Program-made: the position numbers and the translations under genes
In this document: positions 1-64,000 of the stretch, piece by piece
How the letters are laid out: each line of letters starts with the position of its first letter
How positions within the stretch are numbered: position 1 is the stretch's first letter
DNA from: Escherichia coli
Lineage (GTDB): Bacteria; Pseudomonadota; Gammaproteobacteria; Enterobacterales; Enterobacteriaceae
Reading direction: 5' to 3' (one strand)
Length of the DNA stretch: 64,000 bases
NCBI RefSeq assembly: GCF_024223415.1
Contig: NZ_CP100500.1
Notes under the pieces: model-generated
Databases searched by the model: none
What the model saw: only the letters and a program-made list of their open reading frames with translations
What the model was told of the DNA's origin: nothing

Positions 1-1404
1 GTGTCACTTTCGCTTTGGCAGCAGTGTCTTGCCCGATTGCAGGATGAGTTACCAGCCACAGAATTCAGTATGTGGATACGCCCATTGCAGGCGGAACTGA
101 GCGATAACACGCTGGCCCTGTACGCGCCAAACCGTTTTGTCCTCGATTGGGTACGGGACAAGTACCTTAATAATATCAATGGACTGCTAACCAGTTTCTG
201 CGGAGCGGATGCCCCACAGCTGCGTTTTGAAGTCGGCACCAAACCGGTGACGCAAACGCCACAAGCGGCAGTGACGAGCAACGTCGCGGCCCCTGCACAG
301 GTGGCGCAAACGCAGCCGCAACGTGCTGCGCCTTCTACGCGCTCAGGTTGGGATAACGTCCCGGCCCCGGCAGAACCGACCTATCGTTCTAACGTAAACG
401 TCAAACACACGTTTGATAACTTCGTTGAAGGTAAATCTAACCAACTGGCGCGCGCGGCGGCTCGCCAGGTGGCGGATAACCCTGGCGGTGCCTATAACCC
501 GTTGTTCCTTTATGGCGGCACGGGTCTGGGTAAAACTCACCTGCTGCATGCGGTGGGTAACGGCATTATGGCGCGCAAGCCGAATGCCAAAGTGGTTTAT
601 ATGCACTCCGAGCGCTTTGTTCAGGACATGGTTAAAGCCCTGCAAAACAACGCGATCGAAGAGTTTAAACGCTACTACCGTTCCGTAGATGCACTGCTGA
701 TCGACGATATTCAGTTTTTTGCTAATAAAGAACGATCTCAGGAAGAGTTTTTCCACACCTTCAACGCCCTGCTGGAAGGTAATCAACAGATCATTCTCAC
801 CTCGGATCGCTATCCGAAAGAGATCAACGGCGTTGAGGATCGTTTGAAATCCCGCTTCGGTTGGGGACTGACTGTGGCGATCGAACCGCCAGAGCTGGAA
901 ACCCGTGTGGCGATCCTGATGAAAAAGGCCGACGAAAACGACATTCGTTTGCCGGGCGAAGTGGCGTTCTTTATCGCCAAGCGTCTACGATCTAACGTAC
1001 GTGAGCTGGAAGGGGCGCTGAACCGCGTCATTGCCAATGCCAACTTTACCGGACGGGCGATCACCATCGACTTCGTGCGTGAGGCGCTGCGCGACTTGCT
1101 GGCATTGCAGGAAAAACTGGTCACCATCGACAATATTCAGAAGACGGTGGCGGAGTACTACAAGATCAAAGTCGCGGATCTCCTTTCCAAGCGTCGATCC
1201 CGCTCGGTGGCGCGTCCGCGCCAGATGGCGATGGCGCTGGCGAAAGAGCTGACTAACCACAGTCTGCCGGAGATTGGCGATGCGTTTGGTGGCCGTGACC
1301 ACACGACGGTGCTTCATGCCTGCCGTAAGATCGAGCAGTTGCGTGAAGAGAGCCACGATATCAAAGAAGATTTTTCAAATTTAATCAGAACATTGTCATC
1401 GTAA
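1..1404 (+). CDS. dnaA: Chromosomal replication initiator DnaA (467 aa, GTG start at window position 1)
   Basis: Translation has the AAA+ Walker A motif (GGTGLGKTH) and the C-terminal DNA-binding region typical of DnaA; followed by dnaN-recF-gyrB as in E. coli. Confidence 0.95.
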
Positions 1405-1408
1405 ACCT

Positions 1409-2508
1409 ATGAAATTTACCGTAGAACGTGAGCATTTATTAAAACCGCTACAACAGGTGAGCGGTCCGTTAGGTGGTCGTCCTACGCTACCGATTCTCGG
1501 TAATCTGCTGTTACAGGTTGCTGACGGTACGTTGTCGCTGACCGGTACTGATCTCGAGATGGAAATGGTGGCACGTGTTGCGCTGGTTCAGCCACACGAG
1601 CCAGGAGCGACGACCGTTCCGGCGCGCAAATTCTTTGATATCTGCCGTGGTCTGCCTGAAGGCGCGGAAATTGCCGTGCAGCTGGAAGGTGAACGGATGC
1701 TGGTACGCTCCGGGCGTAGCCGTTTTTCGCTGTCTACCCTGCCAGCGGCGGATTTCCCGAACCTCGATGACTGGCAGAGTGAAGTCGAATTTACCCTGCC
1801 GCAGGCAACGATGAAGCGTCTGATTGAAGCGACCCAGTTTTCTATGGCGCATCAGGACGTTCGCTATTACTTAAATGGTATGCTGTTTGAAACCGAAGGT
1901 GAAGAACTGCGCACCGTGGCAACCGACGGCCACCGTCTGGCGGTCTGTTCAATGCCAATTGGTCAATCTTTGCCAAGCCATTCGGTGATCGTACCGCGTA
2001 AAGGCGTGATTGAACTGATGCGTATGCTCGACGGCGGCGACAATCCGCTGCGCGTACAGATTGGCAGCAACAACATTCGCGCCCACGTTGGCGACTTTAT
2101 CTTCACCTCCAAACTGGTGGATGGTCGCTTCCCGGATTATCGCCGCGTTCTGCCGAAGAACCCGGACAAACATCTGGAAGCTGGCTGCGATCTGCTCAAG
2201 CAGGCGTTTGCTCGCGCGGCGATTCTCTCTAACGAGAAATTCCGCGGCGTACGTCTTTATGTCAGCGAAAACCAGCTGAAAATCACCGCCAACAACCCGG
2301 AACAGGAAGAAGCGGAAGAGATCCTCGACGTTACCTATAGCGGTGCGGAGATGGAAATCGGCTTCAACGTCAGTTATGTGCTGGATGTTCTGAACGCGCT
2401 GAAATGCGAAAACGTCCGCATGATGCTGACCGATTCGGTTTCCAGCGTGCAGATTGAAGATGCGGCCAGCCAGAGCGCGGCTTATGTTGTCATGCCAATG
2501 AGACTGTA

Positions 2509-2509
<1 letters not shown>
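1409..2509 (+). CDS. dnaN: DNA polymerase III beta sliding clamp (366 aa)
   Basis: Translation [21 protein letters not shown]... ends ...[10 protein letters not shown]; 4 nt after the dnaA stop. Confidence 0.95.
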
Positions 2510-6025
<3,516 letters not shown>

Positions 6026-6046
6026 TGGCGCTAACCATGCGAGCGT

Positions 6047-6145
6047 GCCTGATGCGCTACGCTTATCAGGCCTACGAAAATCTTGCAATGTATTGAATTT
6101 TCATGATTTTGTAGGCCGGATAAGGCGTTCACGCCGCATCCGGCA
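6047..6145. repeat. REP/BIME-type palindromic element (two REP-like palindromes)
   Basis: gcctgatgcgctacgcttatcaggcctac and gtaggccggataaggcgttcacgccgcatccggca match the enterobacterial REP pattern. Confidence 0.7.
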
Positions 6146-6159
6146 AGAAGCTATAAGAA

Positions 6160-6190
6160 AAGGGCGGAGATCATCTCCGCCCTTTTTATT
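6160..6190 (+). terminator. Rho-independent terminator after gyrB
   Basis: GC-rich inverted repeat agggcggagatcatctccgccct followed by a T-run. Confidence 0.7.
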
Positions 6191-6264
6191 TCTGCAATCC
6201 GCAATTATCATCCCGCAAATCTATACTTTTTGGGTCAACACGTAACGCTTTACAGGTGATTATC

Positions 6265-6663
6265 ATGGGGCTTTTTGATGAAGTTGTCGGTGCCTTTCTG
6301 AAAGGCGATGCGGGGAAATATCAGGCTATTTTAAGTTGGGTTGAGGAGCAGGGCGGCATTCAGGTGCTGCTGGAAAAACTGCAAAGTGGCGGCTTAGGGG
6401 CCATTCTCTCAACCTGGCTGAGTAATCAACAGGGCAATCAATCGGTTAGTGGCGAGCAACTGGAATCGGCGCTCGGCACAAATGCGGTGTCCGATCTCGG
6501 GCAAAAACTTGGCGTGGATACCAGTACAGCTTCCAGTTTACTGGCAGAACAATTGCCGAAGATTATTGATGCGCTCTCACCGCAAGGTGAAGTGTCACCA
6601 CAAGCCAATAACGATCTGCTTTCCGCAGGCATGGAACTGCTGAAAGGGAAACTCTTCCGCTAA
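6265..6663 (+). CDS. yidB: Uncharacterized protein YidB (DUF937-like, 132 aa)
   Basis: ORF at the conserved position after gyrB; start placed at MGLFDEVVG (track ORF starts 3 codons upstream at 6256). Confidence 0.8.
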   Translation: MGLFDEVVGAFLKGDAGKYQAILSWVEEQGGIQVLLEKLQSGGLGAILSTWLSNQQGNQSVSGEQLESALGTNAVSDLGQKLGVDTSTASSLLAEQLPKIIDALSPQGEVSPQANNDLLSAGMELLKGKLFR

Positions 6664-6777
6664 GCAAAAAGGGAGCACGCAACGCGCGTTGCATCCCCCT
6701 TTTCCCTCGGGTGTTGTACTGATTTTTGAGCGGAATCGCGTTAGCATGGGTCAGGAACCAATCTACCTGGGGAACTC

Positions 6778-7590
6778 ATGGCTATTAAACTCATTGCTAT
6801 CGATATGGATGGCACCCTTCTGCTGCCCGATCACACCATTTCACCCGCCGTTAAAAATGCGATTGCCGCAGCTCGCGCCCGTGGCGTGAATGTCGTGCTA
6901 ACGACGGGTCGCCCGTATGCAGGTGTGCACAACTACCTGAAAGAGCTGCATATGGAACAGCCGGGCGACTACTGCATTACTTATAACGGCGCGCTGGTAC
7001 AGAAGGCCGCTGATGGTAGCACCGTGGCGCAAACTGCTCTCAGCTATGACGACTATCGTTTCCTGGAAAAACTCTCTCGCGAAGTCGGTTCTCATTTCCA
7101 CGCCCTGGACCGCACCACGCTGTACACCGCCAACCGTGATATCAGCTACTACACGGTGCATGAATCCTTCGTTGCCACCATTCCGCTGGTGTTCTGCGAA
7201 GCGGAGAAAATGGACCCCAATACCCAGTTCCTGAAAGTGATGATGATTGATGAACCCGCCATCCTCGACCAGGCTATCGCGCGTATTCCGCAGGAAGTGA
7301 AAGAGAAATATACCGTGCTGAAAAGTGCGCCGTACTTCCTCGAAATCCTCGATAAACGCGTTAACAAAGGTACGGGGGTGAAATCACTGGCCGACGTGTT
7401 AGGTATTAAACCGGAAGAAATCATGGCGATTGGCGATCAGGAAAACGATATCGCAATGATTGAATATGCAGGCGTCGGTGTGGCGATGGATAACGCTATT
7501 CCTTCAGTGAAAGAAGTGGCGAACTTTGTCACCAAATCTAACCTTGAAGATGGCGTGGCGTTTGCTATTGAGAAGTATGTGCTGAATTAA
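6778..7590 (+). CDS. yidA: HAD-family sugar phosphatase YidA (270 aa)
   Basis: N-terminal DxD motif (IAIDMDGTLL), the HAD Cof-type hallmark; synteny. Confidence 0.85.
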   Translation: MAIKLIAIDMDGTLLLPDHTISPAVKNAIAAARARGVNVVLTTGRPYAGVHNYLKELHMEQPGDYCITYNGALVQKAADGSTVAQTALSYDDYRFLEKLSREVGSHFHALDRTTLYTANRDISYYTVHESFVATIPLVFCEAEKMDPNTQFLKVMMIDEPAILDQAIARIPQEVKEKYTVLKSAPYFLEILDKRVNKGTGVKSLADVLGIKPEEIMAIGDQENDIAMIEYAGVGVAMDNAIPSVKEVANFVTKSNLEDGVAFAIEKYVLN

Positions 7591-7595
7591 TCTGT

Positions 7596-7628
7596 GGGCG
7601 GGCAAACAGCATAAACGCGTTTGCCCGC
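7596..7628. terminator. Bidirectional rho-independent terminator between convergent yidA and yidX
   Basis: Inverted repeat gggcgggcaaac...gtttgcccgc with flanking A/T runs. Confidence 0.6.
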
Positions 7629-7635
7629 TTACTGA

Positions 7636-8292
7636 TTATTGGTTTACTGCATATACAACCAGAAATTGCAGCGGTGCAGTAATGATGTCCAGCGTAACAG
7701 TCACTGGCAGTAATGCTGCGGAAACACCATCCGGAATGCCTCTGGGTGAATAGTATTCATAAAATCGCACTTTAAATGGATGGTAGAACGCCATCACCTT
7801 TGAGTAATCCATGTTTTTATTTTTCTCATGGATTGTGCCTTTTAGGTTTTCCAGTGACCTGGTACAGTGTTGAACACCACAGGCAAAACCATAATGCGTT
7901 GCCAGTGCCTTTTCTTCTTCGTTATTCCAGTAGTAGTAAAGCGATATTGTGCCGGTAAATTTCTTTTTCCCCGCATTTAAAACAAATCTTGCGTCATCGG
8001 CAACCTGAATATTGTGCCGGTTAAGTGCTGGATCATTGAGCATCTTAACGATGTCATCGGCACCATCAGTGATAAGGTAATCCAGCGATTCCCCTACAAA
8101 AACATAGCCTTTTGTTCCATTACTATCTTTTGCCTGCGATAGCCCAGTGATGGTGTCTGACTGCGATTGATACTTTCCTGAACTACCCTTTGCGGTATGG
8201 GAAACCAGAGCATACGAGATACAGCCTGAAAGCATCAGCGCCAGTGGGAATAAACCGGCAGCCTTAAAAAATCCCTTAAAATTCAACTTCAT
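7636..8292 (-). CDS. yidX: Putative lipoprotein YidX (218 aa)
   Basis: Signal peptide plus lipobox (LALMLSGC) from [14 protein letters not shown]; the longer 257-aa track ORF has no support for its N-terminal extension. Confidence 0.75.
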
Positions 8293-8569
8293 GATTAATC
8301 CTTTAAACGAGTAGCTAAGCCGTTGAAAGCATACTCTTCTTTCCCTCCTGTTTAGCGCCTGATATCCCTTTTCAGATTTCTGCCCGACGCATGTCATTTT
8401 TTTATGCATTGTTCTTTTTGTGATCTAAATTGTAGTACAACAATATAATTTTGTACTACATTACACACACAGCAAACGCGAACGTCATCACGCTGGTACT
8501 ACAAAGTTGCCGTGTTATGCATCGATCGGGGTAAAGTAGAGAAGAACATACAGAGCACAAGGACTCTCC

Positions 8570-9259
8570 ATGACTCTCAATAAAACCGATCGCATTGTCA
8601 TTACGCTGGGTAAACAGATCGTTCACGGCAAATACGTACCTGGCTCGCCACTTCCGGCTGAGGCGGAGCTCTGTGAAGAGTTTGCAACCTCGCGCAACAT
8701 CATCCGTGAGGTGTTCCGTTCGCTGATGGCGAAGCGGCTGATTGAAATGAAACGTTATCGCGGGGCGTTTGTGGCTCCGCGTAACCAGTGGAATTACCTC
8801 GACACTGACGTACTGCAATGGGTGCTGGAAAACGACTATGACCCACGGCTTATCAGTGCCATGAGCGAAGTGCGAAATCTGGTGGAACCGGCGATTGCCC
8901 GTTGGGCAGCAGAGCGCGCGACTTCCAGCGATCTGGCGCAGATTGAATCGGCGCTGAACGAGATGATTGCCAACAATCAGGACCGCGAAGCGTTTAACGA
9001 AGCGGATATTCGCTACCACGAGGCGGTGTTGCAGTCGGTGCATAACCCGGTGTTACAGCAACTTAGCATTGCGATCAGTTCGCTGCAGCGGGCGGTTTTT
9101 GAACGAACCTGGATGGGCGATGAGGCCAACATGCCGCAAACGCTCCAGGAACATAAGGCGCTGTTCGATGCGATACGGCATCAGGACGGCGATGCGGCAG
9201 AGCAGGCGGCGCTTACCATGATCGCCAGCTCTACACGAAGGTTAAAGGAAATCACATGA
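8570..9259 (+). CDS. dgoR: GntR/FadR-family transcriptional repressor of the D-galactonate operon (229 aa)
   Basis: N-terminal wHTH of GntR type; first gene of a dgoRKADT-like cluster. Confidence 0.85.
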   Translation: MTLNKTDRIVITLGKQIVHGKYVPGSPLPAEAELCEEFATSRNIIREVFRSLMAKRLIEMKRYRGAFVAPRNQWNYLDTDVLQWVLENDYDPRLISAMSEVRNLVEPAIARWAAERATSSDLAQIESALNEMIANNQDREAFNEADIRYHEAVLQSVHNPVLQQLSIAISSLQRAVFERTWMGDEANMPQTLQEHKALFDAIRHQDGDAAEQAALTMIASSTRRLKEIT

Positions 9260-10134
9260 CAGCTCGCTACATCGCAATTGACTGGGGATCGACCAATCTG
9301 CGCGCCTGGCTTTATCAGGGCGACCACTGCCTGGAGAGCAGGCAATCAGAAGCAGGCGTCACGCGCCTGAACGGAAAATCTCCGGCTGCGGTGTTAGCAG
9401 AAGTCACGACCGACTGGCGTGAAGAGAATACGCCAGTGGTAATGGCAGGAATGGTCGGCAGCAATGTCGGCTGGAAAGTTGCTCCGTATTTATCTGTTCC
9501 TGCCCGTTTTTCGTCTATTGGCGAACAATTAACGTCTGTTGGCGACAATATCTGGATTATTCCCGGATTATGTGTCTCTCATGACGATAACCACAATGTG
9601 ATGCGCGGCGAAGAAACACAATTGATCGGCGCGCGAGCTCTGGCTCCTTCCTCTCTTTATGTCATGCCCGGAACCCATTGCAAATGGGTGCAGGCCGATA
9701 GCCAGCAAATCAACGATTTTCGCACCGTGATGACCGGTGAATTACATCATTTACTGTTAAATCACTCATTGATTGGCGCAGGTTTGCCGCCGCAGGAAAA
9801 CTCTGCCGATGCCTTCGCGGCTGGTCTTGAGCGTGGTCTTAATACGCCCGCCATATTGCCGCAGCTTTTTGAAGTTCGCGCCTCGCATGTGCTGGGAACA
9901 CTTCCCCGCGAACAGGTCAGCGAATTTCTCTCTGGTTTGTTGATTGGCGCAGAGGTCGCCAGTATGCGCGACTATGTGGCCCATCAACACGCCATCACCC
10001 TTGTCGCCGGAACATCGCTGACCGCGCGCTACCAGCAAGCCTTTCAGGCGATGGGTTGCGACGTGACGGCGGTGGCGGGCGACACGGCATTTCAGGCTGG
10101 TATAAGGAGCATCGCTCATGCAGTGGCAAACTAA
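9256..10134 (+). CDS. dgoK: 2-dehydro-3-deoxygalactonokinase (292 aa)
   Basis: Overlapping start/stop with dgoR; position in the dgo operon. Confidence 0.85.
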   Translation: MTARYIAIDWGSTNLRAWLYQGDHCLESRQSEAGVTRLNGKSPAAVLAEVTTDWREENTPVVMAGMVGSNVGWKVAPYLSVPARFSSIGEQLTSVGDNIWIIPGLCVSHDDNHNVMRGEETQLIGARALAPSSLYVMPGTHCKWVQADSQQINDFRTVMTGELHHLLLNHSLIGAGLPPQENSADAFAAGLERGLNTPAILPQLFEVRASHVLGTLPREQVSEFLSGLLIGAEVASMRDYVAHQHAITLVAGTSLTARYQQAFQAMGCDVTAVAGDTAFQAGIRSIAHAVAN

Positions 10135-10735
10135 ACTCCCGCTGATCGCCATTTTGCGCGGTATTACGCCCGACGAGGCGCTGGCGCATGTTGGCGCGGT
10201 GATTGACGCCGGGTTCGACGCGGTTGAAATCCCGCTGAATTCCCCACAATGGGAGCAAAGCATTCCCGCCATCGTTGATGCGTACGGCGACAAGGCGTTG
10301 ATTGGCGCAGGTACGGTACTGAAACCTGAACAGGTCGATGCGCTCGCCAGGATGGGCTGTCAGCTCATCGTTACGCCCAATATCCATAGTGAAGTGATCC
10401 GCCGTGCGGTGGGCTACGGCATGACCGTCTGCCCCGGCTGCGCGACGGCGACCGAAGCCTTTACCGCGCTCGAAGCGGGCGCGCAGGCGCTGAAAATATT
10501 TCCGTCATCGGCTTTTGGTCCGCAATACATCAAAGCGTTAAAAGCGGTATTGCCATCGGACATCGCAGTCTTTGCCGTTGGCGGCGTGACGCCAGAAAAC
10601 CTGGCGCAGTGGATAGACGCAGGTTGTGCAGGGGCGGGCTTAGGCAGCGATCTCTATCGCGCCGGGCAATCCGTAGAGCGCACCGCGCAGCAGGCAGCAG
10701 CATTTGTTAAGGCGTATCGAGAGGCAGTGCAATGA
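10118..10735 (+). CDS. dgoA: 2-dehydro-3-deoxy-6-phosphogalactonate aldolase (205 aa)
   Basis: KDPG-aldolase-like translation; overlaps dgoK end and dgoD start. Confidence 0.85.
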
Positions 10736-11880
10736 AAATCACCAAAATTACCACGTATCGTTTACCTCCCCGCTGGATGTTCCTGAAAATTGAAACCGAT
10801 GAAGGCGTGGTCGGTTGGGGCGAGCCCGTGATCGAAGGCCGCGCCCGTACGGTGGAAGCGGCAGTTCACGAGCTGGGTGACTATTTGATTGGTCAGGATC
10901 CATCGCGCATCAATGACTTATGGCAAGTGATGTATCGCGCCGGATTCTATCGCGGCGGTCCGATCCTGATGAGCGCCATCGCCGGGATTGACCAGGCATT
11001 ATGGGATATCAAAGGTAAAGTGCTGAATGCGCCGGTCTGGCAACTGATGGGCGGCCTGGTTCGCGACAAAATTAAAGCCTACAGTTGGGTTGGCGGCGAT
11101 CGTCCGGCGGATGTTATCGACGGCATTAAAACGCTACGCGAAATCGGCTTCGATACCTTCAAACTGAACGGTTGTGAAGAACTGGGGCTAATTGATAACT
11201 CCCGCGCGGTAGATGCGGCGGTTAACACCGTGGCACAAATTCGTGAAGCTTTTGGCAATCAGATTGAGTTTGGTCTTGATTTCCACGGTCGCGTCAGCGC
11301 GCCGATGGCGAAAGTGCTGATTAAAGAACTGGAGCCGTATCGCCCGCTGTTTATTGAGGAGCCGGTGCTGGCGGAACAAGCCGAATACTACCCGAAACTG
11401 GCGGCACAAACGCATATTCCACTGGCGGCGGGTGAACGCATGTTCTCACGCTTCGATTTTAAACGCGTGCTGGAGGCAGGCGGTATTTCGATTCTGCAAC
11501 CGGATCTCTCCCACGCGGGCGGTATTACCGAATGCTACAAAATCGCCGGAATGGCAGAAGCCTATGACGTGACCCTTGCGCCGCACTGTCCGCTCGGACC
11601 GATTGCACTGGCGGCTTGCCTGCATATCGACTTTGTTTCCTATAACGCCGTACTTCAGGAACAAAGTATGGGAATTCATTACAACAAAGGCGCGGAGTTA
11701 CTCGACTTTGTGAAAAACAAAGAAGACTTCAGCATGGTCGGCGGCTTCTTTAAACCGTTAACGAAACCGGGCTTAGGCGTGGAAATCGACGAAGCTAAAG
11801 TGATTGAGTTCAGTAAAAATGCCCCGGACTGGCGTAATCCGCTCTGGCGTCATGAAGATAACAGCGTAGCAGAGTGGTAA
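10732..11880 (+). CDS. dgoD: D-galactonate dehydratase, enolase superfamily (382 aa)
   Basis: Translation [32 protein letters not shown]... is typical of mandelate racemase/enolase-family dehydratases. Confidence 0.9.
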
Positions 11881-11999
11881 TTCCTGCCACGTAAGCCCCT
11901 CATCGGGCACTAAAACAGCAATACAAAAATATAACCCTCTGTAAATTACAGGGCATGGTGAGCGGCTTCGCTATGCCCAAAATCTGGAGAAAGCTCGCT

Positions 12000-13292
12000 A
12001 TGGATATTCCCGTTAATGCAGCAAAGCCGGGGCGTCGGCGTTATCTGACGCTGGTGATGATCTTTATTACGGTGGTCATTTGTTATGTTGACCGCGCTAA
12101 CCTGGCCGTGGCTTCCGCCCATATTCAGGAAGAGTTCGGCATTACGAAAGCGGAAATGGGCTATGTATTTTCGGCCTTCGCCTGGCTTTATACGCTATGC
12201 CAGATCCCCGGCGGTTGGTTTTTAGATCGCGTAGGTTCTCGCGTGACTTATTTTATTGCGATATTTGGTTGGTCAGTGGCGACTTTATTCCAGGGCTTTG
12301 CCACGGGATTAATGTCATTAATTGGTCTGCGTGCGATAACCGGTATTTTCGAAGCGCCCGCTTTCCCGACCAATAACCGGATGGTGACCAGCTGGTTCCC
12401 GGAACATGAACGCGCTTCCGCCGTTGGTTTTTATACGTCTGGTCAGTTTGTCGGTCTGGCGTTTTTGACTCCGCTGCTGATCTGGATTCAGGAGATGTTG
12501 AGCTGGCACTGGGTGTTCATTGTCACTGGTGGTATCGGCATTATCTGGTCGCTGATTTGGTTTAAGGTTTATCAGCCGCCGCGCCTGACCAAAGGTATCA
12601 GCAAAGCTGAACTGGATTACATTCGTGATGGCGGCGGTCTGGTGGATGGTGATGCGCCGGTGAAGAAAGAGGCGCGTCAGCCGTTAACAGCCAAAGACTG
12701 GAAACTGGTGTTCCATCGTAAACTGATCGGCGTTTATCTTGGGCAATTTGCGGTGGCTTCTACACTGTGGTTTTTCTTAACCTGGTTCCCGAACTATTTA
12801 ACCCAGGAAAAAGGAATCACGGCGCTGAAAGCAGGCTTTATGACCACGGTGCCATTCCTCGCGGCGTTTGTCGGCGTCCTGCTCTCTGGCTGGGTCGCGG
12901 ATCTGCTGGTACGTAAGGGCTTTTCACTGGGCTTTGCGCGTAAAACGCCGATTATCTGCGGCTTGCTGATCTCCACCTGCATTATGGGCGCTAACTACAC
13001 CAACGATCCGATGATGATTATGTGCCTGATGGCGCTGGCATTCTTCGGCAACGGTTTTGCTTCGATTACCTGGTCGCTGGTCTCTTCTCTGGCACCGATG
13101 CGCCTGATTGGTTTAACCGGCGGCGTGTTTAACTTCGCCGGTGGTCTGGGCGGCATCACCGTTCCGCTGGTGGTGGGGTACCTGGCGCAGGGTTACGGTT
13201 TCGCACCTGCACTGGTTTATATCTCCGCCGTCGCGTTGATTGGCGCGCTCTCTTACATCCTGCTGGTGGGCGATGTGAAGCGCGTTGGCTAA
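12000..13292 (+). CDS. dgoT: D-galactonate:H+ symporter, MFS (430 aa)
   Basis: Multi-TM MFS translation; start placed at [16 protein letters not shown] (track ORF starts 15 codons upstream). Confidence 0.85.
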
Positions 13293-14353
13293 TCTTTCAA
13301 CTGTGGAATATGCGCCATACCACTGCGCATAATCCACTTTCTTAAAGCCGGTGCGGTCAGGCATCGGCTTTTTACTATCTTGCCGAAGAGTTTTAAACGC
13401 AGTTTGCGGGTGGCGCGCCAGTAAGCGGTATTGAGCTTCTCTGGCTGCTTCAGTAACACCGCACGCAGAATGTCTGCGCTATCCAGCGCATAGCTAATCC
13501 CCTCCAGCGAACTGGCGCTGATAAATCCTGCCGCTTCGCCAATCAGAAAGGCGTTGTCCTTACCGCAGACAAAATCCTGCCAGCGTGAGGGAAACAGCAC
13601 CGTGCATTTTTCGCTTTTCACCGCCTTACCAAACTGGAACTGAAAGGCGCTCATTTTCTCTTTCAGCGTCGTGAAACGCGTCTGACCGTCTTTCATTGGA
13701 TAAGCACCGCCAAAGATAAAATAACCGTCTTTGCTGATACTCCATGAATAACAGTTAGTTATCGAATTATCAAAGATGCAGGAGTAGAACGGCACCGGAT
13801 GTTTCTCCGCGAACCACTGCTGGATAGCGACATATTTACGGATTTGATGATCCGGGTAGAGATGTCGCCGCACCATCGAGTTTGCGCCATCGGCACCGAC
13901 CAGATAGCGGGCGGTAATATGTTGCTCCCAGCCGTCTGCACGAAAAATGACATGCCATTTATCATCCTCACGCCAGATTTTTCGGCACAGGCTATCGTGA
14001 TAAACCTCAACGCTGGTGGGGATCAGCGATTTCATCCACAAGTCGAAAGCATGGCGATTAATATTGATATAGCTTCGCTGGTAGTTACGCGTGAGCGATG
14101 CGGCGACGTCGACAGTTTTGACGCTGAAAATCTGTGGATTGGCGATCACATCGACAGGAAGCGTCAGTCCATCGCGAATAAAAGATCGCTGCGCGTCCGG
14201 TGCCAGCAGACCGCCGCAAGGTTTGCTGAAACCTTCAGTACCACACTGGTGCTTTTTATCCAGCGCGATCACCTGCATTTTGCCTGCTAATTTTCGCGCC
14301 AACGCCGATCCTGCCGGGCCGAGGCCAATAATCGCCACGTCGAAATGTTCCAT
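13289..14353 (-). CDS. cbrA: FAD-dependent oxidoreductase CbrA/YidS (354 aa)
   Basis: N-terminal Rossmann FAD motif ([14 protein letters not shown]); convergent with dgoT, stops overlap. Confidence 0.8.
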
Positions 14354-14417
14354 CTTTTCACTCACATTCATCACGATGGCAAAAGACTATTGTCTGAAAG
14401 TGAAGTCCTTGTGAAGT

Positions 14418-15668
14418 ATGATGGTGGGACCCGTTTTGTATCAGGACCGCGCCATGAAACAGATAACCTTTGCTCCCCGTAATCACCTGCTCACCAATAC
14501 CAATACCTGGACGCCCGACAGCCAGTGGCTGGTATTTGACGTGCGTCCTTCTGGGGCGTCGTTTACCGGCGAGACCATTGAGCGTGTGAATATCCATACC
14601 GGCGAGGTCGAGGTTATCTATCGCGCGTCACAGGGCGCACACGTCGGCGTGGTGACCGTTCATCCGAAGTCAGAGAAATATGTTTTCATCCATGGCCCGG
14701 AAAATCCTGATGAAACATGGCATTACGATTTCCATCATCGACGCGGAGTCATTGCTGAAGGCGGCAAGGTGAGCAATCTCGATGCAATGGATATTACCGC
14801 GCCGTATACGCCAGGAGCGCTGCGCGGCGGCAGCCATGTGCATGTCTTTAGCCCGAACGGTGAAAGGGTGAGCTTTACCTATAACGACCATGTAATGCAT
14901 GAACTCGATCCGGCGCTGGATTTGCGAAACGTCGGTGTTGCTGCGCCGTTTGGCCCGGTCAACGTACAAAAGCAGCATCCGCGTGAATACAGCGGTAGCC
15001 ACTGGTGCGTGCTGGTGAGTAAAACCACGCCCACGCCGCAGCCTGGCAGCGATGAAATCAATCGTGCTTATGAAGAAGGATGGGTAGGAAATCACGCGCT
15101 GGCGTTTATTGGCGACACACTTTCGCCAAAGGGCGAGAAAGTGCCGGAGCTGTTTATCGTTGAGTTACCGCAAGATGAAGCTGGCTGGAAAGCGGCAGGT
15201 GATGCGCCGTTAAGTGGAACGGAAACCACCCTGCCCGCGCCACCGCGCGGCGTCGTGCAGCGACGTTTAACCTTTACCCACCATCGGGCTTATCCGGGGT
15301 TAGTCAACGTCCCGCGCCACTGGGTGCGCTGTAATCCGCAGGGTACGCAAATCGCGTTTTTAATGCGTGATGATAACGGCATTGTGCAACTGTGGCTTAT
15401 CTCGCCACAGGGCGGCGAGCCGCGCCAGTTAACCCATAACAAAACGGATATTCAGTCTGCATTTAACTGGCATCCGTCAGGAGAATGGTTGGGCTTTGTG
15501 CTGGATAATCGAATTGCTTGTGCCCATGCGCAAAGCGGCGAGGTTGAGTATTTAACCGAAAACCACGCCAATCCACCTTCTGCGGACGCCGTGGTCTTCT
15601 CGCCGGATGGTCAGTGGCTGGCGTGGATGGAAGGCGGCCAGCTGTGGATCACCGAAACTGATCGCTAA
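14418..15668 (+). CDS. yidR: Uncharacterized protein YidR (start uncertain; 14454 is an alternative)
   Basis: Long ORF at the conserved position; function unknown. Confidence 0.75.
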   Translation: MMVGPVLYQDRAMKQITFAPRNHLLTNTNTWTPDSQWLVFDVRPSGASFTGETIERVNIHTGEVEVIYRASQGAHVGVVTVHPKSEKYVFIHGPENPDETWHYDFHHRRGVIAEGGKVSNLDAMDITAPYTPGALRGGSHVHVFSPNGERVSFTYNDHVMHELDPALDLRNVGVAAPFGPVNVQKQHPREYSGSHWCVLVSKTTPTPQPGSDEINRAYEEGWVGNHALAFIGDTLSPKGEKVPELFIVELPQDEAGWKAAGDAPLSGTETTLPAPPRGVVQRRLTFTHHRAYPGLVNVPRHWVRCNPQGTQIAFLMRDDNGIVQLWLISPQGGEPRQLTHNKTDIQSAFNWHPSGEWLGFVLDNRIACAHAQSGEVEYLTENHANPPSADAVVFSPDGQWLAWMEGGQLWITETDR

Positions 15669-15669
15669 A

Positions 15670-16002
15670 TCAGTTATCAGGCATTCTGGCCGGTGGAATA
15701 ACCGCATTGGTGGCTTGCGCGTTGGCTTCGCTTTTTTCAACGCGCGAGCGCACCGAGCTGTCTTTGCGGAACACATCCCACGGCAGTAAAAGCGTGTCCA
15801 TCACAGCGGTAAACGGCATATCGAGAATCGCCAGCGACTTAGTGCCCCAGTTGGTTTCATCGTCGCCAATCATGGTGGCGCTGGCGCGGGTGCCGGGATA
15901 CGTTCCTTCTTTCCCCCCGGTATGGGACATCACGCTGGAGCATCCTCCGAGTAATGTCATTCCGCTGCATATCATGAACGCTAACAACACATTTCTTATC
16001 AT
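15670..16002 (-). CDS. yidQ: Putative lipoprotein YidQ (110 aa)
   Basis: Signal peptide and lipobox (LLGGCSS) from MIRNVLLAF; the track ORF extends 25 codons upstream. Confidence 0.75.
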   Translation of the reverse strand: MIRNVLLAFMICSGMTLLGGCSSVMSHTGGKEGTYPGTRASATMIGDDETNWGTKSLAILDMPFTAVMDTLLLPWDVFRKDSSVRSRVEKSEANAQATNAVIPPARMPDN

Positions 16003-16176
16003 AATAAATTCATCTGTTGATCGTGGGTGTTGGCCTGATGAGTTATAGCGATCCCTTGCTGAAAATAACATCATCATTACGTCGCACTGTGGCGGCTATC
16101 GCACTTTAACGTTTCGTGCTGCCCCCTCAGTCTATGCAATAGACCATAAACTGCAAAAAAAAGTCCGCTGATAAGG

Positions 16177-16210
16177 CTTGAAAAGTTCATTTCCAGACCC
16201 ATTTTTACAT
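16177..16210 (+). promoter_or_regulatory. Sigma32 (heat-shock) promoter of ibpAB
   Basis: CTTGAAA (-35-like) at 16177-16183, 13-14 nt spacer, then CCCATTTTT (-10-like), matching the sigma32 consensus about 100 nt upstream of ibpA. Confidence 0.7.
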
Positions 16211-16307
16211 CGTAGCCGATGAGGACGCGCCTGATGGGTGTTCTGGCTACCTGACCTGTCCATTGTGGAAGGTCTTACATTCTCGCTGATTTCAGGAGCT
16301 ATTGATT

Positions 16308-16721
16308 ATGCGTAACTTTGATTTATCCCCGCTTTACCGTTCTGCTATTGGATTTGACCGTTTGTTTAACCACTTAGAAAACAACCAGAGCCAGAGTAAT
16401 GGCGGCTACCCTCCGTATAACGTTGAACTGGTAGACGAAAACCATTACCGCATTGCTATCGCTGTGGCTGGTTTTGCTGAGAGCGAACTGGAAATTACCG
16501 CCCAGGATAATCTGCTGGTGGTGAAAGGTGCTCATGCCGACGAACAAAAAGAGCGCACCTATCTGTACCAGGGCATCGCTGAACGCAACTTTGAACGCAA
16601 ATTCCAGTTAGCTGAGAACATTCATGTTCGTGGTGCTAACCTGGTAAATGGTTTGCTGTATATCGATCTCGAACGCGTGATTCCGGAAGCGAAAAAACCG
16701 CGCCGTATCGAAATCAACTAA
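16308..16721 (+). CDS. ibpA: Small heat shock protein IbpA (137 aa)
   Basis: Alpha-crystallin-domain translation [21 protein letters not shown]...; paralog pair with ibpB. Confidence 0.95.
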
Positions 16722-16832
16722 TTCCCTAAGGCCGCCTGGCGCGGCCTGACATCTCCATGCTCGCCGTCAGGGAGCATATGCGAATCTTCGGATTTGCAGG
16801 TACTTACTCGCTTCTTAGAAGGAGAAATGACT

Positions 16833-17261
16833 ATGCGTAACTTCGATTTATCCCCACTGATGCGTCAATGGATCGGTTTTGACAAACTGGCCAACGCACT
16901 GCAAAACGCCGGTGAAAGCCAGAGCTTCCCGCCGTACAACATTGAGAAAAGCGACGATAACCACTACCGCATTACCCTTGCGCTGGCAGGTTTCCGTCAG
17001 GAAGATTTAGAGATTCAACTGGAAGGTACGCGCCTGAGCGTAAAAGGCACGCCGGAGCAGCCAAAAGAAGAGAAAAAATGGCTGCATCAAGGGCTTATGA
17101 ATCAGCCATTTAGCCTGAGCTTTACGCTGGCTGAAAATATGGAAGTCTCTGGCGCAACTTTCGTAAACGGTTTACTGCATATTGATTTAATTCGTAATGA
17201 GCCTGAACCCATCGCAGCGCAGCGTATCGCTATCAGCGAACGTCCCGCGTTAAATAGCTAA
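16833..17261 (+). CDS. ibpB: Small heat shock protein IbpB (142 aa)
   Basis: Translation [24 protein letters not shown]... is a clear paralog of ibpA. Confidence 0.95.
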
Positions 17262-17277
17262 CTAGCTATTCTCTTTG

Positions 17278-17305
17278 CCCCGCCATTCTGGTGGGGCTTT
17301 TTTTG
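17278..17305 (+). terminator. Rho-independent terminator after ibpB
   Basis: gccccgccattctggtggggc hairpin followed by a T7 run. Confidence 0.7.
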
Positions 17306-17456
17306 TCTTTCTTCTTCAACAATGCGTTAAATTTCGACTGTTTAAGATATTTCGGCACGTTCTTTCCCGTGATAATGTGCGCTATAAGGCAAATCTGCTT
17401 CACCGATTCAGCCATAATCCGTAGCAATTAAAATGTTATCTCAAGAGAAATGGACG

Positions 17457-19118
17457 ATGAGTGATATAGCATTAACGGTCAGTATTCTGGCTTTGGTGGC
17501 AGTCGTCGGTTTGTTTATCGGCAACGTCAAATTTCGCGGCATAGGATTAGGTATTGGCGGCGTGCTGTTTGGTGGGATCATCGTCGGCCATTTTGTTTCT
17601 CAGGCGGGGATGACATTAAGTAGCGATATGCTGCATGTTATTCAGGAATTTGGCCTGATCCTGTTCGTTTATACTATCGGGATTCAGGTAGGGCCGGGCT
17701 TCTTTGCCTCATTGCGCGTCTCCGGATTACGCCTCAACCTGTTTGCTGTTCTGATCGTCATCATCGGTGGTCTGGTTACCGCCATCCTGCATAAACTGTT
17801 TGATATTCCACTGCCGGTAGTGCTGGGGATTTTCTCCGGTGCGGTAACCAATACGCCAGCGCTGGGGGCAGGGCAGCAGATCTTGCGCGACCTGGGTACA
17901 CCAATGGAAATGGTCGATCAGATGGGGATGAGTTACGCGATGGCGTATCCATTCGGCATTTGCGGGATATTGTTCACCATGTGGATGTTGCGGGTTATTT
18001 TCCGCGTCAATGTCGAGACAGAAGCCCAGCAGCACGAGTCTTCACGCACCAATGGCGGCGCGCTGATCAGGACTATCAATATTCGCGTTGAGAACCCTAA
18101 CCTGCATGATTTAGCCATTAAAGATGTACCGATTCTCAACGGCGACAAAATTATCTGCTCGCGTCTGAAACGCGAAGAAACCCTAAAAGTACCTTCGCCA
18201 GATACCATTATACAACTGGGCGATTTGCTGCATCTGGTGGGGCAGCCAGCGGATTTACATAATGCGCAACTGGTGATTGGTCAGGAGGTCGATACTTCGC
18301 TGTCCACGAAAGGCACTGATTTGCGCGTCGAGCGTGTGGTGGTCACCAATGAAAACGTGCTCGGAAAACGTATTCGCGACCTGCACTTTAAAGAACGCTA
18401 TGACGTTGTTATCTCGCGCCTGAACCGTGCCGGGGTCGAACTGGTCGCCAGTGGCGATATCAGCCTGCAGTTCGGCGATATCCTCAATCTGGTGGGGCGT
18501 CCGTCCGCAATTGATGCCGTTGCCAATGTGCTGGGGAATGCGCAGCAAAAACTGCAACAGGTTCAGATGCTGCCAGTGTTTATTGGCATCGGGCTTGGCG
18601 TATTGTTAGGTTCTATTCCCGTCTTTGTGCCTGGGTTCCCGGCCGCGTTGAAACTGGGGCTGGCGGGCGGTCCGCTGATTATGGCGTTGATCCTCGGGCG
18701 TATCGGCAGTATCGGCAAGCTGTACTGGTTTATGCCTCCAAGTGCCAACCTCGCGCTGCGGGAGCTGGGGATCGTGCTGTTCCTCTCGGTCGTTGGTCTG
18801 AAATCTGGTGGGGATTTTGTAAATACCCTGGTCAATGGCGAAGGGCTAAGCTGGATTTGTTATGGTGCCCTGATCACCGCCGTTCCGCTGATTACTGTTG
18901 GCATTCTGGCGCGGATGTTAGCCAAAATGAATTACCTGACCATGTGCGGGATGCTGGCAGGTTCCATGACCGATCCTCCGGCGCTGGCGTTTGCTAATAA
19001 TCTTCATCCAACCAGCGGTGCGGCGGCGCTCTCTTACGCCACTGTCTATCCGTTAGTGATGTTCCTGCGCATTATCACCCCCCAATTACTGGCGGTGCTC
19101 TTCTGGAGTATCGGTTAA
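17457..19118 (+). CDS. yidE: Putative transporter YidE (AAE family, 553 aa)
   Basis: Duplicated membrane domains flanking central TrkA_C-like region; start placed at MSDIALTV. Confidence 0.8.
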
Positions 19119-19752
19119 CTCTTTTCCGGGTGGAGTCGCCGTAAATGGTACTCCACCTGGTATTCGCTGGCATTTCTGAACATCACTGAATAATTCAAAA
19201 ACTCCCCGCTCTCGCTATATGACAACGAGGTGATCCGCAGCAGTGGCGTGTGTTCCGCTACCTTCATTTGCCGCGCCAGCAGTCTATCGGCGAGCACTGG
19301 CGTCAGGCTTTCATAATTACCGACAATCAAAATCCCGCACTCTTGTTCAATATATTCAAACTTCGACCCTTCCAGATGTTGCAGCGAAAGATTACGGAAC
19401 AGTTTTACCGGCATATAGCTGTCTTCCAGCATCAGCGGTTTCCCTTCCACAAAACGAACGCGACGGGAGAAGTAGATCTGCTCGTTGATTTGAATCCGTA
19501 ACTGGCTGGCAATGGCCGGAGGCGCAGGCATGATTTCAAAAATCAGCACCTGGCTGGTGACCGTTTTTCCCTGCCGTGGCGGCGGACCACCAACCCCCAC
19601 GCTACCAGCAGGTCAATGGCTTTACGGATGGTCATCCGCGATACCGCAAATTCTTCCGCCAACTTTTTTTCACCGGGAAGAAGGCTGTTTAGCGTGAAAT
19701 CTGCGGAATTAAGTCGAATTCTTAACCGCTCCGCAATGCTTTTGTAGATCAT
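19115..19752 (-). pseudogene. yidP: GntR/HutC-family transcriptional regulator YidP, disrupted by frameshift/internal deletion
   Basis: The N-terminal wHTH (MIYKSIAERL...VVRRHG, stops at 19543) and the C-terminal UTRA-like domain (19115..19600) lie in different frames; the 638-nt span is not a multiple of 3. Confidence 0.7.
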
Positions 19753-20047
19753 CTCTAGATCTCTTTTTTGCCTGCAAGCCCGGGTAATGCGCCCACAAGT
19801 TCTGCTTAATCGATTGAAAAAACATCTTATTTTTAAAGATGTGTTCGATGCTGTGTACCTGTGCTCACAGAGGTCTACTTTTTCGCGAAAACGTAGATCT
19901 CTACCGCCCAACGAAAAGCATGAAAGCGATCACGAATCCCATTGGGTCGTCATGTTCTGCCGATCGCATCTTCCTATCCTCGCTCCAGGCCTGCCGCATA
20001 ACCAATCAGGCTTCCTACTTACAGAATTGAGAAAAGAGGATGTGGAA

Positions 20048-23876
<3,829 letters not shown>

Positions 23877-24042
23877 TTTAATATCCCTCCGGCGAATTAT
23901 GCTCACAACCTGAACTTAACAGAAAACAATCCGTTCAGGGATACGACGTTTGTATTTTAAGAATCTGACTGCCTGACCCGACGCATTTTACCTCTCCCTA
24001 TATTCATGCGTCCGGGACATAAACATAAATAAGGGCTATGAG

Positions 24043-25758
24043 ATGAATTCGTTACAAATCTTGAGTTTTGTCGGTTTTACGCTGCTGGTGGCGGTGATCA
24101 CCTGGTGGAAGGTCCGCAAAACAGATACCGGATCGCAACAAGGCTATTTTCTTGCCGGACGTTCACTAAAAGCGCCGGTTATTGCCGCTTCGTTAATGCT
24201 AACCAACCTTTCCACGGAACAACTGGTCGGCCTTTCCGGGCAGGCCTACAAAAGCGGCATGTCGGTGATGGGCTGGGAAGTGACTTCAGCGGTGACGCTG
24301 ATCTTCCTCGCGCTAATCTTTTTACCGCGCTATCTGAAGCGCGGCATTGCCACCATCCCCGATTTTCTGGAGGAACGTTATGATAAAACGACGCGTATTA
24401 TCATCGACTTCTGCTTCCTAATTGCCACCGGCGTCTGCTTTCTGCCGATTGTTCTCTACTCCGGCGCGTTGGCGCTCAACAGCCTGTTTCACGTCGGGGA
24501 ATCGCTACAGATTTCTCACGGTGCGGCTATCTGGCTACTGGTAATTTTGCTTGGTCTGGCGGGAATTTTGTATGCGGTGATCGGCGGACTGCGCGCAATG
24601 GCAGTGGCGGACTCCATCAACGGTATTGGGCTGGTTATCGGCGGGTTGATGGTGCCGGTATTTGGCCTGATCGCGATGGGCAAGGGCAGCTTTATGCAGG
24701 GCATTGAGCAACTCACCACCGTTCACGCCGAGAAATTAAACTCAATCGGTGGCCCGACCGATCCCTTGCCGATTGGCGCGGCATTTACCGGTTTGATTCT
24801 GGTGAACACCTTTTACTGGTGTACAAATCAGGGCATCGTGCAACGCACGCTGGCGTCAAAAAGCCTGGCGGAAGGGCAAAAGGGGGCGCTGTTAACGGCG
24901 GTGCTGAAAATGCTCGACCCGCTGGTACTGGTGCTGCCAGGGTTGATTGCGTTTCATCTGTATCAGGATTTACCGAAAGCCGACATGGCCTACCCGACGC
25001 TGGTCAATAACGTTCTGCCAGTGCCAATGGTGGGTTTCTTCGGCGCGGTGTTATTTGGTGCGGTGATCAGTACCTTCAACGGCTTTCTGAATAGCGCCAG
25101 TACGTTATTCAGTATGGGTATTTACCGTCGCATCATTAACCAGAATGCCGAGCCGCAGCAGCTGGTCACCGTCGGGCGCAAATTTGGTTTCTTTATCGCT
25201 ATCGTTTCGGTGCTGGTCGCGCCGTGGATCGCCAACGCGCCGCAGGGGCTGTATAGCTGGATGAAACAGCTCAACGGCATTTACAACGTGCCGCTGGTTA
25301 CCATCATCATTATGGGCTTTTTCTTCCCGCGCATCCCGGCGCTGGCGGCAAAAGTAGCGATGGGGATTGGCATAATCAGCTACATCACCATCAACTATCT
25401 GGTGAAGTTCGACTTCCATTTCCTCTATGTGCTGGCCTGTACGTTCTGCATCAACGTGGTCGTGATGCTGGTGATCGGTTTTATCAAACCGCGCGCCACG
25501 CCGTTCACCTTCAAAGATGCGTTTGCGGTGGACATGAAACCGTGGAAAAACGTCAAGATCGCGTCAATTGGCATCCTGTTCGCGATGATTGGCGTCTATG
25601 CCGGGCTGGCTGAATTCGGCGGCTACGGTACGCGCTGGTTAGCGATGATCAGTTATTTCATTGCCGCCGTAGTGATTGTCTACCTGATTTTTGACAGCTG
25701 GCGGCATCGTCACGAACCAGCCGTAACCTTTACTCCCGACGGGAAGGATAGCCTATGA
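24043..25758 (+). CDS. yidK: Sodium:solute symporter family transporter YidK (571 aa)
   Basis: Multi-TM SSS-family translation; upstream of yidJ with overlapping stop/start. Confidence 0.85.
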   Translation: MNSLQILSFVGFTLLVAVITWWKVRKTDTGSQQGYFLAGRSLKAPVIAASLMLTNLSTEQLVGLSGQAYKSGMSVMGWEVTSAVTLIFLALIFLPRYLKRGIATIPDFLEERYDKTTRIIIDFCFLIATGVCFLPIVLYSGALALNSLFHVGESLQISHGAAIWLLVILLGLAGILYAVIGGLRAMAVADSINGIGLVIGGLMVPVFGLIAMGKGSFMQGIEQLTTVHAEKLNSIGGPTDPLPIGAAFTGLILVNTFYWCTNQGIVQRTLASKSLAEGQKGALLTAVLKMLDPLVLVLPGLIAFHLYQDLPKADMAYPTLVNNVLPVPMVGFFGAVLFGAVISTFNGFLNSASTLFSMGIYRRIINQNAEPQQLVTVGRKFGFFIAIVSVLVAPWIANAPQGLYSWMKQLNGIYNVPLVTIIIMGFFFPRIPALAAKVAMGIGIISYITINYLVKFDFHFLYVLACTFCINVVVMLVIGFIKPRATPFTFKDAFAVDMKPWKNVKIASIGILFAMIGVYAGLAEFGGYGTRWLAMISYFIAAVVIVYLIFDSWRHRHEPAVTFTPDGKDSL

Positions 25759-27248
25759 AACGCCCCAATTTTCTGTTCGTCATGACCGATACCCAGGCCA
25801 CCAATATGGTCGGTTGCTATAGCGGTAAACCGCTGAATACGCAAAATATTGATAGTCTGGCGGCGGAAGGTATTCGCTTTAATTCCGCCTACACCTGTTC
25901 ACCGGTTTGTACGCCTGCACGGGCCGGACTATTTACCGGTATCTACGCTAACCAGTCCGGCCCGTGGACCAACAACGTCGCGCCAGGCAAAAACATCTCC
26001 ACTATGGGGCGCTACTTTAAGGATGCCGGCTATCACACCTGTTACATCGGCAAATGGCATCTCGACGGTCATGACTATTTCGGCACTGGCGAGTGTCCGC
26101 CGGAGTGGGACGCTGATTACTGGTTCGATGGGGCGAACTATCTTAGCGAACTGACGGAAAAAGAGATTAGCCTGTGGCGCAATGGCCTAAACAGCGTCGA
26201 AGATTTACAGGCGAACCATATCGACGAAACCTTCACCTGGGCGCATCGTATCAGCAATCGGGCGGTGGATTTTCTGCAACAGCCTGCGCGCGCAGACGAG
26301 CCTTTCCTGATGGTGGTTTCGTATGATGAGCCGCATCACCCGTTCACCTGTCCGGTGGAGTATTTAGAGAAATACGCTGATTTTTACTACGAGCTGGGCG
26401 AGAAAGCACAGGATGACTTGGCTAACAAACCGGAACATCACCGCTTATGGGCGCAGGCGATGCCATCGCCAGTCGGTGATGACGGGCTTTATCACCATCC
26501 GCTCTATTTTGCCTGTAATGACTTTGTTGATGACCAAATCGGACGGGTCATCAATGCCTTAACGCCAGAGCAACGTGAAAATACGTGGGTTATTTATACC
26601 TCCGATCACGGCGAAATGATGGGCGCACATAAGCTGATCAGTAAAGGGGCGGCGATGTATGACGACATCACCCGCATTCCGCTGATCATCCGTTCGCCGC
26701 AAGGGGAGCGGCGACAGGTCGATACGCCAGTCAGTCATATCGATTTACTGCCGACAATGATGGCGCTGGCAGATATTGAAAAACCAGAGATTCTGCCGGG
26801 GGAAAATATCCTTGCCGTGAAAGAGCCACGCGGCGTGATGGTGGAATTTAACCGCTACGAGATTGAGCATGACAGCTTTGGCGGTTTTATTCCGGTGCGT
26901 TGCTGGGTGACGGATGACTTTAAACTGGTACTCAACCTCTTCACCAGTGATGAACTTTACGATCGCCGTAATGACCCAAATGAAATGCATAACCTGATCG
27001 ATGATATCCGTTTTGCAGACGTTCGCAGCAAAATGCATGACGCCTTATTGGATTACATGGACAAAATTCGCGATCCGTTCCGCAGTTACCAATGGAGTCT
27101 GCGTCCGTGGCGTAAAGATGCACGGCCGCGCTGGATGGGGGCGTTTCGTCCACGTCCACAAGATGGCTATTCGCCAGTTGTACGCGACTATGACACCGGC
27201 CTACCGACACAAGGGGTGAAGGTGGAGGAGAAAAAACAGAAGTTCTGA
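25755..27248 (+). CDS. yidJ: Putative sulfatase YidJ (497 aa)
   Basis: Sulfatase signature at the N-terminus (CSPVCTPARAGLFTG, the Cys to formylglycine motif). Confidence 0.85.
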   Translation: MKRPNFLFVMTDTQATNMVGCYSGKPLNTQNIDSLAAEGIRFNSAYTCSPVCTPARAGLFTGIYANQSGPWTNNVAPGKNISTMGRYFKDAGYHTCYIGKWHLDGHDYFGTGECPPEWDADYWFDGANYLSELTEKEISLWRNGLNSVEDLQANHIDETFTWAHRISNRAVDFLQQPARADEPFLMVVSYDEPHHPFTCPVEYLEKYADFYYELGEKAQDDLANKPEHHRLWAQAMPSPVGDDGLYHHPLYFACNDFVDDQIGRVINALTPEQRENTWVIYTSDHGEMMGAHKLISKGAAMYDDITRIPLIIRSPQGERRQVDTPVSHIDLLPTMMALADIEKPEILPGENILAVKEPRGVMVEFNRYEIEHDSFGGFIPVRCWVTDDFKLVLNLFTSDELYDRRNDPNEMHNLIDDIRFADVRSKMHDALLDYMDKIRDPFRSYQWSLRPWRKDARPRWMGAFRPRPQDGYSPVVRDYDTGLPTQGVKVEEKKQKF

Positions 27249-27294
27249 CGATAATGCCCGCTGATGATCACCCGGCGGGCATTATTCAGGCTGC

Positions 27295-27744
27295 TTAAAC
27301 CAGTGAACCGCCGGTCAGGAAGGAAAAGATAAGGAATATCAGCAAAATGCTGCACACGATGCCGATACCAAAAAGCAAGGTATGGAAAGCCAGCGTCCCG
27401 CCGCCAAAAACCAGCGCGCCGCGAATGCCCCAGCGATTTTCCTTACGCATACCGCCAATAAATGCGCAAAGTAGCGCAGCAATGGCCAGTGCGATACCGC
27501 TTTGATTGAGGATTTTATCGACATCTACGTCCTCTTTTTTCTCCACGGTGGTAATTTTTTCGCCTTTTATTCCGGCGAGAAGACCTCTTTTAATTTCAGC
27601 CGTTTTGTCCGCCACGATGCTTTCAAACGTTGGCGGTGGTGCGGAGAAAGGGCCGAATGAAAAGTGGATAATCCCCATCATTAAAGCGATGGCACCGAAC
27701 AGCATGCCCAATGAACTGATTTTATTTTGAGCTATGATACCCAT
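27295..27744 (-). CDS. yidI: Inner membrane protein YidI (149 aa)
   Basis: Small hydrophobic ORF at the conserved position. Confidence 0.75.
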   Translation of the reverse strand: MGIIAQNKISSLGMLFGAIALMMGIIHFSFGPFSAPPPTFESIVADKTAEIKRGLLAGIKGEKITTVEKKEDVDVDKILNQSGIALAIAALLCAFIGGMRKENRWGIRGALVFGGGTLAFHTLLFGIGIVCSILLIFLIFSFLTGGSLV

Positions 27745-27852
27745 CTGACCTCCTTGTAGCGGATGGCAAAAGCATATCAGGAAACGGGCGGACGAAATTC
27801 TTAAAAAAAACCGCTAAAGATAGAGCGTTAGTGAAATTGCAAAGGAGCAACA

Positions 27853-28200
27853 ATGAATATTTCCCGCCTTGGAGAAGCGCCCGATTACCGCTTCTCGCTG
27901 GCTAATGAGCGTACTTTTCTGGCGTGGATCCGTACCGCACTAGGATTTCTGGCGGCGGGGGTTGGGCTTGATCAACTTGCGCCAGATTTCGCCACGCCCG
28001 TCATTCGTGAACTGCTGGCGTTGTTGTTGTGTCTGTTTTCCGGCGGGTTAGCAATGTATGGCTACCTGCGCTGGTTACGCAATGAAAAAGCGATGCGTCT
28101 GAAAGAGGACCTGCCCTACACCAACAGCTTATTAATCATTAGCTTAATATTGATGGTCGTGGCGGTGATCGTTATGGGACTGGTGTTGTATGCCGGATAG
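27853..28200 (+). CDS. yidH: Inner membrane protein YidH (DUF202, 115 aa)
   Basis: ORF with TM helices; synteny. Confidence 0.75.
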   Translation: MNISRLGEAPDYRFSLANERTFLAWIRTALGFLAAGVGLDQLAPDFATPVIRELLALLLCLFSGGLAMYGYLRWLRNEKAMRLKEDLPYTNSLLIISLILMVVAVIVMGLVLYAG

Positions 28201-28552
28201 CCGCAAAGCCAGACGCATTGCCGACCCAGGACTGCAGCCGGAGCGCACATCACTGGCGTGGTTTCGTACCATGCTGGGCTACGGCGCGTTGATGGCGTTG
28301 GCTATCAAACACAACTGGCACCAGGCGGGCATGTTATTCTGGATTTCGATTGGCATTCTCGCCATCGTGGCGCTGATCCTCTGGCACTACACCCGTAATC
28401 GCAATTTAATGGATGTCACGAATAGCGATTTTTCCCAATTTCACGTAGTCCGTGACAAATTTTTGATCTCCCTCGCGGTGTTATCTCTCGCAATACTGTT
28501 TGCTGTAACGCATATACATCAACTTATCGTATTTATTGAGAGAGTCGCATGA
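28190..28552 (+). CDS. yidG: Inner membrane protein YidG (120 aa)
   Basis: ORF overlapping yidH end; hydrophobic. Confidence 0.75.
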   Translation: MPDSRKARRIADPGLQPERTSLAWFRTMLGYGALMALAIKHNWHQAGMLFWISIGILAIVALILWHYTRNRNLMDVTNSDFSQFHVVRDKFLISLAVLSLAILFAVTHIHQLIVFIERVA

Positions 28553-29046
28553 CAGGAAGTCAGGTCATTGATGCTGAAGAGGACAGGCATAAACTGGTTG
28601 TAGAGTACAAGGATGCTCTGCAACCTGCCGATTTTTATCACAATTTCAAACAGCGGGGCATCCGCTCCGTACAGCTCATTCCCTATCTTGAATTTGATGA
28701 CCGGGGCGATCTGACGGCCGCTTCGGTGACAGCAGAGCTGTGGGGGAAATTTTTAATTGCCCTGTTCGAGTGTTGGGTGCGGGCAGATATCAGTCGTATC
28801 TCGATTGAGCTTTTTGACGCCACCTTACAAAAATGGTGTGGCAGCGAAAACCCGCAACCGCGCCGTGACTGCCAGGCGTGCGACTGGCATCGCCTGTGCC
28901 CGCACGCTCGGCAGGAGACGCCAGACAGCGTGCTTTGTGCGGGCTATCAGGCGTTTTATTCTTACTCCGCACCGCATATGCGGGTGATGCGTGATCTGAT
29001 AAAGCAGCATCGTTCTCCCATGGAGCTGATGACGATGCTGCGGTGA
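28549..29046 (+). CDS. yidF: Uncharacterized Cys-rich protein YidF (165 aa)
   Basis: ORF overlapping yidG end; multiple Cys (CQACDWHRLCPH). Confidence 0.75.
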   Translation: MTGSQVIDAEEDRHKLVVEYKDALQPADFYHNFKQRGIRSVQLIPYLEFDDRGDLTAASVTAELWGKFLIALFECWVRADISRISIELFDATLQKWCGSENPQPRRDCQACDWHRLCPHARQETPDSVLCAGYQAFYSYSAPHMRVMRDLIKQHRSPMELMTMLR

Positions 29047-29053
29047 CGTGCGC

Positions 29054-30238
29054 TTAAACGGGCTGCCCCTGATGCGACATCCGCGTCGCCAGCGGCAGCC
29101 AGCACAGCACGATCAACAATCCCATTAAGGTCATCAATAACCCCAGGCTACCCTGACCGGTTTGCGGCAACATCGCAGAGAGCGACGCCAGCACGCCGGA
29201 ACCAATGTTTTGCAGACCGCCGACCAGCGCGCCAGCCGTGCCCGCCAGGAAGGGGAACGGCTCCATCGCGCCGCTGGTCGCCAGCGGAAACAGCATCCCG
29301 GCACCGAAAAAGAACAGCGCGGCGGGAACGAGCAGCGTCCAGACATTCATCACGCCAAACCAGTCGGGGATCCACATCAGCAAGCCAGCCAGCAGGCAGC
29401 AGATAACCGACTGCCACATTAACGTGGAGAAGCGTTTATTGGAACGTCCGGCAAACCATGCGCCAAAAAACGCTGCCGGAATCGGCAGAATAAACAAAAT
29501 ACTGACCGTCATACTGCTCAGCCCTAACACCGCGCCCATCAGCACGCCGGAGCAGGCTTCAAAGGCGGCAATCCCGGCCAGACCGCCAATCAGCATCAGC
29601 AAATAACAGTTAAAACCGCTGTTACCGAAAAGCGTTTTATAACTGGTAAGCAGGCGCGTGCGCGGTGCATCGACCGGACGCGTTTCCGGCATCCAGCGGG
29701 CCATACTGAAGGTCACACCAGCACAAAGAACCAACAAAAAGAGATAACAGGCGCGCCAGTTCCACATCGTATCCAGCAGACCGCCGATTAGCGGTGCGAG
29801 CAACGGACTGACGAGAATCCCCATGTTTAACAGGCTGTTAGCATGGCGCAACTGTGTCCGTTCATATAAATCTCGCGGTAAAGTACGCGCCATTACGCCG
29901 CCAACGCCGGTGCCCATCCCCTGCATCGCGCTGGCGGCAATCAACACCGTCAAACTGGAGGTCGTGACCGCGACCAGCGTTGCCAGCATAAAAATGGACA
30001 TTCCGACGAGGATCACCGGTCGGCGGCCCACGCGGTCGGAAATCGGGCCATAAAACAGCTGTGAGACACCGTAAGTCAGCAGATAAGCGCCCATTACGCT
30101 CTGCACCGCCCCTTCACGGACGTTGAGATCGCGCGCCATATCGGCAATAGCTGGAATATAAATGGTTTGCGCCATCTGACCGACGGCCACGAGTAATACC
30201 AACATCAATAACAAATTGACGTTTCTTTGCCTTTTCAT
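29054..30238 (-). CDS. emrD: Multidrug efflux MFS transporter EmrD (394 aa)
   Basis: 12-TM MFS translation from MKRQRNVNLLLMLVLLVAVGQMAQ... Confidence 0.9.
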   Translation of the reverse strand: MKRQRNVNLLLMLVLLVAVGQMAQTIYIPAIADMARDLNVREGAVQSVMGAYLLTYGVSQLFYGPISDRVGRRPVILVGMSIFMLATLVAVTTSSLTVLIAASAMQGMGTGVGGVMARTLPRDLYERTQLRHANSLLNMGILVSPLLAPLIGGLLDTMWNWRACYLFLLVLCAGVTFSMARWMPETRPVDAPRTRLLTSYKTLFGNSGFNCYLLMLIGGLAGIAAFEACSGVLMGAVLGLSSMTVSILFILPIPAAFFGAWFAGRSNKRFSTLMWQSVICCLLAGLLMWIPDWFGVMNVWTLLVPAALFFFGAGMLFPLATSGAMEPFPFLAGTAGALVGGLQNIGSGVLASLSAMLPQTGQGSLGLLMTLMGLLIVLCWLPLATRMSHQGQPV

Positions 30239-30415
30239 TATCACGGATGCTTTTATAAAAATAATTAGAATAAGTCACTACGTATTCCCATAAATGCGGG
30301 AGAGGAATCTATCACATTGATGAATGTTAGCCAGATATACGCCAGGAATGGGGAATTGTTTAGCGGCAGAATATGTAAACAAAAGCGGCAATAAATGTTG
30401 CCGGGAGAGATGGTA

Positions 30416-30451
30416 GGGCGGATAAGATGCGTCAGCATCGCATCCGACACC
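30416..30451. repeat. REP-like palindromic element
   Basis: gggcggataagatgcgtcagcatcgcatccgacacc resembles the REP consensus. Confidence 0.5.
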
Positions 30452-30473
30452 AACCCGCACGCTAAATATAAAA

Positions 30474-30497
30474 GGGGAGCGGTTTCCCGCTCCCCTT
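30474..30497 (-). terminator. Rho-independent terminator downstream of tisB
   Basis: ggggagcgg-tttc-ccgctcccc hairpin flanked by A-run (plus) and T-run (minus). Confidence 0.65.
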
Positions 30498-30517
30498 TGG
30501 TGCGACTTGAATCTGAA

Positions 30518-30607
30518 TTACTTCAGGTATTTCAGAACAGCATCAAGCAGTTGCAGTGCTGCAACAATGAGTTTGAGGATAAGAATGGCGATATCCACCA
30601 GGCTCAT
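30518..30607 (-). CDS. tisB: SOS-induced small toxic membrane peptide TisB (29 aa; not in the ORF track)
   Basis: Minus-strand translation MSLVDIAILILKLIVAALQLLDAVLKYLK*, the TisB peptide with one N-terminal substitution relative to my recollection of K-12. Confidence 0.9.
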   Translation of the reverse strand: MSLVDIAILILKLIVAALQLLDAVLKYLK

Positions 30608-30841
30608 ACGCGTCTCCTGTGGTTCAGGAGCACTGCCAGCTGACGTACCTTTCCGCTGCCTGTTGCCAGCTGTTGTGCACGCGGTATCTCAAGGAGAAAC
30701 GTTGTGCTTGTTGACATAACACAGTGTGCTCACGCGGGGTTAAGGCGCTGACGGCACCACCCGTTTCAGCCAGGACTTAGTGCGCCGGGTAACGATGCGG
30801 CCCCCGCATAACACATTGCGTACAGTGATATTATAGAAGTT

Positions 30842-30861
30842 TACTGTATAAATAAACAGTA
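30842..30861. promoter_or_regulatory. LexA operator (SOS box) of the tisAB/istR-2 locus
   Basis: TACTGTATAAATAAACAGTA fits the LexA consensus CTGT-N8-ACAG. Confidence 0.8.
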
Positions 30862-30967
30862 ATATTTGGACAAAACGCAAACTGTGATCGATACTCAACT
30901 ATGCACTAAATACGTCAAAATTCGTGCCGAAATTGCGCGTTCTGCGCGGAACACGTATACTTTCAGT

Positions 30968-31042
30968 GTTGACATAATACAGTGTGCTTTGCGGTTACCA
31001 GCCGCAGGCGACTGACGAAACCTCGCTCCGGCGGGGTTTTTT
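30968..31042 (+). ncRNA. istR: IstR-1 antitoxin sRNA (approximate ends; IstR-2 would start upstream, near 30.9 kb)
   Basis: TATACT -10-like hexamer at 30956-30961; the 5' region (30969-30994) is a near-repeat of 30711-30737, i.e. antisense to the tisAB leader about 105-130 nt upstream of the tisB start; T-run at about 31036-31042. Confidence 0.5.
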
Positions 31043-31171
31043 GTTATCTGCAATTCAGTACAAAACGTGATCAACCCCTCAATTTTCCCTTGCTGAAAAA
31101 TTTTCCATTGTCTCCCCTGTAAAGCTGTGCTTGTATAAATATTGTTAAACACAAAACCAACAAGGTCCCCA

Positions 31172-31270
31172 ATGACTACTTCCATGCTCAACGCAAAACT
31201 ACTACCAACTGCGCCATCCGCCGCAGTGGTCGTCGTGCGTGTGGTGGTGGTCGTCGGCAATGCGCCGTAG
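31172..31270 (+). CDS. ivbL: ilvB operon leader peptide (32 aa, Val/Leu-rich)
   Basis: Translation MTTSMLNAKLLPTAPSAAVVVVRVVVVVGNAP*; followed by an attenuator hairpin. Confidence 0.85.
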   Translation: MTTSMLNAKLLPTAPSAAVVVVRVVVVVGNAP

Positions 31271-31293
31271 GGACTGGAACAACACACGATTCC

Positions 31294-31330
31294 AAAACCC
31301 CGCCGGCGCAAACCGGGCGGGGTTTTTCGT
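31294..31330 (+). terminator. Transcription attenuator terminator of the ilvBN leader
   Basis: ccccgccggcgcaaaccgggcgggg hairpin followed by TTTTTCGTTT, directly downstream of ivbL. Confidence 0.75.
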
Positions 31331-31375
31331 TTAAGCACCTCCCGGAAAGTCGGCCCAGAAGAAAAGGACTGGAGC

Positions 31376-33064
31376 ATGGCAAGTTCGGGCACAACATCGA
31401 CGCGTAAGCGCTTTACCGGCGCAGAATTTATCGTTCATTTCCTGGAACAGCAGGGCATTAAGATTGTGACAGGCATTCCGGGCGGTTCTATCCTGCCTGT
31501 TTACGATGCCTTAAGCCAAAGCACGCAAATCCGCCATATTCTGGCCCGTCATGAACAGGGCGCGGGCTTTATCGCTCAGGGAATGGCGCGCACCGACGGT
31601 AAACCGGCGGTCTGTATGGCCTGTAGCGGACCGGGTGCGACTAACCTGGTGACCGCCATTGCCGATGCGCGGCTGGACTCCATCCCGCTGATTTGCATCA
31701 CTGGTCAGGTTCCCGCCTCGATGATCGGCACCGACGCCTTCCAGGAAGTGGACACCTACGGCATCTCTATCCCCATCACCAAACACAACTATCTGGTCAG
31801 ACATATCGAAGAACTCCCGCAGGTCATGAGCGATGCCTTCCGCATTGCGCAATCAGGCCGCCCAGGCCCGGTGTGGATAGATATTCCTAAGGATGTGCAA
31901 ACGGCAGTTTTTGAGATTGAAACACAGCCCGCTATGGCAGAAAAAGCCGCCGCCCCCGCCTTTAGCGAAGAAAGCATTCGTGACGCAGCGGCGATGATTA
32001 ACGCTGCCAAACGCCCGGTGCTTTATCTGGGCGGCGGTGTGATCAATGCGCCCGCACGGGTGCGTGAACTGGCGGAGAAAGCGCAACTGCCTACCACCAT
32101 GACTTTAATGGCGCTGGGCATGTTGCCAAAAGCGCATCCGTTGTCGCTGGGTATGCTGGGGATGCACGGCGTGCGCAGCACCAACTATATTTTGCAGGAG
32201 GCGGATTTGTTGATAGTGCTCGGTGCGCGTTTTGATGACCGGGCGATTGGCAAAACCGAGCAGTTCTGTCCGAATGCCAAAATCATTCATGTCGATATCG
32301 ACCGTGCAGAGCTGGGTAAAATCAAGCAGCCGCACGTGGCGATTCAGGCGGATGTTGATGACGTGCTGGCGCAGTTGATCCCGCTGGTGGAAGCGCAACC
32401 GCGTGCAGAGTGGCACCAGTTGGTAGCGGATTTGCAGCGTGAGTTTCCGTGTCCAATCCCGAAAGCGTGCGATCCGTTAAGCCATTACGGCCTGATCAAC
32501 GCCGTTGCCGCCTGTGTCGATGACAATGCAATTATCACCACCGACGTTGGTCAGCATCAGATGTGGACCGCGCAAGCTTATCCGCTCAATCGCCCACGCC
32601 AGTGGCTGACCTCCGGTGGGCTGGGCACGATGGGTTTTGGCCTGCCTGCGGCGATTGGCGCTGCGCTGGCGAACCCGGATCGCAAAGTGTTGTGTTTCTC
32701 CGGCGACGGCAGCCTGATGATGAATATTCAGGAGATGGCGACCGCCAGTGAAAATCAGCTGGATGTCAAAATCATTCTGATGAACAACGAAGCGCTGGGG
32801 CTGGTGCATCAGCAACAGAGTCTGTTCTACGAGCAAGGCGTTTTTGCCGCCACCTATCCGGGCAAAATCAACTTTATGCAGATTGCCGCCGGATTCGGCC
32901 TCGAAACCTGTGATTTGAATAACGAAGCCGATCCGCAGGCTTCATTGCAGGAAATCATCAATCGCCCTGGCCCGGCGCTGATCCATGTGCGCATTGATGC
33001 CGAAGAAAAAGTTTACCCGATGGTGCCGCCAGGTGCGGCGAATACTGAAATGGTGGGGGAATAA
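31376..33064 (+). CDS. ilvB: Acetolactate synthase I large subunit (562 aa)
   Basis: ThDP-dependent enzyme translation; followed by the small regulatory subunit. Confidence 0.9.
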   Translation: MASSGTTSTRKRFTGAEFIVHFLEQQGIKIVTGIPGGSILPVYDALSQSTQIRHILARHEQGAGFIAQGMARTDGKPAVCMACSGPGATNLVTAIADARLDSIPLICITGQVPASMIGTDAFQEVDTYGISIPITKHNYLVRHIEELPQVMSDAFRIAQSGRPGPVWIDIPKDVQTAVFEIETQPAMAEKAAAPAFSEESIRDAAAMINAAKRPVLYLGGGVINAPARVRELAEKAQLPTTMTLMALGMLPKAHPLSLGMLGMHGVRSTNYILQEADLLIVLGARFDDRAIGKTEQFCPNAKIIHVDIDRAELGKIKQPHVAIQADVDDVLAQLIPLVEAQPRAEWHQLVADLQREFPCPIPKACDPLSHYGLINAVAACVDDNAIITTDVGQHQMWTAQAYPLNRPRQWLTSGGLGTMGFGLPAAIGAALANPDRKVLCFSGDGSLMMNIQEMATASENQLDVKIILMNNEALGLVHQQQSLFYEQGVFAATYPGKINFMQIAAGFGLETCDLNNEADPQASLQEIINRPGPALIHVRIDAEEKVYPMVPPGAANTEMVGE

Positions 33065-33067
33065 GCC

Positions 33068-33358
33068 ATGCAAAACACAACTCATGACAACGTAATTCTG
33101 GAGCTCACCGTTCGCAACCATCCGGGCGTAATGACCCACGTTTGTGGCCTTTTTGCCCGCCGCGCTTTTAACGTTGAAGGCATTCTTTGTCTGCCGATTC
33201 AGGACAGCGACAAAAGCCATATCTGGCTACTGGTCAATGACGACCAGCGTCTGGAGCAGATGATAAGCCAAATCGATAAGCTGGAAGATGTCGTGAAAGT
33301 GCAGCGTAATCAGTCCGATCCGACGATGTTTAACAAGATCGCGGTGTTTTTTCAGTAA
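33068..33358 (+). CDS. ilvN: Acetolactate synthase I small (regulatory) subunit (96 aa)
   Basis: ACT-domain small ORF 4 nt after ilvB. Confidence 0.9.
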
Positions 33359-33432
33359 CCGCTCAAGGCTTGAACAACATCGCGCTTATCGTTAAGGTAA
33401 GCGCGTTTTTTTTTACCCGCCAGGACAAGACC

Positions 33433-34023
33433 ATGATCACCGTTGCCCTTATAGACGATCACCTCATCGTCCGCTCCGGCTTTGCGCAGCTGCTGGGGCT
33501 GGAACCTGATTTGCAGGTAGTTGCCGAGTTTGGTTCGGGGCGCGAGGCGCTGGCGGGGCTGCCGGGGCGCGGTGTGCAGGTGTGTATTTGCGATATCTCC
33601 ATGCCCGATATCTCCGGTCTGGAGCTGCTAAGCCAGCTGCCGAAAGGTATGGCGACGATTATGCTCTCCGTTCACGACAGTCCTGCGCTGGTTGAGCAGG
33701 CGCTTAACGCGGGGGCACGCGGCTTTCTTTCCAAACGCTGTAGTCCGGATGAACTCATTGCTGCGGTGCATACGGTTGCCACGGGCGGCTGTTATCTGAC
33801 GCCGGATATTGCCATTAAACTGGCATCCGGTCGTCAGGACCCGCTAACCAAACGTGAACGCCAGGTGGCGGAAAAACTGGCGCAAGGAATGGCGGTGAAA
33901 GAGATTGCCGCCGAACTGGGCTTGTCACCGAAAACGGTACACGTCCATCGCGCCAATCTGATGGAAAAACTGGGCGTCAGTAACGACGTAGAGCTGGCGC
34001 GCCGCATGTTTGATGGCTGGTGA
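33433..34023 (+). CDS. uhpA: Response regulator UhpA (NarL/FixJ family, 196 aa)
   Basis: Receiver domain plus LuxR-type HTH; start placed at [10 protein letters not shown] (track ORF starts 21 codons upstream). Confidence 0.9.
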
Positions 34024-35525
34024 TGAAGACGTTGTTCTCCCGCTTAATTACCGTTATTGCCTGCTTTTTTATCTTCTCTGCCGCATGGTTTTGCCTGTGG
34101 AGTATCAGCCTGCATCTGGTTGAGCGCCCTGATATGGCGGTGCTGTTATTTCCGTTTGGTCTGCGTCTGGGGCTAATGCTGCAATGCCCGCGCGGATACT
34201 GGCCGGTGCTGCTGGGCGCGGAGTGGCTGCTGATTTACTGGCTAACGCAGGCGGTCGGTTTAACCCATTTTCCGTTATTGATGATCGGTAGTTTACTGAC
34301 GTTACTGCCCGTAGCGCTGATCTCGCGCTATCGCCATCAGCGTGACTGGCGCACCTTGCTGTTACAGGGGGCGGCGTTAACGGCGGCGGCGTTGTTGCAG
34401 TCGCTGCCCTGGCTTTGGCACGGCAAAGAGTCGTGGAATGCGCTGTTGCTGACTTTAACTGGCGGCCTGACGCTGGCCCCGATATGTCTGGTGTTCTGGC
34501 ACTATCTCGCCAATAACACCTGGCTGCCGCTCGGCCCGTCACTGGTTTCTCAGCCAATCAACTGGCGCGGGCGACATCTGGTCTGGTACTTGCTGCTGTT
34601 TGTTATCAGTCTCTGGCTCCAGTTGGGATTGCCGGACGAACTGTCGCGCTTTACGCCATTCTGTCTGGCGCTGCCGATTATCGCGCTGGCCTGGCACTAT
34701 GGTTGGCAAGGGGCGCTGATTGCGACGTTGATGAACGCCATCGCGCTGATCGCCAGTCAAACCTGGCGCGATCATCCGGTGGATTTATTGCTCTCGCTGC
34801 TGGTGCAAAGTCTGACAGGGTTGTTGCTTGGCGCTGGCATCCAGCGGTTGCGTGAACTTAACCAGTCGCTGCAAAAGGAACTGGCGCGCAATCAGCATCT
34901 GGCTGAACGGTTGCTGGAAACCGAAGAGAGCGTGCGCCGTGATGTGGCGCGTGAGCTGCATGATGATATCGGTCAGACCATCACTGCTATTCGTACTCAG
35001 GCGGGCATTGTTCAGCGGCTGGCGGCAGATAACGCCAGCGTGAAGCAGAGCGGGCAGCTCATCGAACAACTATCGCTGGGCGTTTACGACGCGGTGCGCC
35101 GTTTGTTGGGTCGGTTACGTCCGCGCCAGTTGGATGATCTCACCCTGGAGCAGGCCATCCGCTCACTGATGCGGGAAATGGAGCTGGAAGGGCGCGGTAT
35201 TGTCAGCCATCTCGAATGGCGAATCGATGAATCAGCGTTAAGCGAAAACCAGCGCGTGACGCTGTTTCGTGTCTGCCAGGAAGGGCTGAACAACATTGTG
35301 AAACATGCTGATGCCAGCGCGGTCACCCTGCAAGGCTGGCAGCAGGATGAACGGTTGATGCTGGTTATTGAAGACGATGGCAGCGGTTTGCCGCCGGGTT
35401 CCGGGCAACAAGGTTTTGGCCTCACCGGAATGCGCGAGCGCGTAACGGCGCTGGGTGGCACATTACACATTTCCTGTCTGCACGGCACGCGTGTCAGCGT
35501 TTCTCTACCTCAACGCTATGTCTAA
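34023..35525 (+). CDS. uhpB: Sensor histidine kinase UhpB (500 aa)
   Basis: N-terminal multi-TM domain plus HisKA_3/HATPase region; start overlaps uhpA stop. Confidence 0.9.
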
Positions 35526-35534
35526 GGTTTGATG

Positions 35535-36854
35535 ATGTTGCCGTTTCTGAAAGCGCCTGCCGATGCGCCATTAATGACTGATAAATATGAAATTGATGCC
35601 CGCTATCGCTACTGGCGTCGGCATATTCTGCTGACCATCTGGCTGGGTTACGCGCTGTTTTACTTCACGCGGAAAAGTTTTAACGCCGCCGTACCAGAAA
35701 TCCTTGCTAACGGCGTGCTCAGCCGTAGCGATATCGGCCTGTTAGCGACCCTGTTTTACATTACCTATGGCGTGTCGAAGTTTGTCTCCGGCATTGTCAG
35801 CGATCGCTCAAATGCCCGTTATTTTATGGGGATAGGGCTTATCGCCACGGGCATTATCAACATTCTGTTTGGCTTCTCGACGTCGCTATGGGCGTTTGCC
35901 GTACTCTGGGTGCTGAACGCCTTTTTCCAGGGCTGGGGTTCACCGGTGTGTGCGCGTCTGTTAACCGCCTGGTATTCTCGTACCGAGCGCGGCGGTTGGT
36001 GGGCATTATGGAACACGGCGCATAACGTCGGCGGCGCACTCATTCCCATTGTGATGGCAGCGGCTGCACTACATTACGGCTGGCGTGCCGGGATGATGAT
36101 TGCTGGTTGTATGGCGATCGTCGTGGGAATTTTTCTCTGCTGGCGGCTGCGCGATCGCCCGCAGGCGTTAGGTTTACCGGCGGTCGGTGAATGGCGACAC
36201 GACGCGCTGGAGATAGCTCAACAACAAGAAGGGGCAGGGCTGACGCGTAAAGAGATCCTCACCAAATATGTGTTGCTGAATCCGTATATCTGGCTGCTTT
36301 CGTTTTGCTATGTGCTGGTCTATGTGGTCCGGGCGGCGATCAACGACTGGGGCAATTTGTATATGTCCGAGACGCTGGGCGTCGATCTGGTCACGGCGAA
36401 TACGGCAGTGACGATGTTTGAACTGGGTGGATTTATCGGTGCGCTGGTAGCGGGTTGGGGCTCGGACAAATTGTTTAACGGCAACCGAGGGCCGATGAAT
36501 TTGATTTTCGCCGCCGGAATTTTGCTTTCAGTCGGCTCCCTGTGGCTGATGCCATTTGCCAGCTACGTGATGCAGGCAACCTGCTTCTTCACCATTGGTT
36601 TTTTTGTCTTTGGCCCACAGATGTTAATCGGTATGGCGGCGGCAGAGTGTTCCCACAAAGAGGCGGCAGGGGCGGCGACGGGGTTTGTCGGCTTGTTTGC
36701 TTATCTGGGGGCGTCGCTTGCTGGTTGGCCGCTGGCGAAAGTACTCGATACCTGGCACTGGAGCGGATTTTTTGTGGTTATCTCTATCGCCGCCGGGATT
36801 TCCGCACTGCTGTTACTGCCCTTTTTGAACGCCCAGACACCGCGCGAAGCGTGA
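35535..36854 (+). CDS. uhpC: MFS sugar-phosphate sensor UhpC (439 aa)
   Basis: MFS translation paralogous to the downstream uhpT. Confidence 0.9.
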   Translation: MLPFLKAPADAPLMTDKYEIDARYRYWRRHILLTIWLGYALFYFTRKSFNAAVPEILANGVLSRSDIGLLATLFYITYGVSKFVSGIVSDRSNARYFMGIGLIATGIINILFGFSTSLWAFAVLWVLNAFFQGWGSPVCARLLTAWYSRTERGGWWALWNTAHNVGGALIPIVMAAAALHYGWRAGMMIAGCMAIVVGIFLCWRLRDRPQALGLPAVGEWRHDALEIAQQQEGAGLTRKEILTKYVLLNPYIWLLSFCYVLVYVVRAAINDWGNLYMSETLGVDLVTANTAVTMFELGGFIGALVAGWGSDKLFNGNRGPMNLIFAAGILLSVGSLWLMPFASYVMQATCFFTIGFFVFGPQMLIGMAAAECSHKEAAGAATGFVGLFAYLGASLAGWPLAKVLDTWHWSGFFVVISIAAGISALLLLPFLNAQTPREA

Positions 36855-36991
36855 TGCATCTCACCTTTTCACTTCATATCCGGCAAAACTAAGAAATTTT
36901 CCAGGTTTTGCCTGGACGCTATCTCAGGCCTGATTTGCTGCTGATTTTTACAATGCATGCCTCACGCAGGTATTCATTTCAGGAGTAACCC

Positions 36992-38383
36992 ATGCTGGCT
37001 TTCTTAAACCAGGTTCGCAAGCCGACCCTGGACCTTCCGCTCGAAGTGCGGCGCAAAATGTGGTTCAAACCGTTCATGCAATCCTACCTGGTGGTCTTTA
37101 TCGGCTACCTGACGATGTACCTGATTCGCAAGAACTTTAACATCGCGCAGAACGATATGATTTCGACCTACGGGTTGAGCATGACGCAGCTGGGGATGAT
37201 CGGCCTGGGTTTCTCCATCACTTATGGCGTGGGTAAAACGCTGGTTTCCTACTACGCCGACGGCAAAAACACCAAACAATTCCTGCCGTTCATGCTGATC
37301 CTCTCTGCTATTTGTATGCTGGGCTTCAGTGCCAGTATGGGCAGCGGCTCGGTTAGCCTGTTCCTGATGATTGCCTTCTACGCCTTAAGCGGCTTTTTCC
37401 AGAGTACCGGCGGTTCGTGCAGTTACTCCACCATCACCAAATGGACGCCGCGTCGTAAACGCGGGACATTCCTCGGTTTCTGGAATATTTCTCACAACCT
37501 TGGCGGTGCAGGCGCAGCAGGTGTGGCGCTGTTCGGGGCAAATTACCTGTTCGATGGCCATGTCATCGGCATGTTTATCTTCCCGTCGATTATCGCGCTG
37601 ATTGTCGGTTTTATCGGCCTGCGTTACGGCAGCGACTCCCCGGAATCTTATGGCCTCGGCAAAGCTGAAGAACTGTTCGGCGAGGAGATCAGCGAAGAGG
37701 ACAAAGAGACAGAATCTACCGATATGACCAAGTGGCAGATCTTTGTTGAGTATGTGCTGAAAAACAAAGTGATCTGGCTGCTGTGCTTCGCCAACATTTT
37801 CCTCTATGTGGTACGTATTGGTATCGACCAGTGGTCAACCGTATACGCGTTCCAGGAACTGAAACTCTCTAAAGCGGTGGCGATTCAGGGCTTTACGCTG
37901 TTTGAAGCTGGTGCGCTGGTCGGTACGCTGCTGTGGGGCTGGCTCTCTGACCTGGCGAACGGTCGCCGTGGCCTGGTGGCCTGCATCGCGCTGGCGCTGA
38001 TTATCGCCACGCTCGGTGTGTATCAACATGCCAGTAACGAATATATCTATCTGGCTTCTCTCTTTGCGTTGGGTTTCCTGGTCTTTGGCCCGCAATTGTT
38101 GATTGGTGTGGCTGCTGTTGGCTTTGTACCTAAAAAAGCGATTGGCGCTGCCGATGGTATTAAAGGCACCTTTGCTTACCTGATTGGTGACAGCTTTGCC
38201 AAGTTAGGTCTGGGAATGATTGCCGATGGGACGCCGGTATTCGGCCTTACCGGCTGGGCAGGCACCTTCGCCGCGCTGGATATCGCCGCGATTGGTTGTA
38301 TCTGCCTGATGGCGATAGTGGCGGTAATGGAAGAACGCAAAATCCGCCGCGAGAAAAAAATTCAGCAGTTGACAGTGGCATAA
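36992..38383 (+). CDS. uhpT: Hexose-6-phosphate:phosphate antiporter UhpT (463 aa)
   Basis: MFS organophosphate:Pi antiporter translation [33 protein letters not shown]... Confidence 0.95.
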
Positions 38384-38401
38384 ACGTAACTGGTGACTTT
38401 T

Positions 38402-38427
38402 GCCCGGCATGACGCCGGGCTTTTTTT
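38402..38427 (+). terminator. Rho-independent terminator after uhpT
   Basis: gcccggc-atga-cgccgggc hairpin followed by a T7 run. Confidence 0.7.
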
Positions 38428-38428
38428 A

Positions 38429-40195
38429 TTATTCCGTGACTTCCAGCGTAGTGAAGGCAAACTTCTCGCCATCAAATAGCCCCTGACTGGTTAGTTTTAG
38501 CGCGGGGATCACTGGCAGAGAAAGAAACGCCATCTGAATAAACGGCTCATCGGGTAACGGACCGCATTCACGGGCGGCGGCTTTCAAGGCGTCAATTTGT
38601 TCCGCCAGCGACTGCGCCGTGTCGGTGCTCATCAGCCCGGCAATGGGTAACGGCAGATGACTTTGTACCTGGCCGTTACGTACCACGCACAGCCCGCCGC
38701 CATCCTGAATCACCTGATTGACCGCCAGCGCCATCTCTTCGGCACTGCGACCGATCACCACAATATTATGGCTGTCATGGCTGACCGTCGCAGCCAGCGC
38801 ACCTTCATTCAGTCCAAAGCCGCCAAGCAAACCACAAGCCGGAGCCAGCCGTTGCCCGTAACGCTCAAGTACGGCAATAAAGCTCACATCATCGCGATCA
38901 AAACCATTTTCGCTGTAGACGCTGGAGTGGGAGTGCGTAATCAATTCGTTATGGATGACGTCAATGACCCGATAGCGTTTTCCGGGCGTAAATTGCAGGG
39001 CAAAGTCGCTGGCGGAAACTGGCTGGCGGGCAATGGTGTTGCCATATGGCGGAGCGGATTGTGCCAGTCTCGCCGACTCTTCCGCCTGTAAGGTTTGCGC
39101 ATCAATCGGCTCGCCTTTCACCAGTACCTGCTGCACCGTGACCTTACGCGCATCGCTCAACAGGACGATATCGGCCTGCTTGCCGGGTGCCAGTAAGCCG
39201 AGGTGATTCAGACCAAAGTGGCGCGCCGTCGACCAGCTGGCGACGCGATATGCCACATGCAGCGGCACATTGTGTTGTTCGATCAGGCGGCGAATTAAGG
39301 CATCGATGTGTCCTTCATGGGCGATCTCCCACGGGTTACGGTCATCGGTACAGAGCATGCATTGCGGGCTGTTAAATTCGTTGATCAACGGTGCCAGCGC
39401 GTTGAGATTGCGGGCAGCGGACCCTTCGCGGATCATCAACGACATGCCGAGTTGTAATTTCCGGCGTCCTTCTTCCAGCTGATAACTTTCGTGGCAGTTT
39501 TCAATACCCGCAGTAATATAGGCGTTAAGTTCTTTACCACCCAAACCCGGGCAGTGACCGTCCAGCGTCAGGTGGCGAAATGCATCCAGTTTATCGAGCA
39601 GCGCATTCTGCCCGCTAATTACGCCAGGGTAGTCCATCATTTCTGCAAGGCCGGTAACCTGCGGATGGTCCCGCCAGGCGAGCATCTGTTCAAGGGTAAA
39701 ACTGGCACCGTTAACATCGCAGCCTTCCAGGGCGGGTACGCAAGAGCTGACCTGTAAGTACTGGTTTTGCCTTGCCTGTTCGGCACAGCGGGCAAACCAG
39801 GCGAATCCGGCTTCGCCCATCACGTTGACGATTTCATGAGGGTCGCAAATAACGGTCGTCAGGCCGCGCGGCAGGGTAGCGGTTTCAAAAGTGACCGGCG
39901 TCATCATGCTGGATTCAATATGCAGGTGAGCATCAATAAACCCTGGCACCGCCGTTGCGCCGCGAGCATCAATCCGCTGCAAAGCCGGAGCATCAGTGTA
40001 TTCTGCGCCAACACCGGCAATGTAACGTCCTTTAATCACAATTGGGCCGGAAATTTCTCCGCCATTGATCAGGTCGAGAATAGAGACATTATCAATAATA
40101 TAATCGGCAACAGCGTCGCCACGGGAAACGGCTAACAATTCCTGGTATTCAGCCCGGCTAATGTGATGAAATTTATGGTTAATAGAATTATTCAT
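38429..40195 (-). CDS. ade: Adenine deaminase (588 aa)
   Basis: Amidohydrolase metal-binding motif ([13 protein letters not shown]) near the N-terminus. Confidence 0.9.
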
Positions 40196-40368
40196 ATTTT
40201 TCTCATTTTGATTTTATCAATTTGATTATTATTTATCATAAAGAAACGTCGCGAGATTATTAAAGAATATCCATTAATGTGCAATTGAAATGTGATAATT
40301 ATCACTGAACCGTTGTTGTCATTTGTTTTACAAAAGCAAGGGATTAAATCTCCTCCAATGGACAAAAA

Positions 40369-41703
40369 ATGAATAATGACAATACCGATTACGTGAGTAA
40401 TGAATCAGGGACGCTTTCGCGATTATTTAAACTACCTCAGCATGGGACCACCGTCCGCACAGAATTGATTGCGGGGATGACCACTTTTTTAACCATGGTG
40501 TACATCGTTTTTGTGAACCCGCAAATCCTCGGCGCGGCACAAATGGACCCGAAAGTGGTGTTTGTTACCACCTGTTTGATTGCCGGTATCGGCAGTATTG
40601 CGATGGGGATATTTGCTAACTTACCCGTGGCGCTGGCTCCGGCAATGGGGCTGAACGCCTTCTTTGCCTTCGTGGTCGTGGGGGCGATGGGCATCTCCTG
40701 GCAGACCGGGATGGGCGCAATATTCTGGGGCGCAGTTGGACTATTTTTGCTCACGCTGTTTCGTATCCGGTACTGGATGATCTCCAACATTCCCTTAAGT
40801 TTACGTATTGGTATCACCAGCGGAATTGGATTATTTATCGCCTTAATGGGATTAAAAAATACTGGCGTTATTGTCGCCAATAAAGACACGCTGGTGATGA
40901 TTGGCGATTTAAGTTCTCACGGCGTGTTGTTAGGTATTTTAGGGTTTTTTATTATAACCGTGTTGTCATCACGTCATTTTCATGCCGCGGTGCTGGTTTC
41001 TATTGTGGCGACGTCTTGCTGTGGATTATTTTTCGGTGATGTTCATTTTAGCGGCGTCTATTCCATTCCGCCTGATATTAGCGGCGTCATTGGTGAAGTA
41101 GATTTGAGCGGCGCGTTAACACTTGAACTCGCCGGTATCATTTTCTCCTTTATGCTGATCAACCTATTTGATTCATCAGGAACATTAATTGGTGTAACTG
41201 ATAAAGCGGGCTTAATAGATGGTAACGGTAAATTCCCCAATATGAATAAGGCGCTGTATGTTGATAGCGTCAGTTCGGTGGCGGGTGCGTTTATCGGCAC
41301 CTCGTCTGTTACTGCCTATATTGAAAGTACTTCTGGTGTGGCAGTCGGTGGCCGCACGGGGCTGACTGCGGTTGTGGTTGGCGTTATGTTCCTGTTGGTT
41401 ATGTTCTTCTCACCGCTGGTGGCGATGGTTCCTCCTTACGCAACCGCCGGAGCGTTAATCTTTGTTGGCGTGCTGATGACTTCGAGCCTGGCGCGCGTTA
41501 ACTGGGATGATTTTACCGAATCGGTGCCTGCGTTTATTACCACGGTGATGATGCCCTTTACTTTCTCGATCACCGAAGGGATTGCACTCGGCTTTATGTC
41601 GTACTGCATCATGAAAGTGTGCACCGGGCGCTGGCGCGATCTGAACCTGTGTGTGGTGGTGGTCGCAGCTCTGTTTGCACTGAAGATTATTCTGGTGGAT
41701 TAG
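40369..41703 (+). CDS. adeQ: Purine (adenine) permease, NCS2/AzgA-like (444 aa)
   Basis: Multi-TM NCS2-type translation; divergent from ade. Confidence 0.85.
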   Translation: MNNDNTDYVSNESGTLSRLFKLPQHGTTVRTELIAGMTTFLTMVYIVFVNPQILGAAQMDPKVVFVTTCLIAGIGSIAMGIFANLPVALAPAMGLNAFFAFVVVGAMGISWQTGMGAIFWGAVGLFLLTLFRIRYWMISNIPLSLRIGITSGIGLFIALMGLKNTGVIVANKDTLVMIGDLSSHGVLLGILGFFIITVLSSRHFHAAVLVSIVATSCCGLFFGDVHFSGVYSIPPDISGVIGEVDLSGALTLELAGIIFSFMLINLFDSSGTLIGVTDKAGLIDGNGKFPNMNKALYVDSVSSVAGAFIGTSSVTAYIESTSGVAVGGRTGLTAVVVGVMFLLVMFFSPLVAMVPPYATAGALIFVGVLMTSSLARVNWDDFTESVPAFITTVMMPFTFSITEGIALGFMSYCIMKVCTGRWRDLNLCVVVVAALFALKIILVD

Positions 41704-41755
41704 TAACTGGCGAGGGTTTCCAGATATCATGAGTTCTGATTACGCAGGAGAACTC

Positions 41756-42208
41756 ATGATCTGGATAATGCTCGCCACGCTGGCAGTGGTGTTTGTGGTT
41801 GGTTTTCGGGTGCTGACATCCGGGGCCAGAAAAGCGATTCGCCGTCTCAGCGATCGGCTGAATATCGATGTCATACCCGTGGAGTCGATGGTCGATCAAA
41901 TGGGAAAGTCAGCCGGTGACGAATTTTTACGTTATTTGCATCGTCCGGATGAGTCGCACCTGCAAAACGCCGCGCAGGTGTTGCTCATCTGGCAAATTGT
42001 CATTGTCGATGGTAGCGAACAGAACCTGCTGCAATGGCATCGGATTTTACAAAAAGCCCGTCTTGCCGCGCCGATTACCGATGCTCAGGTCAGGCTGGCG
42101 CTGGGGTTTCTGCGCGAAACCGAACCTGAAATGCAGGATATTAATGCTTTTCAGATGCGCTATAACGCGTTCTTTCAGCCTGCCGAGGGCGTTCACTGGC
42201 TGCATTAA
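41756..42208 (+). CDS. yicN: Uncharacterized protein YicN (DUF1198, 150 aa)
   Basis: ORF with N-terminal TM helix starting MIWIMLATLAVVFVVGF. Confidence 0.75.
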   Translation: MIWIMLATLAVVFVVGFRVLTSGARKAIRRLSDRLNIDVIPVESMVDQMGKSAGDEFLRYLHRPDESHLQNAAQVLLIWQIVIVDGSEQNLLQWHRILQKARLAAPITDAQVRLALGFLRETEPEMQDINAFQMRYNAFFQPAEGVHWLH

Positions 42209-42218
42209 AACCGCTTCG

Positions 42219-42282
42219 TCTTATCAGCCTACAGACCGCGCCTGACCTGTCGGGTGGATAAGACGTTCACGCCGCATCCGGT
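42219..42282. repeat. REP-like palindromic element between yicN and nepI
   Basis: ggataagacgttcacgccgcatccgg resembles the REP consensus. Confidence 0.5.
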
Positions 42283-42418
42283 AATCTTTGCCCTGTTCCG
42301 TTTCGATCTTAACTCCAGCTCAAGCAACACCGTAAAAGTTGCAAAAACGTTAAATGCGTCACACATTTCAATGTTAAAGTGGTCGGCTTTTCCCCTGAAA
42401 CATGCCACGGGTAACACC

Positions 42419-43609
42419 ATGAGTGAATTTATTGCCGAAAACCGCGGCGCGGATGCCATCACCCGACCGAACTGGTCAGCCGTTTTCTCGGTGGCGTTTT
42501 GTGTCGCCTGTCTGATTATCGTTGAGTTTTTGCCCGTCAGTTTGTTGACGCCAATGGCCCAGGATTTAGGCATTTCGGAAGGGGTTGCCGGGCAATCGGT
42601 GACCGTGACCGCCTTTGTGGCAATGTTTGCCAGTTTGTTTATTACCCAGACAATTCAGGCTACTGACCGCCGCTACGTTGTTATTTTGTTTGCCGTTTTG
42701 CTGACGCTCTCCTGCTTGCTGGTTTCCTTTGCTAACTCATTCAGTTTGCTTTTAATCGGTCGTGCCTGTCTGGGGCTGGCGCTGGGCGGGTTCTGGGCGA
42801 TGTCGGCGTCGCTGACCATGCGTCTGGTGCCGCCGCGTACGGTGCCGAAGGCGCTGTCGGTGATCTTCGGCGCGGTTTCTATTGCGCTGGTGATTGCCGC
42901 GCCGTTGGGCAGTTTTTTAGGCGAGCTTATCGGTTGGCGCAATGTCTTTAATGCGGCGGCGGTGATGGGCGTGCTGTGTATTTTCTGGATTATCAAATCA
43001 TTGCCTTCACTGCCAGGCGAACCCTCGCATCAGAAACAAAATACTTTCCGCTTATTACAACGTCCGGGTGTGATGGCAGGGATGATCGCCATCTTCATGT
43101 CTTTCGCCGGGCAGTTTGCTTTCTTCACGTATATTCGCCCGGTGTATATGAACCTGGCGGGATTCGGCGTGGATGGCTTAACGCTGGTGCTGTTGAGTTT
43201 TGGTATCGCCAGCTTTATTGGTACGTCGCTTTCGTCGTTCATTCTTAAACGTTCGGTAAAACTGGCCTTAGCAGGCGCGCCGTTAATACTGGCTGTGAGT
43301 GCGTTGGTACTGACGTTGTGGGGAAGCGATAAAATCATTGCTACCGGCGTGGCGATTATCTGGGGGCTAACTTTTGCATTGGTTCCCGTCGGCTGGTCAA
43401 CGTGGATCACCCGCTCGCTGGCCGATCAGGCAGAAAAAGCCGGGTCTATTCAGGTGGCGGTTATTCAGCTTGCTAATACCTGTGGCGCGGCAATCGGCGG
43501 TTATGCGCTGGATAATATTGGTCTGACTTCGCCGTTGATGTTGTCCGGCACATTGATGTTGCTGACTGCATTGTTGGTTACTGCAAAGGTGAAAATGAAG
43601 AAATCCTGA
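42419..43609 (+). CDS. nepI: Purine ribonucleoside efflux pump NepI (MFS, 396 aa)
   Basis: MFS translation from [19 protein letters not shown]; the track ORF extends upstream through the REP. Confidence 0.85.
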
Positions 43610-43649
43610 TATCAGGTAAAGAAGCGTTGGTCAGTAGTTGTTGCTGTTC

Positions 43650-43943
43650 TTACATATCCGGGCATTCTACCTTACCCAACGCTTCCCAATAATTGCTCTG
43701 ATTATTACGTTCCATCGCCACGATGGCCTCGCGTATATGTTGTTTATTGTTTTCATCTGACAACATTAACTTTTCCCACGCTTCATCTGATAATGACGCC
43801 TGTGGCGTGCAAATTTTACGTAAATCTTGTAATACCGTGGTTTTCTCTTTTGCGGACTGCAGTGAGCTAAAAGGCGACTCGGCGTATACGATGCCTGGCA
43901 TAGCGAAAAAAGTGAAAATAAGCAGTAGTGTCGTTGGTTTCAT
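43650..43943 (-). CDS. yicS: Uncharacterized secreted protein YicS (97 aa)
   Basis: Small ORF with N-terminal signal peptide (MKPTTLLLIFTFFAMPGIVYA). Confidence 0.75.
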   Translation of the reverse strand: MKPTTLLLIFTFFAMPGIVYAESPFSSLQSAKEKTTVLQDLRKICTPQASLSDEAWEKLMLSDENNKQHIREAIVAMERNNQSNYWEALGKVECPDM

Positions 43944-44164
43944 GGATTCAACCTTTTACAAATGTGTATCGAATGAAGCATAAGTGTAGTTTGCTTTCAT
44001 CGCTCTCATCATGCTGTACGAAACGCGCTTGCGTGGTCAGTAAGAAGTGCCAGACTTTATATTCCACTTTTATTCCTTTTTATTCTTATCGATAGCGTTT
44101 CGTTTTTTAAACCGCAGCGACCTTACCGCTATAGTCAGGTAATCATTAATAAAAGGATAAAAAA

Positions 44165-44983
44165 ATGAAACTGACAACACATCATCTACGGACAGGGGCC
44201 GCATTATTGCTGGCCGGAATTCTGCTGGCAGGTTGCGACCAGAGTATCAGCGATGCAAAACACATTAAAGTTGGCGTTATAAATGGCGCAGAACAAGATG
44301 TCGCGGAAGTCGCTAAAAAGGTGGCAAAAGAGAAATATGGCCTCGATGTTGAACTGGTAGGATTTAGCGGTTCGTTGCTACCGAACGATGCGACAAATCA
44401 TGGCGAACTTGATGCGAATGTCTTCCAGCATCGACCCTTTCTTGAACAAGATAATCAGGCGCATGGTTATAAACTGGTAGCGGTGGGAAATACGTTTGTC
44501 TTCCCTATGGCGGGTTATTCCAAAAAAATCAAAACCGTGGCGCAAATAAAAGAAGGCGCGACAGTGGCGATCCCCAACGACCCGACCAACCTTGGTCGCG
44601 CACTTTTACTGTTGCAAAAAGAGAAGCTAATTACTCTGAAAGAGGGAAAAGGGTTATTACCTACCGCGCTGGATATAACCGATAATCCTCGTCATTTGCA
44701 GATTATGGAACTCGAGGGGGCGCAGCTCCCGCGCGTACTGGATGATCCCAAAGTTGATGTAGCGATTATCAGCACCACTTACATTCAGCAGACCGGGCTT
44801 TCTCCGGTGCACGACAGCGTATTTATTGAAGATAAGAATTCGCCGTATGTGAATATTTTGGTGGCACGGGAAGATAATAAGAATGCAGAAAACGTGAAGG
44901 AATTTCTGCAATCTTATCAATCACCCGAAGTCGCTAAAGCGGCAGAAACCATTTTTAACGGTGGCGCGGTGCCTGGCTGGTAA
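44165..44983 (+). CDS. nlpA: Lipoprotein-28, MetQ-like methionine-binding lipoprotein (272 aa)
   Basis: Signal peptide with lipobox (LLAGCDQ) and substrate-binding-protein body. Confidence 0.9.
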   Translation: MKLTTHHLRTGAALLLAGILLAGCDQSISDAKHIKVGVINGAEQDVAEVAKKVAKEKYGLDVELVGFSGSLLPNDATNHGELDANVFQHRPFLEQDNQAHGYKLVAVGNTFVFPMAGYSKKIKTVAQIKEGATVAIPNDPTNLGRALLLLQKEKLITLKEGKGLLPTALDITDNPRHLQIMELEGAQLPRVLDDPKVDVAIISTTYIQQTGLSPVHDSVFIEDKNSPYVNILVAREDNKNAENVKEFLQSYQSPEVAKAAETIFNGGAVPGW

Positions 44984-44986
44984 TTC

Positions 44987-45910
44987 TCACTTATGCCGCG
45001 CCGGACGATTTATTTTTCTGGCGCGGCGACGGGAATCCATTGAAATCAAAATCACCGATGACAGAATCAGCAGCGTTCCCAGCCAGTCCGGTAATGTGAA
45101 CGTGATCCCCAGCAACAGCAAAGAGAGTAGCGCGCTACTTAATGGTTCTGCACAGCTCAAAATGCTGGCTTTTGGACCGCCAATTAATTGTGCTCCTTTC
45201 AGGTACAGACTAAATGTCAGGGACGTACCAATGACCACCAAATAAAAAAACGCCAGAATCAAACTGCCGTTAACGACAAAGTTTGTTCCTTGTCTGGCAT
45301 AAAAAGGCAACAGAATCAGACCGCCAATCAGCATACTCCAGCCGACGACTGGTAACGTGCCATAGCGGGCAATTAGCGTTGAGGGATAGGTGGTATAGAA
45401 TGCAGCAGCAAATGCCGAGGCAATGCCCCAGAACAACGCGGCAGGAGAGATCGATAATGACGTCGGATTACCGTGTGTCACCAATAAAAAAGTCCCGACC
45501 AGCGATGTCAAAATAGCGCAGAAAACCAGAATGCCCGGGCGCGATTTACGCACCAGTGAGAACCAGGCGACGATAATCGTCGGTGAGAGGAATTGCAGCA
45601 CCGTTGCCGTGGCTGCGTTCGATTTTTCGATGGTTAGCAAAAAAGTGAGCTGTACAGTTAGCGCGCCAACCACGGAAAAAATCAGCAGGCTAATGGCATC
45701 TTTATGATTGTTAATAATAGAAAAGATTTTATCGCCATGAACAAATGACAGCGTCAGTAGAATCAAACCGGCGAATATCAAACGCGTCATAGTCAAAAAC
45801 TGCGACGACATCTGGCTTTGCTCCATGATGTATTGCGCGCAGACCCCTGAACTTCCCCACAACACGGCGGCAATCAGAACGTTCAGCATCCCCTTTCTGG
45901 TGGAACCCAT
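44987..45910 (-). CDS. yicL: EamA/DMT-family transporter YicL (307 aa)
   Basis: 10-TM duplicated EamA-like translation. Confidence 0.85.
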
Positions 45911-46020
45911 TTTTCCCTCTGCATACTGTTTTGTCGTTTATGTATGCAGGCATGATAGCAAAAATGGCGAGGATGGCTCTGTTTGCGCCACGCCGATTTT
46001 TCTTAGTCCAGACTGGTGAG

Positions 46021-47205
46021 CTAAATATCTTTAATAAACAGCAAGCAAATCATCGCAATACCCAACATCCCTATCGCCAGCCAGAACAACGCATGGTAGC
46101 TCCAGATTTCAACCATAATTCCGTCAACAGAGCCGGCGATAATCCAGCCGACGCGTGAAGTATTTGCATATAACGTTGTCGCAGAGCCTATTTTTTCAGG
46201 CATCAGGTCCTGAAAATAAAGCATGCCGATACCACAGAGAATACCAAGGAAGATGGCATTTAGAATTTGCAATTCCAGCTCAACTGCCGGAGTCGTCGCC
46301 ATGAGTACGCTGGCGTAAAAACACATTCCACTCACGATAGCAATGAGCATTAATAGCCGCTTGCCAATACGTTTCATGTAATAGCCTGCGATTAACATCA
46401 TCGGAATTTCCAGACCGGCAGCGATACCAATCATTTCTCCAGCCAGTTTATCGGTTAGATGCAGTTCATCAATAATAAATAGCGGCATATTTATCATGTA
46501 GAGATTATTCGCCGCCCACATCATTGAACAGACCACAAAAAGTAGCCGCGTATCCCGCTTCCTGTGGGTGGAGGGTAAAATTTCTATGGGTTGGGTAACG
46601 ACAGGAATATTTCTTTGTATTGATGGCAAAAACAACCAGACTATCAGTCCGCAAACAACAAATGCGATGGCAGCGGTGAGATACATCACTTTAAAACTAA
46701 ATCCCATAGCCAGTTCATAAGCGAGCGGTGGCCCGATAACCCAGGCAAGCGAGATCTGAGCACGTAAAAATGTACTGAACATGACCGTCTCACGGCCTGT
46801 TCTGTCGGCGTGTTCACGGGCGAGAGCGAACATTTGCGGGTTTGCGGTAGAAGCAAAACTACTCAGAAGTACGCCCGTAGAGAGCAGAATGAAGTAGTTG
46901 CGATTCCACGCAAAAAGCGTGCAGGCCAGCACTCCAAATAAGCAACATAGCAGGATCAGTAATTTACGGTCGCCTTGTTTATCGGAGTGCCTTGCCAGAA
47001 ATTGACTGACCAGAATTCCCATAATAGCGCTACCGGTGAAGAAAAAACCTACCATTATAGGACGGGCTTTCAGTTCATCTGCGAGGAATATACTTAGGGT
47101 AGGAGTCTGAAGAGCGCCCGCAATACCCGTCAGAAAGGCGACAAGTAAAAATGCCGCGGCAGTGAGATCAAGTATTTTTGATGGAGTGGTAGCCGTTTTT
47201 TGCAT
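46021..47205 (-). CDS. setC: Sugar efflux transporter SetC (MFS, 394 aa)
   Basis: MFS translation MQKTATTPSKILDLTAAAFLLVAFLTG...; last backbone gene before the island junction. Confidence 0.9.
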   Translation of the reverse strand: MQKTATTPSKILDLTAAAFLLVAFLTGIAGALQTPTLSIFLADELKARPIMVGFFFTGSAIMGILVSQFLARHSDKQGDRKLLILLCCLFGVLACTLFAWNRNYFILLSTGVLLSSFASTANPQMFALAREHADRTGRETVMFSTFLRAQISLAWVIGPPLAYELAMGFSFKVMYLTAAIAFVVCGLIVWLFLPSIQRNIPVVTQPIEILPSTHRKRDTRLLFVVCSMMWAANNLYMINMPLFIIDELHLTDKLAGEMIGIAAGLEIPMMLIAGYYMKRIGKRLLMLIAIVSGMCFYASVLMATTPAVELELQILNAIFLGILCGIGMLYFQDLMPEKIGSATTLYANTSRVGWIIAGSVDGIMVEIWSYHALFWLAIGMLGIAMICLLFIKDI

Positions 47206-47841
47206 TCTTCTGAATCACCGGGCGACAAAATATAACTGAGTTACAAATAAGTACCAGTCGAATGAGTATTGTATTAAGAATTTTTGAGTATCGCTGATAC
47301 AACCAGAAAACAATGCTAGCGCAATATTATAGGGCCAGCAATTGAGATTATTAGCAAAAGCATGTTAAGAATTAATCACCGAATTTATATTTAATTATAG
47401 TAAGGCAATGAGCTATTTTTGATAGTAAAAATAAAACAAGTTGATTTGATATATTAAATGAACAAATTAATCTTGATGGCAGTCTGATTATTGGTGAAGT
47501 TTATAGGTCAGTTTTTTTCGCCAGCTGTTAAAGGAATAGAACAGTCGTATAAAAAAGGGTGTTCTGGAGCGTGTAAAACAACATCTTCACCTTAATGGCG
47601 ATACAGTTGGCTGAGAGTCAGCAGGGGGGCAAATCACCTGCAAATAAACACGGCGCATGCTGGCGCGAATATCGCGGATGCGTTCGAGGACAGAAGAACC
47701 GACAGGCGGATTCTTCAGTCGCTCATCGTCCATCACAAAACCTTTGATCAGGTATTCCTGAAGCCGATTGAATATTGAGCAGTAGAAAATCTCTGGATTG
47801 ACAGTATTACAAGGGGTTGGAGAATGTCAGAAGAGGCATTT

Positions 47842-47864
47842 TGGCGGAGATCACAGGAGTCGAA
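47842..47864 (-). repeat. Imperfect direct repeat of the 3' end of tRNA-Sec (selC), the distal att junction of a selC-integrated island
   Basis: Minus strand reads TTCGACTCCTGTGATCTCCGCCA, the selC 3' end with one base missing (as I recall the tRNA); backbone lies on one side, island cargo on the other. Confidence 0.7.
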
Positions 47865-47996
47865 TATAAGTATTAATGCATTGATCTTAAATAATTTGTA
47901 TGTATTGGATAAATGAGTAACCCCCATAAGAACCCCCAAATGATTTTGCATGAAGGAATGAAGCTAAAATACATGATTGAATCAATTCTTAGTACT

Positions 47997-48842
47997 CTAT
48001 TGTGAAGGTAACATTTCCGGATAGTGTCTGGCTATAATATCATTTAGCCGATCAACCAGTTCTGGTTTCCTGAACGTGATGTGCGCGGAGCCTTTCTTAA
48101 AGTATCTGATGCTGAACATCTCATCTTCATAGCACTCTTTACCCTGAACAGACCGGATGTGATCATCCAGATGAATGGTGATGTTTTCCCGGTTGTCGGG
48201 GATCGGTTTACCGCTGAACAGGTGCAACATTCTTTCCAGATCGGCGAGTCGGTCAGCCTGTTGCCCGGTGATAAGATGAAATCCCCACCGGTCCCACCTT
48301 ACTAGGTTGTTAATGATAATTTTACTGCCAAATTTACAGGGGCAATTAGTTTTGTAATTCCAGCTCAGTCCCCTGAAGACGTTGATCACCCCTCGCTCAA
48401 ACACTTCATCTTTGTTCTGGTGCAGTTGTTTAAATGTGCTCAGAATGTTCGCTTCACTGATTTCCGGAAAATTATCGTACTCCAGTGACCGGTACCATGT
48501 ATCACGGGCCTGCGCATCCATTAATGACAGCATCCCGGAACGTTGCATCAGGTCACGCCAGATTTCGCGGTCAAGGTTGCGGGTGATGGCTTTCATTGCT
48601 GTTTCAGGTTTCTCCATGAGCCAGCATCCGCAGCGAAAATCCTGTTTCATCGCCCAGTCCCGTGCGCTTTTACCACCAATGCTTTTTGTCAGTACTGAGA
48701 TTTCAGTCAGTTGCCGGATAAGCGTTTCGGTTTGTTGCAGTGCTGCATTCCGTACCGTCACAACGTGTCGGATACTGGTGGAGCAGATAACGTCCGTATT
48801 CCCGGTGACCACTTCCGGATGGGAGATTGTGATGTTTGACAT
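47997..48842 (-). CDS. Hypothetical protein, probably DUF4942 family (281 aa)
   Basis: Intact ORF downstream of the CbtA module; domain assignment is recalled from annotations of this gene neighbourhood, not computed. Confidence 0.55.
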   Translation of the reverse strand: MSNITISHPEVVTGNTDVICSTSIRHVVTVRNAALQQTETLIRQLTEISVLTKSIGGKSARDWAMKQDFRCGCWLMEKPETAMKAITRNLDREIWRDLMQRSGMLSLMDAQARDTWYRSLEYDNFPEISEANILSTFKQLHQNKDEVFERGVINVFRGLSWNYKTNCPCKFGSKIIINNLVRWDRWGFHLITGQQADRLADLERMLHLFSGKPIPDNRENITIHLDDHIRSVQGKECYEDEMFSIRYFKKGSAHITFRKPELVDRLNDIIARHYPEMLPSQ

Positions 48843-48926
48843 TATCGGTTTCCCTTTTGGTTTATAAACGAAAACGCCAGCCGTATTCAGGCTGGCGTCA
48901 GTGGAATGAAGTCTGGTGAGTAAGGC

Positions 48927-49124
48927 TCACCGGTTCTGTTGCAGAAGCTGCAGTTGGCGCAGGGTATGGATATCCTCCCTCGCCTGTTCAATGCAGGGCA
49001 GCAGTGCTGCCGAATCCGTTTTATCCTCATCGTTGTCAAAGATAATTCCCGATTCGCAGTCGATATTGTCCTGCAGCCACGCAATCAGAATATCCAGTGC
49101 TGTTTCCGTGGTTAATGATTTCAT
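48927..49124 (-). CDS. Small YeeW-like protein, probably DUF957 (65 aa from MKSLTTETALD; track ORF extends to 49169)
   Basis: Small ORF immediately downstream of the DUF5983-like gene. Confidence 0.5.
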   Translation of the reverse strand: MKSLTTETALDILIAWLQDNIDCESGIIFDNDEDKTDSAALLPCIEQAREDIHTLRQLQLLQQNR

Positions 49125-49135
49125 GTTGTTCCTGG

Positions 49136-49624
49136 TTACCAGTTGAAAGTGGGTAAACCCGGCAGGCATTCAGAGCTGGCATCCAGATGAATGAGACTGA
49201 CGCCATAACGTCGGGTAAGTGTGACAACCAGACAACGGAACGTTTTTGACAGGCCCAGGCGCTTAAGCCGCAGAACCGGGTATGACCACGCATCGGTACG
49301 TAACAGATAGCCGCTACCTGTGAAATGAATCCATTCTGATTCACCAACGTCACTGGTCTGATGCGACAGCGAGTACAGCCAGGCGTTATCCTTTTCCGTG
49401 ATATGTGCGGTACTGCAGCGTATGCCGGCAAGGGTTGCAAACGGTGGTAGTGTGCAGGTTGACTGTTGGTCGGATTCCTCCACCACGCGGAGTGAATAAC
49501 CGTTTTCAGCGACCTTGTTAATCAGTTCAGTGAGATTAACACCATCGACGTCAACGACAATTTGCCCCATGTTCAGTGCCTGCACATTAATTCTGTCGGC
49601 TTCCAGCATCAGGGAAAGTTTCAT
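49136..49624 (-). CDS. Hypothetical protein, probably DUF5983 family (162 aa)
   Basis: ORF whose start overlaps the cbtA stop by 4 nt. Confidence 0.55.
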
Positions 49625-49995
49625 CGTTTCTCCGGATGCTTACCCAGGGTAATGTTATTTACCGTTCTGTAATTGTCGCGGGTCATCAGGCCGGTCGCCC
49701 GGCGAGCCCGGAGGATATCAATACTGTTTATTAACTGAGAGCGGGGACAAGTGCTGAATCCCGGCTGGTTGGTACGCACCAGCGCGTATTTTTCCACGAG
49801 AAAATTCACCGCATCACACAGTGAAATGCCAGCTTCAATATGCTGCTCAATCACACGTTCATCGGCGAACGGTGTGTCATTCAGTGTAAGGCCGTAATGC
49901 TGGCCCAGTAGTCGGGAGAGCAGAGTCTGCCAGATGGTGACGGGAGACGGGCAGCTCGATGCCTCCCGTACGTGTGTATCGGGTAATGTTTTCAT
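49621..49995 (-). CDS. cbtA: Type IV toxin CbtA/YeeV family (cytoskeleton-binding toxin, 124 aa)
   Basis: Translation [43 protein letters not shown]... with its antitoxin partner upstream. Confidence 0.8.
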
Positions 49996-50084
49996 ACTGA
50001 AGGTTTTCCTGATATGCAGAGATGAAAAATGGAAAAGTGGCGTGGTGAAAGCACCAGGCCGGAGCAGAAGGTTATTCCGGTGGT

Positions 50085-50453
50085 TTACTTTTTCGTTTCG
50101 GGCGTCGGATAAACAGCCAGATAAACGTAACCACAGGAGCCGAGGGTGTCGGCTTCGCAGGTCAGCCCTTTCGCATACAGCGTGACGGTATGCTGATGTC
50201 GGGGATTCAGTTCACCGCTGGTGAGCATGAGTTCCAGTTGTTTCATCAGCAGCGGAAAGGCCTGGTCCAGATGGTATGCATCTGCGTCGCTGAAGCGGCC
50301 TCTGATACCGGCGCGGTCGGCAAGGTAATGCAGGCGGTTACCCTCCTGCACCAGACGAGCGCCAAAACAGGGCCTCACTGTGCAGGGAAGCCCCCACCAG
50401 GGGCGGTCGTGATTGTCGTCGGGATGAGTTATCCCGGAGAGTTTGTCTGACAC
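50085..50453 (-). CDS. cbeA: Type IV antitoxin CbeA/YeeU family (122 aa)
   Basis: Translation [49 protein letters not shown]...; directly upstream of cbtA. Confidence 0.8.
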
Positions 50454-50615
50454 GATAAAATCCTCTCTGAAAAGTGGTTAAGAATGGTTTAATGATGACA
50501 GGTCAGCCGGCGCGCTGACCGGTTTCGGTGAAGGTGTATTCGTTGATGAGAATGGCCTCATCCACAGCGGCGTCTGAGGTCATCTGGTCGTACTCGTTTC
50601 CCGGGTGACGGAACA

Positions 50616-50837
50616 TCAGTTCAGGGTGACACTCATCAGCCGGACATACGGGCCAAAACTGTCCTTACGGCGTTCTGCAAATACAGCCAGCACACCGGGA
50701 ATATCCTGCACTTCACGACCGGTATACGCTTCAGTGCCACCATGCCAGCGGTATTTGCCGGTACAGAACGGAAAAAGACGGGATGCAGGATGCTGACGGT
50801 GAATACGCATGGCTTCACCACGGGTGATGATTTTCAT
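50616..50837 (-). CDS. YeeT-like protein (DUF987, 73 aa)
   Basis: Small ORF between the RadC-like gene and cbeA, the usual position for YeeT-like genes. Confidence 0.6.
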   Translation of the reverse strand: MKIITRGEAMRIHRQHPASRLFPFCTGKYRWHGGTEAYTGREVQDIPGVLAVFAERRKDSFGPYVRLMSVTLN

Positions 50838-50905
50838 AGTGTGATACCTCTGAAGACAGAAGATAAAAGTGAAAACAGGTGTGATGTGGTTGTGACGGTG
50901 ACGGG

Positions 50906-51397
50906 TTAAAGCAGACCGTGTTCCGCAAAGGAGAAAACCTGGCTGCCACCGATTATCAGATGGTCCGGCACCCGGATATCCACCAGGGCCAGTGCCTGTA
51001 CCAGACGTTCCGTAATAAGGCGGTCTGCCTTGCTGGGTGTGACTTCACCTGACGGGTGATTGTGTGCCAGCACCACGGCAGCGGCATTGTGATACAGGGC
51101 GCGTTTAATCACTTCCCGGGGATGGACTTCCGTGCGGTTGATGGTGCCGGTGAAGAGGGTTTCACCGGCAATCAGCTGATTCTGGTTATTCAGATACAGC
51201 ACCCGGAACTCTTCACGCTCCAGTCCCGCCATGTTCAGAATCAGCCATTCCCGTGCCGCACGGGTGGAGGTGAAGGCCACACCGGGTTCATGAAGATGGC
51301 GGTCCAGGGTTTTCAGAGCCCGCAGAATGAGACTGCGCTCGCCGGGCGTCATTTCTCCGGGCAGAAAGGAAAGCTGCTGCATTGTCCCTGCCTCCAT
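50906..51397 (-). CDS. RadC-like JAB/MPN-domain protein (YeeS/YfjY family; true start possibly at 51352, MTPGERSL)
   Basis: JAMM-like motif HNHPSGEVTPSKAD is present in the translation. Confidence 0.75.
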   Translation of the reverse strand: MEAGTMQQLSFLPGEMTPGERSLILRALKTLDRHLHEPGVAFTSTRAAREWLILNMAGLEREEFRVLYLNNQNQLIAGETLFTGTINRTEVHPREVIKRALYHNAAAVVLAHNHPSGEVTPSKADRLITERLVQALALVDIRVPDHLIIGGSQVFSFAEHGLL

Positions 51398-51883
51398 TCA
51401 GTCGATGATGCGCATAATGGCGCTGCATTCCGGATGCTGCAGGGCGTAATCCCGCAGCCGGTAATAATGGACCGTCATGGCATAACACTCCGTACGACAG
51501 GCGTGATGACTGTACGTCATCAGACAGGCAGCAATGCCGGCGGCTTCCGGGCTCATTTCAGCGCGGTTACCGTTCATGGCATTGAACAGTACCCATGTTT
51601 CGCCATCATCGTCATCCGGTTCGGGCGCTATAAATGCGCCACCGTTGTTCAGTGTGTACAGATTCCAGATACCACCGCAGTAGTCTTCGCAAAGACGGTC
51701 CATCCAGCCGAAGATACGGGGCTCCAGGGTCACCCACTGTGGAATGAGGCAAAAATGCTGCGGCCAGAAGCTGATGCGCTGTTCATCAGGGACTATGGTG
51801 GCAACCAGCTGAGGCTGGTCATTCCCTGATGCAGCGGTTACGGAAACAGAAGATGTGGTGGAATTATGTGAAATGGTTTTCAT
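51398..51883 (-). CDS. Antirestriction protein (KlcA/ArdB-like, YfjX family)
   Basis: Translation from MKTISHNSTTSSVSVTAASGNDQPQLVATIVPDEQRISFW...; ATG at 51883 preceded by AAGGAG; the track ORF starts at an upstream TTG inside the tandem duplication. Confidence 0.75.
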   Translation of the reverse strand: MKTISHNSTTSSVSVTAASGNDQPQLVATIVPDEQRISFWPQHFCLIPQWVTLEPRIFGWMDRLCEDYCGGIWNLYTLNNGGAFIAPEPDDDDGETWVLFNAMNGNRAEMSPEAAGIAACLMTYSHHACRTECYAMTVHYYRLRDYALQHPECSAIMRIID

Positions 51884-51964
51884 GAAATGACTCCTTAAAG
51901 GACAAATAAATGCGTGGTTTTCATGAAATGACTCCTTAAAGGACAAATAAATGCGTGGTTTTCA
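51875..51964. repeat. Perfect 41-bp tandem duplication (2 full copies plus an 8-bp partial third) over the RBS and start codon of the antirestriction gene
   Basis: ggttttcatgaaatgactccttaaaggacaaataaatgcgt occurs at 51875-51915 and 51916-51956, followed by ggttttca at 51957-51964. Confidence 0.95.
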
Positions 51965-51978
51965 GGGTAATGGCTGAA

Positions 51979-64000: not shown

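Follow-up and report, generated by a model that had tools for sequence, protein, structure and literature searches.

The DNA upstream of the small heat-shock gene ibpA raises two questions: does this locus carry a heat-shock promoter followed by an RNA thermometer, and by what means would the leader between them and the gene control translation? We analyzed the locus within a 64-kb stretch of Escherichia coli DNA (the window), in which an original prediction had read a sigma32-type promoter and a candidate ROSE-like thermometer ahead of ibpA and had filed both as expected biology. That assessment was correct, as the element is known, already annotated textbook biology that is modelled by Rfam, annotated automatically by RefSeq and described in the literature. 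Taken as a whole, the region is almost certainly the native control region of the E. coli ibpAB operon, comprising a sigma32 promoter, a ROSE thermometer and autoregulation by IbpA. The practical value of the locus is that of a positive control, with a sigma32 promoter and a ROSE motif recognized from raw sequence and placed at exact coordinates, while the only forward-looking point of the region is a bulged-G hairpin design shared by the hairpins of the leader.

The identity of the locus is well established. Many complete E. coli chromosomes match positions 15900-17450 with 100% identity, and the region was found in 5419 of 5426 genomes. Over the 151 nt that span promoter and leader, 5382 of 5417 E. 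coli genomes show an identity of 99% or more. In identical E. coli the RefSeq annotation reads yidQ (minus strand), ibpA, ibpB and yidE, the gene downstream of the leader is named "small heat shock chaperone IbpA", and a RefSeq "ROSE" sequence_feature on the same leader maps to 16242-16314 of the window. The predicted identity of the downstream gene as ibpA is thereby confirmed. The ibpA coding sequence (16308-16721, plus strand) specifies a small heat-shock protein of 137 aa, and it is followed by ibpB (16833-17261, plus strand), an open reading frame paralogous to ibpA that is present both in the ORF list and in the RefSeq annotation. The operon ends at an intrinsic terminator at about 17277-17304 (plus strand), where a 9-bp GC-rich stem precedes a T run. 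In several E. coli chromosome records the coordinates of the leader equal those in the window or differ only slightly, for example 16170-16320, so the window probably represents the opening 64 kb of a chromosome assembly whose start was set near dnaA.

The classical sigma32 consensus is CTTGAAA-N13-15-CCCCATNT (Cowing 1985; Nonaka 2006). Measured against this consensus, the sequence CTTGAAA-N13-ACCCATTT upstream of ibpA agrees at 13 of the 14 specified positions. Its -35 element CTTGAAA (16177-16183, plus strand) is read directly from the sequence, and its -10 element ACCCATTT (16197-16206, plus strand) follows 13 nt after CTTGAAA and agrees with CCCCATNT at 6 of 7 specified positions. The original prediction had given the -10 string as CCCATTTTT, which occupies 16198-16206 and is separated from CTTGAAA by 14 nt. 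Within the window the pattern CTTGAA-N13-16-CCCAT occurs once as compared to 0.18 occurrences expected, and since 17 of 100 shuffled sequences also contain at least one match, the pattern in a single window is weak evidence on its own and is not significant. Orthologues supply the missing weight. A sigma32 motif scoring at least 12/14 is present in 92 of 115 orthologous upstream regions as opposed to about 1.6% of background windows, which were random windows taken from the same loci, and in almost every leader inspected the end of the motif falls 88-119 nt ahead of the ATG. The sigma32-type promoter stands as predicted in position and sequence, and its motif is conserved. That transcription from about 16212 is RpoH-dependent and heat-induced is drawn from the literature: a genomic-SELEX peak for RpoH covers the ibpA/yidQ spacer (PMC5493296), the ibpA mRNA is heat-induced (PMC9032294), and the 5' UTR of a published reporter begins gtagccgatg, which corresponds to G16212 (Table S1 of PMC10474464; as machine-read, this table has two bases fewer than the window sequence). 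Placed by this published UTR, the start stands 8 nt past the -10 element.

From this start the untranslated leader of ibpA runs for 96 nt (16212-16307, plus strand) and abuts the ATG at 16308, in good agreement with the leader of roughly 100 nt that had been predicted. Three hairpins can be drawn in it. Stem-loop 1 (SL1, 16212-16250), obtained with ViennaRNA and, in its upper helix, also with RNAalifold, has a folding energy of -18.5 kcal/mol at 37 C and a bulged G16229 in its upper part. Stem-loop 2 (SL2, 16253-16274), taken from the Rfam ROSE_2 structure, pairs GACCU-G-UCC with GGAAGGUC around a bulged G16258 at -10.2 kcal/mol. Stem-loop 3 (SL3, 16282-16298), the thermosensing hairpin, pairs CUC-G-CUG with CAGGAG as defined by the Rfam alignment and by covariation. 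Its pairs are C16282-G16298, U16283-A16297, C16284-G16296, C16286-G16295, U16287-A16294 and G16288-C16293, and G16285 stays unpaired according to the Rfam consensus, RNAalifold and the fold of the isolated hairpin alike. The anti-SD sequence UCGCU (16283-16287, bulged G16285) is consequently set opposite the Shine-Dalgarno sequence AGGAG (16294-16298). A CUCGCU-like element close to the Shine-Dalgarno sequence had been predicted, and CUCGCU is found at 16282-16287.

In an Rfam scan of the whole window, the plus-strand segment 16242-16314 matches ROSE_2 (RF01832) over the full model (positions 1-73 of 73), scoring 100.4 bits where the gathering score is 65, with E = 1e-21. The ROSE_2 consensus structure consists of two hairpins, SL2 and SL3, with the UCGCU-AGGAG pairing formed around the bulged G. 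Other family models gave little or nothing; ROSE_3 reached only 20.8 bits on the window (gathering score 43), and ROSE (RF00435) had no match in the window at E up to 10. The hallmark of ROSE elements is a U(U/C)GCU sequence whose imperfect pairing with the Shine-Dalgarno sequence leaves one G bulged out (PMC3669281; PMC11342760), and ROSE-like architectures contain two to four hairpins in about 60 to more than 100 nt (PMC10474464). The ibpA leader precedes a small heat-shock gene as its 5' UTR, it has the U(U/C)GCU-SD pairing and the bulged G, and its three hairpins in 96 nt fall within the architectural range. A reading of the minus strand was rejected, as it is the plus strand that carries the promoter, the Rfam match and the gene context; in folding the two strands are about equal (z = -2.4 for the reverse strand as compared to -2.1 for the plus strand), and the small minus-strand ORFs at 16077-16263 are mechanical calls only.

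Folding of the single sequence is a less informative guide. Between 20 and 50 C, SL1 and SL2 are robust while SL3 forms in some contexts only, and in isolation SL3 is marginal at -4.6 kcal/mol (37 C), the least stable of the three hairpins. In the minimum-energy structure of 16212-16320, SL3 is displaced by an alternative pairing. In the folding model the probability of a fully open AGGAG increases with temperature, with values of 0.0058 (25 C), 0.0086 (30 C) and 0.018 (42 C), which is about 3-fold from 25 to 42 C. At 30 C the energy needed to open the Shine-Dalgarno sequence is 2.9 kcal/mol as compared to a mean of 5.0 for shuffled upstream sequence, so the real leader is not higher. The comparison of folds at 30 and 42 C that had been suggested as a check thus decides neither for nor against a thermometer: SL1 and SL2 are stable and opening of the Shine-Dalgarno sequence increases, but the pairing of SL3 depends on the boundaries of the folded sequence. 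For the same reason, a lack of stable Shine-Dalgarno pairing in folding predictions, which had been named as the observation that would refute the thermometer, is a poor discriminator, as the probability of the canonical SL3 pairs ranges from 0.06 to 0.99 with the choice of boundaries. The thermodynamic numbers do not discriminate because the opening energy is shuffle-like, the minimum-energy structure is an alternative one and SL3 is boundary-dependent. The case for a thermometer rests instead on the family model, on covariation and on published experiments. As to the alternative fold, it joins the anti-SD CGC (16284-16286) to the codon-2 GCG (16310-16312) and adds a helix between 16292-16295 and 16302-16305. 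In a 109-nt context this fold is commoner at low temperature (0.71 at 25 C vs 0.43 at 45 C), and its second helix is visibly not conserved.

Homologous leaders were compared at 120 ibpA-type loci, which came from one genome per species and represent the alpha, beta and gamma classes of proteobacteria. They were located with a DNA pattern for the IbpA N-terminus that is independent of the leader sequence and in which ATGCG is fixed, and they span Enterobacterales, Aeromonas, Cellvibrionales, Oceanospirillales, Rhodobacterales, Hyphomicrobiales, Undibacterium and others. Among the 118 of these 120 loci with sufficient upstream sequence for motif scoring, 116 have U(U/C)GCU (T[TC]GCT) no more than 45 nt from the start codon, as compared to 9.8% of background windows. 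For 111 leaders we built ungapped blocks anchored on T[TC]GCT and on the AGG of the Shine-Dalgarno sequence, which makes the alignment independent of structure; a MAFFT alignment of 112 diverse leaders misplaced gaps 3' of the Shine-Dalgarno sequence in non-enterobacterial sequences and was replaced. The core pairs of SL3 are uninformative for covariation because the anchoring fixes them, and the flanking pairs carry the signal. The loop-closing pair of SL3 is paired in 98% of the leaders through five pair types (GC 51, CG 25, UG 11, UA 9, GU 8), and the pair below the core is paired in 92% through four types (CG 59, AU 33, GC 8, GU 2). When the register is shifted by 1-3 nt, the paired fractions are 0.21-0.72 and 0.00-0.54, respectively.

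A covariance model built from 59 Enterobacterales leaders and the Rfam structure, with 52 matches realigned, extends this result to SL2. In this alignment the cells of SL2 and SL3 are 94.3% paired, with compensatory changes in 11 of the 16 pairs; no shuffle out of 500 attained these values, and slid controls are 36-54% paired. Taken separately, SL2 has compensatory changes in 7 of 8 pairs with 96.9% of cells paired, and SL3 has 99% of cells paired. Support is weaker for the outer 2-bp helix that the Rfam model draws between 16278-79 and 16303-04, which is paired in only 64% of homologues. Additionally, RNAalifold applied to 31 full-length Enterobacterales leaders predicts upper SL1, SL2 and SL3, with changes on both sides in 5 pairs of the SL1 upper helix. 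The promoter motif, the SL1 upper helix and the pairings of SL2 and SL3 are all backed by comparison. With a full-length ROSE_2 match, covariation in homologues and a literature on the same element, the prediction of a ROSE-like ibpA thermometer is well supported.

Whether the promoter-like string and the hairpin could be a functionless chance resemblance can be judged from the same data. The frequency of the promoter pattern in shuffled sequence and the fold z-score of only -2.1 would suit such a reading. Against it are the Rfam E-value and a conservation across three proteobacterial classes that covers both the promoter and anti-SD motifs as well as the compensatory changes; the comparative data refute chance resemblance, and we assign it a negligible probability.

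Detection of more distant leaders was less complete. The enterobacterial covariance model (R1), run on 54 distant loci in a 100-source search, recovered 7 at E <= 0.01, and at E up to 10 it placed 28 at the expected position. In 14 distant ibpA loci (L002, L008, L012, L020, L021, L030, L033, L036, L037, L044, L047, L064, L069 and L097) no Rfam ROSE family reached its gathering threshold. These non-enterobacterial leaders carry U(U/C)GCU opposite the Shine-Dalgarno sequence yet fall below the Rfam ROSE thresholds, which indicates that the coverage of ROSE-like elements in Rfam is narrow.

Together these observations fit a mechanism of control in which the transcript start, the thermal response and IbpA binding are taken from the literature or inferred. 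RNA polymerase with sigma32 (RpoH) would initiate from CTTGAAA-N13-ACCCATTT at about G16212, and the leader would fold into two stable hairpins, SL1 and SL2, and a weak 3' hairpin, SL3. At low temperature SL3, with UCGCU and its bulged G16285, would pair imperfectly with AGGAG and limit binding of the 30S ribosome, while heat would melt SL3 and raise translation. According to published work, IbpA protein additionally binds its own leader and represses its own translation until aggregates titrate IbpA away. Experimental results in the literature agree with several of these steps. For example, a fusion of ibpA to bgaB exhibits a 4-fold induction from 25 to 42 C (PMC3669281), the leader has been described as containing three stem-loops with a strengthened SL3 abolishing expression (bioRxiv 10.1101/2020.04.20.050740), and binding of IbpA to the 5' UTR needs R93 (PMC10474464).

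One can also ask whether the hairpins do no more than stabilize the mRNA, as a 5' stem-loop acting against RNase E or 5'-end-dependent decay, and exert no translational control. SL1 is indeed very stable and begins at the extreme 5' end of the transcript, and protection from degradation has been named as a possible role of SL1 and SL2 (bioRxiv 10.1101/2020.04.20.050740). However, a role in mRNA stability leaves unexplained both the conservation and covariation of the U(U/C)GCU-SD pairing and the loss of expression when SL3 is strengthened, and we regard it as highly improbable as a full account of the leader.

A weightier alternative is that the leader serves mainly as an operator for IbpA, which would sense aggregation through titration of the repressor, with melting of the RNA having a minor role. 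Reporters with this 5' UTR are repressed by IbpA in vivo and in purified translation, and the RNA is bound (PMC10410725; bioRxiv 10.1101/2020.04.20.050740; PMC10474464). Either weakening or strengthening of SL1 or SL2 relieves repression by endogenous IbpA (bioRxiv 10.1101/2020.04.20.050740), and as changes in both directions have this effect, stability does not seem to be all that counts. In the folding model, heat alters the accessibility of the Shine-Dalgarno sequence only modestly, by about 2-3 fold, SL1 and SL2 have invariant nucleotides and conserved bulged Gs that exceed the needs of simple stabilizing hairpins, and the IbpA encoded here has both Y34 and R93. However, a positive-control reporter fusion exhibited 4-fold thermal induction from a temperature-independent promoter (PMC3669281), and the U(U/C)GCU motif with a bulged-G hairpin is the hallmark of ROSE thermometers, one such hairpin from P. 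stuartii oppF having sufficed alone for thermoregulation (PMC11342760). Additionally, we found no mapping of the IbpA binding site on the RNA in the accessible literature. That the leader acts mainly as an operator is a real but minority possibility. Control by IbpA is better viewed as a layer that is complementary to the thermometer and not as an exclusive alternative to it.

The three hairpins of the leader follow one design, in which the 5' arm is rich in pyrimidines, has one G bulged out and faces a purine-rich, SD-like 3' arm. The top of SL1 contains the module CGC-G-CC / GG-GUG with bulged G16229 (16226-16240), SL2 contains CCU-G-UCC / GGA-AGG with bulged G16258 (16255-16272), and SL3 contains CUC-G-CUG / CAG-GAG with bulged G16285 (16282-16298). 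This arrangement is widespread: among 114 distinct ibpA-type leaders of alpha-, beta- and gamma-proteobacteria, 82 contain three or more bulged-G hairpins in the 100 nt before the ATG (exactly three in 81), as compared to 0.6% of dinucleotide shuffles and about 1% of background windows. Equivalent hairpins with a bulged A, C or U occur at background frequency, and a bulged-G hairpin is found at the SL2 position in 97 of 111 leaders. We put forward, as a long shot, that the leader is not a thermometer hairpin with two stabilizing hairpins ahead of it but consists of three iterations of one bulged-G module, perhaps the unit that oligomeric IbpA recognizes in self-repression. Such a unit would explain why both weaker and stronger SL1 or SL2 relieve repression. 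Our search of the accessible literature yielded no statement of a three-module design, which the primary 2009 paper, outside that scope, may describe, and no definition of an RNA recognition rule for IbpA repression. If true, this idea would provide a testable RNA determinant for the mechanism by which a chaperone acts as a translational repressor.

The leader can be placed among thermometers that have already been described. It is the same element as the E. coli ibpA ROSE-like thermometer (RF01832; Waldminghaus et al. 2009 via PMC3669281), from which it differs in nothing. ROSE1 (RF00435) likewise resides in a small heat-shock 5' UTR with several hairpins, of which the 3'-proximal one masks the Shine-Dalgarno sequence with U(U/C)GCU and a bulged G (PMC3669281; PMC11342760). 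Nonetheless, the RF00435 model has no match here, sequence similarity is limited to the motif, and ROSE1 has four hairpins where the E. coli leader has three. The promoter context of ROSE1 also differs from that of E. coli ibpA. The short ROSE-like thermometers of Pseudomonas are located ahead of ibpA, use the same anti-SD motif and provide a similar 4-6 fold induction (PMC3669281), but they have only two hairpins as compared to three in the 96-nt E. coli leader. The FourU element of Salmonella agsA shares a sigma32-driven small heat-shock gene and an SD-masking hairpin that is melted by heat, and it differs in placing four U residues opposite the Shine-Dalgarno sequence where E. coli ibpA has UCGCU with a bulged G. 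In the ibpA leader the strand that pairs with the Shine-Dalgarno sequence is CUCGCUG, and the sole run of U residues, AUUU at 16289-16292, is in the loop. In the rpoH mRNA thermometer, too, the structure of the mRNA makes translation sensitive to heat, and rpoH shares with ibpA its repression by IbpA (PMC10410725). In contrast to the ibpA leader, the rpoH structure reaches into the coding region, masks the start codon and is without the ROSE motif (PMC10410725).

The intergenic leader between ibpA and ibpB (16722-16832, plus strand), characterized by folding and hairpin search, has features of its own. At 16807-16824 it contains a ROSE-like SD hairpin, CUC-G-CUUC / GAAGGAG, and at 16760-16774 another hairpin with a bulged G, the motif seen in the ibpA leader. 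Against Rfam ROSE_2 the ibpB leader scores 15.2 bits (E = 6), which is below threshold, and automatic annotation misses this hairpin. A separate ibpB thermometer has been reported (PMC10410725; bioRxiv 10.1101/2020.04.20.050740), with which the predicted ibpB-leader hairpin would agree. A further observation concerns another genome, in which a second match to the enterobacterial model is found about 440 nt downstream of the ibpA start (locus L091, 7758-7825, minus strand, E = 0.0017); this second site is probably an ibpA-type ROSE element ahead of the ibpB of that genome.

Several minor observations were also made in the window. A perfect 7-bp GC-rich hairpin, AGGCCGC / GCGGCCU, is present at 16729-16747, 8 nt past the ibpA stop and without a U tract, and could be a processing or stabilizing element between ibpA and ibpB. 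In the 3' part of ibpA, TGGTAAATGGTTTGCT (16642-16657) is an exact fit to the sigma54 -24/-12 pattern TGGYA-N6-TTGCW, a pattern about as frequent in the window as expected (20 occurrences vs 19, with one mismatch allowed). A sigma54 promoter for ibpB has been reported. Further Rfam matches above the gathering score in the window are istR at 30913-31042 (plus strand, 150 bits), AsdA (antisense of dnaA) at 511-591 (minus strand, 102 bits), IS102 sRNA at 63398-63634 (minus strand, 73 bits) and ES036 at 6068-6110 (minus strand, 45 bits).

Follow-up and report, generated by a model that had tools for sequence, protein, structure and literature searches.

A lineage-shared 79-bp deletion has made a pseudogene of the GntR/HutC-type gene yidP beside open glvCB and glvA genes in Escherichia coli

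The glv locus of Escherichia coli, in which a regulator gene and a sugar transport and hydrolysis operon are transcribed divergently, was analysed within a window, the whole stretch of 64,000 nucleotides of DNA under study. On the minus strand, positions 19115..19752 are occupied by yidP, a gene of the GntR/HutC family, present as a pseudogene with a 79-bp deletion according to both the alignment with K-12 and the PGAP label 'frameshifted'. On the plus strand lie two open genes, glvCB (20048..21664), encoding an alpha-glucoside PTS EIICB permease of 538 residues, and glvA (21664..22986), encoding a GH4 6-phospho-alpha-glucosidase of 440 residues. The divergent arrangement of yidP and glvC(B), recorded in the initial annotation, is evident from the 295-bp intergenic region between them (19753-20047), a shared control region containing blocks that are conserved across six genera. 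The source of the window is apparently closely related to E. coli B and C. Many complete assemblies carry the yidP deletion junction at the window's own coordinates (19556-19599), so the window probably covers the opening 64 kb of a chromosome record that was rotated to begin at a standard point, assumed here to be dnaA.

When the minus strand of positions 19100-19770 was aligned with yidP of K-12 MG1655 (717 bp), an ortholog in the same place between yidE and glvC, the outcome was a single clean 79-bp gap and five substitutions, that is, differences at 5 of the 638 nucleotides outside the deletion. The deletion is thereby defined, and the earlier estimate that the two gene parts span 638 nt and fall about 79 bp short of a 238-aa homologue proves exact, as 717 - 79 = 638, the length of 19115..19752. 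In K-12, the tetranucleotide ACGG opens both the segment that was lost and the sequence retained right after it, forming a 4-bp flanking repeat, and the window keeps one copy at the junction (19574..19577 on the minus strand; CCGT on the plus strand, by the K-12 alignment). Retention of one repeat copy in this way is the signature of microhomology-mediated deletion. The loss removes nucleotides 176-254 of the coding sequence, corresponding approximately to residues 61-85, which comprise the second wing strand (GSGTYLV), the inter-domain linker and the start of the UTRA domain, and it shifts the frame.

As a result of this shift, the helix-turn-helix 5' part and the effector 3' part lie in different frames, as had been claimed; according to the open reading frames and their translations, the offset is 2. 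The N-terminal remnant (19543..19752, minus strand) starts from the ATG at 19752 and reads MIYKSIAERL...VVRRHG, 60 native residues of a winged helix-turn-helix recognized by translation and Pfam, followed by the frameshifted nine-residue tail REKRSPARC and a stop codon at 19543-19545. The C-terminal remnant (19115..19573, minus strand) corresponds to YidP residues 86-238, the UTRA effector domain, and is out of frame with the start codon; an ORF at 19115..19600 on the same strand contains RQGKTVTSQ...RRLHPEKS and ends at 19115. In the intact K-12 protein, Pfam places the GntR domain (PF00392) at residues 3-64 (E = 6.8e-21) and the UTRA domain (PF07702) at residues 87-224 (E = 2.2e-30). The N-terminal fragment of the window still matches PF00392 over residues 3-61 (E = 6e-20), covering model positions 2-60 of 64, and because the match ends at position 60, the last wing strand is missing. 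The two domains that characterize HutC/UTRA regulators are not found on one polypeptide in the window, where a stop intervenes nine codons past residue 60, and the sole product from the native start is a wing-less helix-turn-helix fragment of 69 aa, devoid of the effector/dimerisation domain. The window carries a pseudogene of the HutC/UTRA subfamily of GntR regulators, not a functional member, and this yidP is a null or near-null allele arising from one 79-bp deletion. The idea that the homologue is naturally short and in one frame was ruled out, given that the orthologues of E. coli and six other genera have 238-255 aa in a single frame. The N-terminus of the Raoultella and Kosakonia orthologues annotated at 248-255 aa seems to have been called too far upstream, and in all six genera a conserved start, (A/G)TGATCTACAAA, lines up with the ATG of E. 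coli yidP. The out-of-frame UTRA part also bears a substitution, G163V (GGC>GTC at codon 163, window position 19323), which among 16 compared loci is confined to the window, B, C and ATCC 8739; this lineage-specific change is consistent with drift after inactivation of yidP.

The allele is by no means confined to the window. Positions 18900-20100 show 100% identity to E. coli B REL606, BL21(DE3), strain C and a large number of natural isolates, and RefSeq/PGAP labels the same 638-nt interval of REL606, strain C, ATCC 8739 and others 'GntR family transcriptional regulator, frameshifted'. Of 5426 complete E. coli genomes, 251 contain a 44-mer over the junction (window 19556-19599), the match having one or two mismatches in 126 and being exact in 125, many of the latter being laboratory B derivatives. 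Such recurrence excludes sequencing or assembly error, a concern that accompanied the initial annotation. K-12-type yidP was detected by full-gene search at a coverage of at least 80% in 4274 genomes, mostly full length, and the intact 717-bp gene, in about 4000 genomes, is the common state; yidP is absent altogether in ~1040. The 79-bp deletion allele accounts for ~6% of yidP-bearing complete genomes, a share for which the full-gene search provides the better denominator: the deleted 79-bp segment used as a query matched 2602 genomes, an undercount of intact alleles, since megablast requires an exact word of 28 nt and the query is short and polymorphic. The deletion is found on at least three local SNP haplotypes, defined by few differing sites within yidP, indicating that recombination moved the allele or that the deletion recurred. 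Thus, the gene is disrupted relative to intact orthologues by an identical lesion shared among many genomes, as expected of a lineage-fixed pseudogene, and the deletion is inherited, common to the phylogroup-A lineage with E. coli B, C and ATCC 8739, and carried by other strains as well. As RefSeq already annotates this allele for E. coli B and C, the pseudogene is not new; the lesion is real but ordinary, an already-annotated, lineage-shared pseudogene. A different allele of 212 aa, with an in-frame deletion of 26 aa between GLV-coding repeats overlapping the wing/linker region, occurs in Shigella boydii and draft E. coli, and its junction had no match among complete E. coli genomes; several further in-frame yidP deletions, each observed once, are present in protein databases.

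The neighbouring operon was described by the initial annotation as apparently intact, and this holds as far as the reading frames of glvCB and glvA are concerned. GlvCB scores 953.5 bits against NCBIfam TIGR02005 (cutoff 607.3; model positions 2-523 of 524), which identifies it as an alpha-glucoside EIICB, and it is 81% identical end-to-end to its Raoultella orthologue. The GH4 gene follows directly downstream, its start codon overlapping the glvCB stop at 21664, and GlvA attains 914 bits to PDB 6dux (a 6-phospho-alpha-glucosidase) and 747 bits to 1u8x (a maltose-6'-phosphate glucosidase), with 89% end-to-end identity to the Raoultella orthologue. Across diverged yidP-deletion genomes, the GlvA protein is identical (WP_000160104.1). 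The description needs qualifying for the permease, since GlvCB of the window, B, C and ATCC 8739 carries L320P (window 21006), which precedes the GITEPLEF motif by three residues, and G357S (window 21116), at positions where 12 other E. coli loci, Raoultella and Serratia show no variation. A 44-mer with the proline allele is present in 130 of 5426 genomes, matching the size of the exact-junction yidP group (125). As these substitutions fall at otherwise invariant sites, the glv operon may not work even if transcribed, and the open glvCB frame may not encode a working permease. Both substitutions could reflect drift of a gene no longer needed or the attenuation of a permease that is derepressed.

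Across the species, lesions of this locus are distributed as a patchwork, in which K-12 represents the mirror image of the window: its yidP is intact (717 bp) and its glv operon dead, and in the window the situation is reversed. The K-12 glvC/glvB split is due to a single nonsense change, Q369* (window 21152, C>T), and the K-12 glvG pseudogene to a 508-bp deletion of glvA (window 22257-22764) flanked by the 8-bp repeat GAACCACT. The junction of the latter deletion is present in ~2600-2750 genomes, a range spanned by two probes ~140 apart: the first, which also matched undeleted genomes over 30 nt and is usable only as a count at a coverage of at least 80%, gave 2613, and the second, symmetric one implies ~2750. 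With the undeleted segment in 1649 genomes, the glvA deletion is the majority allele in E. coli. A strict incompatibility between the yidP and glvA deletions was considered and rejected, since a concatenated two-junction query (19556-19599 and 22239-22790), which hit 3004 places in 2953 records, revealed 51 genomes with both, including Ec-U10, O68:H12 strain 97.3 and AMSCJX03; these genomes imply that the lesions recombined or that one of them recurred. Undeleted glvA accompanies the yidP deletion in 200 of the 251 carriers, compared with about 35% elsewhere. Among sampled genomes, the yidP deletion accompanies open glvCB and glvA in REL606, C, ATCC 8739, ECONIH5, AW1.7, OkiPb01676 and NCTC10444 and a deleted glvA in Ec-U10, such that both frames are open in seven of the eight deletion carriers. 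Intact yidP is combined with the glvA deletion in K-12, YPE10, O111:H8 8B and NT1N34, and everything is intact in PapRG-04-4, O55:H7 DEC5E and WL297. The glv locus is accessory and decays as a mosaic across E. coli, a pattern that speaks against a strong adaptive meaning for any one lesion.

The control region between yidP and glvCB bears several candidate regulatory elements. A 34-bp near-palindrome at 19869..19902, with AGAGGTCTACTTTTTCG and CGAAAACGTAGATCTCT as the arms of an inverted repeat that is 88% complementary, is a candidate YidP operator, and its core, GTCTAC-TTTT-N6-AAAA-nnGAC, stands at a fixed spacing from a CRP-like site in five of six genera, the copy in Serratia being degenerate. 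The CRP-like site, CATGAAAGCGATCACG at 19919..19934, is assigned from its agreement with the TGTGA-N6-TCACA consensus and is nearly invariant in the six genera, with TGTGATAGCTCTCAAA as the Mangrovibacter copy. A -10-like hexamer, TATCCT (19975..19980, plus strand), belongs to the conserved block TTCCTAT(C/T)CTC and would put the CRP-like site near -61; the assignment is weak because a sigma-70 consensus promoter scan of the intergenic region between yidP and glvCB found none. Both the -10 and the CRP assignments derive entirely from cross-genus conservation and consensus. The ribosome-binding site of yidP is associated with an AGAGRTCTA box (19753-19764), conserved in six genera. Together, the palindrome (GTCTAC...GTAGAY), the CRP-like site, TATCCT and the AGAGRTCTA box constitute a control cassette with fixed spacing in six enterobacterial genera. 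Several GATC (Dam) sites are located inside the TCTAC boxes of this region. Relative to the putative glv start, the centre of the palindrome lies ~100 bp upstream, which is an odd place for simple promoter occlusion.

Conservation of this cassette points to YidP as the local regulator of glv. A GntR gene divergent from genes for EIICB and GH4 proteins is retained as a module in Raoultella, Cronobacter and Kosakonia, and the same module occurs with different flanking genes in Serratia aquatilis and Mangrovibacter, moving as a unit. YidP is taken to be the local glv regulator because the module is conserved in six genera and is accompanied by the conserved palindrome and the CRP-like site. Homologues of YidP carry the JGI name 'GntR family glv operon transcriptional regulator'. 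The searchable literature contains no experiment on YidP, nor on glv expression in any E. coli, B included. Acting like its HutC-type relatives, YidP would probably repress glvCB-glvA from the conserved palindrome/TCTAC boxes, and a phosphorylated alpha-glucoside would release it from the operator. Without YidP, the operon would lose inducer-responsive control and would most likely be derepressed, subject to catabolite (CRP-type) control only. The reading favoured here, to which a probability of roughly 0.7 is assigned, is therefore a joint one: the window has inherited a null or near-null yidP, YidP is a local HutC-type regulator of glv, likely a repressor, and its loss most likely derepresses glv. 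The derepression, suggested from sequence by the initial annotation as well, is a reasonable inference.

The most serious competitor, given perhaps one chance in four, is neutral decay, in which glv is dispensable and largely silent, the loss of yidP had no regulatory effect, and the allele owed its spread within a clonal lineage to drift or hitch-hiking. In most genomes with the locus, glvA has already been lost to the 508-bp deletion, K-12 has a glvC nonsense mutation in addition, ~1040 genomes are without yidP, and other independent yidP deletion alleles exist; the 51 genomes with both deletions are as expected for such decay, and G163V in the dead yidP as well as L320P and G357S in GlvCB would fit equally. 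Against decay, glvCB and glvA stay open, the GlvA protein is identical across diverged genomes with the deletion allele, and the control region is highly conserved. Neutral decay is compatible with the yidP null allele and hence disputes only a phenotype. A further reading, in which the deletion makes glv constitutive under CRP alone in the B/C lineage, L320P and G357S compensate for a costly or toxic permease, and the patchwork of lesions reflects epistasis among regulator, permease and hydrolase under sugar-phosphate stress rather than drift, is speculative and judged unlikely.

Should YidP be an activator, the deletion would silence glv instead of derepressing it. The candidate operator is placed further upstream than the CRP-like site and does not cover the putative -10/-35, the -35 region is as poor as in activator-dependent promoters, and the permease substitutions could mark the decay of an unexpressed gene. 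However, regulators of PTS operons that have a UTRA domain are as a rule repressors, which sugar phosphates release, and the closest characterised relatives (NagR/YvoA, DasR, HutC, B. subtilis TreR and PhnF) are described as repressors, which makes an activator improbable. It is still harder to credit the 69-aa N-terminal fragment with enough operator binding to serve as a weak, non-inducible repressor. In favour of such residual activity, 59 of 64 GntR model positions are still matched, and the DNA-binding domain of YvoA has been solved in isolation (PDB 4u0y, a 78-residue chain), but the second wing strand and the entire UTRA domain, which gives dimerisation in the family, are gone, the out-of-frame tail may destabilise the fragment, and monomeric wing-less helix-turn-helix fragments usually bind very weakly. 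A sequencing or assembly artefact, or recoding that still yields full-length YidP, can be dismissed, since the 251 complete genomes with the identical junction were independently assembled and, with 26 codons' worth of structured protein deleted, restoration of the frame could not yield native YidP.

The import of the lesion itself is little beyond bookkeeping; RefSeq already flags it for the widely used B and C strains. Its modest, practical value lies in the combination of genotypes: yidP is naturally null in BL21, REL606 and strain C, whose glvCB and glvA are open, and K-12 is yidP+ with a dead operon. B/C and K-12 thus offer a ready-made pair for assigning a function to the uncharacterised YidP, and the same pair could reveal whether alpha-glucosides, such as isomaltulose, maltitol or methyl-alpha-glucoside, can be used by B and C.

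Comparison with other systems places the window first of all among its nearest relatives. The pseudogenes ECB_RS18860 of REL606 and DIZ83_RS14985 of strain C are this very allele, identical in its extent of 638 nt, and show no difference from the window at yidP. Over the 11.2-kb locus, the window and REL606 differ at four positions (14453, 18858, 22999 and 23433), and over 6.5 kb the window shows one difference from strain C, two from ATCC 8739 and three from REL606. At 18858, codon 468 of yidE, the window has T for the G of REL606, C and ATCC 8739 alike, giving YidE G468C, and a 44-mer centred on this variant matched none of 5426 complete E. coli genomes; the SNP is either private to the source strain or a mistake in its sequence.

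By model and PDB scores, GlvCB and GlvA of the window resemble the agl products of Klebsiella pneumoniae (AglA, an EIICB, and AglB, a 6-phospho-alpha-glucosidase) and GlvA/GlvC of Bacillus subtilis, the activity in E. coli B and C being putative. The agl genes of K. pneumoniae expressed in K-12 confer growth on alpha-glucosides, while K-12's own homologues are cryptic or truncated (PMC5309279). YidP shares the two-domain architecture of NagR/YvoA of B. subtilis and DasR of Streptomyces, although the allele of the window cannot make the two-domain protein; the best PDB match of K-12 YidP is YvoA (E = 3e-24 over residues 2-233), at only ~30% identity. The regulator of the B. subtilis glv genes is GlvR, an RpiR-type activator and not a GntR/HutC protein. 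The operator half-site GGTCTA of the window resembles the GGTCTAGACC-type sites of the HutC/UTRA subfamily. In E. coli, the cryptic asc beta-glucoside operon is activated by disruption of its repressor gene ascG, as shown by selection and genetics. Like glv and yidP, asc and ascG combine a sugar PTS/phospho-glycosidase operon with a divergent local repressor gene beside it, a role that is presumptive for YidP. Unlike ascG disruption, which was obtained as a selected mutant, the yidP deletion is a natural lineage polymorphism for which derepression is presumed.

Follow-up and report, generated by a model that had tools for sequence, protein, structure and literature searches.

The segment from position 30518 to 31042 of the window, the whole 64,000-nucleotide stretch of Escherichia coli DNA analyzed here, is almost certainly the chromosomal tisB/istR-1 type I toxin-antitoxin module of this species, located at its usual site between emrD/ysdE and ivbL-ilvBN (Table 1). 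The locus is already known, and there is no novelty in its presence. In E. coli K-12 MG1655, tisB/istR-1 was reportedly described by Vogel and colleagues in 2004 and by Darfeuille and colleagues in 2007. The initial annotation had recognized the locus from its letters and had pointed to an alignment with K-12 as the check. Over window positions 30450-31110, 660 of the 661 bases are the same as in the MG1655 tisB-istR region, where tisB, IstR-1, and IstR-2 are annotated. The sole difference is at position 30603, which is C here and T in K-12 and changes TisB residue Asn2 to Ser (N2S). Among the natural variants of TisB this is the dominant one, carried by about 85% of the tis/istR loci of E. 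coli, with the K-12 form in the minority, and the N2S protein is toxic, somewhat more so at low induction (PMC11264685). The gene order emrD-ysdE-tisB-istR-ivbL-ilvB is also that of K-12. In a megablast search of complete E. coli genomes, a 651-bp region is 100% identical in many strains, is chromosomal every time, and carries an annotated tisB. The RefSeq sequence NZ_CP195498.1 has tisB-istR at the identical coordinates, 30518-31042, which indicates that the window is the dnaA-proximal start of an E. coli chromosome.

Table 1. Features of the tisB/istR locus and its flanks, in window coordinates
Feature	Position	Strand	Basis
emrD (flanking gene)	29054-30244	minus	
tisAB intrinsic terminator (12-bp GC-rich stem, 4-nt loop, T run)	30471-30498	minus	Inverted repeat and terminator scan
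tisB, 29-aa membrane toxin, N2S relative to K-12	30518-30607	minus	ORF listing, family models, RefSeq annotation
tisA, 37-codon upstream ORF (4-nt overlap with tisB)	30604-30717	minus	ORF listing
tisB Shine-Dalgarno, AGGAGA	30613-30618	minus	Read from sequence; listed for MG1655 in PMC11264685, Table 1
Leader segment of about 33 nt, setting the standby-to-AUG distance	30675-30707	minus	Alignment
Upstream repeat copy; 30730 to 30710 = tisAB +94 to +114, putative IstR-1 target and single-stranded standby site	30709-30730	minus in mRNA	
Nearly invariant leader block, +45 to +87; putative 5' stem-loop and pseudoknot element of the standby site	30737-30779	minus	13-species alignment
Third, partial repeat copy CATAACACATTG, 12 nt, +6 to +17 of the primary transcript	30807-30818	minus	Repeat search
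tisAB transcription start, +1	30823	minus	Fixed by published nucleotide identities (PMC7708055)
tisAB promoter, -10 TATAAT	30835-30830	minus	Read from sequence; matches PMC11264685, Table 1
Putative LexA operator TACTGTATAAATAAACAGTA	30842-30861	none	Exact TACTGT-N8-ACAGTA
IstR-2 promoter, -35 TGGACA (30867-30872), 17-nt spacer, -10 GATACT (30890-30895)	30867-30895	plus	Promoter scan; PMC11264685, Table 1
IstR-2, 140-nt long form, putatively LexA-controlled	30903-31042	plus	K-12 annotation mapped by alignment
IstR-1 promoter, -35 TTGCGC (30933-30938), 17-nt spacer, -10 TATACT (30956-30961)	30933-30961	plus	Read from sequence; PMC11264685, Table 1
Downstream repeat copy; 30968-30988 = IstR-1 nt 1-21	30967-30988	plus	
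IstR-1, 75-nt antitoxin sRNA	30968-31042	plus	-10 position and published 21-nt complementarity (PMC4147584)
IstR intrinsic terminator	31017-31040	plus	Rfam match and terminator scan
ivbL (flanking gene)	31172-31270	plus	
ilvB (flanking gene)	31376-33064	plus	

An ORF of 29 amino acids is shorter than the usual ORF-length cutoffs. When both strands of 30300-31300 are read and small ORFs are listed, the 29-codon tisB that had been read on the minus strand is found as an ORF there, and its product, MSLVDIAILILKLIVAALQLLDAVLKYLK, passes two NCBIfam equivalogs over its full length, residues 1-29 (NF011340 with 69.9 bits for a cutoff of 53, and TIGR04459 with 61.5 bits for a cutoff of 38), as well as the Pfam model PF13939, TisB_toxin (37.6 bits, cutoff 25). 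The Shine-Dalgarno sequence of tisB is predicted to form a local hairpin with an upstream CUCCUG, its partners being +194 to +198 of the mRNA and its unpaired probability about 0.16. Folding places both this sequence and the tisB AUG in paired regions in all forms of the mRNA. The arms of the hairpin vary among species and yet remain complementary. Other species also keep the terminator downstream of tisB, and their alignment shows compensatory changes in its stem.

On the 5' side, the tisAB start at +1 gives C50, C51, G54, C55, and G57, which are the residues mutated in PMC7708055, and moving the start by one base in either direction breaks this fit. With this numbering, the +42 processing site corresponds to position 30782, and the tisB AUG is +217, 103 nt beyond the 3' edge of the IstR-1 target. 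The nearly invariant leader block includes positions 50-64, 53-57, and 73-77, which have been described for the stem-loop and pseudoknot of the standby site (PMC7708055).

On the opposite strand, the Rfam model istR (RF01400) matches 30913-31042 from model position 1 to 130 of 130, with 150.1 bits for a gathering score of 45, and the match is seen again in a scan of the whole window. Several other Rfam candidates nearby were rejected: the sub-threshold matches to P6, STnc310, RsmY, BSnc120, and RRE are terminator-like hairpins, and a match to naRNA4 at 30417-30449 is a REP element. The IstR-1 annotated in K-12 is 73 nt long and maps to 30970-31042. The start adopted here, giving a 75-nt RNA, follows from the position of the TATACT -10 hexamer and from the published 21-nt complementarity (PMC4147584). 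The fold predicted for IstR-1 leaves nt 1-12 unpaired, followed by two hairpins. The tisAB and istR genes are divergent and non-overlapping, with starts at 30823 on the minus strand and at 30903 (IstR-2) and 30968 (IstR-1) on the plus strand, 145 bp separating the tisAB start from that of IstR-1. This layout is that of the K-12 annotation.

A LexA operator had been placed at 30842-30861, between the two repeat copies, and an exact TACTGT-N8-ACAGTA is indeed found there, the only one in the 64-kb window. It covers the -35 region of the tisAB promoter along with some of the spacer, and 5 nt separate its end from the -35 hexamer of IstR-2. Allowing up to two mismatches, there is one further match to the LexA pattern, at 41310. 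Two matches at this threshold are unremarkable, the chance expectation being 0.86 and at least two occurring in 19 of 100 shuffles, so the evidence for the box lies in its exact match and its position. It probably acts as the operator controlling both tisAB and IstR-2, in line with the LexA control of tisAB/istR known from the literature (PMC4147584, PMC11264685).

The element that links the two genes is a direct repeat. The initial annotation had described it as a near-repeat of about 26 nt (30711-30737 versus 30969-30994). The repeat is real, but this extent is wrong: its core is 22 nt long, begins 2 nt earlier (30709-30730 versus 30967-30988), and is identical at 21 of 22 positions, while the extra 6-7 nt match only with an indel. 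In E. coli this extension can be paired in a duplex prediction (IstR-1 nt 1-27, with one bulge). On the mRNA side (30731-30737) it varies between genera, and on the IstR side it is part of the first hairpin of the sRNA. The conserved duplex is 21 bp rather than about 26. Because the genes are divergent, a repeat on the same DNA strand makes the tisAB and IstR-1 RNAs complementary. Pairing of IstR-1 nt 1-21 with tisAB +94 to +114 yields 21 contiguous base pairs, in agreement with the 21-nt complementarity stated in PMC4147584. Within the pairing segment the two DNA copies differ at a single position (T at 30978, C at 30720), which in the RNA duplex forms a U•G wobble. The proposal that an sRNA pairs with the toxin mRNA leader about 100 nt upstream of the start codon thus holds: one copy lies in the tisAB leader and the other forms the 5' end of IstR-1, neither of them falling outside these two RNAs. 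The RNase III product is reported to begin at +106 (PMC6690012), which maps to 30718, within the duplex.

That the repeat might be a chance similarity, or the leftover of a local duplication without any RNA-RNA function, deserves to be considered, since short two-copy repeats are often due to chance. However, the 22-mer has no other site with up to five mismatches in the 64-kb window, on either strand. The duplex predicted between the two copies, which the initial annotation had also called for, has a local energy of -45.2 kcal/mol. The window background, obtained by pairing the first 30 nt of IstR-1 with every 60-nt tile of both strands, is -15.2 ± 3.3 kcal/mol, which puts the duplex about 9 standard deviations below it. 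Apart from istR's own antisense strand, the tisAB target is the best site in the window. Moreover, the sequence is that of K-12, in which pairing, translational block, and RNase III cleavage have been shown (PMC4147584, PMC6690012). Two other calculations were set aside. A duplex between full-length IstR-1 and the full tisAB mRNA (70 nt, -78 kcal/mol) is over-extended and ignores intramolecular structure, and shuffled controls reach -71 kcal/mol. A second short repeat, 30728-30741 versus 31025-31038 (12 of 14 identical), lies beside the target and in the IstR terminator and had been considered as a trace of leader duplication; it is G-rich and probably due to chance, and when the alignment is inspected by eye the match is weaker in other species.

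Other enterobacteria provide the comparative side of the argument. One genome per species was scanned with a degenerate IstR DNA pattern in which the less conserved positions were left free. This returned 14 loci, from Salmonella enterica subsp. arizonae and diarizonae, seven Citrobacter, Franconibacter, Siccibacter, Pseudenterobacter, two further Enterobacteriaceae, and the E. coli species representative, leaving 13 other species. In all 13 loci whose upstream sequence is readable, an unconstrained search of it recovers the target copy, with 20 or 21 of the 21 positions identical, 248-259 nt from IstR; the locus of C. amalonaticus has too little upstream sequence for this search. Excluding E. 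coli, both repeat copies are kept at 20/21 or better in 12 of 12 readable loci, conservation on the IstR side being partly by construction (the pattern fixed 10 of the 21 pairing positions) and the target side being unconstrained. Across at least six genera, both copies are thus maintained while the adjacent sequence and the toxin gene diverge, which argues against chance. TisB can be read in 12 of the 14 loci (11 besides E. coli), with 18-29 of its 29 residues identical to those of the window's TisB. An exact LexA core, CTGT-N8-ACAG, is present in 13 of 14 loci (12 of 13 besides E. coli), the exception being RIT714, with CTGG in place of CTGT. Conservation in the alignment extends to tisB, the Shine-Dalgarno hairpin, the target, the leader block, the LexA box, the IstR terminator, and all three promoters, the hexamers of the IstR-1 promoter being conserved across genera.

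Within the duplex, 98% of the cells are standard pairs across these loci. Covariation is seen at one position, IstR nt 7 (A-U to G-C); two others vary from C-G to U•G, and six loci each have one non-standard pair, which is A·C five times and C·A once. This covariation is not significant, as 55 of 500 shuffles reach the observed score, a result that counts in favor of a repeat with no function at the RNA level. The comparative support is therefore one of conservation and not of compensatory change. Given the singularity of the 22-mer, the energy of the duplex, and its conservation between genera, chance similarity or an inert duplication leftover can be practically dismissed as an explanation for the repeat, and the two copies are best seen as an sRNA and its target.

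The repeat could also act at the DNA level, as duplicated -35 hexamers or as paired protein-binding sites, since each copy contains a perfect TTGACA. A promoter scan finds no acceptable -10 hexamer at the right spacing after either copy, and the downstream TTGACA is inside the IstR-1 transcript, at +2 to +7. The mapped promoters lie at other positions, and their hexamers agree with the published ones (PMC11264685). Such a role in the DNA is hardly credible, and pairing between the two RNAs is retained.

Which form of IstR does the pairing is a separate matter. IstR-2 contains the same 21-nt segment, mostly unpaired in its predicted fold, and is regulated together with tisAB from the LexA box that they share (PMC11264685), so that it could be the effective antitoxin, or the two forms could act equally. 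In the literature, however, IstR-2 does not repress translation (PMC11264685), and the inhibition experiments in vitro and in vivo used IstR-1 (PMC4147584, PMC6690012). Furthermore, an antitoxin induced together with its toxin cannot set a threshold against leaky expression. That IstR-2 is the effective antitoxin, or an equal one, is thus very unlikely, although slightly less so than a function of the repeat in the DNA, and IstR-1 is considered below as the antitoxin.

Folding of the leader can be compared with the published model, in which the 5' end pairs with the standby region and keeps the +1 mRNA inactive (PMC6690012). In the minimum-free-energy structure of the +1 mRNA, nucleotides +3 to +13 are paired with +94 to +105, so that the 5' end, where the third, partial repeat copy lies, masks part of the standby site. 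Since those nucleotides are absent from the +42 mRNA, this pairing is impossible there. According to the partition function, the predicted accessibility of the target rises modestly, from 0.39 in the +1 form to 0.47 in the +42 form, a change too small to decide the matter; for a comparison of these two forms, the minimum-free-energy partners tell more than the accessibility values. In qualitative terms, the predicted folding agrees with the model of an inactive +1 transcript.

The upstream ORF tisA has no family match in profile searches against NCBIfam and Pfam. Its ATG sits within the IstR-1 target; 8 of the 14 loci have ACG there instead, and where the ORF is present it changes in frame and in length between loci. 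These features argue against a conserved coding gene, and tisA is probably not a real gene. There is no experimental evidence for its translation (PMC11264685).

The leader differs between genera by a segment of about 33 nt. E. coli, S. diarizonae, and Citrobacter Awk4 and NCU1 have it and eight species lack it; the target lies 102-104 nt from the AUG with the segment and 67-72 nt from it without the segment. Because the segment occurs in some genera only, standby may work at two distances upstream of the AUG, about 70 nt or about 103 nt, and the standby architecture may be more plastic than in the K-12 model. The loss of the start codon in most genera suggests that tisA is a by-product of this segment and not a gene. 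A broader evolutionary reading joins the plastic standby architecture and tisA as a by-product to a third element, namely that the whole unit, which spans about 690 bp and has a REP element at one of its ends, is present or absent as a cassette among E. coli strains. Taken as a whole, this reading is tentative, and the odds are rather against it. More speculatively still, istR-1 may owe its origin to a direct duplication of the standby segment in the leader.

The distribution of the module among E. coli strains was also recorded. In sensitive mode, tisB/istR is matched in 4358 of 5426 complete genomes, which leaves about 20% without a match, and its flanks are present in 5424 of the 5426. In EcN, about 150 nt of unrelated sequence stand in place of the window segment from 30405 to about 31095, which includes the REP element. 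Strains without a tis/istR match had already been reported, at 15% (PMC11264685).

A model for the module can be proposed from the experiments done in K-12 (PMC4147584, PMC6690012, PMC7708055, PMC11264685). Given the near identity of the two sequences, transcription, processing, standby mechanism, RNase III cleavage, toxicity, and persister phenotype would be expected to be the same here. LexA bound to its operator would repress both the leftward tisAB promoter and the rightward promoter of IstR-2, while IstR-1 would be expressed constitutively from its own promoter. After DNA damage, LexA would be cleaved and tisAB mRNA made. The primary transcript would be inert, with its 5' end paired to the standby region and the tisB ribosome-binding site buried in structure, until loss of the first 41 nt yields the active +42 mRNA. 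In this form, the single-stranded standby site at +94 to +114 and the adjacent 5' pseudoknot would allow the 30S subunit and protein S1 to load about 100 nt upstream, and then to slide to the ribosome-binding site. When IstR-1 nt 1-21 are bound to the standby site, loading would be blocked and RNase III cleavage would leave the inert +106 RNA. Once tisAB mRNA exceeds the pool of IstR-1, TisB would enter the inner membrane, leading to depolarization, dormancy, and persistence.

TisB/IstR-1 is a model system for SOS-induced persister formation and for the control of translation by ribosome standby. The intact module found here means only that this strain has the standard tisB/istR with the common N2S variant of the toxin. 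The case does illustrate that a reader with nothing but raw sequence can correctly recognize a toxin gene of 29 codons together with a trans-antisense repeat and a LexA box. The variable standby distance and the lack of conservation of tisA may be of mild interest to specialists, and parts of this are probably already known.

The closest known system is tisB/istR-1 of K-12 MG1655 (b4618/b4616), with which the locus shares the gene order, the LexA box, the three promoters, both terminators, and the 21-nt complementarity and its position, and from which it differs by the one base at 30603. Among the other type I modules, shoB/ohsC, zorO/orzO, and dinQ/agrB also combine a small hydrophobic toxin with a divergent, non-overlapping sRNA, a short complementarity (about 19-23 nt) located well upstream of the ribosome-binding site, and a long, processed 5' UTR, and dinQ is LexA-controlled as well (PMC4147584). 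Their toxins and sRNAs belong to unrelated families, whereas the window matches the TisB and istR models specifically. Modules of the hok/sok type have in common with tisB/istR an antisense RNA directed against a membrane toxin, a primary mRNA that is inactive until processed, and cleavage of the duplex by RNase III. However, hok/sok is a cis-overlapping pair in which Sok blocks the translation of a coupled leader ORF, mok, whereas in tisB/istR the genes do not overlap, the sRNA would obstruct a standby site for ribosomes, and tisA, the ORF upstream, is not conserved.

In E. coli, the tisAB-LexA-istR module is present or absent as a block. No match to it is found in 1068 of 5426 complete E. 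coli genomes, and the emrD and ilvB flanks are found in 5424 of them; a lack of match in 15% of strains has already been reported (PMC11264685). In strain EcN, about 690 bp, from 30405 to ~31095 in the window, are swapped for about 150 nt of unrelated sequence (compare positions 1000-1370 of L003, the locus used for this comparison). The presence/absence polymorphism is that of the entire tisAB-LexA-istR unit together with the adjoining REP element, whose palindrome lies just within the left boundary of the indel, after ysdE (see table).

Across species, the leader and the operator of the module both vary. A segment of about 33 nt (30675-30707, minus strand) separates the IstR-1 target from the tisB ribosome-binding site. 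Among 14 tisB-istR loci, taken from one genome per species, this segment is carried by E. coli, S. enterica subsp. diarizonae, and Citrobacter Awk4 and NCU1, and is missing from 8 other species. Because of its presence or absence, the ribosome standby site is located either 102-104 or 67-72 nt upstream from the AUG. Read as mRNA, this stretch includes an anti-SD-like motif, CUCCUU. At the LexA box, the left half-site is CTGG rather than CTGT in Enterobacteriaceae RIT714 (L009), and the box ends in ACAGGT rather than ACAGTA in C. amalonaticus and Citrobacter 18056 (L012 and L014). Judging from these bases, LexA control of tisAB may be weaker in these three. In the window, the locus differs from K-12 at a single position in 661 bases (30603, C versus T). 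The resulting TisB N2S is the variant found in the majority of natural loci, with the Asn2 of K-12 being the minority form.

The tisA ATG falls within the IstR-1 target. ACG stands in place of this ATG in 8 of the 14 loci, and in those that do have the ATG, both the length and the frame of the ORF vary, which suggests that tisA has not been conserved as a coding gene. Within E. coli, tisA is reported to be more than 99% conserved (PMC11264685).

Features of the tisB-istR region and RNA families elsewhere in the window (besides istR, the Rfam families listed without a score are those over the gathering score)
Feature	Coordinates	Strand	Source or remark
AsdA, antisense RNA of dnaA	511-591	-	Rfam
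ES036/CssrF sRNA	6068-6110	-	Rfam
ROSE_2 RNA thermometer	16242-16314	+	Rfam
ysdE, small protein gene between emrD and tisB	30320-30394	+	RefSeq genome annotation
REP-type palindrome after ysdE	30417-30449		Rfam naRNA4, weak sub-threshold match, 22 bits
tisA ORF	30604-30717	-	ATG at 30715-30717
IS102 RNA	63398-63634	-	Rfam

The RefSeq genome NZ_CP195498.1 (L018) has tisB-istR at the same coordinates as the window. Its gene for a PTS sugar transporter IIB at 20048-21664 contains an internal stop and is annotated as a pseudogene. Provided that the two sequences are collinear, the gene would occupy 20048-21664 in the window as well.

Two further sequence similarities lie in the tisAB-istR region. 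A same-strand similarity of 12/14 links 30728-30741, immediately after the IstR-1 target, to 31025-31038 in the 3' arm of the IstR terminator (GCTCACGCGGGGTT and GCTCCGGCGGGGTT). It could have been left by an ancient duplication of the leader, but it is G-rich and appears weaker in other species, and for these reasons is probably due to chance. The other is an incomplete third copy of the repeat at 30807-30818 (CATAACACATTG, 11/12 match), corresponding to +6 to +17 of the primary tisAB transcript. In the structure predicted for the +1 form, the tisAB 5' end (+3 to +13) is paired with part of the standby site (+94 to +105). Such pairing agrees with published work in which the unprocessed mRNA is inactive.

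Follow-up and report, generated by a model that had tools for sequence, protein, structure and literature searches.

The selC-setC intergenic region of E. coli K-12 has already been described in several separate lines of work. A 331-bp 'promoter island', 3834632_331 selC(+)/setC(+), is listed in Table 1 of Panyukov and Ozoline (2013; PMC3661553), where it carries the H-NS code 'A', indicating binding in all ChIP studies compiled, and where setC is marked as predicted foreign. According to the same report, at least four H-NS-bound promoter islands, which are not named, gained transcription upon deletion of hns, an observation cited there as a manuscript in preparation. SELEX peaks of the RpoS and RpoH (sigma-S and sigma-H) holoenzymes were detected in the selC-setC spacer of K-12 by Shimada et al. 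(PMC5493296). The rhuM gene is known as a cargo gene of SPI-3, the Salmonella (S. Typhimurium) island located at tRNA-selC (PMC3680342). Inside the K-12 spacer, a pseudogene is annotated as yicT (b4653), and in other genomes PGAP calls at the same place a pseudogene 'rhuM, incomplete, internal stop'. These annotations, together with the promoter-island and H-NS tables, are prior knowledge.

Against this background, we analysed the corresponding region within a 64-kb stretch of E. coli DNA (hereafter, the window) that includes the end of an island at selC. The spacer occupies positions 47206-47841 (636 bp) and extends from the start codon of setC (47205) to a copy of the selC 3' end that begins at 47842; both the coordinates and the size of 0.64 kb given in an earlier note on this DNA were exact. 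In MG1655, the spacer between the end of selC (3836316) and the start of setC (3836953) covers NC_000913.3 positions 3836317-3836952 and is also 636 bp in length. By global alignment, 635 of the 636 positions were aligned with an identity of 97.3%, the two sequences being distinguished by 17 substitutions and one indel. The setC start, the AT-rich part, the RhuM fragment and the selC end are arranged in the same order in both genomes, and the stretch, bounded by the setC start codon and the selC 3' end, belongs to the K-12 type of selC-setC intergenic region. The two loci differ at the junction: in the window the island sits between the spacer and selC, so that a 23-nt repeat of the selC 3' end stands in place of selC. 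The closest allele found was that of the island-free strain XH990 (654/658 bases identical, 99.4%), in which setC, the rhuM fragment, an intact tRNA-Sec gene (selC) and yicJ lie in line.

The spacer is the DNA normally found between selC and setC in E. coli that have setC, and it is annotated and published already. When positions 47206-47900 were used as the query for megablast, at least 80% of the query was present in 3607 of the 5426 complete E. coli genomes, with 95-99% identity, and in island-free genomes the match spanned query positions 1-659, followed by the annotated tRNA-Sec gene. The AT-rich part alone (47206-47601) was found as a single copy in 3629-3675 of these genomes (96.7-99.5% identity), a count close to that of setC itself (3721 genomes), and in complete E. 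coli genomes it was never located at another locus and never covered by an annotated feature. A distant blastn search of E. coli genomes and plasmids retrieved copies of the AT-rich part only from the same locus. Apparent 'plasmid' matches turned out to be mislabelled chromosomes and were rejected, as was a 47-nt match in Fusobacterium, which was considered to be noise.

We consider it highly probable (about 0.85) that the spacer is an ordinary intergenic region split from selC by the island, and that it is a composite of an H-NS-coated upstream part of setC, a dead rhuM fragment and the flank of selC. The island would have integrated into the 3' end of selC, moved the pre-existing spacer away from selC, and left the 23-nt repeat at 47842-47864. 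The segment 47206-47601 most likely holds the promoter or promoters of setC, and H-NS, by coating this segment, would keep the low-GC, apparently horizontally acquired setC gene poorly expressed. For the strain under study, silencing by H-NS is what we infer; H-NS binding, holoenzyme binding and the promoter-island status are taken from the K-12 literature. The segment 47602-47763 would represent a dead internal fragment of rhuM from an older element once residing at selC, and 47764-47841 would be the original 78-bp flank of selC.

The base composition indicated that the spacer is a mosaic and not evenly AT-rich. The GC content is 0.522 for the whole window, 0.460 for setC and 0.384 for the spacer, and within the spacer it is 0.323 for 47206-47601, 0.525 for 47602-47763 and 0.397 for 47764-47841. 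The earlier note had described the spacer as visibly AT-rich with a core at about 47230-47560; the GC content of this core is 0.296, and the windowed GC profile agreed with the description, the setC-proximal 396 bp being AT-rich and a GC-normal patch, at 47602-47763, lying inside the spacer. The AT-rich segment falls into the lowest 0.09% of all 396-bp windows across the 64 kb, and its AT content stays well above the background over hundreds of base pairs, as expected for H-NS-type DNA. Only one other stretch, at about 39981-40566, contains 396-bp windows with a GC content of 0.36 or less (minimum 0.341); it covers the 5' end of an ORF at 38429-40195 (minus strand), a gap, and the first bases of an ORF at 40369-41703 (plus strand). 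No intact gene was found in the spacer by inspection of the ORF list, in which the longest ORFs within the spacer are 49-50 aa, in line with the earlier remark that the spacer has no convincing ORF. The 49-aa ORF at 47587-47736 (minus strand) corresponds to the reading frame of the RhuM pseudogene.

The GC-normal patch is a fragment of a RhuM-family pseudogene (K-12 yicT, b4653) on the minus strand, which corresponds to residues 121-185 of a 345-aa protein. By tblastn with the intact RhuM of strain H105 (WP_001280586.1), positions 47602-47763 on the minus strand were matched with an E value of 3e-21 and 68% identity, and the translated fragment matched the Pfam profile PF13310 (Virulence_RhuM) over model positions 50-98 of 252 with 49.3 bits (E 5e-13), above the gathering cut-off of 33.7 bits, even though a complete ORF is lacking. 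MG1655 yicT (3836425-3836556) corresponds to window positions 47602-47733. The family PF13310 is shared with rhuM of SPI-3 and with the intact E. coli rhuM at selC; compared with the intact 345-aa rhuM, an 8-codon deletion and a premature stop codon at 47587-47589 were observed here, and the N- and C-terminal parts are missing. As judged from this truncation, together with the deletion, the stop codon and the absence of both termini, the fragment is a relic and not a gene. A six-frame Pfam search of the AT-rich part revealed neither the missing 3' half of rhuM nor any other decayed coding relic at E values up to 1, and relaxed tblastn with RhuM and with the hypothetical protein of H105 gave only noise outside 47602-47763. 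The relic is a fossil of an older element linked to selC; the event is ancient, and its trace is common to roughly two thirds of E. coli. It illustrates how DNA beside a tRNA hot spot, though 'native', may hold a species-wide fossil of earlier cargo (yicT/rhuM).

The selC-proximal flank (47764-47841, 78 bp) directly abuts the selC 3' end in island-free genomes and was the most variable segment of the region, with 10 of 79 columns varying among the eight alleles compared. It contains the sole strong sigma-70-like consensus match in the region, consisting of TTGACA, a 16-nt spacer and GAGAAT at 47798-47825 (plus strand), which is directed away from setC. Next to this flank lies the copy of the selC 3' end that forms the junction repeat between island and chromosome (47842-47864, minus strand). 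When read as its reverse complement, this 23-nt copy, TGGCGGAGATCACAGGAGTCGAA, gives the final 24 nt of tRNA-Sec, less one A; with this 1-nt deletion it was missed by an exact pattern search, and it was recovered by gapped local alignment, in which it scored 21 against 9.6 +/- 1.2 for shuffled probes and matched 23 of 24 selC positions. The copy aligns with the intact selC of other genomes and is the only selC-end copy in the 64-kb window. No tRNA gene was detected in the window by ARAGORN, and with this single copy of the selC end, selC itself must lie beyond the island, outside the window. As expected of an att remnant, the tRNA 3' end is thus directly repeated at the distal boundary of the island. 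Genomes sharing the same island terminus, which includes DUF4942, DUF957, DUF5983 and CbtA/CbeA, matched on to 47900, whereas the match of island-free genomes stopped at 47864, and a clean boundary of the selC island is thereby placed at 47864/47865. The terminal non-coding 132 bp of the island (47865-47996) have a GC content of 0.288, lower than that of the spacer, and are followed by a DUF4942 gene on the minus strand (47997-48842) and by a CbtA/CbeA toxin-antitoxin block of the kind that CP4-like islands typically carry; about 85 bp of this terminal segment are conserved in the H105 remnant at roughly 79% identity.

We next consider the AT-rich non-coding region upstream of setC (47206-47601, 396 bp, assigned to the minus strand), whose K-12 counterpart is the published promoter island. 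For conversion of K-12 positions to the window, an offset of 1977 bp between U00096.2 and U00096.3 was used, the difference between the two genome lengths. By this offset conversion, the 331-bp island 3834632_331 occupies window positions 47219-47549, essentially the AT-rich core of the earlier note, and a listed promoter island is thus found at the orthologous K-12 position. The island resembles the present region in being AT-rich and located upstream of a predicted-foreign gene, and binding of H-NS has been reported for the K-12 counterpart. The earlier note had also remarked that AT-rich DNA of this kind is a typical H-NS target, and for the 97%-identical K-12 counterpart this is supported by the published ChIP compilations (PMC3661553).

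In contrast to the promoter-island call, which requires start points predicted by PlatProm to be very dense over 300 bp or more, the density of plain consensus hexamers in the region was no higher than base composition predicts. A promoter consensus scan gave no site in 47206-47601, and three promoter-like sites in the region as a whole against 3.8 expected from shuffles. Ten -10-like hexamers were counted in the 396 bp, six times the window average, against a composition expectation of 10.0 +/- 3.5, and no -35/-10 pair was found in this segment. A terminator scan revealed one weak hairpin-like site, at chance level. The high-affinity nucleation motif of H-NS, TCGATAAATT, had no match in the spacer with one mismatch or fewer and four matches elsewhere in the window, against 4.4 expected by chance. 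This motif is not known to be obligatory for H-NS binding. Neither Rfam in permissive mode over 46800-48200 (E up to 1) nor Pfam in all six frames of 47206-47601 gave any match.

The earlier note had offered two options for the spacer, the native upstream region of setC or the decayed remnant of an earlier insertion at the hot spot. Taken as an event in the history of this strain, the second option could draw on the RhuM fragment, whose family is known as selC-island cargo from SPI-3 (PMC3680342), and on the mosaic GC content of the three segments (0.32, 0.53 and 0.40). However, island-free genomes, K-12 among them, have these 636 bp, with the RhuM fragment at the same place, between setC and a complete selC, and the spacer occurs in about 3,600 genomes. 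In addition, a search from yicL to 47841 for a further selC-end copy, left by an older insertion, gave none; the best local score there, 9, did not exceed the null of 9.6 +/- 1.2. Full-length identity with the intergenic region of island-free genomes had been named in the earlier note as the refuting outcome, and the alignment extended over the full length (635/636 positions at 97.3% identity for MG1655, 654/658 bases for XH990). The strain-specific reading is refuted by this alignment, and we give it virtually no credence. Being collinear from end to end with the selC-setC regions of island-free genomes, the spacer is the native upstream region of setC and not debris peculiar to this strain. 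The idea of a decayed remnant survives for the RhuM fragment, about a quarter of the stretch, for which the tblastn and PF13310 matches given above speak. The AT-rich tract beside the island is then neither island DNA nor a scar of the history of the strain, and it should not be added to the island or taken to point to a second insertion; beyond correct annotation, the significance of this result is small.

A different question is whether the AT-rich 396 bp do anything for setC. They might be inert filler, either the decayed interior of the ancient rhuM element or DNA that arrived with setC, so that only a short proximal promoter matters and the binding of H-NS is passive. Such a reading is compatible with the scans, in which promoter-like sites were no more frequent than base composition gives and no H-NS nucleation motif, RNA family match or protein relic was found, and with the loss or interruption of the spacer in natural strains. 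Among eight alleles, the part distal to setC (47501-47601) varied like the fourfold-degenerate sites of setC (15/101 versus 30/190), as inert DNA would. In the 295 bp nearest to setC (47206-47500), however, 11 of 295 sites were variable, significantly fewer than among the fourfold-degenerate sites (30/190; Fisher p 6e-6) and than in the adjacent relic and proximal flank (24/241; p 0.005). This lower variability fits some functional constraint, but it could instead reflect a lower mutability of AT-rich DNA and not selection. Two sets of K-12 data also argue against mere filler: the holoenzyme SELEX peaks, which offset conversion places upstream of setC at distances of about 120 and 22 bp (PMC5493296), and the gain of transcription from some H-NS-bound promoter islands, at least four and unnamed, upon deletion of hns (PMC3661553). 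On balance we regard inert filler as unlikely, though well worth keeping in mind. Highly improbable, in our estimate, is an unannotated small gene or small RNA hidden in the spacer. Candidate ORFs can be named, of 44 aa at 47168-47302 (minus strand), 34 aa at 47491-47595 (plus strand) and 50 aa at 47595-47747 (plus strand), and the reduced variability of the setC-proximal 295 bp could be read in the same sense. Against it, neither Rfam, at E values up to 1, nor Pfam, in all six frames, gave a match, two of the short ORFs (49 and 50 aa) overlap with the RhuM relic, and the curated annotation of MG1655, detailed enough to include the 19-aa YicU nearby, has only yicT in the spacer.

The gene downstream of the AT-rich region, setC (46021-47205, minus strand), whose start codon bounds the spacer, is an intact ORF of 394 aa for a transporter of the MFS sugar-efflux family. 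The product matched Pfam MFS_1 with an E value of 7e-41, the gene is annotated as setC in the matching genomes, and its identity to MG1655 setC is 98.9%. Mean pairwise divergence among eight alleles was 0.037 at codon position 3 versus 0.001 at position 2, indicating that setC is under purifying selection. In a peptide-pattern scan of one genome per species (100,044 species), the closest relative of SetC was 72% identical at most; the matches (65-72% identity), of which the best came from representatives of Escherichia, Citrobacter, Klebsiella and Salmonella, resemble paralogues of the setA/setB type. Since no relative above 72% was found among these species representatives, setC, present in 3721 of the 5426 complete E. 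coli genomes, appears to be confined to part of E. coli. On the other side of setC, within the stretch 44987-47205 that both genes occupy, yicL is identical to that of MG1655 at all 924 of 924 positions, whereas the adjacent setC (98.9%) and spacer (97.3%) are less so and the spacer is 99.4% identical to that of XH990. This difference points to a breakpoint of recombination, independent of the island, close to where yicL and setC meet (45911-46020).

An alternative allele of the locus bears on the age of this block. Intact rhuM was found in 843 of the 5426 complete E. coli genomes, and one of these, H105, which lacks setC, was compared by aligning its locus positions 4182-6581 with window positions 45940-47949. 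In H105, a segment of 1,074 bp (GC content 0.351) takes the place of window positions 45940-47829, that is, of setC and nearly all of the spacer; its single encoded protein, of 165 aa, matched no Pfam family. Read towards selC, the 1,074-bp segment is followed by a degenerate selC-end copy, by about 100 bp that resemble the end of the island family seen here, and by the intact 345-aa rhuM, after which comes selC. In that genome rhuM is located directly downstream of selC, in the same orientation as the relic described here, with the second, degenerate copy of the selC end on its other side; setC, present in the window, is missing there. With the restricted distribution of setC and the replacement of a 1.9-kb block in the H105 allele, it is conceivable, at slightly less than an even chance, that setC with its AT-rich leader, together with the rhuM relic (about 45940-47829), constitutes one old, E. 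coli-restricted islet at selC and not core chromosome. Should this be the case, the spacer would be internal to a fossil island, and the H-NS coat would be silencing left from that acquisition.

The spacer is dispensable in nature, and the locus has been repeatedly eroded. In the LEE-bearing O157-like strain CEC96047, the spacer and most of setC are deleted; only 174 nt of the setC 3' end are left there, and the espG side of LEE adjoins. In Z142-6, the spacer matches over the first 55 bp only and is followed by an integrase fragment flanked by IS1; an IS1 is inserted inside the spacer of EC0880B, and setC of E300082 is cut short by IS2. The exact junction of the window is shared by MFDS1006657, in which the selC island is longer than 48 kb and selC lies beyond the 49-kb stretch examined. 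The contents of the MFDS1006657 island (1-48300) include a complete type VI secretion cluster, in which Tle1/Tli1 are present, as well as Ag43, hha and a gene of the IrmA family.

Follow-up and report, generated by a model that had tools for sequence, protein, structure and literature searches.

A displaced selC 3' end upstream of setC as the very probable distal attachment site of an AGI-3-family island in Escherichia coli

Introduction

Within a 64,000-nt stretch of Escherichia coli DNA (contig NZ_CP100500.1; hereafter the window, meaning the whole stretch that was analysed), a 23-nt sequence at positions 47842–47864 resembles the 3' end of selC, the gene for tRNA-Sec. A preliminary description of the region proposed that this sequence is the distal attachment site of an element integrated into selC, with the integrase and an intact tRNA gene lying past the end of the window. 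The locus thus raises the question of whether so short a sequence really is the trace of an integration event and, if so, which island it bounds and in what state the opposite end of that island is likely to be. P4-type integrases reportedly cross over in the T-loop region, the element itself carrying a replacement 3' end. Insertions at selC are associated with a 24-bp repeat (Saile et al., PMC6174562).

The selC-derived repeat

The minus strand of 47842–47864 reads TTCGACTCCTGTGATCTCCGCCA, and the last 24 nt of the K-12 selC gene read TTCGACTCCTGTGATCTTCCGCCA. The two match at 23 of 24 nt, the repeat being one T short in the TT doublet; it is indeed, as originally described, the 3' end of tRNA-Sec minus one base. 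The pattern occurs only once in the 64-kb window, and 100 dinucleotide-preserving shuffles of the window yielded no match to it, even with three mismatches permitted; a chance origin of the repeat is thus excluded. Chance resemblance of the 23-mer to selC was rejected on these grounds and also because the flanking DNA is collinear with the K-12 selC–setC spacer. An ARAGORN scan of the window found no tRNA genes, and no tRNA is among the Rfam matches at gathering score over the whole window.

In the ARAGORN fold of selC, the 24-nt block is made up of the 7-nt T loop (TTCGACT), the 5-nt 3' strand of the T stem, the 8-nt 3' strand of the acceptor stem, the discriminator G, and CCA. The first base of the T loop is also that of the repeat, and the first 16 nt of the repeat (T loop, T-stem strand, and GATC) are undamaged; the 1-nt deletion falls in the 3' strand of the acceptor stem. 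From its sequence, the K-12 alignment, and the ARAGORN fold, 47842–47864 (minus strand) is taken to be an attR core: the 3' end that selC originally had on the chromosome, now displaced and short of 1 nt in its acceptor strand.

The chromosomal boundary

The first chromosomal gene outside the island is setC, an ORF at 46021–47205 (minus strand). Its start codon lies 636 nt from the repeat, in keeping with the ~637 bp first given and equal to the selC–setC gap in K-12. The native selC–setC spacer (47206–47841, minus strand) is collinear with K-12 and includes a yicT/RhuM-family pseudogene fragment at about 47602–47763; a rhuM/yicT fragment between the repeat and setC is also annotated in relatives, as it is in K-12. 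In a three-way alignment of the window, K-12, and USMARC-49610, collinearity with K-12 spans setC, the entire setC–selC spacer, and the last 24 nt of selC, and then parts. A BLAST search of the window with the K-12 segment yicH-yicI-yicJ-selC-setC-yicL-nlpA as the query gave one match, which begins with the first nucleotide of the 24-nt block; the window lacks the 5' 71 nt of selC, as well as yicJ, yicI, and yicH. The alignment to K-12 that had been suggested as a means of delimiting the insertion therefore places the divergence precisely where the selC T loop begins, and synteny with K-12, the island-free reference, breaks exactly at the repeat. The derivation of the 23-mer from selC is likewise upheld, because its flank is collinear with K-12 from nlpA through setC and the spacer, up to the very base at which the T loop starts. 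The G+C content gave no clear mark of the island boundary.

The same boundary bears on a different reading, in which a deletion destroyed the tRNA gene and the 23-mer is the stump that remains of selC; the genome would then have no intact selC, and the CP4-like DNA beyond the repeat would have arrived by some other route. The window does lack a tRNA-Sec gene, and the fragment does carry a deletion. Against this, the break falls exactly at the T-loop start, and the adjoining island sequence is the same in ~620–690 complete genomes, including F404, the closest complete relative, where the other end of the island has an intact selC. A canonical junction that recurs in this way is not what an accidental deletion would give, and we regard a stump of selC as highly improbable.

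The window runs from the dnaA region via ibpA and istR toward selC, which is the reverse of K-12. Four backbone RNAs recognized by Rfam, namely AsdA (antisense of dnaA; 511–591), ES036 (6068–6110), the ROSE_2 thermoregulator (16242–16314), and istR (30913–31042), occur in an order that fits a reversed K-12 dnaA-to-selC segment. The 20 nt directly 3' of the chromosomal selC (GCCTCTTCTGACATTCTCCAA) resemble the island-supplied flank in F404 (ACCTCTTCTGAACTCTCCCAA), and the "native" selC–setC spacer may be what is left of an earlier island; between the 23-mer and setC, no second, older selC-like repeat was found at up to three mismatches. The exact SetC allele of the window is common to strains with T3SS-translocator-type genes (Pfam T3SSipB and T3SS_TC; loci L014–L023) and a giant intimin/invasin-like gene, inserted where yicS adjoins the next gene of the backbone. 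The window and a near-identical draft genome are without the T3SS-type/intimin-like insertion beside yicS.

Gene content of the island within the window

From 47865 to the end of the window, the DNA is a CP4-44-like module, which agrees with the earlier characterization of everything beyond the repeat as CP4-like accessory cargo. Away from the repeat, the order is DUF4942, DUF957, DUF5983, cbtA/cbeA, DUF987, radC, antirestriction, DUF932, DUF905, irmA, yeeR, agn43, IsrC, and a yeeP-like GTPase; read in the other direction, the window has the CP4-44-like succession of yeeP GTPase, IsrC, agn43, yeeR, radC, DUF987, cbeA, and cbtA. Accessory and mobile cargo missing from the K-12 reference is thus present, both as this module and as elements of the IS66 and IS3 families. 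The module was identified by its 99.5% DNA identity to the annotated NCCP 13717, by the Pfam families of contig L035 of the near-identical draft, by NCBIfam (Ag43, RadC, and transposases), and by Rfam (IS102/IsrC); most of the small CP4-like proteins are not covered by NCBIfam models. Features are on the minus strand unless noted.

The island-side arm of attR is a non-coding terminus that separates the core from the first island gene (47865–47996), recognized by its divergence from K-12. BEN2908, F404-type strains, E100341, and ATCC 8739 have this same sequence after the repeat. It includes the motif TTTGGGGGTTCTTATGGGGGT at 47920–47940, i.e., 56–76 nt inside the island from the repeat, a putative integrase arm-type site. 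A partner motif, TTTGGGGGTACTTTAGGGGGT, which it matches, is found in F404 between selC and the integrase gene, where there are also further GGGGGT copies; these GGGGGT motifs are likely arm-type binding sites of the integrase. The same two motifs have been reported for AGI-3 and GIselC17584/1 as a second pair of repeats (PMC6174562).

The last gene of the island, encoding a DUF4942 protein (47997–48842), was identified by 100% protein identity to annotated relatives and by Pfam DUF4942 in L035. Next to it are the DUF957 and DUF5983 (yeeW-like) genes (48887–49624) and a cbtA/cbeA (yeeV/yeeU-type) toxin–antitoxin pair (49621–50453), then the DUF987 (yeeT-like), RadC (yeeS-like), and antirestriction genes (50616–51883) and the DUF932, DUF905, and irmA genes (51979–53664), all assigned from annotated relatives and Pfam matches in L035, with NCBIfam adding RadC. 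A yeeR-family gene follows (53740–56256). Beyond it, agn43, the gene for Ag43, is in pieces: its C-terminal 2.8 kb (56377–59202) carries a 2-nt deletion near 58183 and is cut off by an IS at 59203, and its 5' end, the first ~98 codons, is at 63086–63379. Between them lie ISEc8 (IS66 family; 59203–61644), which has terminal inverted repeats at both ends (22 nt, 82% complementary) and an 8-bp target duplication, GCCGGTAT, and an adjoining IS3-family element (IS1397-like; 61653–63085, plus strand). The gene is inactivated threefold, by the 2-nt deletion, by ISEc8, and by the IS3-family element. The IsrC sRNA (Rfam family IS102) is at 63398–63634; in the K-12 CP4-44, its place is presumably between flu and yeeP. 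The yeeP-like GTPase gene (63752–64000), also found in L027 and given coordinates mapped from NCCP 13717, is cut by the window end, and the island runs on past it.

Two local peculiarities were seen within the module. In the antirestriction gene, the start codon and its ribosome-binding region are covered by a perfect 41-nt tandem duplication (51874–51955), which NCCP 13717 lacks and which is present in the near-identical draft, a match without a gap. The DUF932 protein (51979–52797) has eight residues different from relatives that are otherwise 99–100% identical, and its exact sequence is found elsewhere mostly in CP4-like modules at other loci, beside T2SS, capsule, or restriction genes. This suggests that the DUF932 allele could be a recombination patch between island copies.

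Relationship to known islands

The island is a member of the published AGI-3 family and in that sense was already known; the boundary is correct but ordinary, selC being a textbook hot spot. AGI-3 is a 49.6-kb island associated with selC in BEN2908, an avian pathogenic E. coli strain (Chouikha et al. 2006, J Bacteriol 188:977, as cited in PMC2704930, PMC3325963, and PMC4807369), and irmA-yeeR-agn43 has been assigned to its module 5 (PMC4807369). The window island and AGI-3 are 99.0–99.7% identical in DNA over 47830–58506 and 63442–64000. They have the same integration site, the same island terminus with its GGGGGT motif, and the same order of distal modules (DUF4942, cbtA/cbeA, radC, antirestriction, DUF932, irmA, yeeR, agn43, and yeeP), and the near-identical draft runs on into the IS100 junction that BEN2908 also has. 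When the sequence of that draft just past the window end was used as the query, BEN2908 was among the best three matches, and in the BEN2908 record the modules follow one another in this same order, starting with DUF4942, as far as the fos (fructooligosaccharide) locus and onward toward the integrase end. The fos locus and integrase end of AGI-3 correspond to DNA outside the range of the window; a fos locus is present in the relatives F404, NCCP 13717, E100341, and USMARC-49610. The two islands also differ: the window has a 1-nt-deleted repeat and a setC flank, whereas BEN2908 has a 4-nt deletion (TTCC) and a hypothetical ORF in place of setC, and agn43 is broken by ISEc8 and an IS3-family element in the window but by another IS3-family insertion in BEN2908.

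PAI I536 of uropathogenic E. coli 536, described with a 16-bp direct repeat, shares with the window island the selC site, a terminal CP4-like module from DUF905 to DUF4942, and a distal repeat that starts with TTCGACTCCTGTGATC. Its cargo, in contrast, consists of haemolysin and fimbriae (PMC7545054). Its terminal module is also diverged (e.g., ~90% protein identity for DUF4942), its repeat carries a 4-nt deletion, and its flank is without an annotated setC.

CP4-44, the cryptic prophage of K-12 (yeeP-isrC-flu-yeeR-yeeS-yeeT-yeeU-yeeV-yeeW), has the same gene families in the same order, including IsrC and cbtA/cbeA, but the module in the window is the distal part of a larger selC island, whereas in K-12 we take CP4-44 to lie at a chromosomal locus other than selC. 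Copies of such a module recur in islands at several other loci, including beside sbcB-region genes (L004 and L011). Satellite phage P4 at leuX, the paradigm for P4-type integrases, is comparable in integrase domain architecture, as found in F404, and in integrating at the 3' end of a tRNA gene and bringing a replacement 3' end. P4 uses another tRNA target, however, and the element in the window is a large non-phage island.

The proximal end in related genomes

The window ends inside the island, and selC and the integrase were seen in relatives only. F404 has a ~47-kb island that is contiguous from the same junction to the integrase, tRNA-Sec, and yicJ. After the repeat, the order in F404 is the CP4-like module, IS100, an aldo/keto reductase fragment, an MFS pseudogene, ISEc27, the fos locus, an IS5 fragment, IS1, ykgR/GH31/MFS/LacI genes, IS3, a TPR gene, and a 394-aa integrase, followed by tRNA-Sec and yicJ. 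The domains of this integrase (Arm-DNA-bind_3, Phage_int_M, and Phage_integrase) form the P4-type architecture. The presence of the ykgR/GH31 genes in NCCP 13717 and E100341 had raised the possibility of an IS1-mediated inversion; this was ruled out because F404 shows that these genes belong to the island.

None of the complete E. coli genomes searched is identical to the window, the best being 99.1–99.5%, and the exact YeeR, SetC, and F404 integrase proteins are shared by many strains. For the 147-aa Ag43/IS chimera, no exact protein match was found. The draft assembly GCA_900482235.1, reached through the 122-aa N-terminal fragment of Ag43 and the DUF932 allele, comes much closer. Its contig L035 matches 41979–59314 with two mismatches and no gaps, the 1-nt-deleted repeat included, and a second contig (25 kb) matches 62973–64000 with one mismatch and runs on beyond the window; over the 10.4 kb examined, continuing past the window end, this second contig is 99.9% identical to F404. 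The assembly is a short-read draft with contigs that break at IS elements, so its island is not linked to selC. Extrapolation from F404, with 3.9 kb of IS DNA added, would place an intact selC near window-equivalent 98.8 kb, ~35 kb past the window end, and we predict that both the integrase and the intact selC are still present there in this genome.

A less orderly far end can also be envisaged, in which the repeat is the distal attachment site but the proximal end has been degraded or rearranged in this genome, with the integrase cut by IS1 or selC separated by IS activity, so that the island would be a fixed remnant and could no longer be mobilised. USMARC-49610 provides an example: it has the same junction, an intact tRNA-Sec, and yicJ, but IS1 has truncated its integrase and an IS3-family element has removed much of the island; moreover, the window island already has two IS insertions and an agn43 frameshift, and the att core itself is damaged. 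However, F404, with its 99.9% identity to the draft over 10 kb past the window, has its 394-aa integrase intact beside selC, and that exact integrase sequence is very widespread, adjoining yicJ with an intact selC between them in all 10 of 10 places among the matches listed. We therefore think a degraded proximal end unlikely.

Alleles of the repeat

The 1-nt-deleted allele of the window also occurs in E100341, ATCC 8739, and two draft assemblies, and an identical 63-mer (island end, repeat, and flank) was found in at least 132 complete E. coli genomes, a lower bound because short queries were used and a query with the full allele was confounded by partial matches to intact selC. The occurrence of the same allele in all of these genomes means that the missing base is a real allele and not a sequencing error. 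A perfect 24-nt distal repeat is present in USMARC-49610, NCCP 13717, and CP055019.1. In 536 (PAI I536) and BEN2908 (AGI-3), TTCGACTCCTGTGATC is directly followed by GCCA, which amounts to a 4-nt deletion of TTCC and explains why the literature gives a 16-bp repeat (TTCGACTCCTGTGATC) for AGI-3 as against the 24 bp of PMC6174562. The 1-nt and 4-nt deletions begin at the same position, directly after the 16-nt core.

Strains 536 and BEN2908 have different islands, yet they have in common both the 4-nt deletion and a flank without an annotated setC, while AGI-3-type islands were found with all three alleles (full, 1-nt-deleted, and 4-nt-deleted). In the few genomes examined, the 4-nt-deleted allele thus tracks the chromosomal flank and not the island, which fits a model that makes the distal copy the 3' end originally present in the chromosome.

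Empty selC sites

Three complete E. coli genomes have a damaged selC with no island beside it. HH45 (L051, NZ_CP116411.1) and EC16 (L052, NZ_CP189734.1) have yicJ, a 94-nt selC with the 1-nt deletion, the rhuM fragment, and the native flank, and no island; 702/18 (L053, NZ_CP074701.1) has, at an empty site, a 91-nt selC with the 4-nt deletion. In each record, tRNA-Sec at ~2960–3053 is the sole match. A decayed end fused to selC is what recombination between the two repeats would leave, and these three selC genes are probable excision scars, although they could in principle have come from independent deletions or gene conversion instead. The three strains may be without selenoprotein synthesis. 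A model post-excision selC, joined to the damaged end, is still recognized by ARAGORN as tRNA-Sec, but its acceptor stem is mispaired. SelB reportedly needs the 8-bp acceptor stem, and loss of PAI I from strain 536 is said to have damaged both selC and anaerobic formate metabolism.

Discussion

An AGI-3-family island is very probably integrated in selC, with the 23-mer as the core of its distal attachment site (attR). The original proposal of a distal attachment site for a selC-integrated element is thereby supported by the repeat itself, by the exact break in synteny, and by the same junction in relatives; in the close relatives, the full architecture between the two ends was observed. A P4-type tyrosine integrase would have recombined the attP of the island with selC, the crossover presumably falling inside the 24-nt block between the first T-loop base and the CCA end, with the 16-nt intact part as the likely crossover region. 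The position of the crossover, like the function of the arm-type sites, is proposed from the sequence and from general knowledge of P4-type integrases. The island would have supplied a new 24-nt copy, keeping selC intact at the integrase end, and the original chromosomal copy would have been displaced by ~47 kb to its present place just upstream of setC; it is that copy which the window would hold. No longer part of a tRNA, the displaced copy would be free to decay.

Excision would be expected to rejoin selC to this damaged end. A crossover in the intact 16-nt core would leave selC joined to an acceptor strand short by 1 nt in the lineage of the window, or by 4 nt in 536 and BEN2908, and the resulting tRNA-Sec would have a shortened or bulged acceptor stem and probably be unable to support the synthesis of selenoproteins (formate dehydrogenases). 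Repair would then be possible only by re-acquiring a selC island, which would bring a perfect 3' end. The decay of the displaced selC 3' end might in this manner make the island costly to lose. The shared starting point of the two deletions and the three natural, damaged selC genes at empty sites fit this idea, which we nevertheless put forward as tentative and somewhat doubtful.

The finding delimits one end of a ~50-kb accessory island and helps its annotation, and it says nothing new on the biology of islands; AGI-3-type islands in relatives carry sugar-utilisation genes, Ag43, and IrmA. Only the allele series of the displaced tRNA end, together with the natural scars, offers a mildly new angle. 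If the scar tRNA genes are non-functional, loss of the island would cost the cell its selenoproteins, and this could help to explain the persistent occupancy of selC.

Follow-up and report, generated by a model that had tools for sequence, protein, structure and literature searches.

An Apparently Strain-Private 41-bp Tandem Duplication at the Start of the Antirestriction Gene ardB in Escherichia coli

In one Escherichia coli chromosome, the island-borne gene ardB, which encodes an ArdB/KlcA-family antirestriction protein, is preceded by a second and identical translation start. How did this arrangement arise, how widespread and how old is it, and does it change the synthesis of the protein? 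We addressed these questions in the first 64 kb of the chromosome, beginning at dnaA (hereafter the window). The chromosome is phylogroup-A-like, and the first 6 kb of the window show no difference from strains such as C600 and E. coli C.

Repeat array, ardB and the surrounding island

The array and the genes next to it are as follows.

51924..51964, minus strand: upstream (mRNA-5′) 41-nt unit, TGAAAACCACGCATTTATTTGTCCTTTAAGGAGTCATTTCA, a perfect match with 0 mismatches
51883..51923, minus strand: downstream 41-nt unit, a perfect match, with the authentic Shine-Dalgarno (SD) sequence and the A of the ardB ATG
51874..51882, minus strand: third copy of the 9-nt microhomology TGAAAACCA, from the alignment with the single-copy strain F404
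51398..51883, minus strand: ardB, ArdB/KlcA-family antirestriction protein, 161 aa, intact (100% identical to WP_001469549.1)
51979..52797, minus strand: DUF932-domain gene, the 5′ neighbor of ardB (ORF listing and F404 annotation)
50906..51382, minus strand: radC-family gene, the 3′ neighbor of ardB (TIGR00608, above cutoff)

Tandem Repeats Finder called a single array at this site (51874-51964; period 41, 2.2 copies, 100% matches, 0 indels), and its full content is two perfect 41-bp units and a 9-nt partial third copy. A search for repeats returned 41-nt copies at 51874-51914 and 51915-51955, each 100% identical, and the unit was matched in none of 100 shuffled sequences. The units are arranged head-to-tail and are directly adjacent, with no filler sequence between them. 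The microhomology reads TGGTTTTCA on the plus strand and TGAAAACCA on the gene (minus) strand. Its third copy runs from the TG of the ardB start codon through codons 2-3 to the first base of codon 4, and the remaining two copies in the array are located at 51964-51956 and 51923-51915. Among perfect tandem duplications with periods of 8-400 in the 64 kb, the array at the ardB leader is the only one. The perfect 41-bp tandem duplication described in the first-pass annotation was thus recovered by Tandem Repeats Finder, the repeat search, and the shuffles. That annotation had also placed the SD (AAGGAG) and the ATG of an antirestriction gene inside the duplicated unit, which agrees with the sequence and with the PF03230 and 2WJ9 matches of the product. 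Two of its details needed correction: the array starts at 51874 rather than 51875, and the microhomology bounding it measures 9 nt rather than 8 bp.

Pfam and PDB served for the assignment, as NCBIfam lacks models of ArdB and DUF932. The ardB product matches the Pfam Antirestrict domain (PF03230) at residues 66-161 over the full model (1-92; E = 5.3e-36), the PDB entry 2WJ9 over residues 1-161 (E = 1.2e-97), and KlcA (2KMG; E = 1.2e-19). WP_001469549.1, the protein of strain F404, is identical to this product over its whole length, and for this reason we regard the gene as intact. The structure 2WJ9 is apparently that of the ArdB from the CFT073 pathogenicity island described by Serfiotis-Mitsa et al. 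(PMC2836571); the accession is absent from the text of that paper, and the assignment was made because the number of matched chain residues, 157, agrees with the length stated there for ArdB-CFT. This ArdB from CFT073 PAI II is a close full-length homologue of the protein examined here, and the C-terminal 100 residues are almost identical. Proteins of the ArdB/KlcA family, including YafX and YfjX of K-12 prophages, inhibit type I restriction-modification (R-M) in vivo (PMC2836571). The island gene set DUF932-ardB-radC-DUF987-cbeA/cbtA is likewise of the same kind as at the loci of the CFT073 gene and of yafX and yfjX. In contrast to the gene under study, which was assigned as ardB by its sequence, these described ardB genes have no duplicated ribosome-binding site (RBS).

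In single-copy strains, the DUF932 stop codon lies 54 nt before the ardB ATG. Here the same 54 nt separate it from the ATG of a short upstream ORF (uORF) opened by the duplication, and the distance to the ardB ATG is 95 nt. On the other side, the radC ATG (51382) is located 15 nt after the ardB stop codon with a GGAGG SD in between, and for this reason ardB and radC may form a translationally coupled pair. Any alteration in ardB translation might thus be passed on to radC. The ardB stop codon (TGA, 51400-51398) is followed on the minus strand by ATGGAGGCAGGGACAATG, in which an alternative ATG directly abuts the stop. A 257-aa ORF antisense to radC and ardB (51056-51829, plus strand) is probably a spurious shadow ORF.

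The genomic island that carries ardB abuts setC/yicL, with setC at 46021-47205. In K-12, setC adjoins selC. No tRNA gene and no selC were detected by ARAGORN and Rfam anywhere in the 64-kb window, and the integration end of the island must be located beyond it. In the spacer beside setC (47206-47996), strain F404 has an annotated rhuM pseudogene remnant. On the 3′ side of radC are a DUF987 gene (50616-50837) and a CbtA/CbeA (YeeU) toxin-antitoxin pair, which together constitute the usual module of CP4-type islands.

49621-49995, minus strand: CbtA-family toxin, island module
50085-50453, minus strand: YeeU/CbeA-family antitoxin, island module

This pair is flanked by DUF5983, DUF957, and DUF4942 genes as well as by the DUF987 gene. 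The DUF932 gene differs from its F404 counterpart by 22 SNPs and small compensating indels at 52354-52770, against 2 SNPs in the 4 kb downstream. The SNP cluster resembles a patch acquired by recombination with a paralogous copy of the island.

Farther upstream, an Ag43/Cah autotransporter gene (56377-63454, minus strand) is a pseudogene in three fragments, which correspond to profile positions 1-98 (63011-63454), 124-440 (58130-59128), and 504-948 (56377-58098). Compared with F404, a 3.9-kb insertion at 59203-63085 interrupts the gene, which also has a 2-bp deletion (CC) at 58184. The insertion contains the following genes.

59240-60778, minus strand: transposase of the IS66 family
60828-61175, minus strand: TnpB of the IS66-family element
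61172-61573, minus strand: TnpA of the IS66-family element
61697-62227, plus strand: IS3-like ORF

Since Ag43 is broken by this IS66/IS3-like insertion and by the 2-bp deletion, the island is decaying in the source strain. An Rfam match to the IS102 RNA (63398-63634) lies near the insertion and outside it. Between the IrmA-family gene and Ag43, there is an 840-aa ORF (53740-56262, minus strand) that is annotated as a hypothetical protein in F404 and that had no NCBIfam match. In the core part of the window, Rfam matches at gathering score are AsdA (511-591), ES036 (6068-6110), a ROSE_2 thermoregulator (16242-16314), and istR (30913-31042). AsdA is antisense to dnaA, istR adjoins tisB, and all four are expected features of E. 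coli.

Ancestral state, distribution and origin of the duplication

When aligned with strain F404, the locus shows a clean 41-nt gap, and the flanks are otherwise identical over 241 nt. We used a 141-nt query containing the array to search 5,426 complete E. coli genomes, and 1,498 of them had matches, including 1,495 that cover the whole repeat region and 1,489 at ≥99% identity. Taken at face value, these 1,495 genomes have 100% coverage of the array, and we rejected this as evidence of the duplicated state. Each of the matches listed spans 100 bp in the record against the 141 nt of the query and consists of two overlapping pieces, which indicates a single unit. An uninterrupted 141-nt match was found in none of the 5,426 genomes, either by megablast (E < 1e-45) or by blastn with word size 11 (E < 1e-34), the latter reaching alleles down to ~83% identity.

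Other collections gave the same picture. The junction 24-mer GTCATTTCATGAAAACCACGCATT had no exact match in 100,044 GTDB species-representative genomes or in the metagenome contig collection, and a single-copy control 24-mer was present in 71 metagenome contigs. All 69 contigs that could be inspected have one unit and a near-invariant 54-nt spacer, in which TGAAAACCA occurs twice at a distance of 41 nt. The three matches among plasmid records are all single copy with 100-bp spans; these records (1.2-4.9 Mb) are probably mislabelled chromosomes. The phage collection contained no match to the array query. A single-copy ancestral state, for which the first-pass annotation had proposed a comparison with orthologous islands, is thus borne out by the 1,495 E. 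coli genomes and 69 metagenome contigs. The opposite possibility that it had raised, a duplication fixed in all homologues, was looked for and is excluded by these single-copy relatives.

The best island match among the complete genomes has 99.4% identity, and none of these genomes carries the same IS66 insertion in Ag43. With its closest relatives absent from the collections, the duplication could be fixed in an unsampled sublineage. Based on these comparisons, its carriers could be a single isolate or a small clade that the collections do not cover.

The structure of the array points to how it was formed. The unit is exactly as long as the spacing of a 9-nt direct repeat that was already present, and its copies adjoin each other without filler. 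This is the textbook signature of slippage or template switching. Three features of a microhomology-mediated duplication are found here, namely, a head-to-tail arrangement, an ancestral 9-nt repeat at the spacing of the unit, and single-copy relatives. In the ancestor, one TGAAAACCA would have been located in the leader and the other from the TG of the start codon to the first base of codon 4. These two repeats are 41 nt apart, and replication slippage or RecA-independent template switching between them would yield the present arrangement in a single step. It is well documented for E. coli that sequence between short direct repeats can be deleted or amplified independently of RecA, by slippage or template switching (PMC7145654). 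As in the pSTL tandem-repeat assays of that work, the copies here are perfect and head-to-tail, the unit length corresponds to the spacing of a short repeat, and reversal by the same mechanism is expected. Those assays, however, mainly score deletion between engineered 101-bp repeats, whereas the event at the ardB leader is a natural gain on 9-nt homology that was seen once. The window contains 66 other pairs of direct repeats of at least 9 nt at a spacing of 10-100 nt, so substrates for such an event are commonplace and the site is special for its position only.

A very recent origin had been proposed from the perfect identity of the two copies. The recency itself is supported by the absence of the duplication from relatives and by a low divergence from F404, as the 4 kb around the duplication (48304-52353) differ by 2 SNPs and the 41-nt insertion. 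The argument from identity does not hold equally well, because identity over ~90 nt is a weak clock. At typical substitution rates of E. coli, such identity could last for thousands to ~10^4 years. The case for recency is better made from the lack of duplication in any other allele carrier and from the 2 SNPs in the surrounding 4 kb.

Taken together, we consider it probable that the locus carries a real and strain-private duplication, generated by slippage or template switching at the 9-nt repeats and most likely neutral and transient.

The upstream ORF and its predicted effects on translation

The elements relevant to initiation are listed below.

51932..51937, minus strand: duplicated SD AAGGAG (SD1), 7 nt 5′ of the uORF ATG, read from the sequence
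51895..51924, minus strand: 9-codon uORF, MKTTHLFVL*, out of frame with ardB, by translation
51891..51896, minus strand: authentic ardB SD AAGGAG (SD2), at the same relative position at the annotated F404 start
51919..51928, minus strand: palindrome TTTCATGAAA around the uORF ATG, an inverted repeat of 10 nt with 100% complementarity
51878..51887, minus strand: palindrome TTTCATGAAA around the authentic ardB ATG, the second arm of a predicted stem (inverted repeat and folding)

The uORF starts at 51924-51922 and reads ATG AAA ACC ACG CAT TTA TTT GTC CTT TAA. Its TAA (51897-51895) shares two bases with SD2, and the ardB ATG (51883-51881) follows SD2 by 7 nt. The two start codons are 41 nt apart, and as 41 is not divisible by 3, the uORF is out of frame with ardB. 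Translation and coordinates therefore agree with the out-of-frame ORF MKTTHLFVL, with a stop codon overlapping the authentic RBS, that had been noted at this position. The uORF comes with an SD and a start codon of its own at a functional spacing (AAGGAG-N7-ATG), the same as in the ardB RBS, and its 5′ context is identical to the ancestral context of the ardB start.

These properties suggest how ribosomes may behave at the duplicated leader. The event keeps the ardB coding sequence and its proximal 41 nt of upstream context, leaving the authentic SD-N7-ATG unchanged; because this stretch is longer than a ribosome footprint, the intrinsic RBS of ardB should be unaltered. It also places an identical SD-N7-ATG 41 nt upstream, opening a 9-codon uORF with its TAA inside the authentic SD. 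Together with the first nine coding nucleotides of ardB, the uORF has taken over the complete 5′ context of the ancestral gene, so it should initiate like ardB, and its start would recruit ribosomes about as well as that of ardB formerly did. Ribosomes that have translated the uORF would terminate 11 nt before the ardB ATG, may briefly cover SD2 and the ATG, and may reinitiate there.

Translational coupling works best at short distances between stop and start codons and acts through reinitiation or RNA unfolding (PMC12548453). The 11 nt between the uORF stop and the ardB ATG are short, but the overlap of stop and start codons typical of canonical coupled pairs is lacking. We also considered occlusion of the ardB initiation complex by the upstream RBS. 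Such occlusion was observed for starts separated by 3-25 nt, and a 39-nt uORF was free of conflict (PMC13285730). As the starts here are 41 nt apart, two initiation complexes need not collide, and we rejected this possibility.

RNA folding predicts a 10-bp stem that joins the two palindrome copies with a mean pair probability of ~0.6. The cost of exposing positions -20 to +13 of the ardB start rises from 6.1-8.7 kcal/mol with one unit to 9.3-12.3 kcal/mol with two units, and over 20 sequence contexts the ddG for opening the authentic RBS is +2.5 to +4.1 kcal/mol. By this prediction, pairing of the UUUCAUGAAA palindromes makes the real ardB start ~3 kcal/mol harder to open, and as the two UUUCAUGAAA copies surround both start codons, the uORF start may be affected to the same extent. 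Under thermodynamic models, de novo initiation at ardB could be lowered a few-fold, which uORF translation could partly relieve, and reinitiation after termination of the uORF could offset the harder opening. The uORF and the modeled structural change of ~3 kcal/mol could alter ArdB levels measurably. Overall, ArdB output would probably change little, with a reduction of a few-fold at most, and the sign of the change is uncertain. Coupling or attenuation of translation, as suggested in the first-pass annotation, is a hypothesis to which folding adds a predicted opening cost of about +3 kcal/mol. Rfam detected no RNA family at or near the repeat, and a promoter and terminator scan of the DUF932-ardB spacer returned nothing informative.

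Two known types of leader cistrons resemble this arrangement in part. Like the bicistronic design (BCD) and naturally coupled uORFs (PMC12548453; PMC13285730), the ardB leader has a short and well-initiated cistron whose frame enters the SD of the main gene, and passing ribosomes would unfold structure at the main RBS and arrive near the main start. In BCD and the best-documented coupled pairs, the stop and start codons overlap (ATGA or TAATG), whereas here the stop is within SD2 and 11 nt before the start. Unlike those systems, the ardB uORF is an accident of one strain without conservation, and it is at most a candidate for coupling. The second type is leader-peptide attenuation as in erm, cat, trpL, and tnaC, with which the locus shares a short uORF and a possible alternative RNA pairing at the main RBS. 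Attenuation leaders, however, show conservation, and their peptides have specific roles in stalling or sensing. The ardB uORF arises solely through the duplication, was found in none of the relatives searched, and gives no hint of a sensing function; its peptide is an accidental out-of-frame reading of leader sequence. We thus rejected a conserved leader peptide.

Could the duplication nevertheless have been selected as a regulatory change that retunes ArdB synthesis? We regard this as unlikely. In one version, the hairpin and a transient occlusion by uORF ribosomes would lower ArdB and spare the type I restriction of the host. In the other, ArdB synthesis would become dependent on uORF translation, as in a natural bicistronic design. 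Both versions draw on a strong and optimally spaced SD-ATG that equals the one of the gene, on a uORF stop in SD2 11 nt from the ardB ATG, and on a new stem between the start regions that is predicted robustly (ddG +2.5 to +4.1), and uORF coupling and RBS unfolding are documented mechanisms. Moreover, dosage could matter to the host because ArdB proteins inhibit type I R-M in vivo (PMC2836571). Against selection, the duplicated state is found in one genome among more than 1,500 allele carriers with no hint that it has recurred or spread, the uORF peptide reads the leader out of frame by accident, the island is decaying in the source strain, and the predicted effect is modest and ambiguous in sign. 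The more specific idea of a selected bicistronic gate, in which the UUUCAUGAAA stem locks both starts and translation of the uORF unlocks it and feeds ribosomes to ardB, is quite improbable. If it were true, the dose of ArdB, an inhibitor of host type I restriction, would be retuned or made switchable through slippage between one and two copies. The reading that we favor remains a neutral and transient duplication in an already decaying island; this is the most likely case, with neutrality being an assumption.

Further alternatives and biological meaning

The duplication is unique to the source assembly across all collections searched, as would be expected if the genome had one unit and the second was added during assembly or polishing. 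We consider such an artefact distinctly unlikely. The array bears the exact signature of biological slippage, with a unit length equal to the spacing of the pre-existing 9-nt direct repeat, and it is located neither at a contig end nor at the rotation point. With 22 mismatches and 0 gaps between the 25-kb core and strain LR-31, the assembly shows no tendency to indel errors. In addition, ordinary short reads are longer than the 91-bp array, and errors of collapse or expansion do not typically take this form.

A reversible copy-number switch, in which frequent expansion and contraction of the 41-bp unit would give heterogeneous ArdB expression, is very improbable. Known contingency loci are built of many copies of far shorter units, which speaks against this possibility. 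The 41 + 9 nt of homology present after duplication should allow the unit to be lost or gained again more readily than it was first duplicated, and tandem direct repeats shorter than 200 bp undergo RecA-independent deletion and amplification (PMC7145654). Yet the other alleles searched have one unit, with none having two or more, and in the absence of copy-number polymorphism among them we rejected a phase-variable contingency locus.

An N-terminal extension of ArdB to 182 aa from the in-frame TTG at 51946 is scarcely credible and was rejected: an in-frame ORF with this start is listed (51946-51398) and the start is absent in the single-copy state, where the F404 alignment has a preceding in-frame TGA, but no SD precedes the TTG (...ACGCATTTAT-TTG), a consensus SD-N7-ATG is located downstream in the same frame, and the gene-position index has no such 182-aa product on record.

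As a known kind of mutation and a polymorphism private to one strain, in which neither selection nor function is evident, the duplication matters little in itself. It provides a clean natural case of how one slippage event at 9-nt repeats can place a complete second RBS and a uORF before an intact gene. Such a single-step gain is raw material for the evolution of translational control, with an architecture like that of engineered bicistronic designs. If the dosage of ArdB were measurably changed, the duplication would bear on the balance between island antirestriction and the type I R-M defence of the host.
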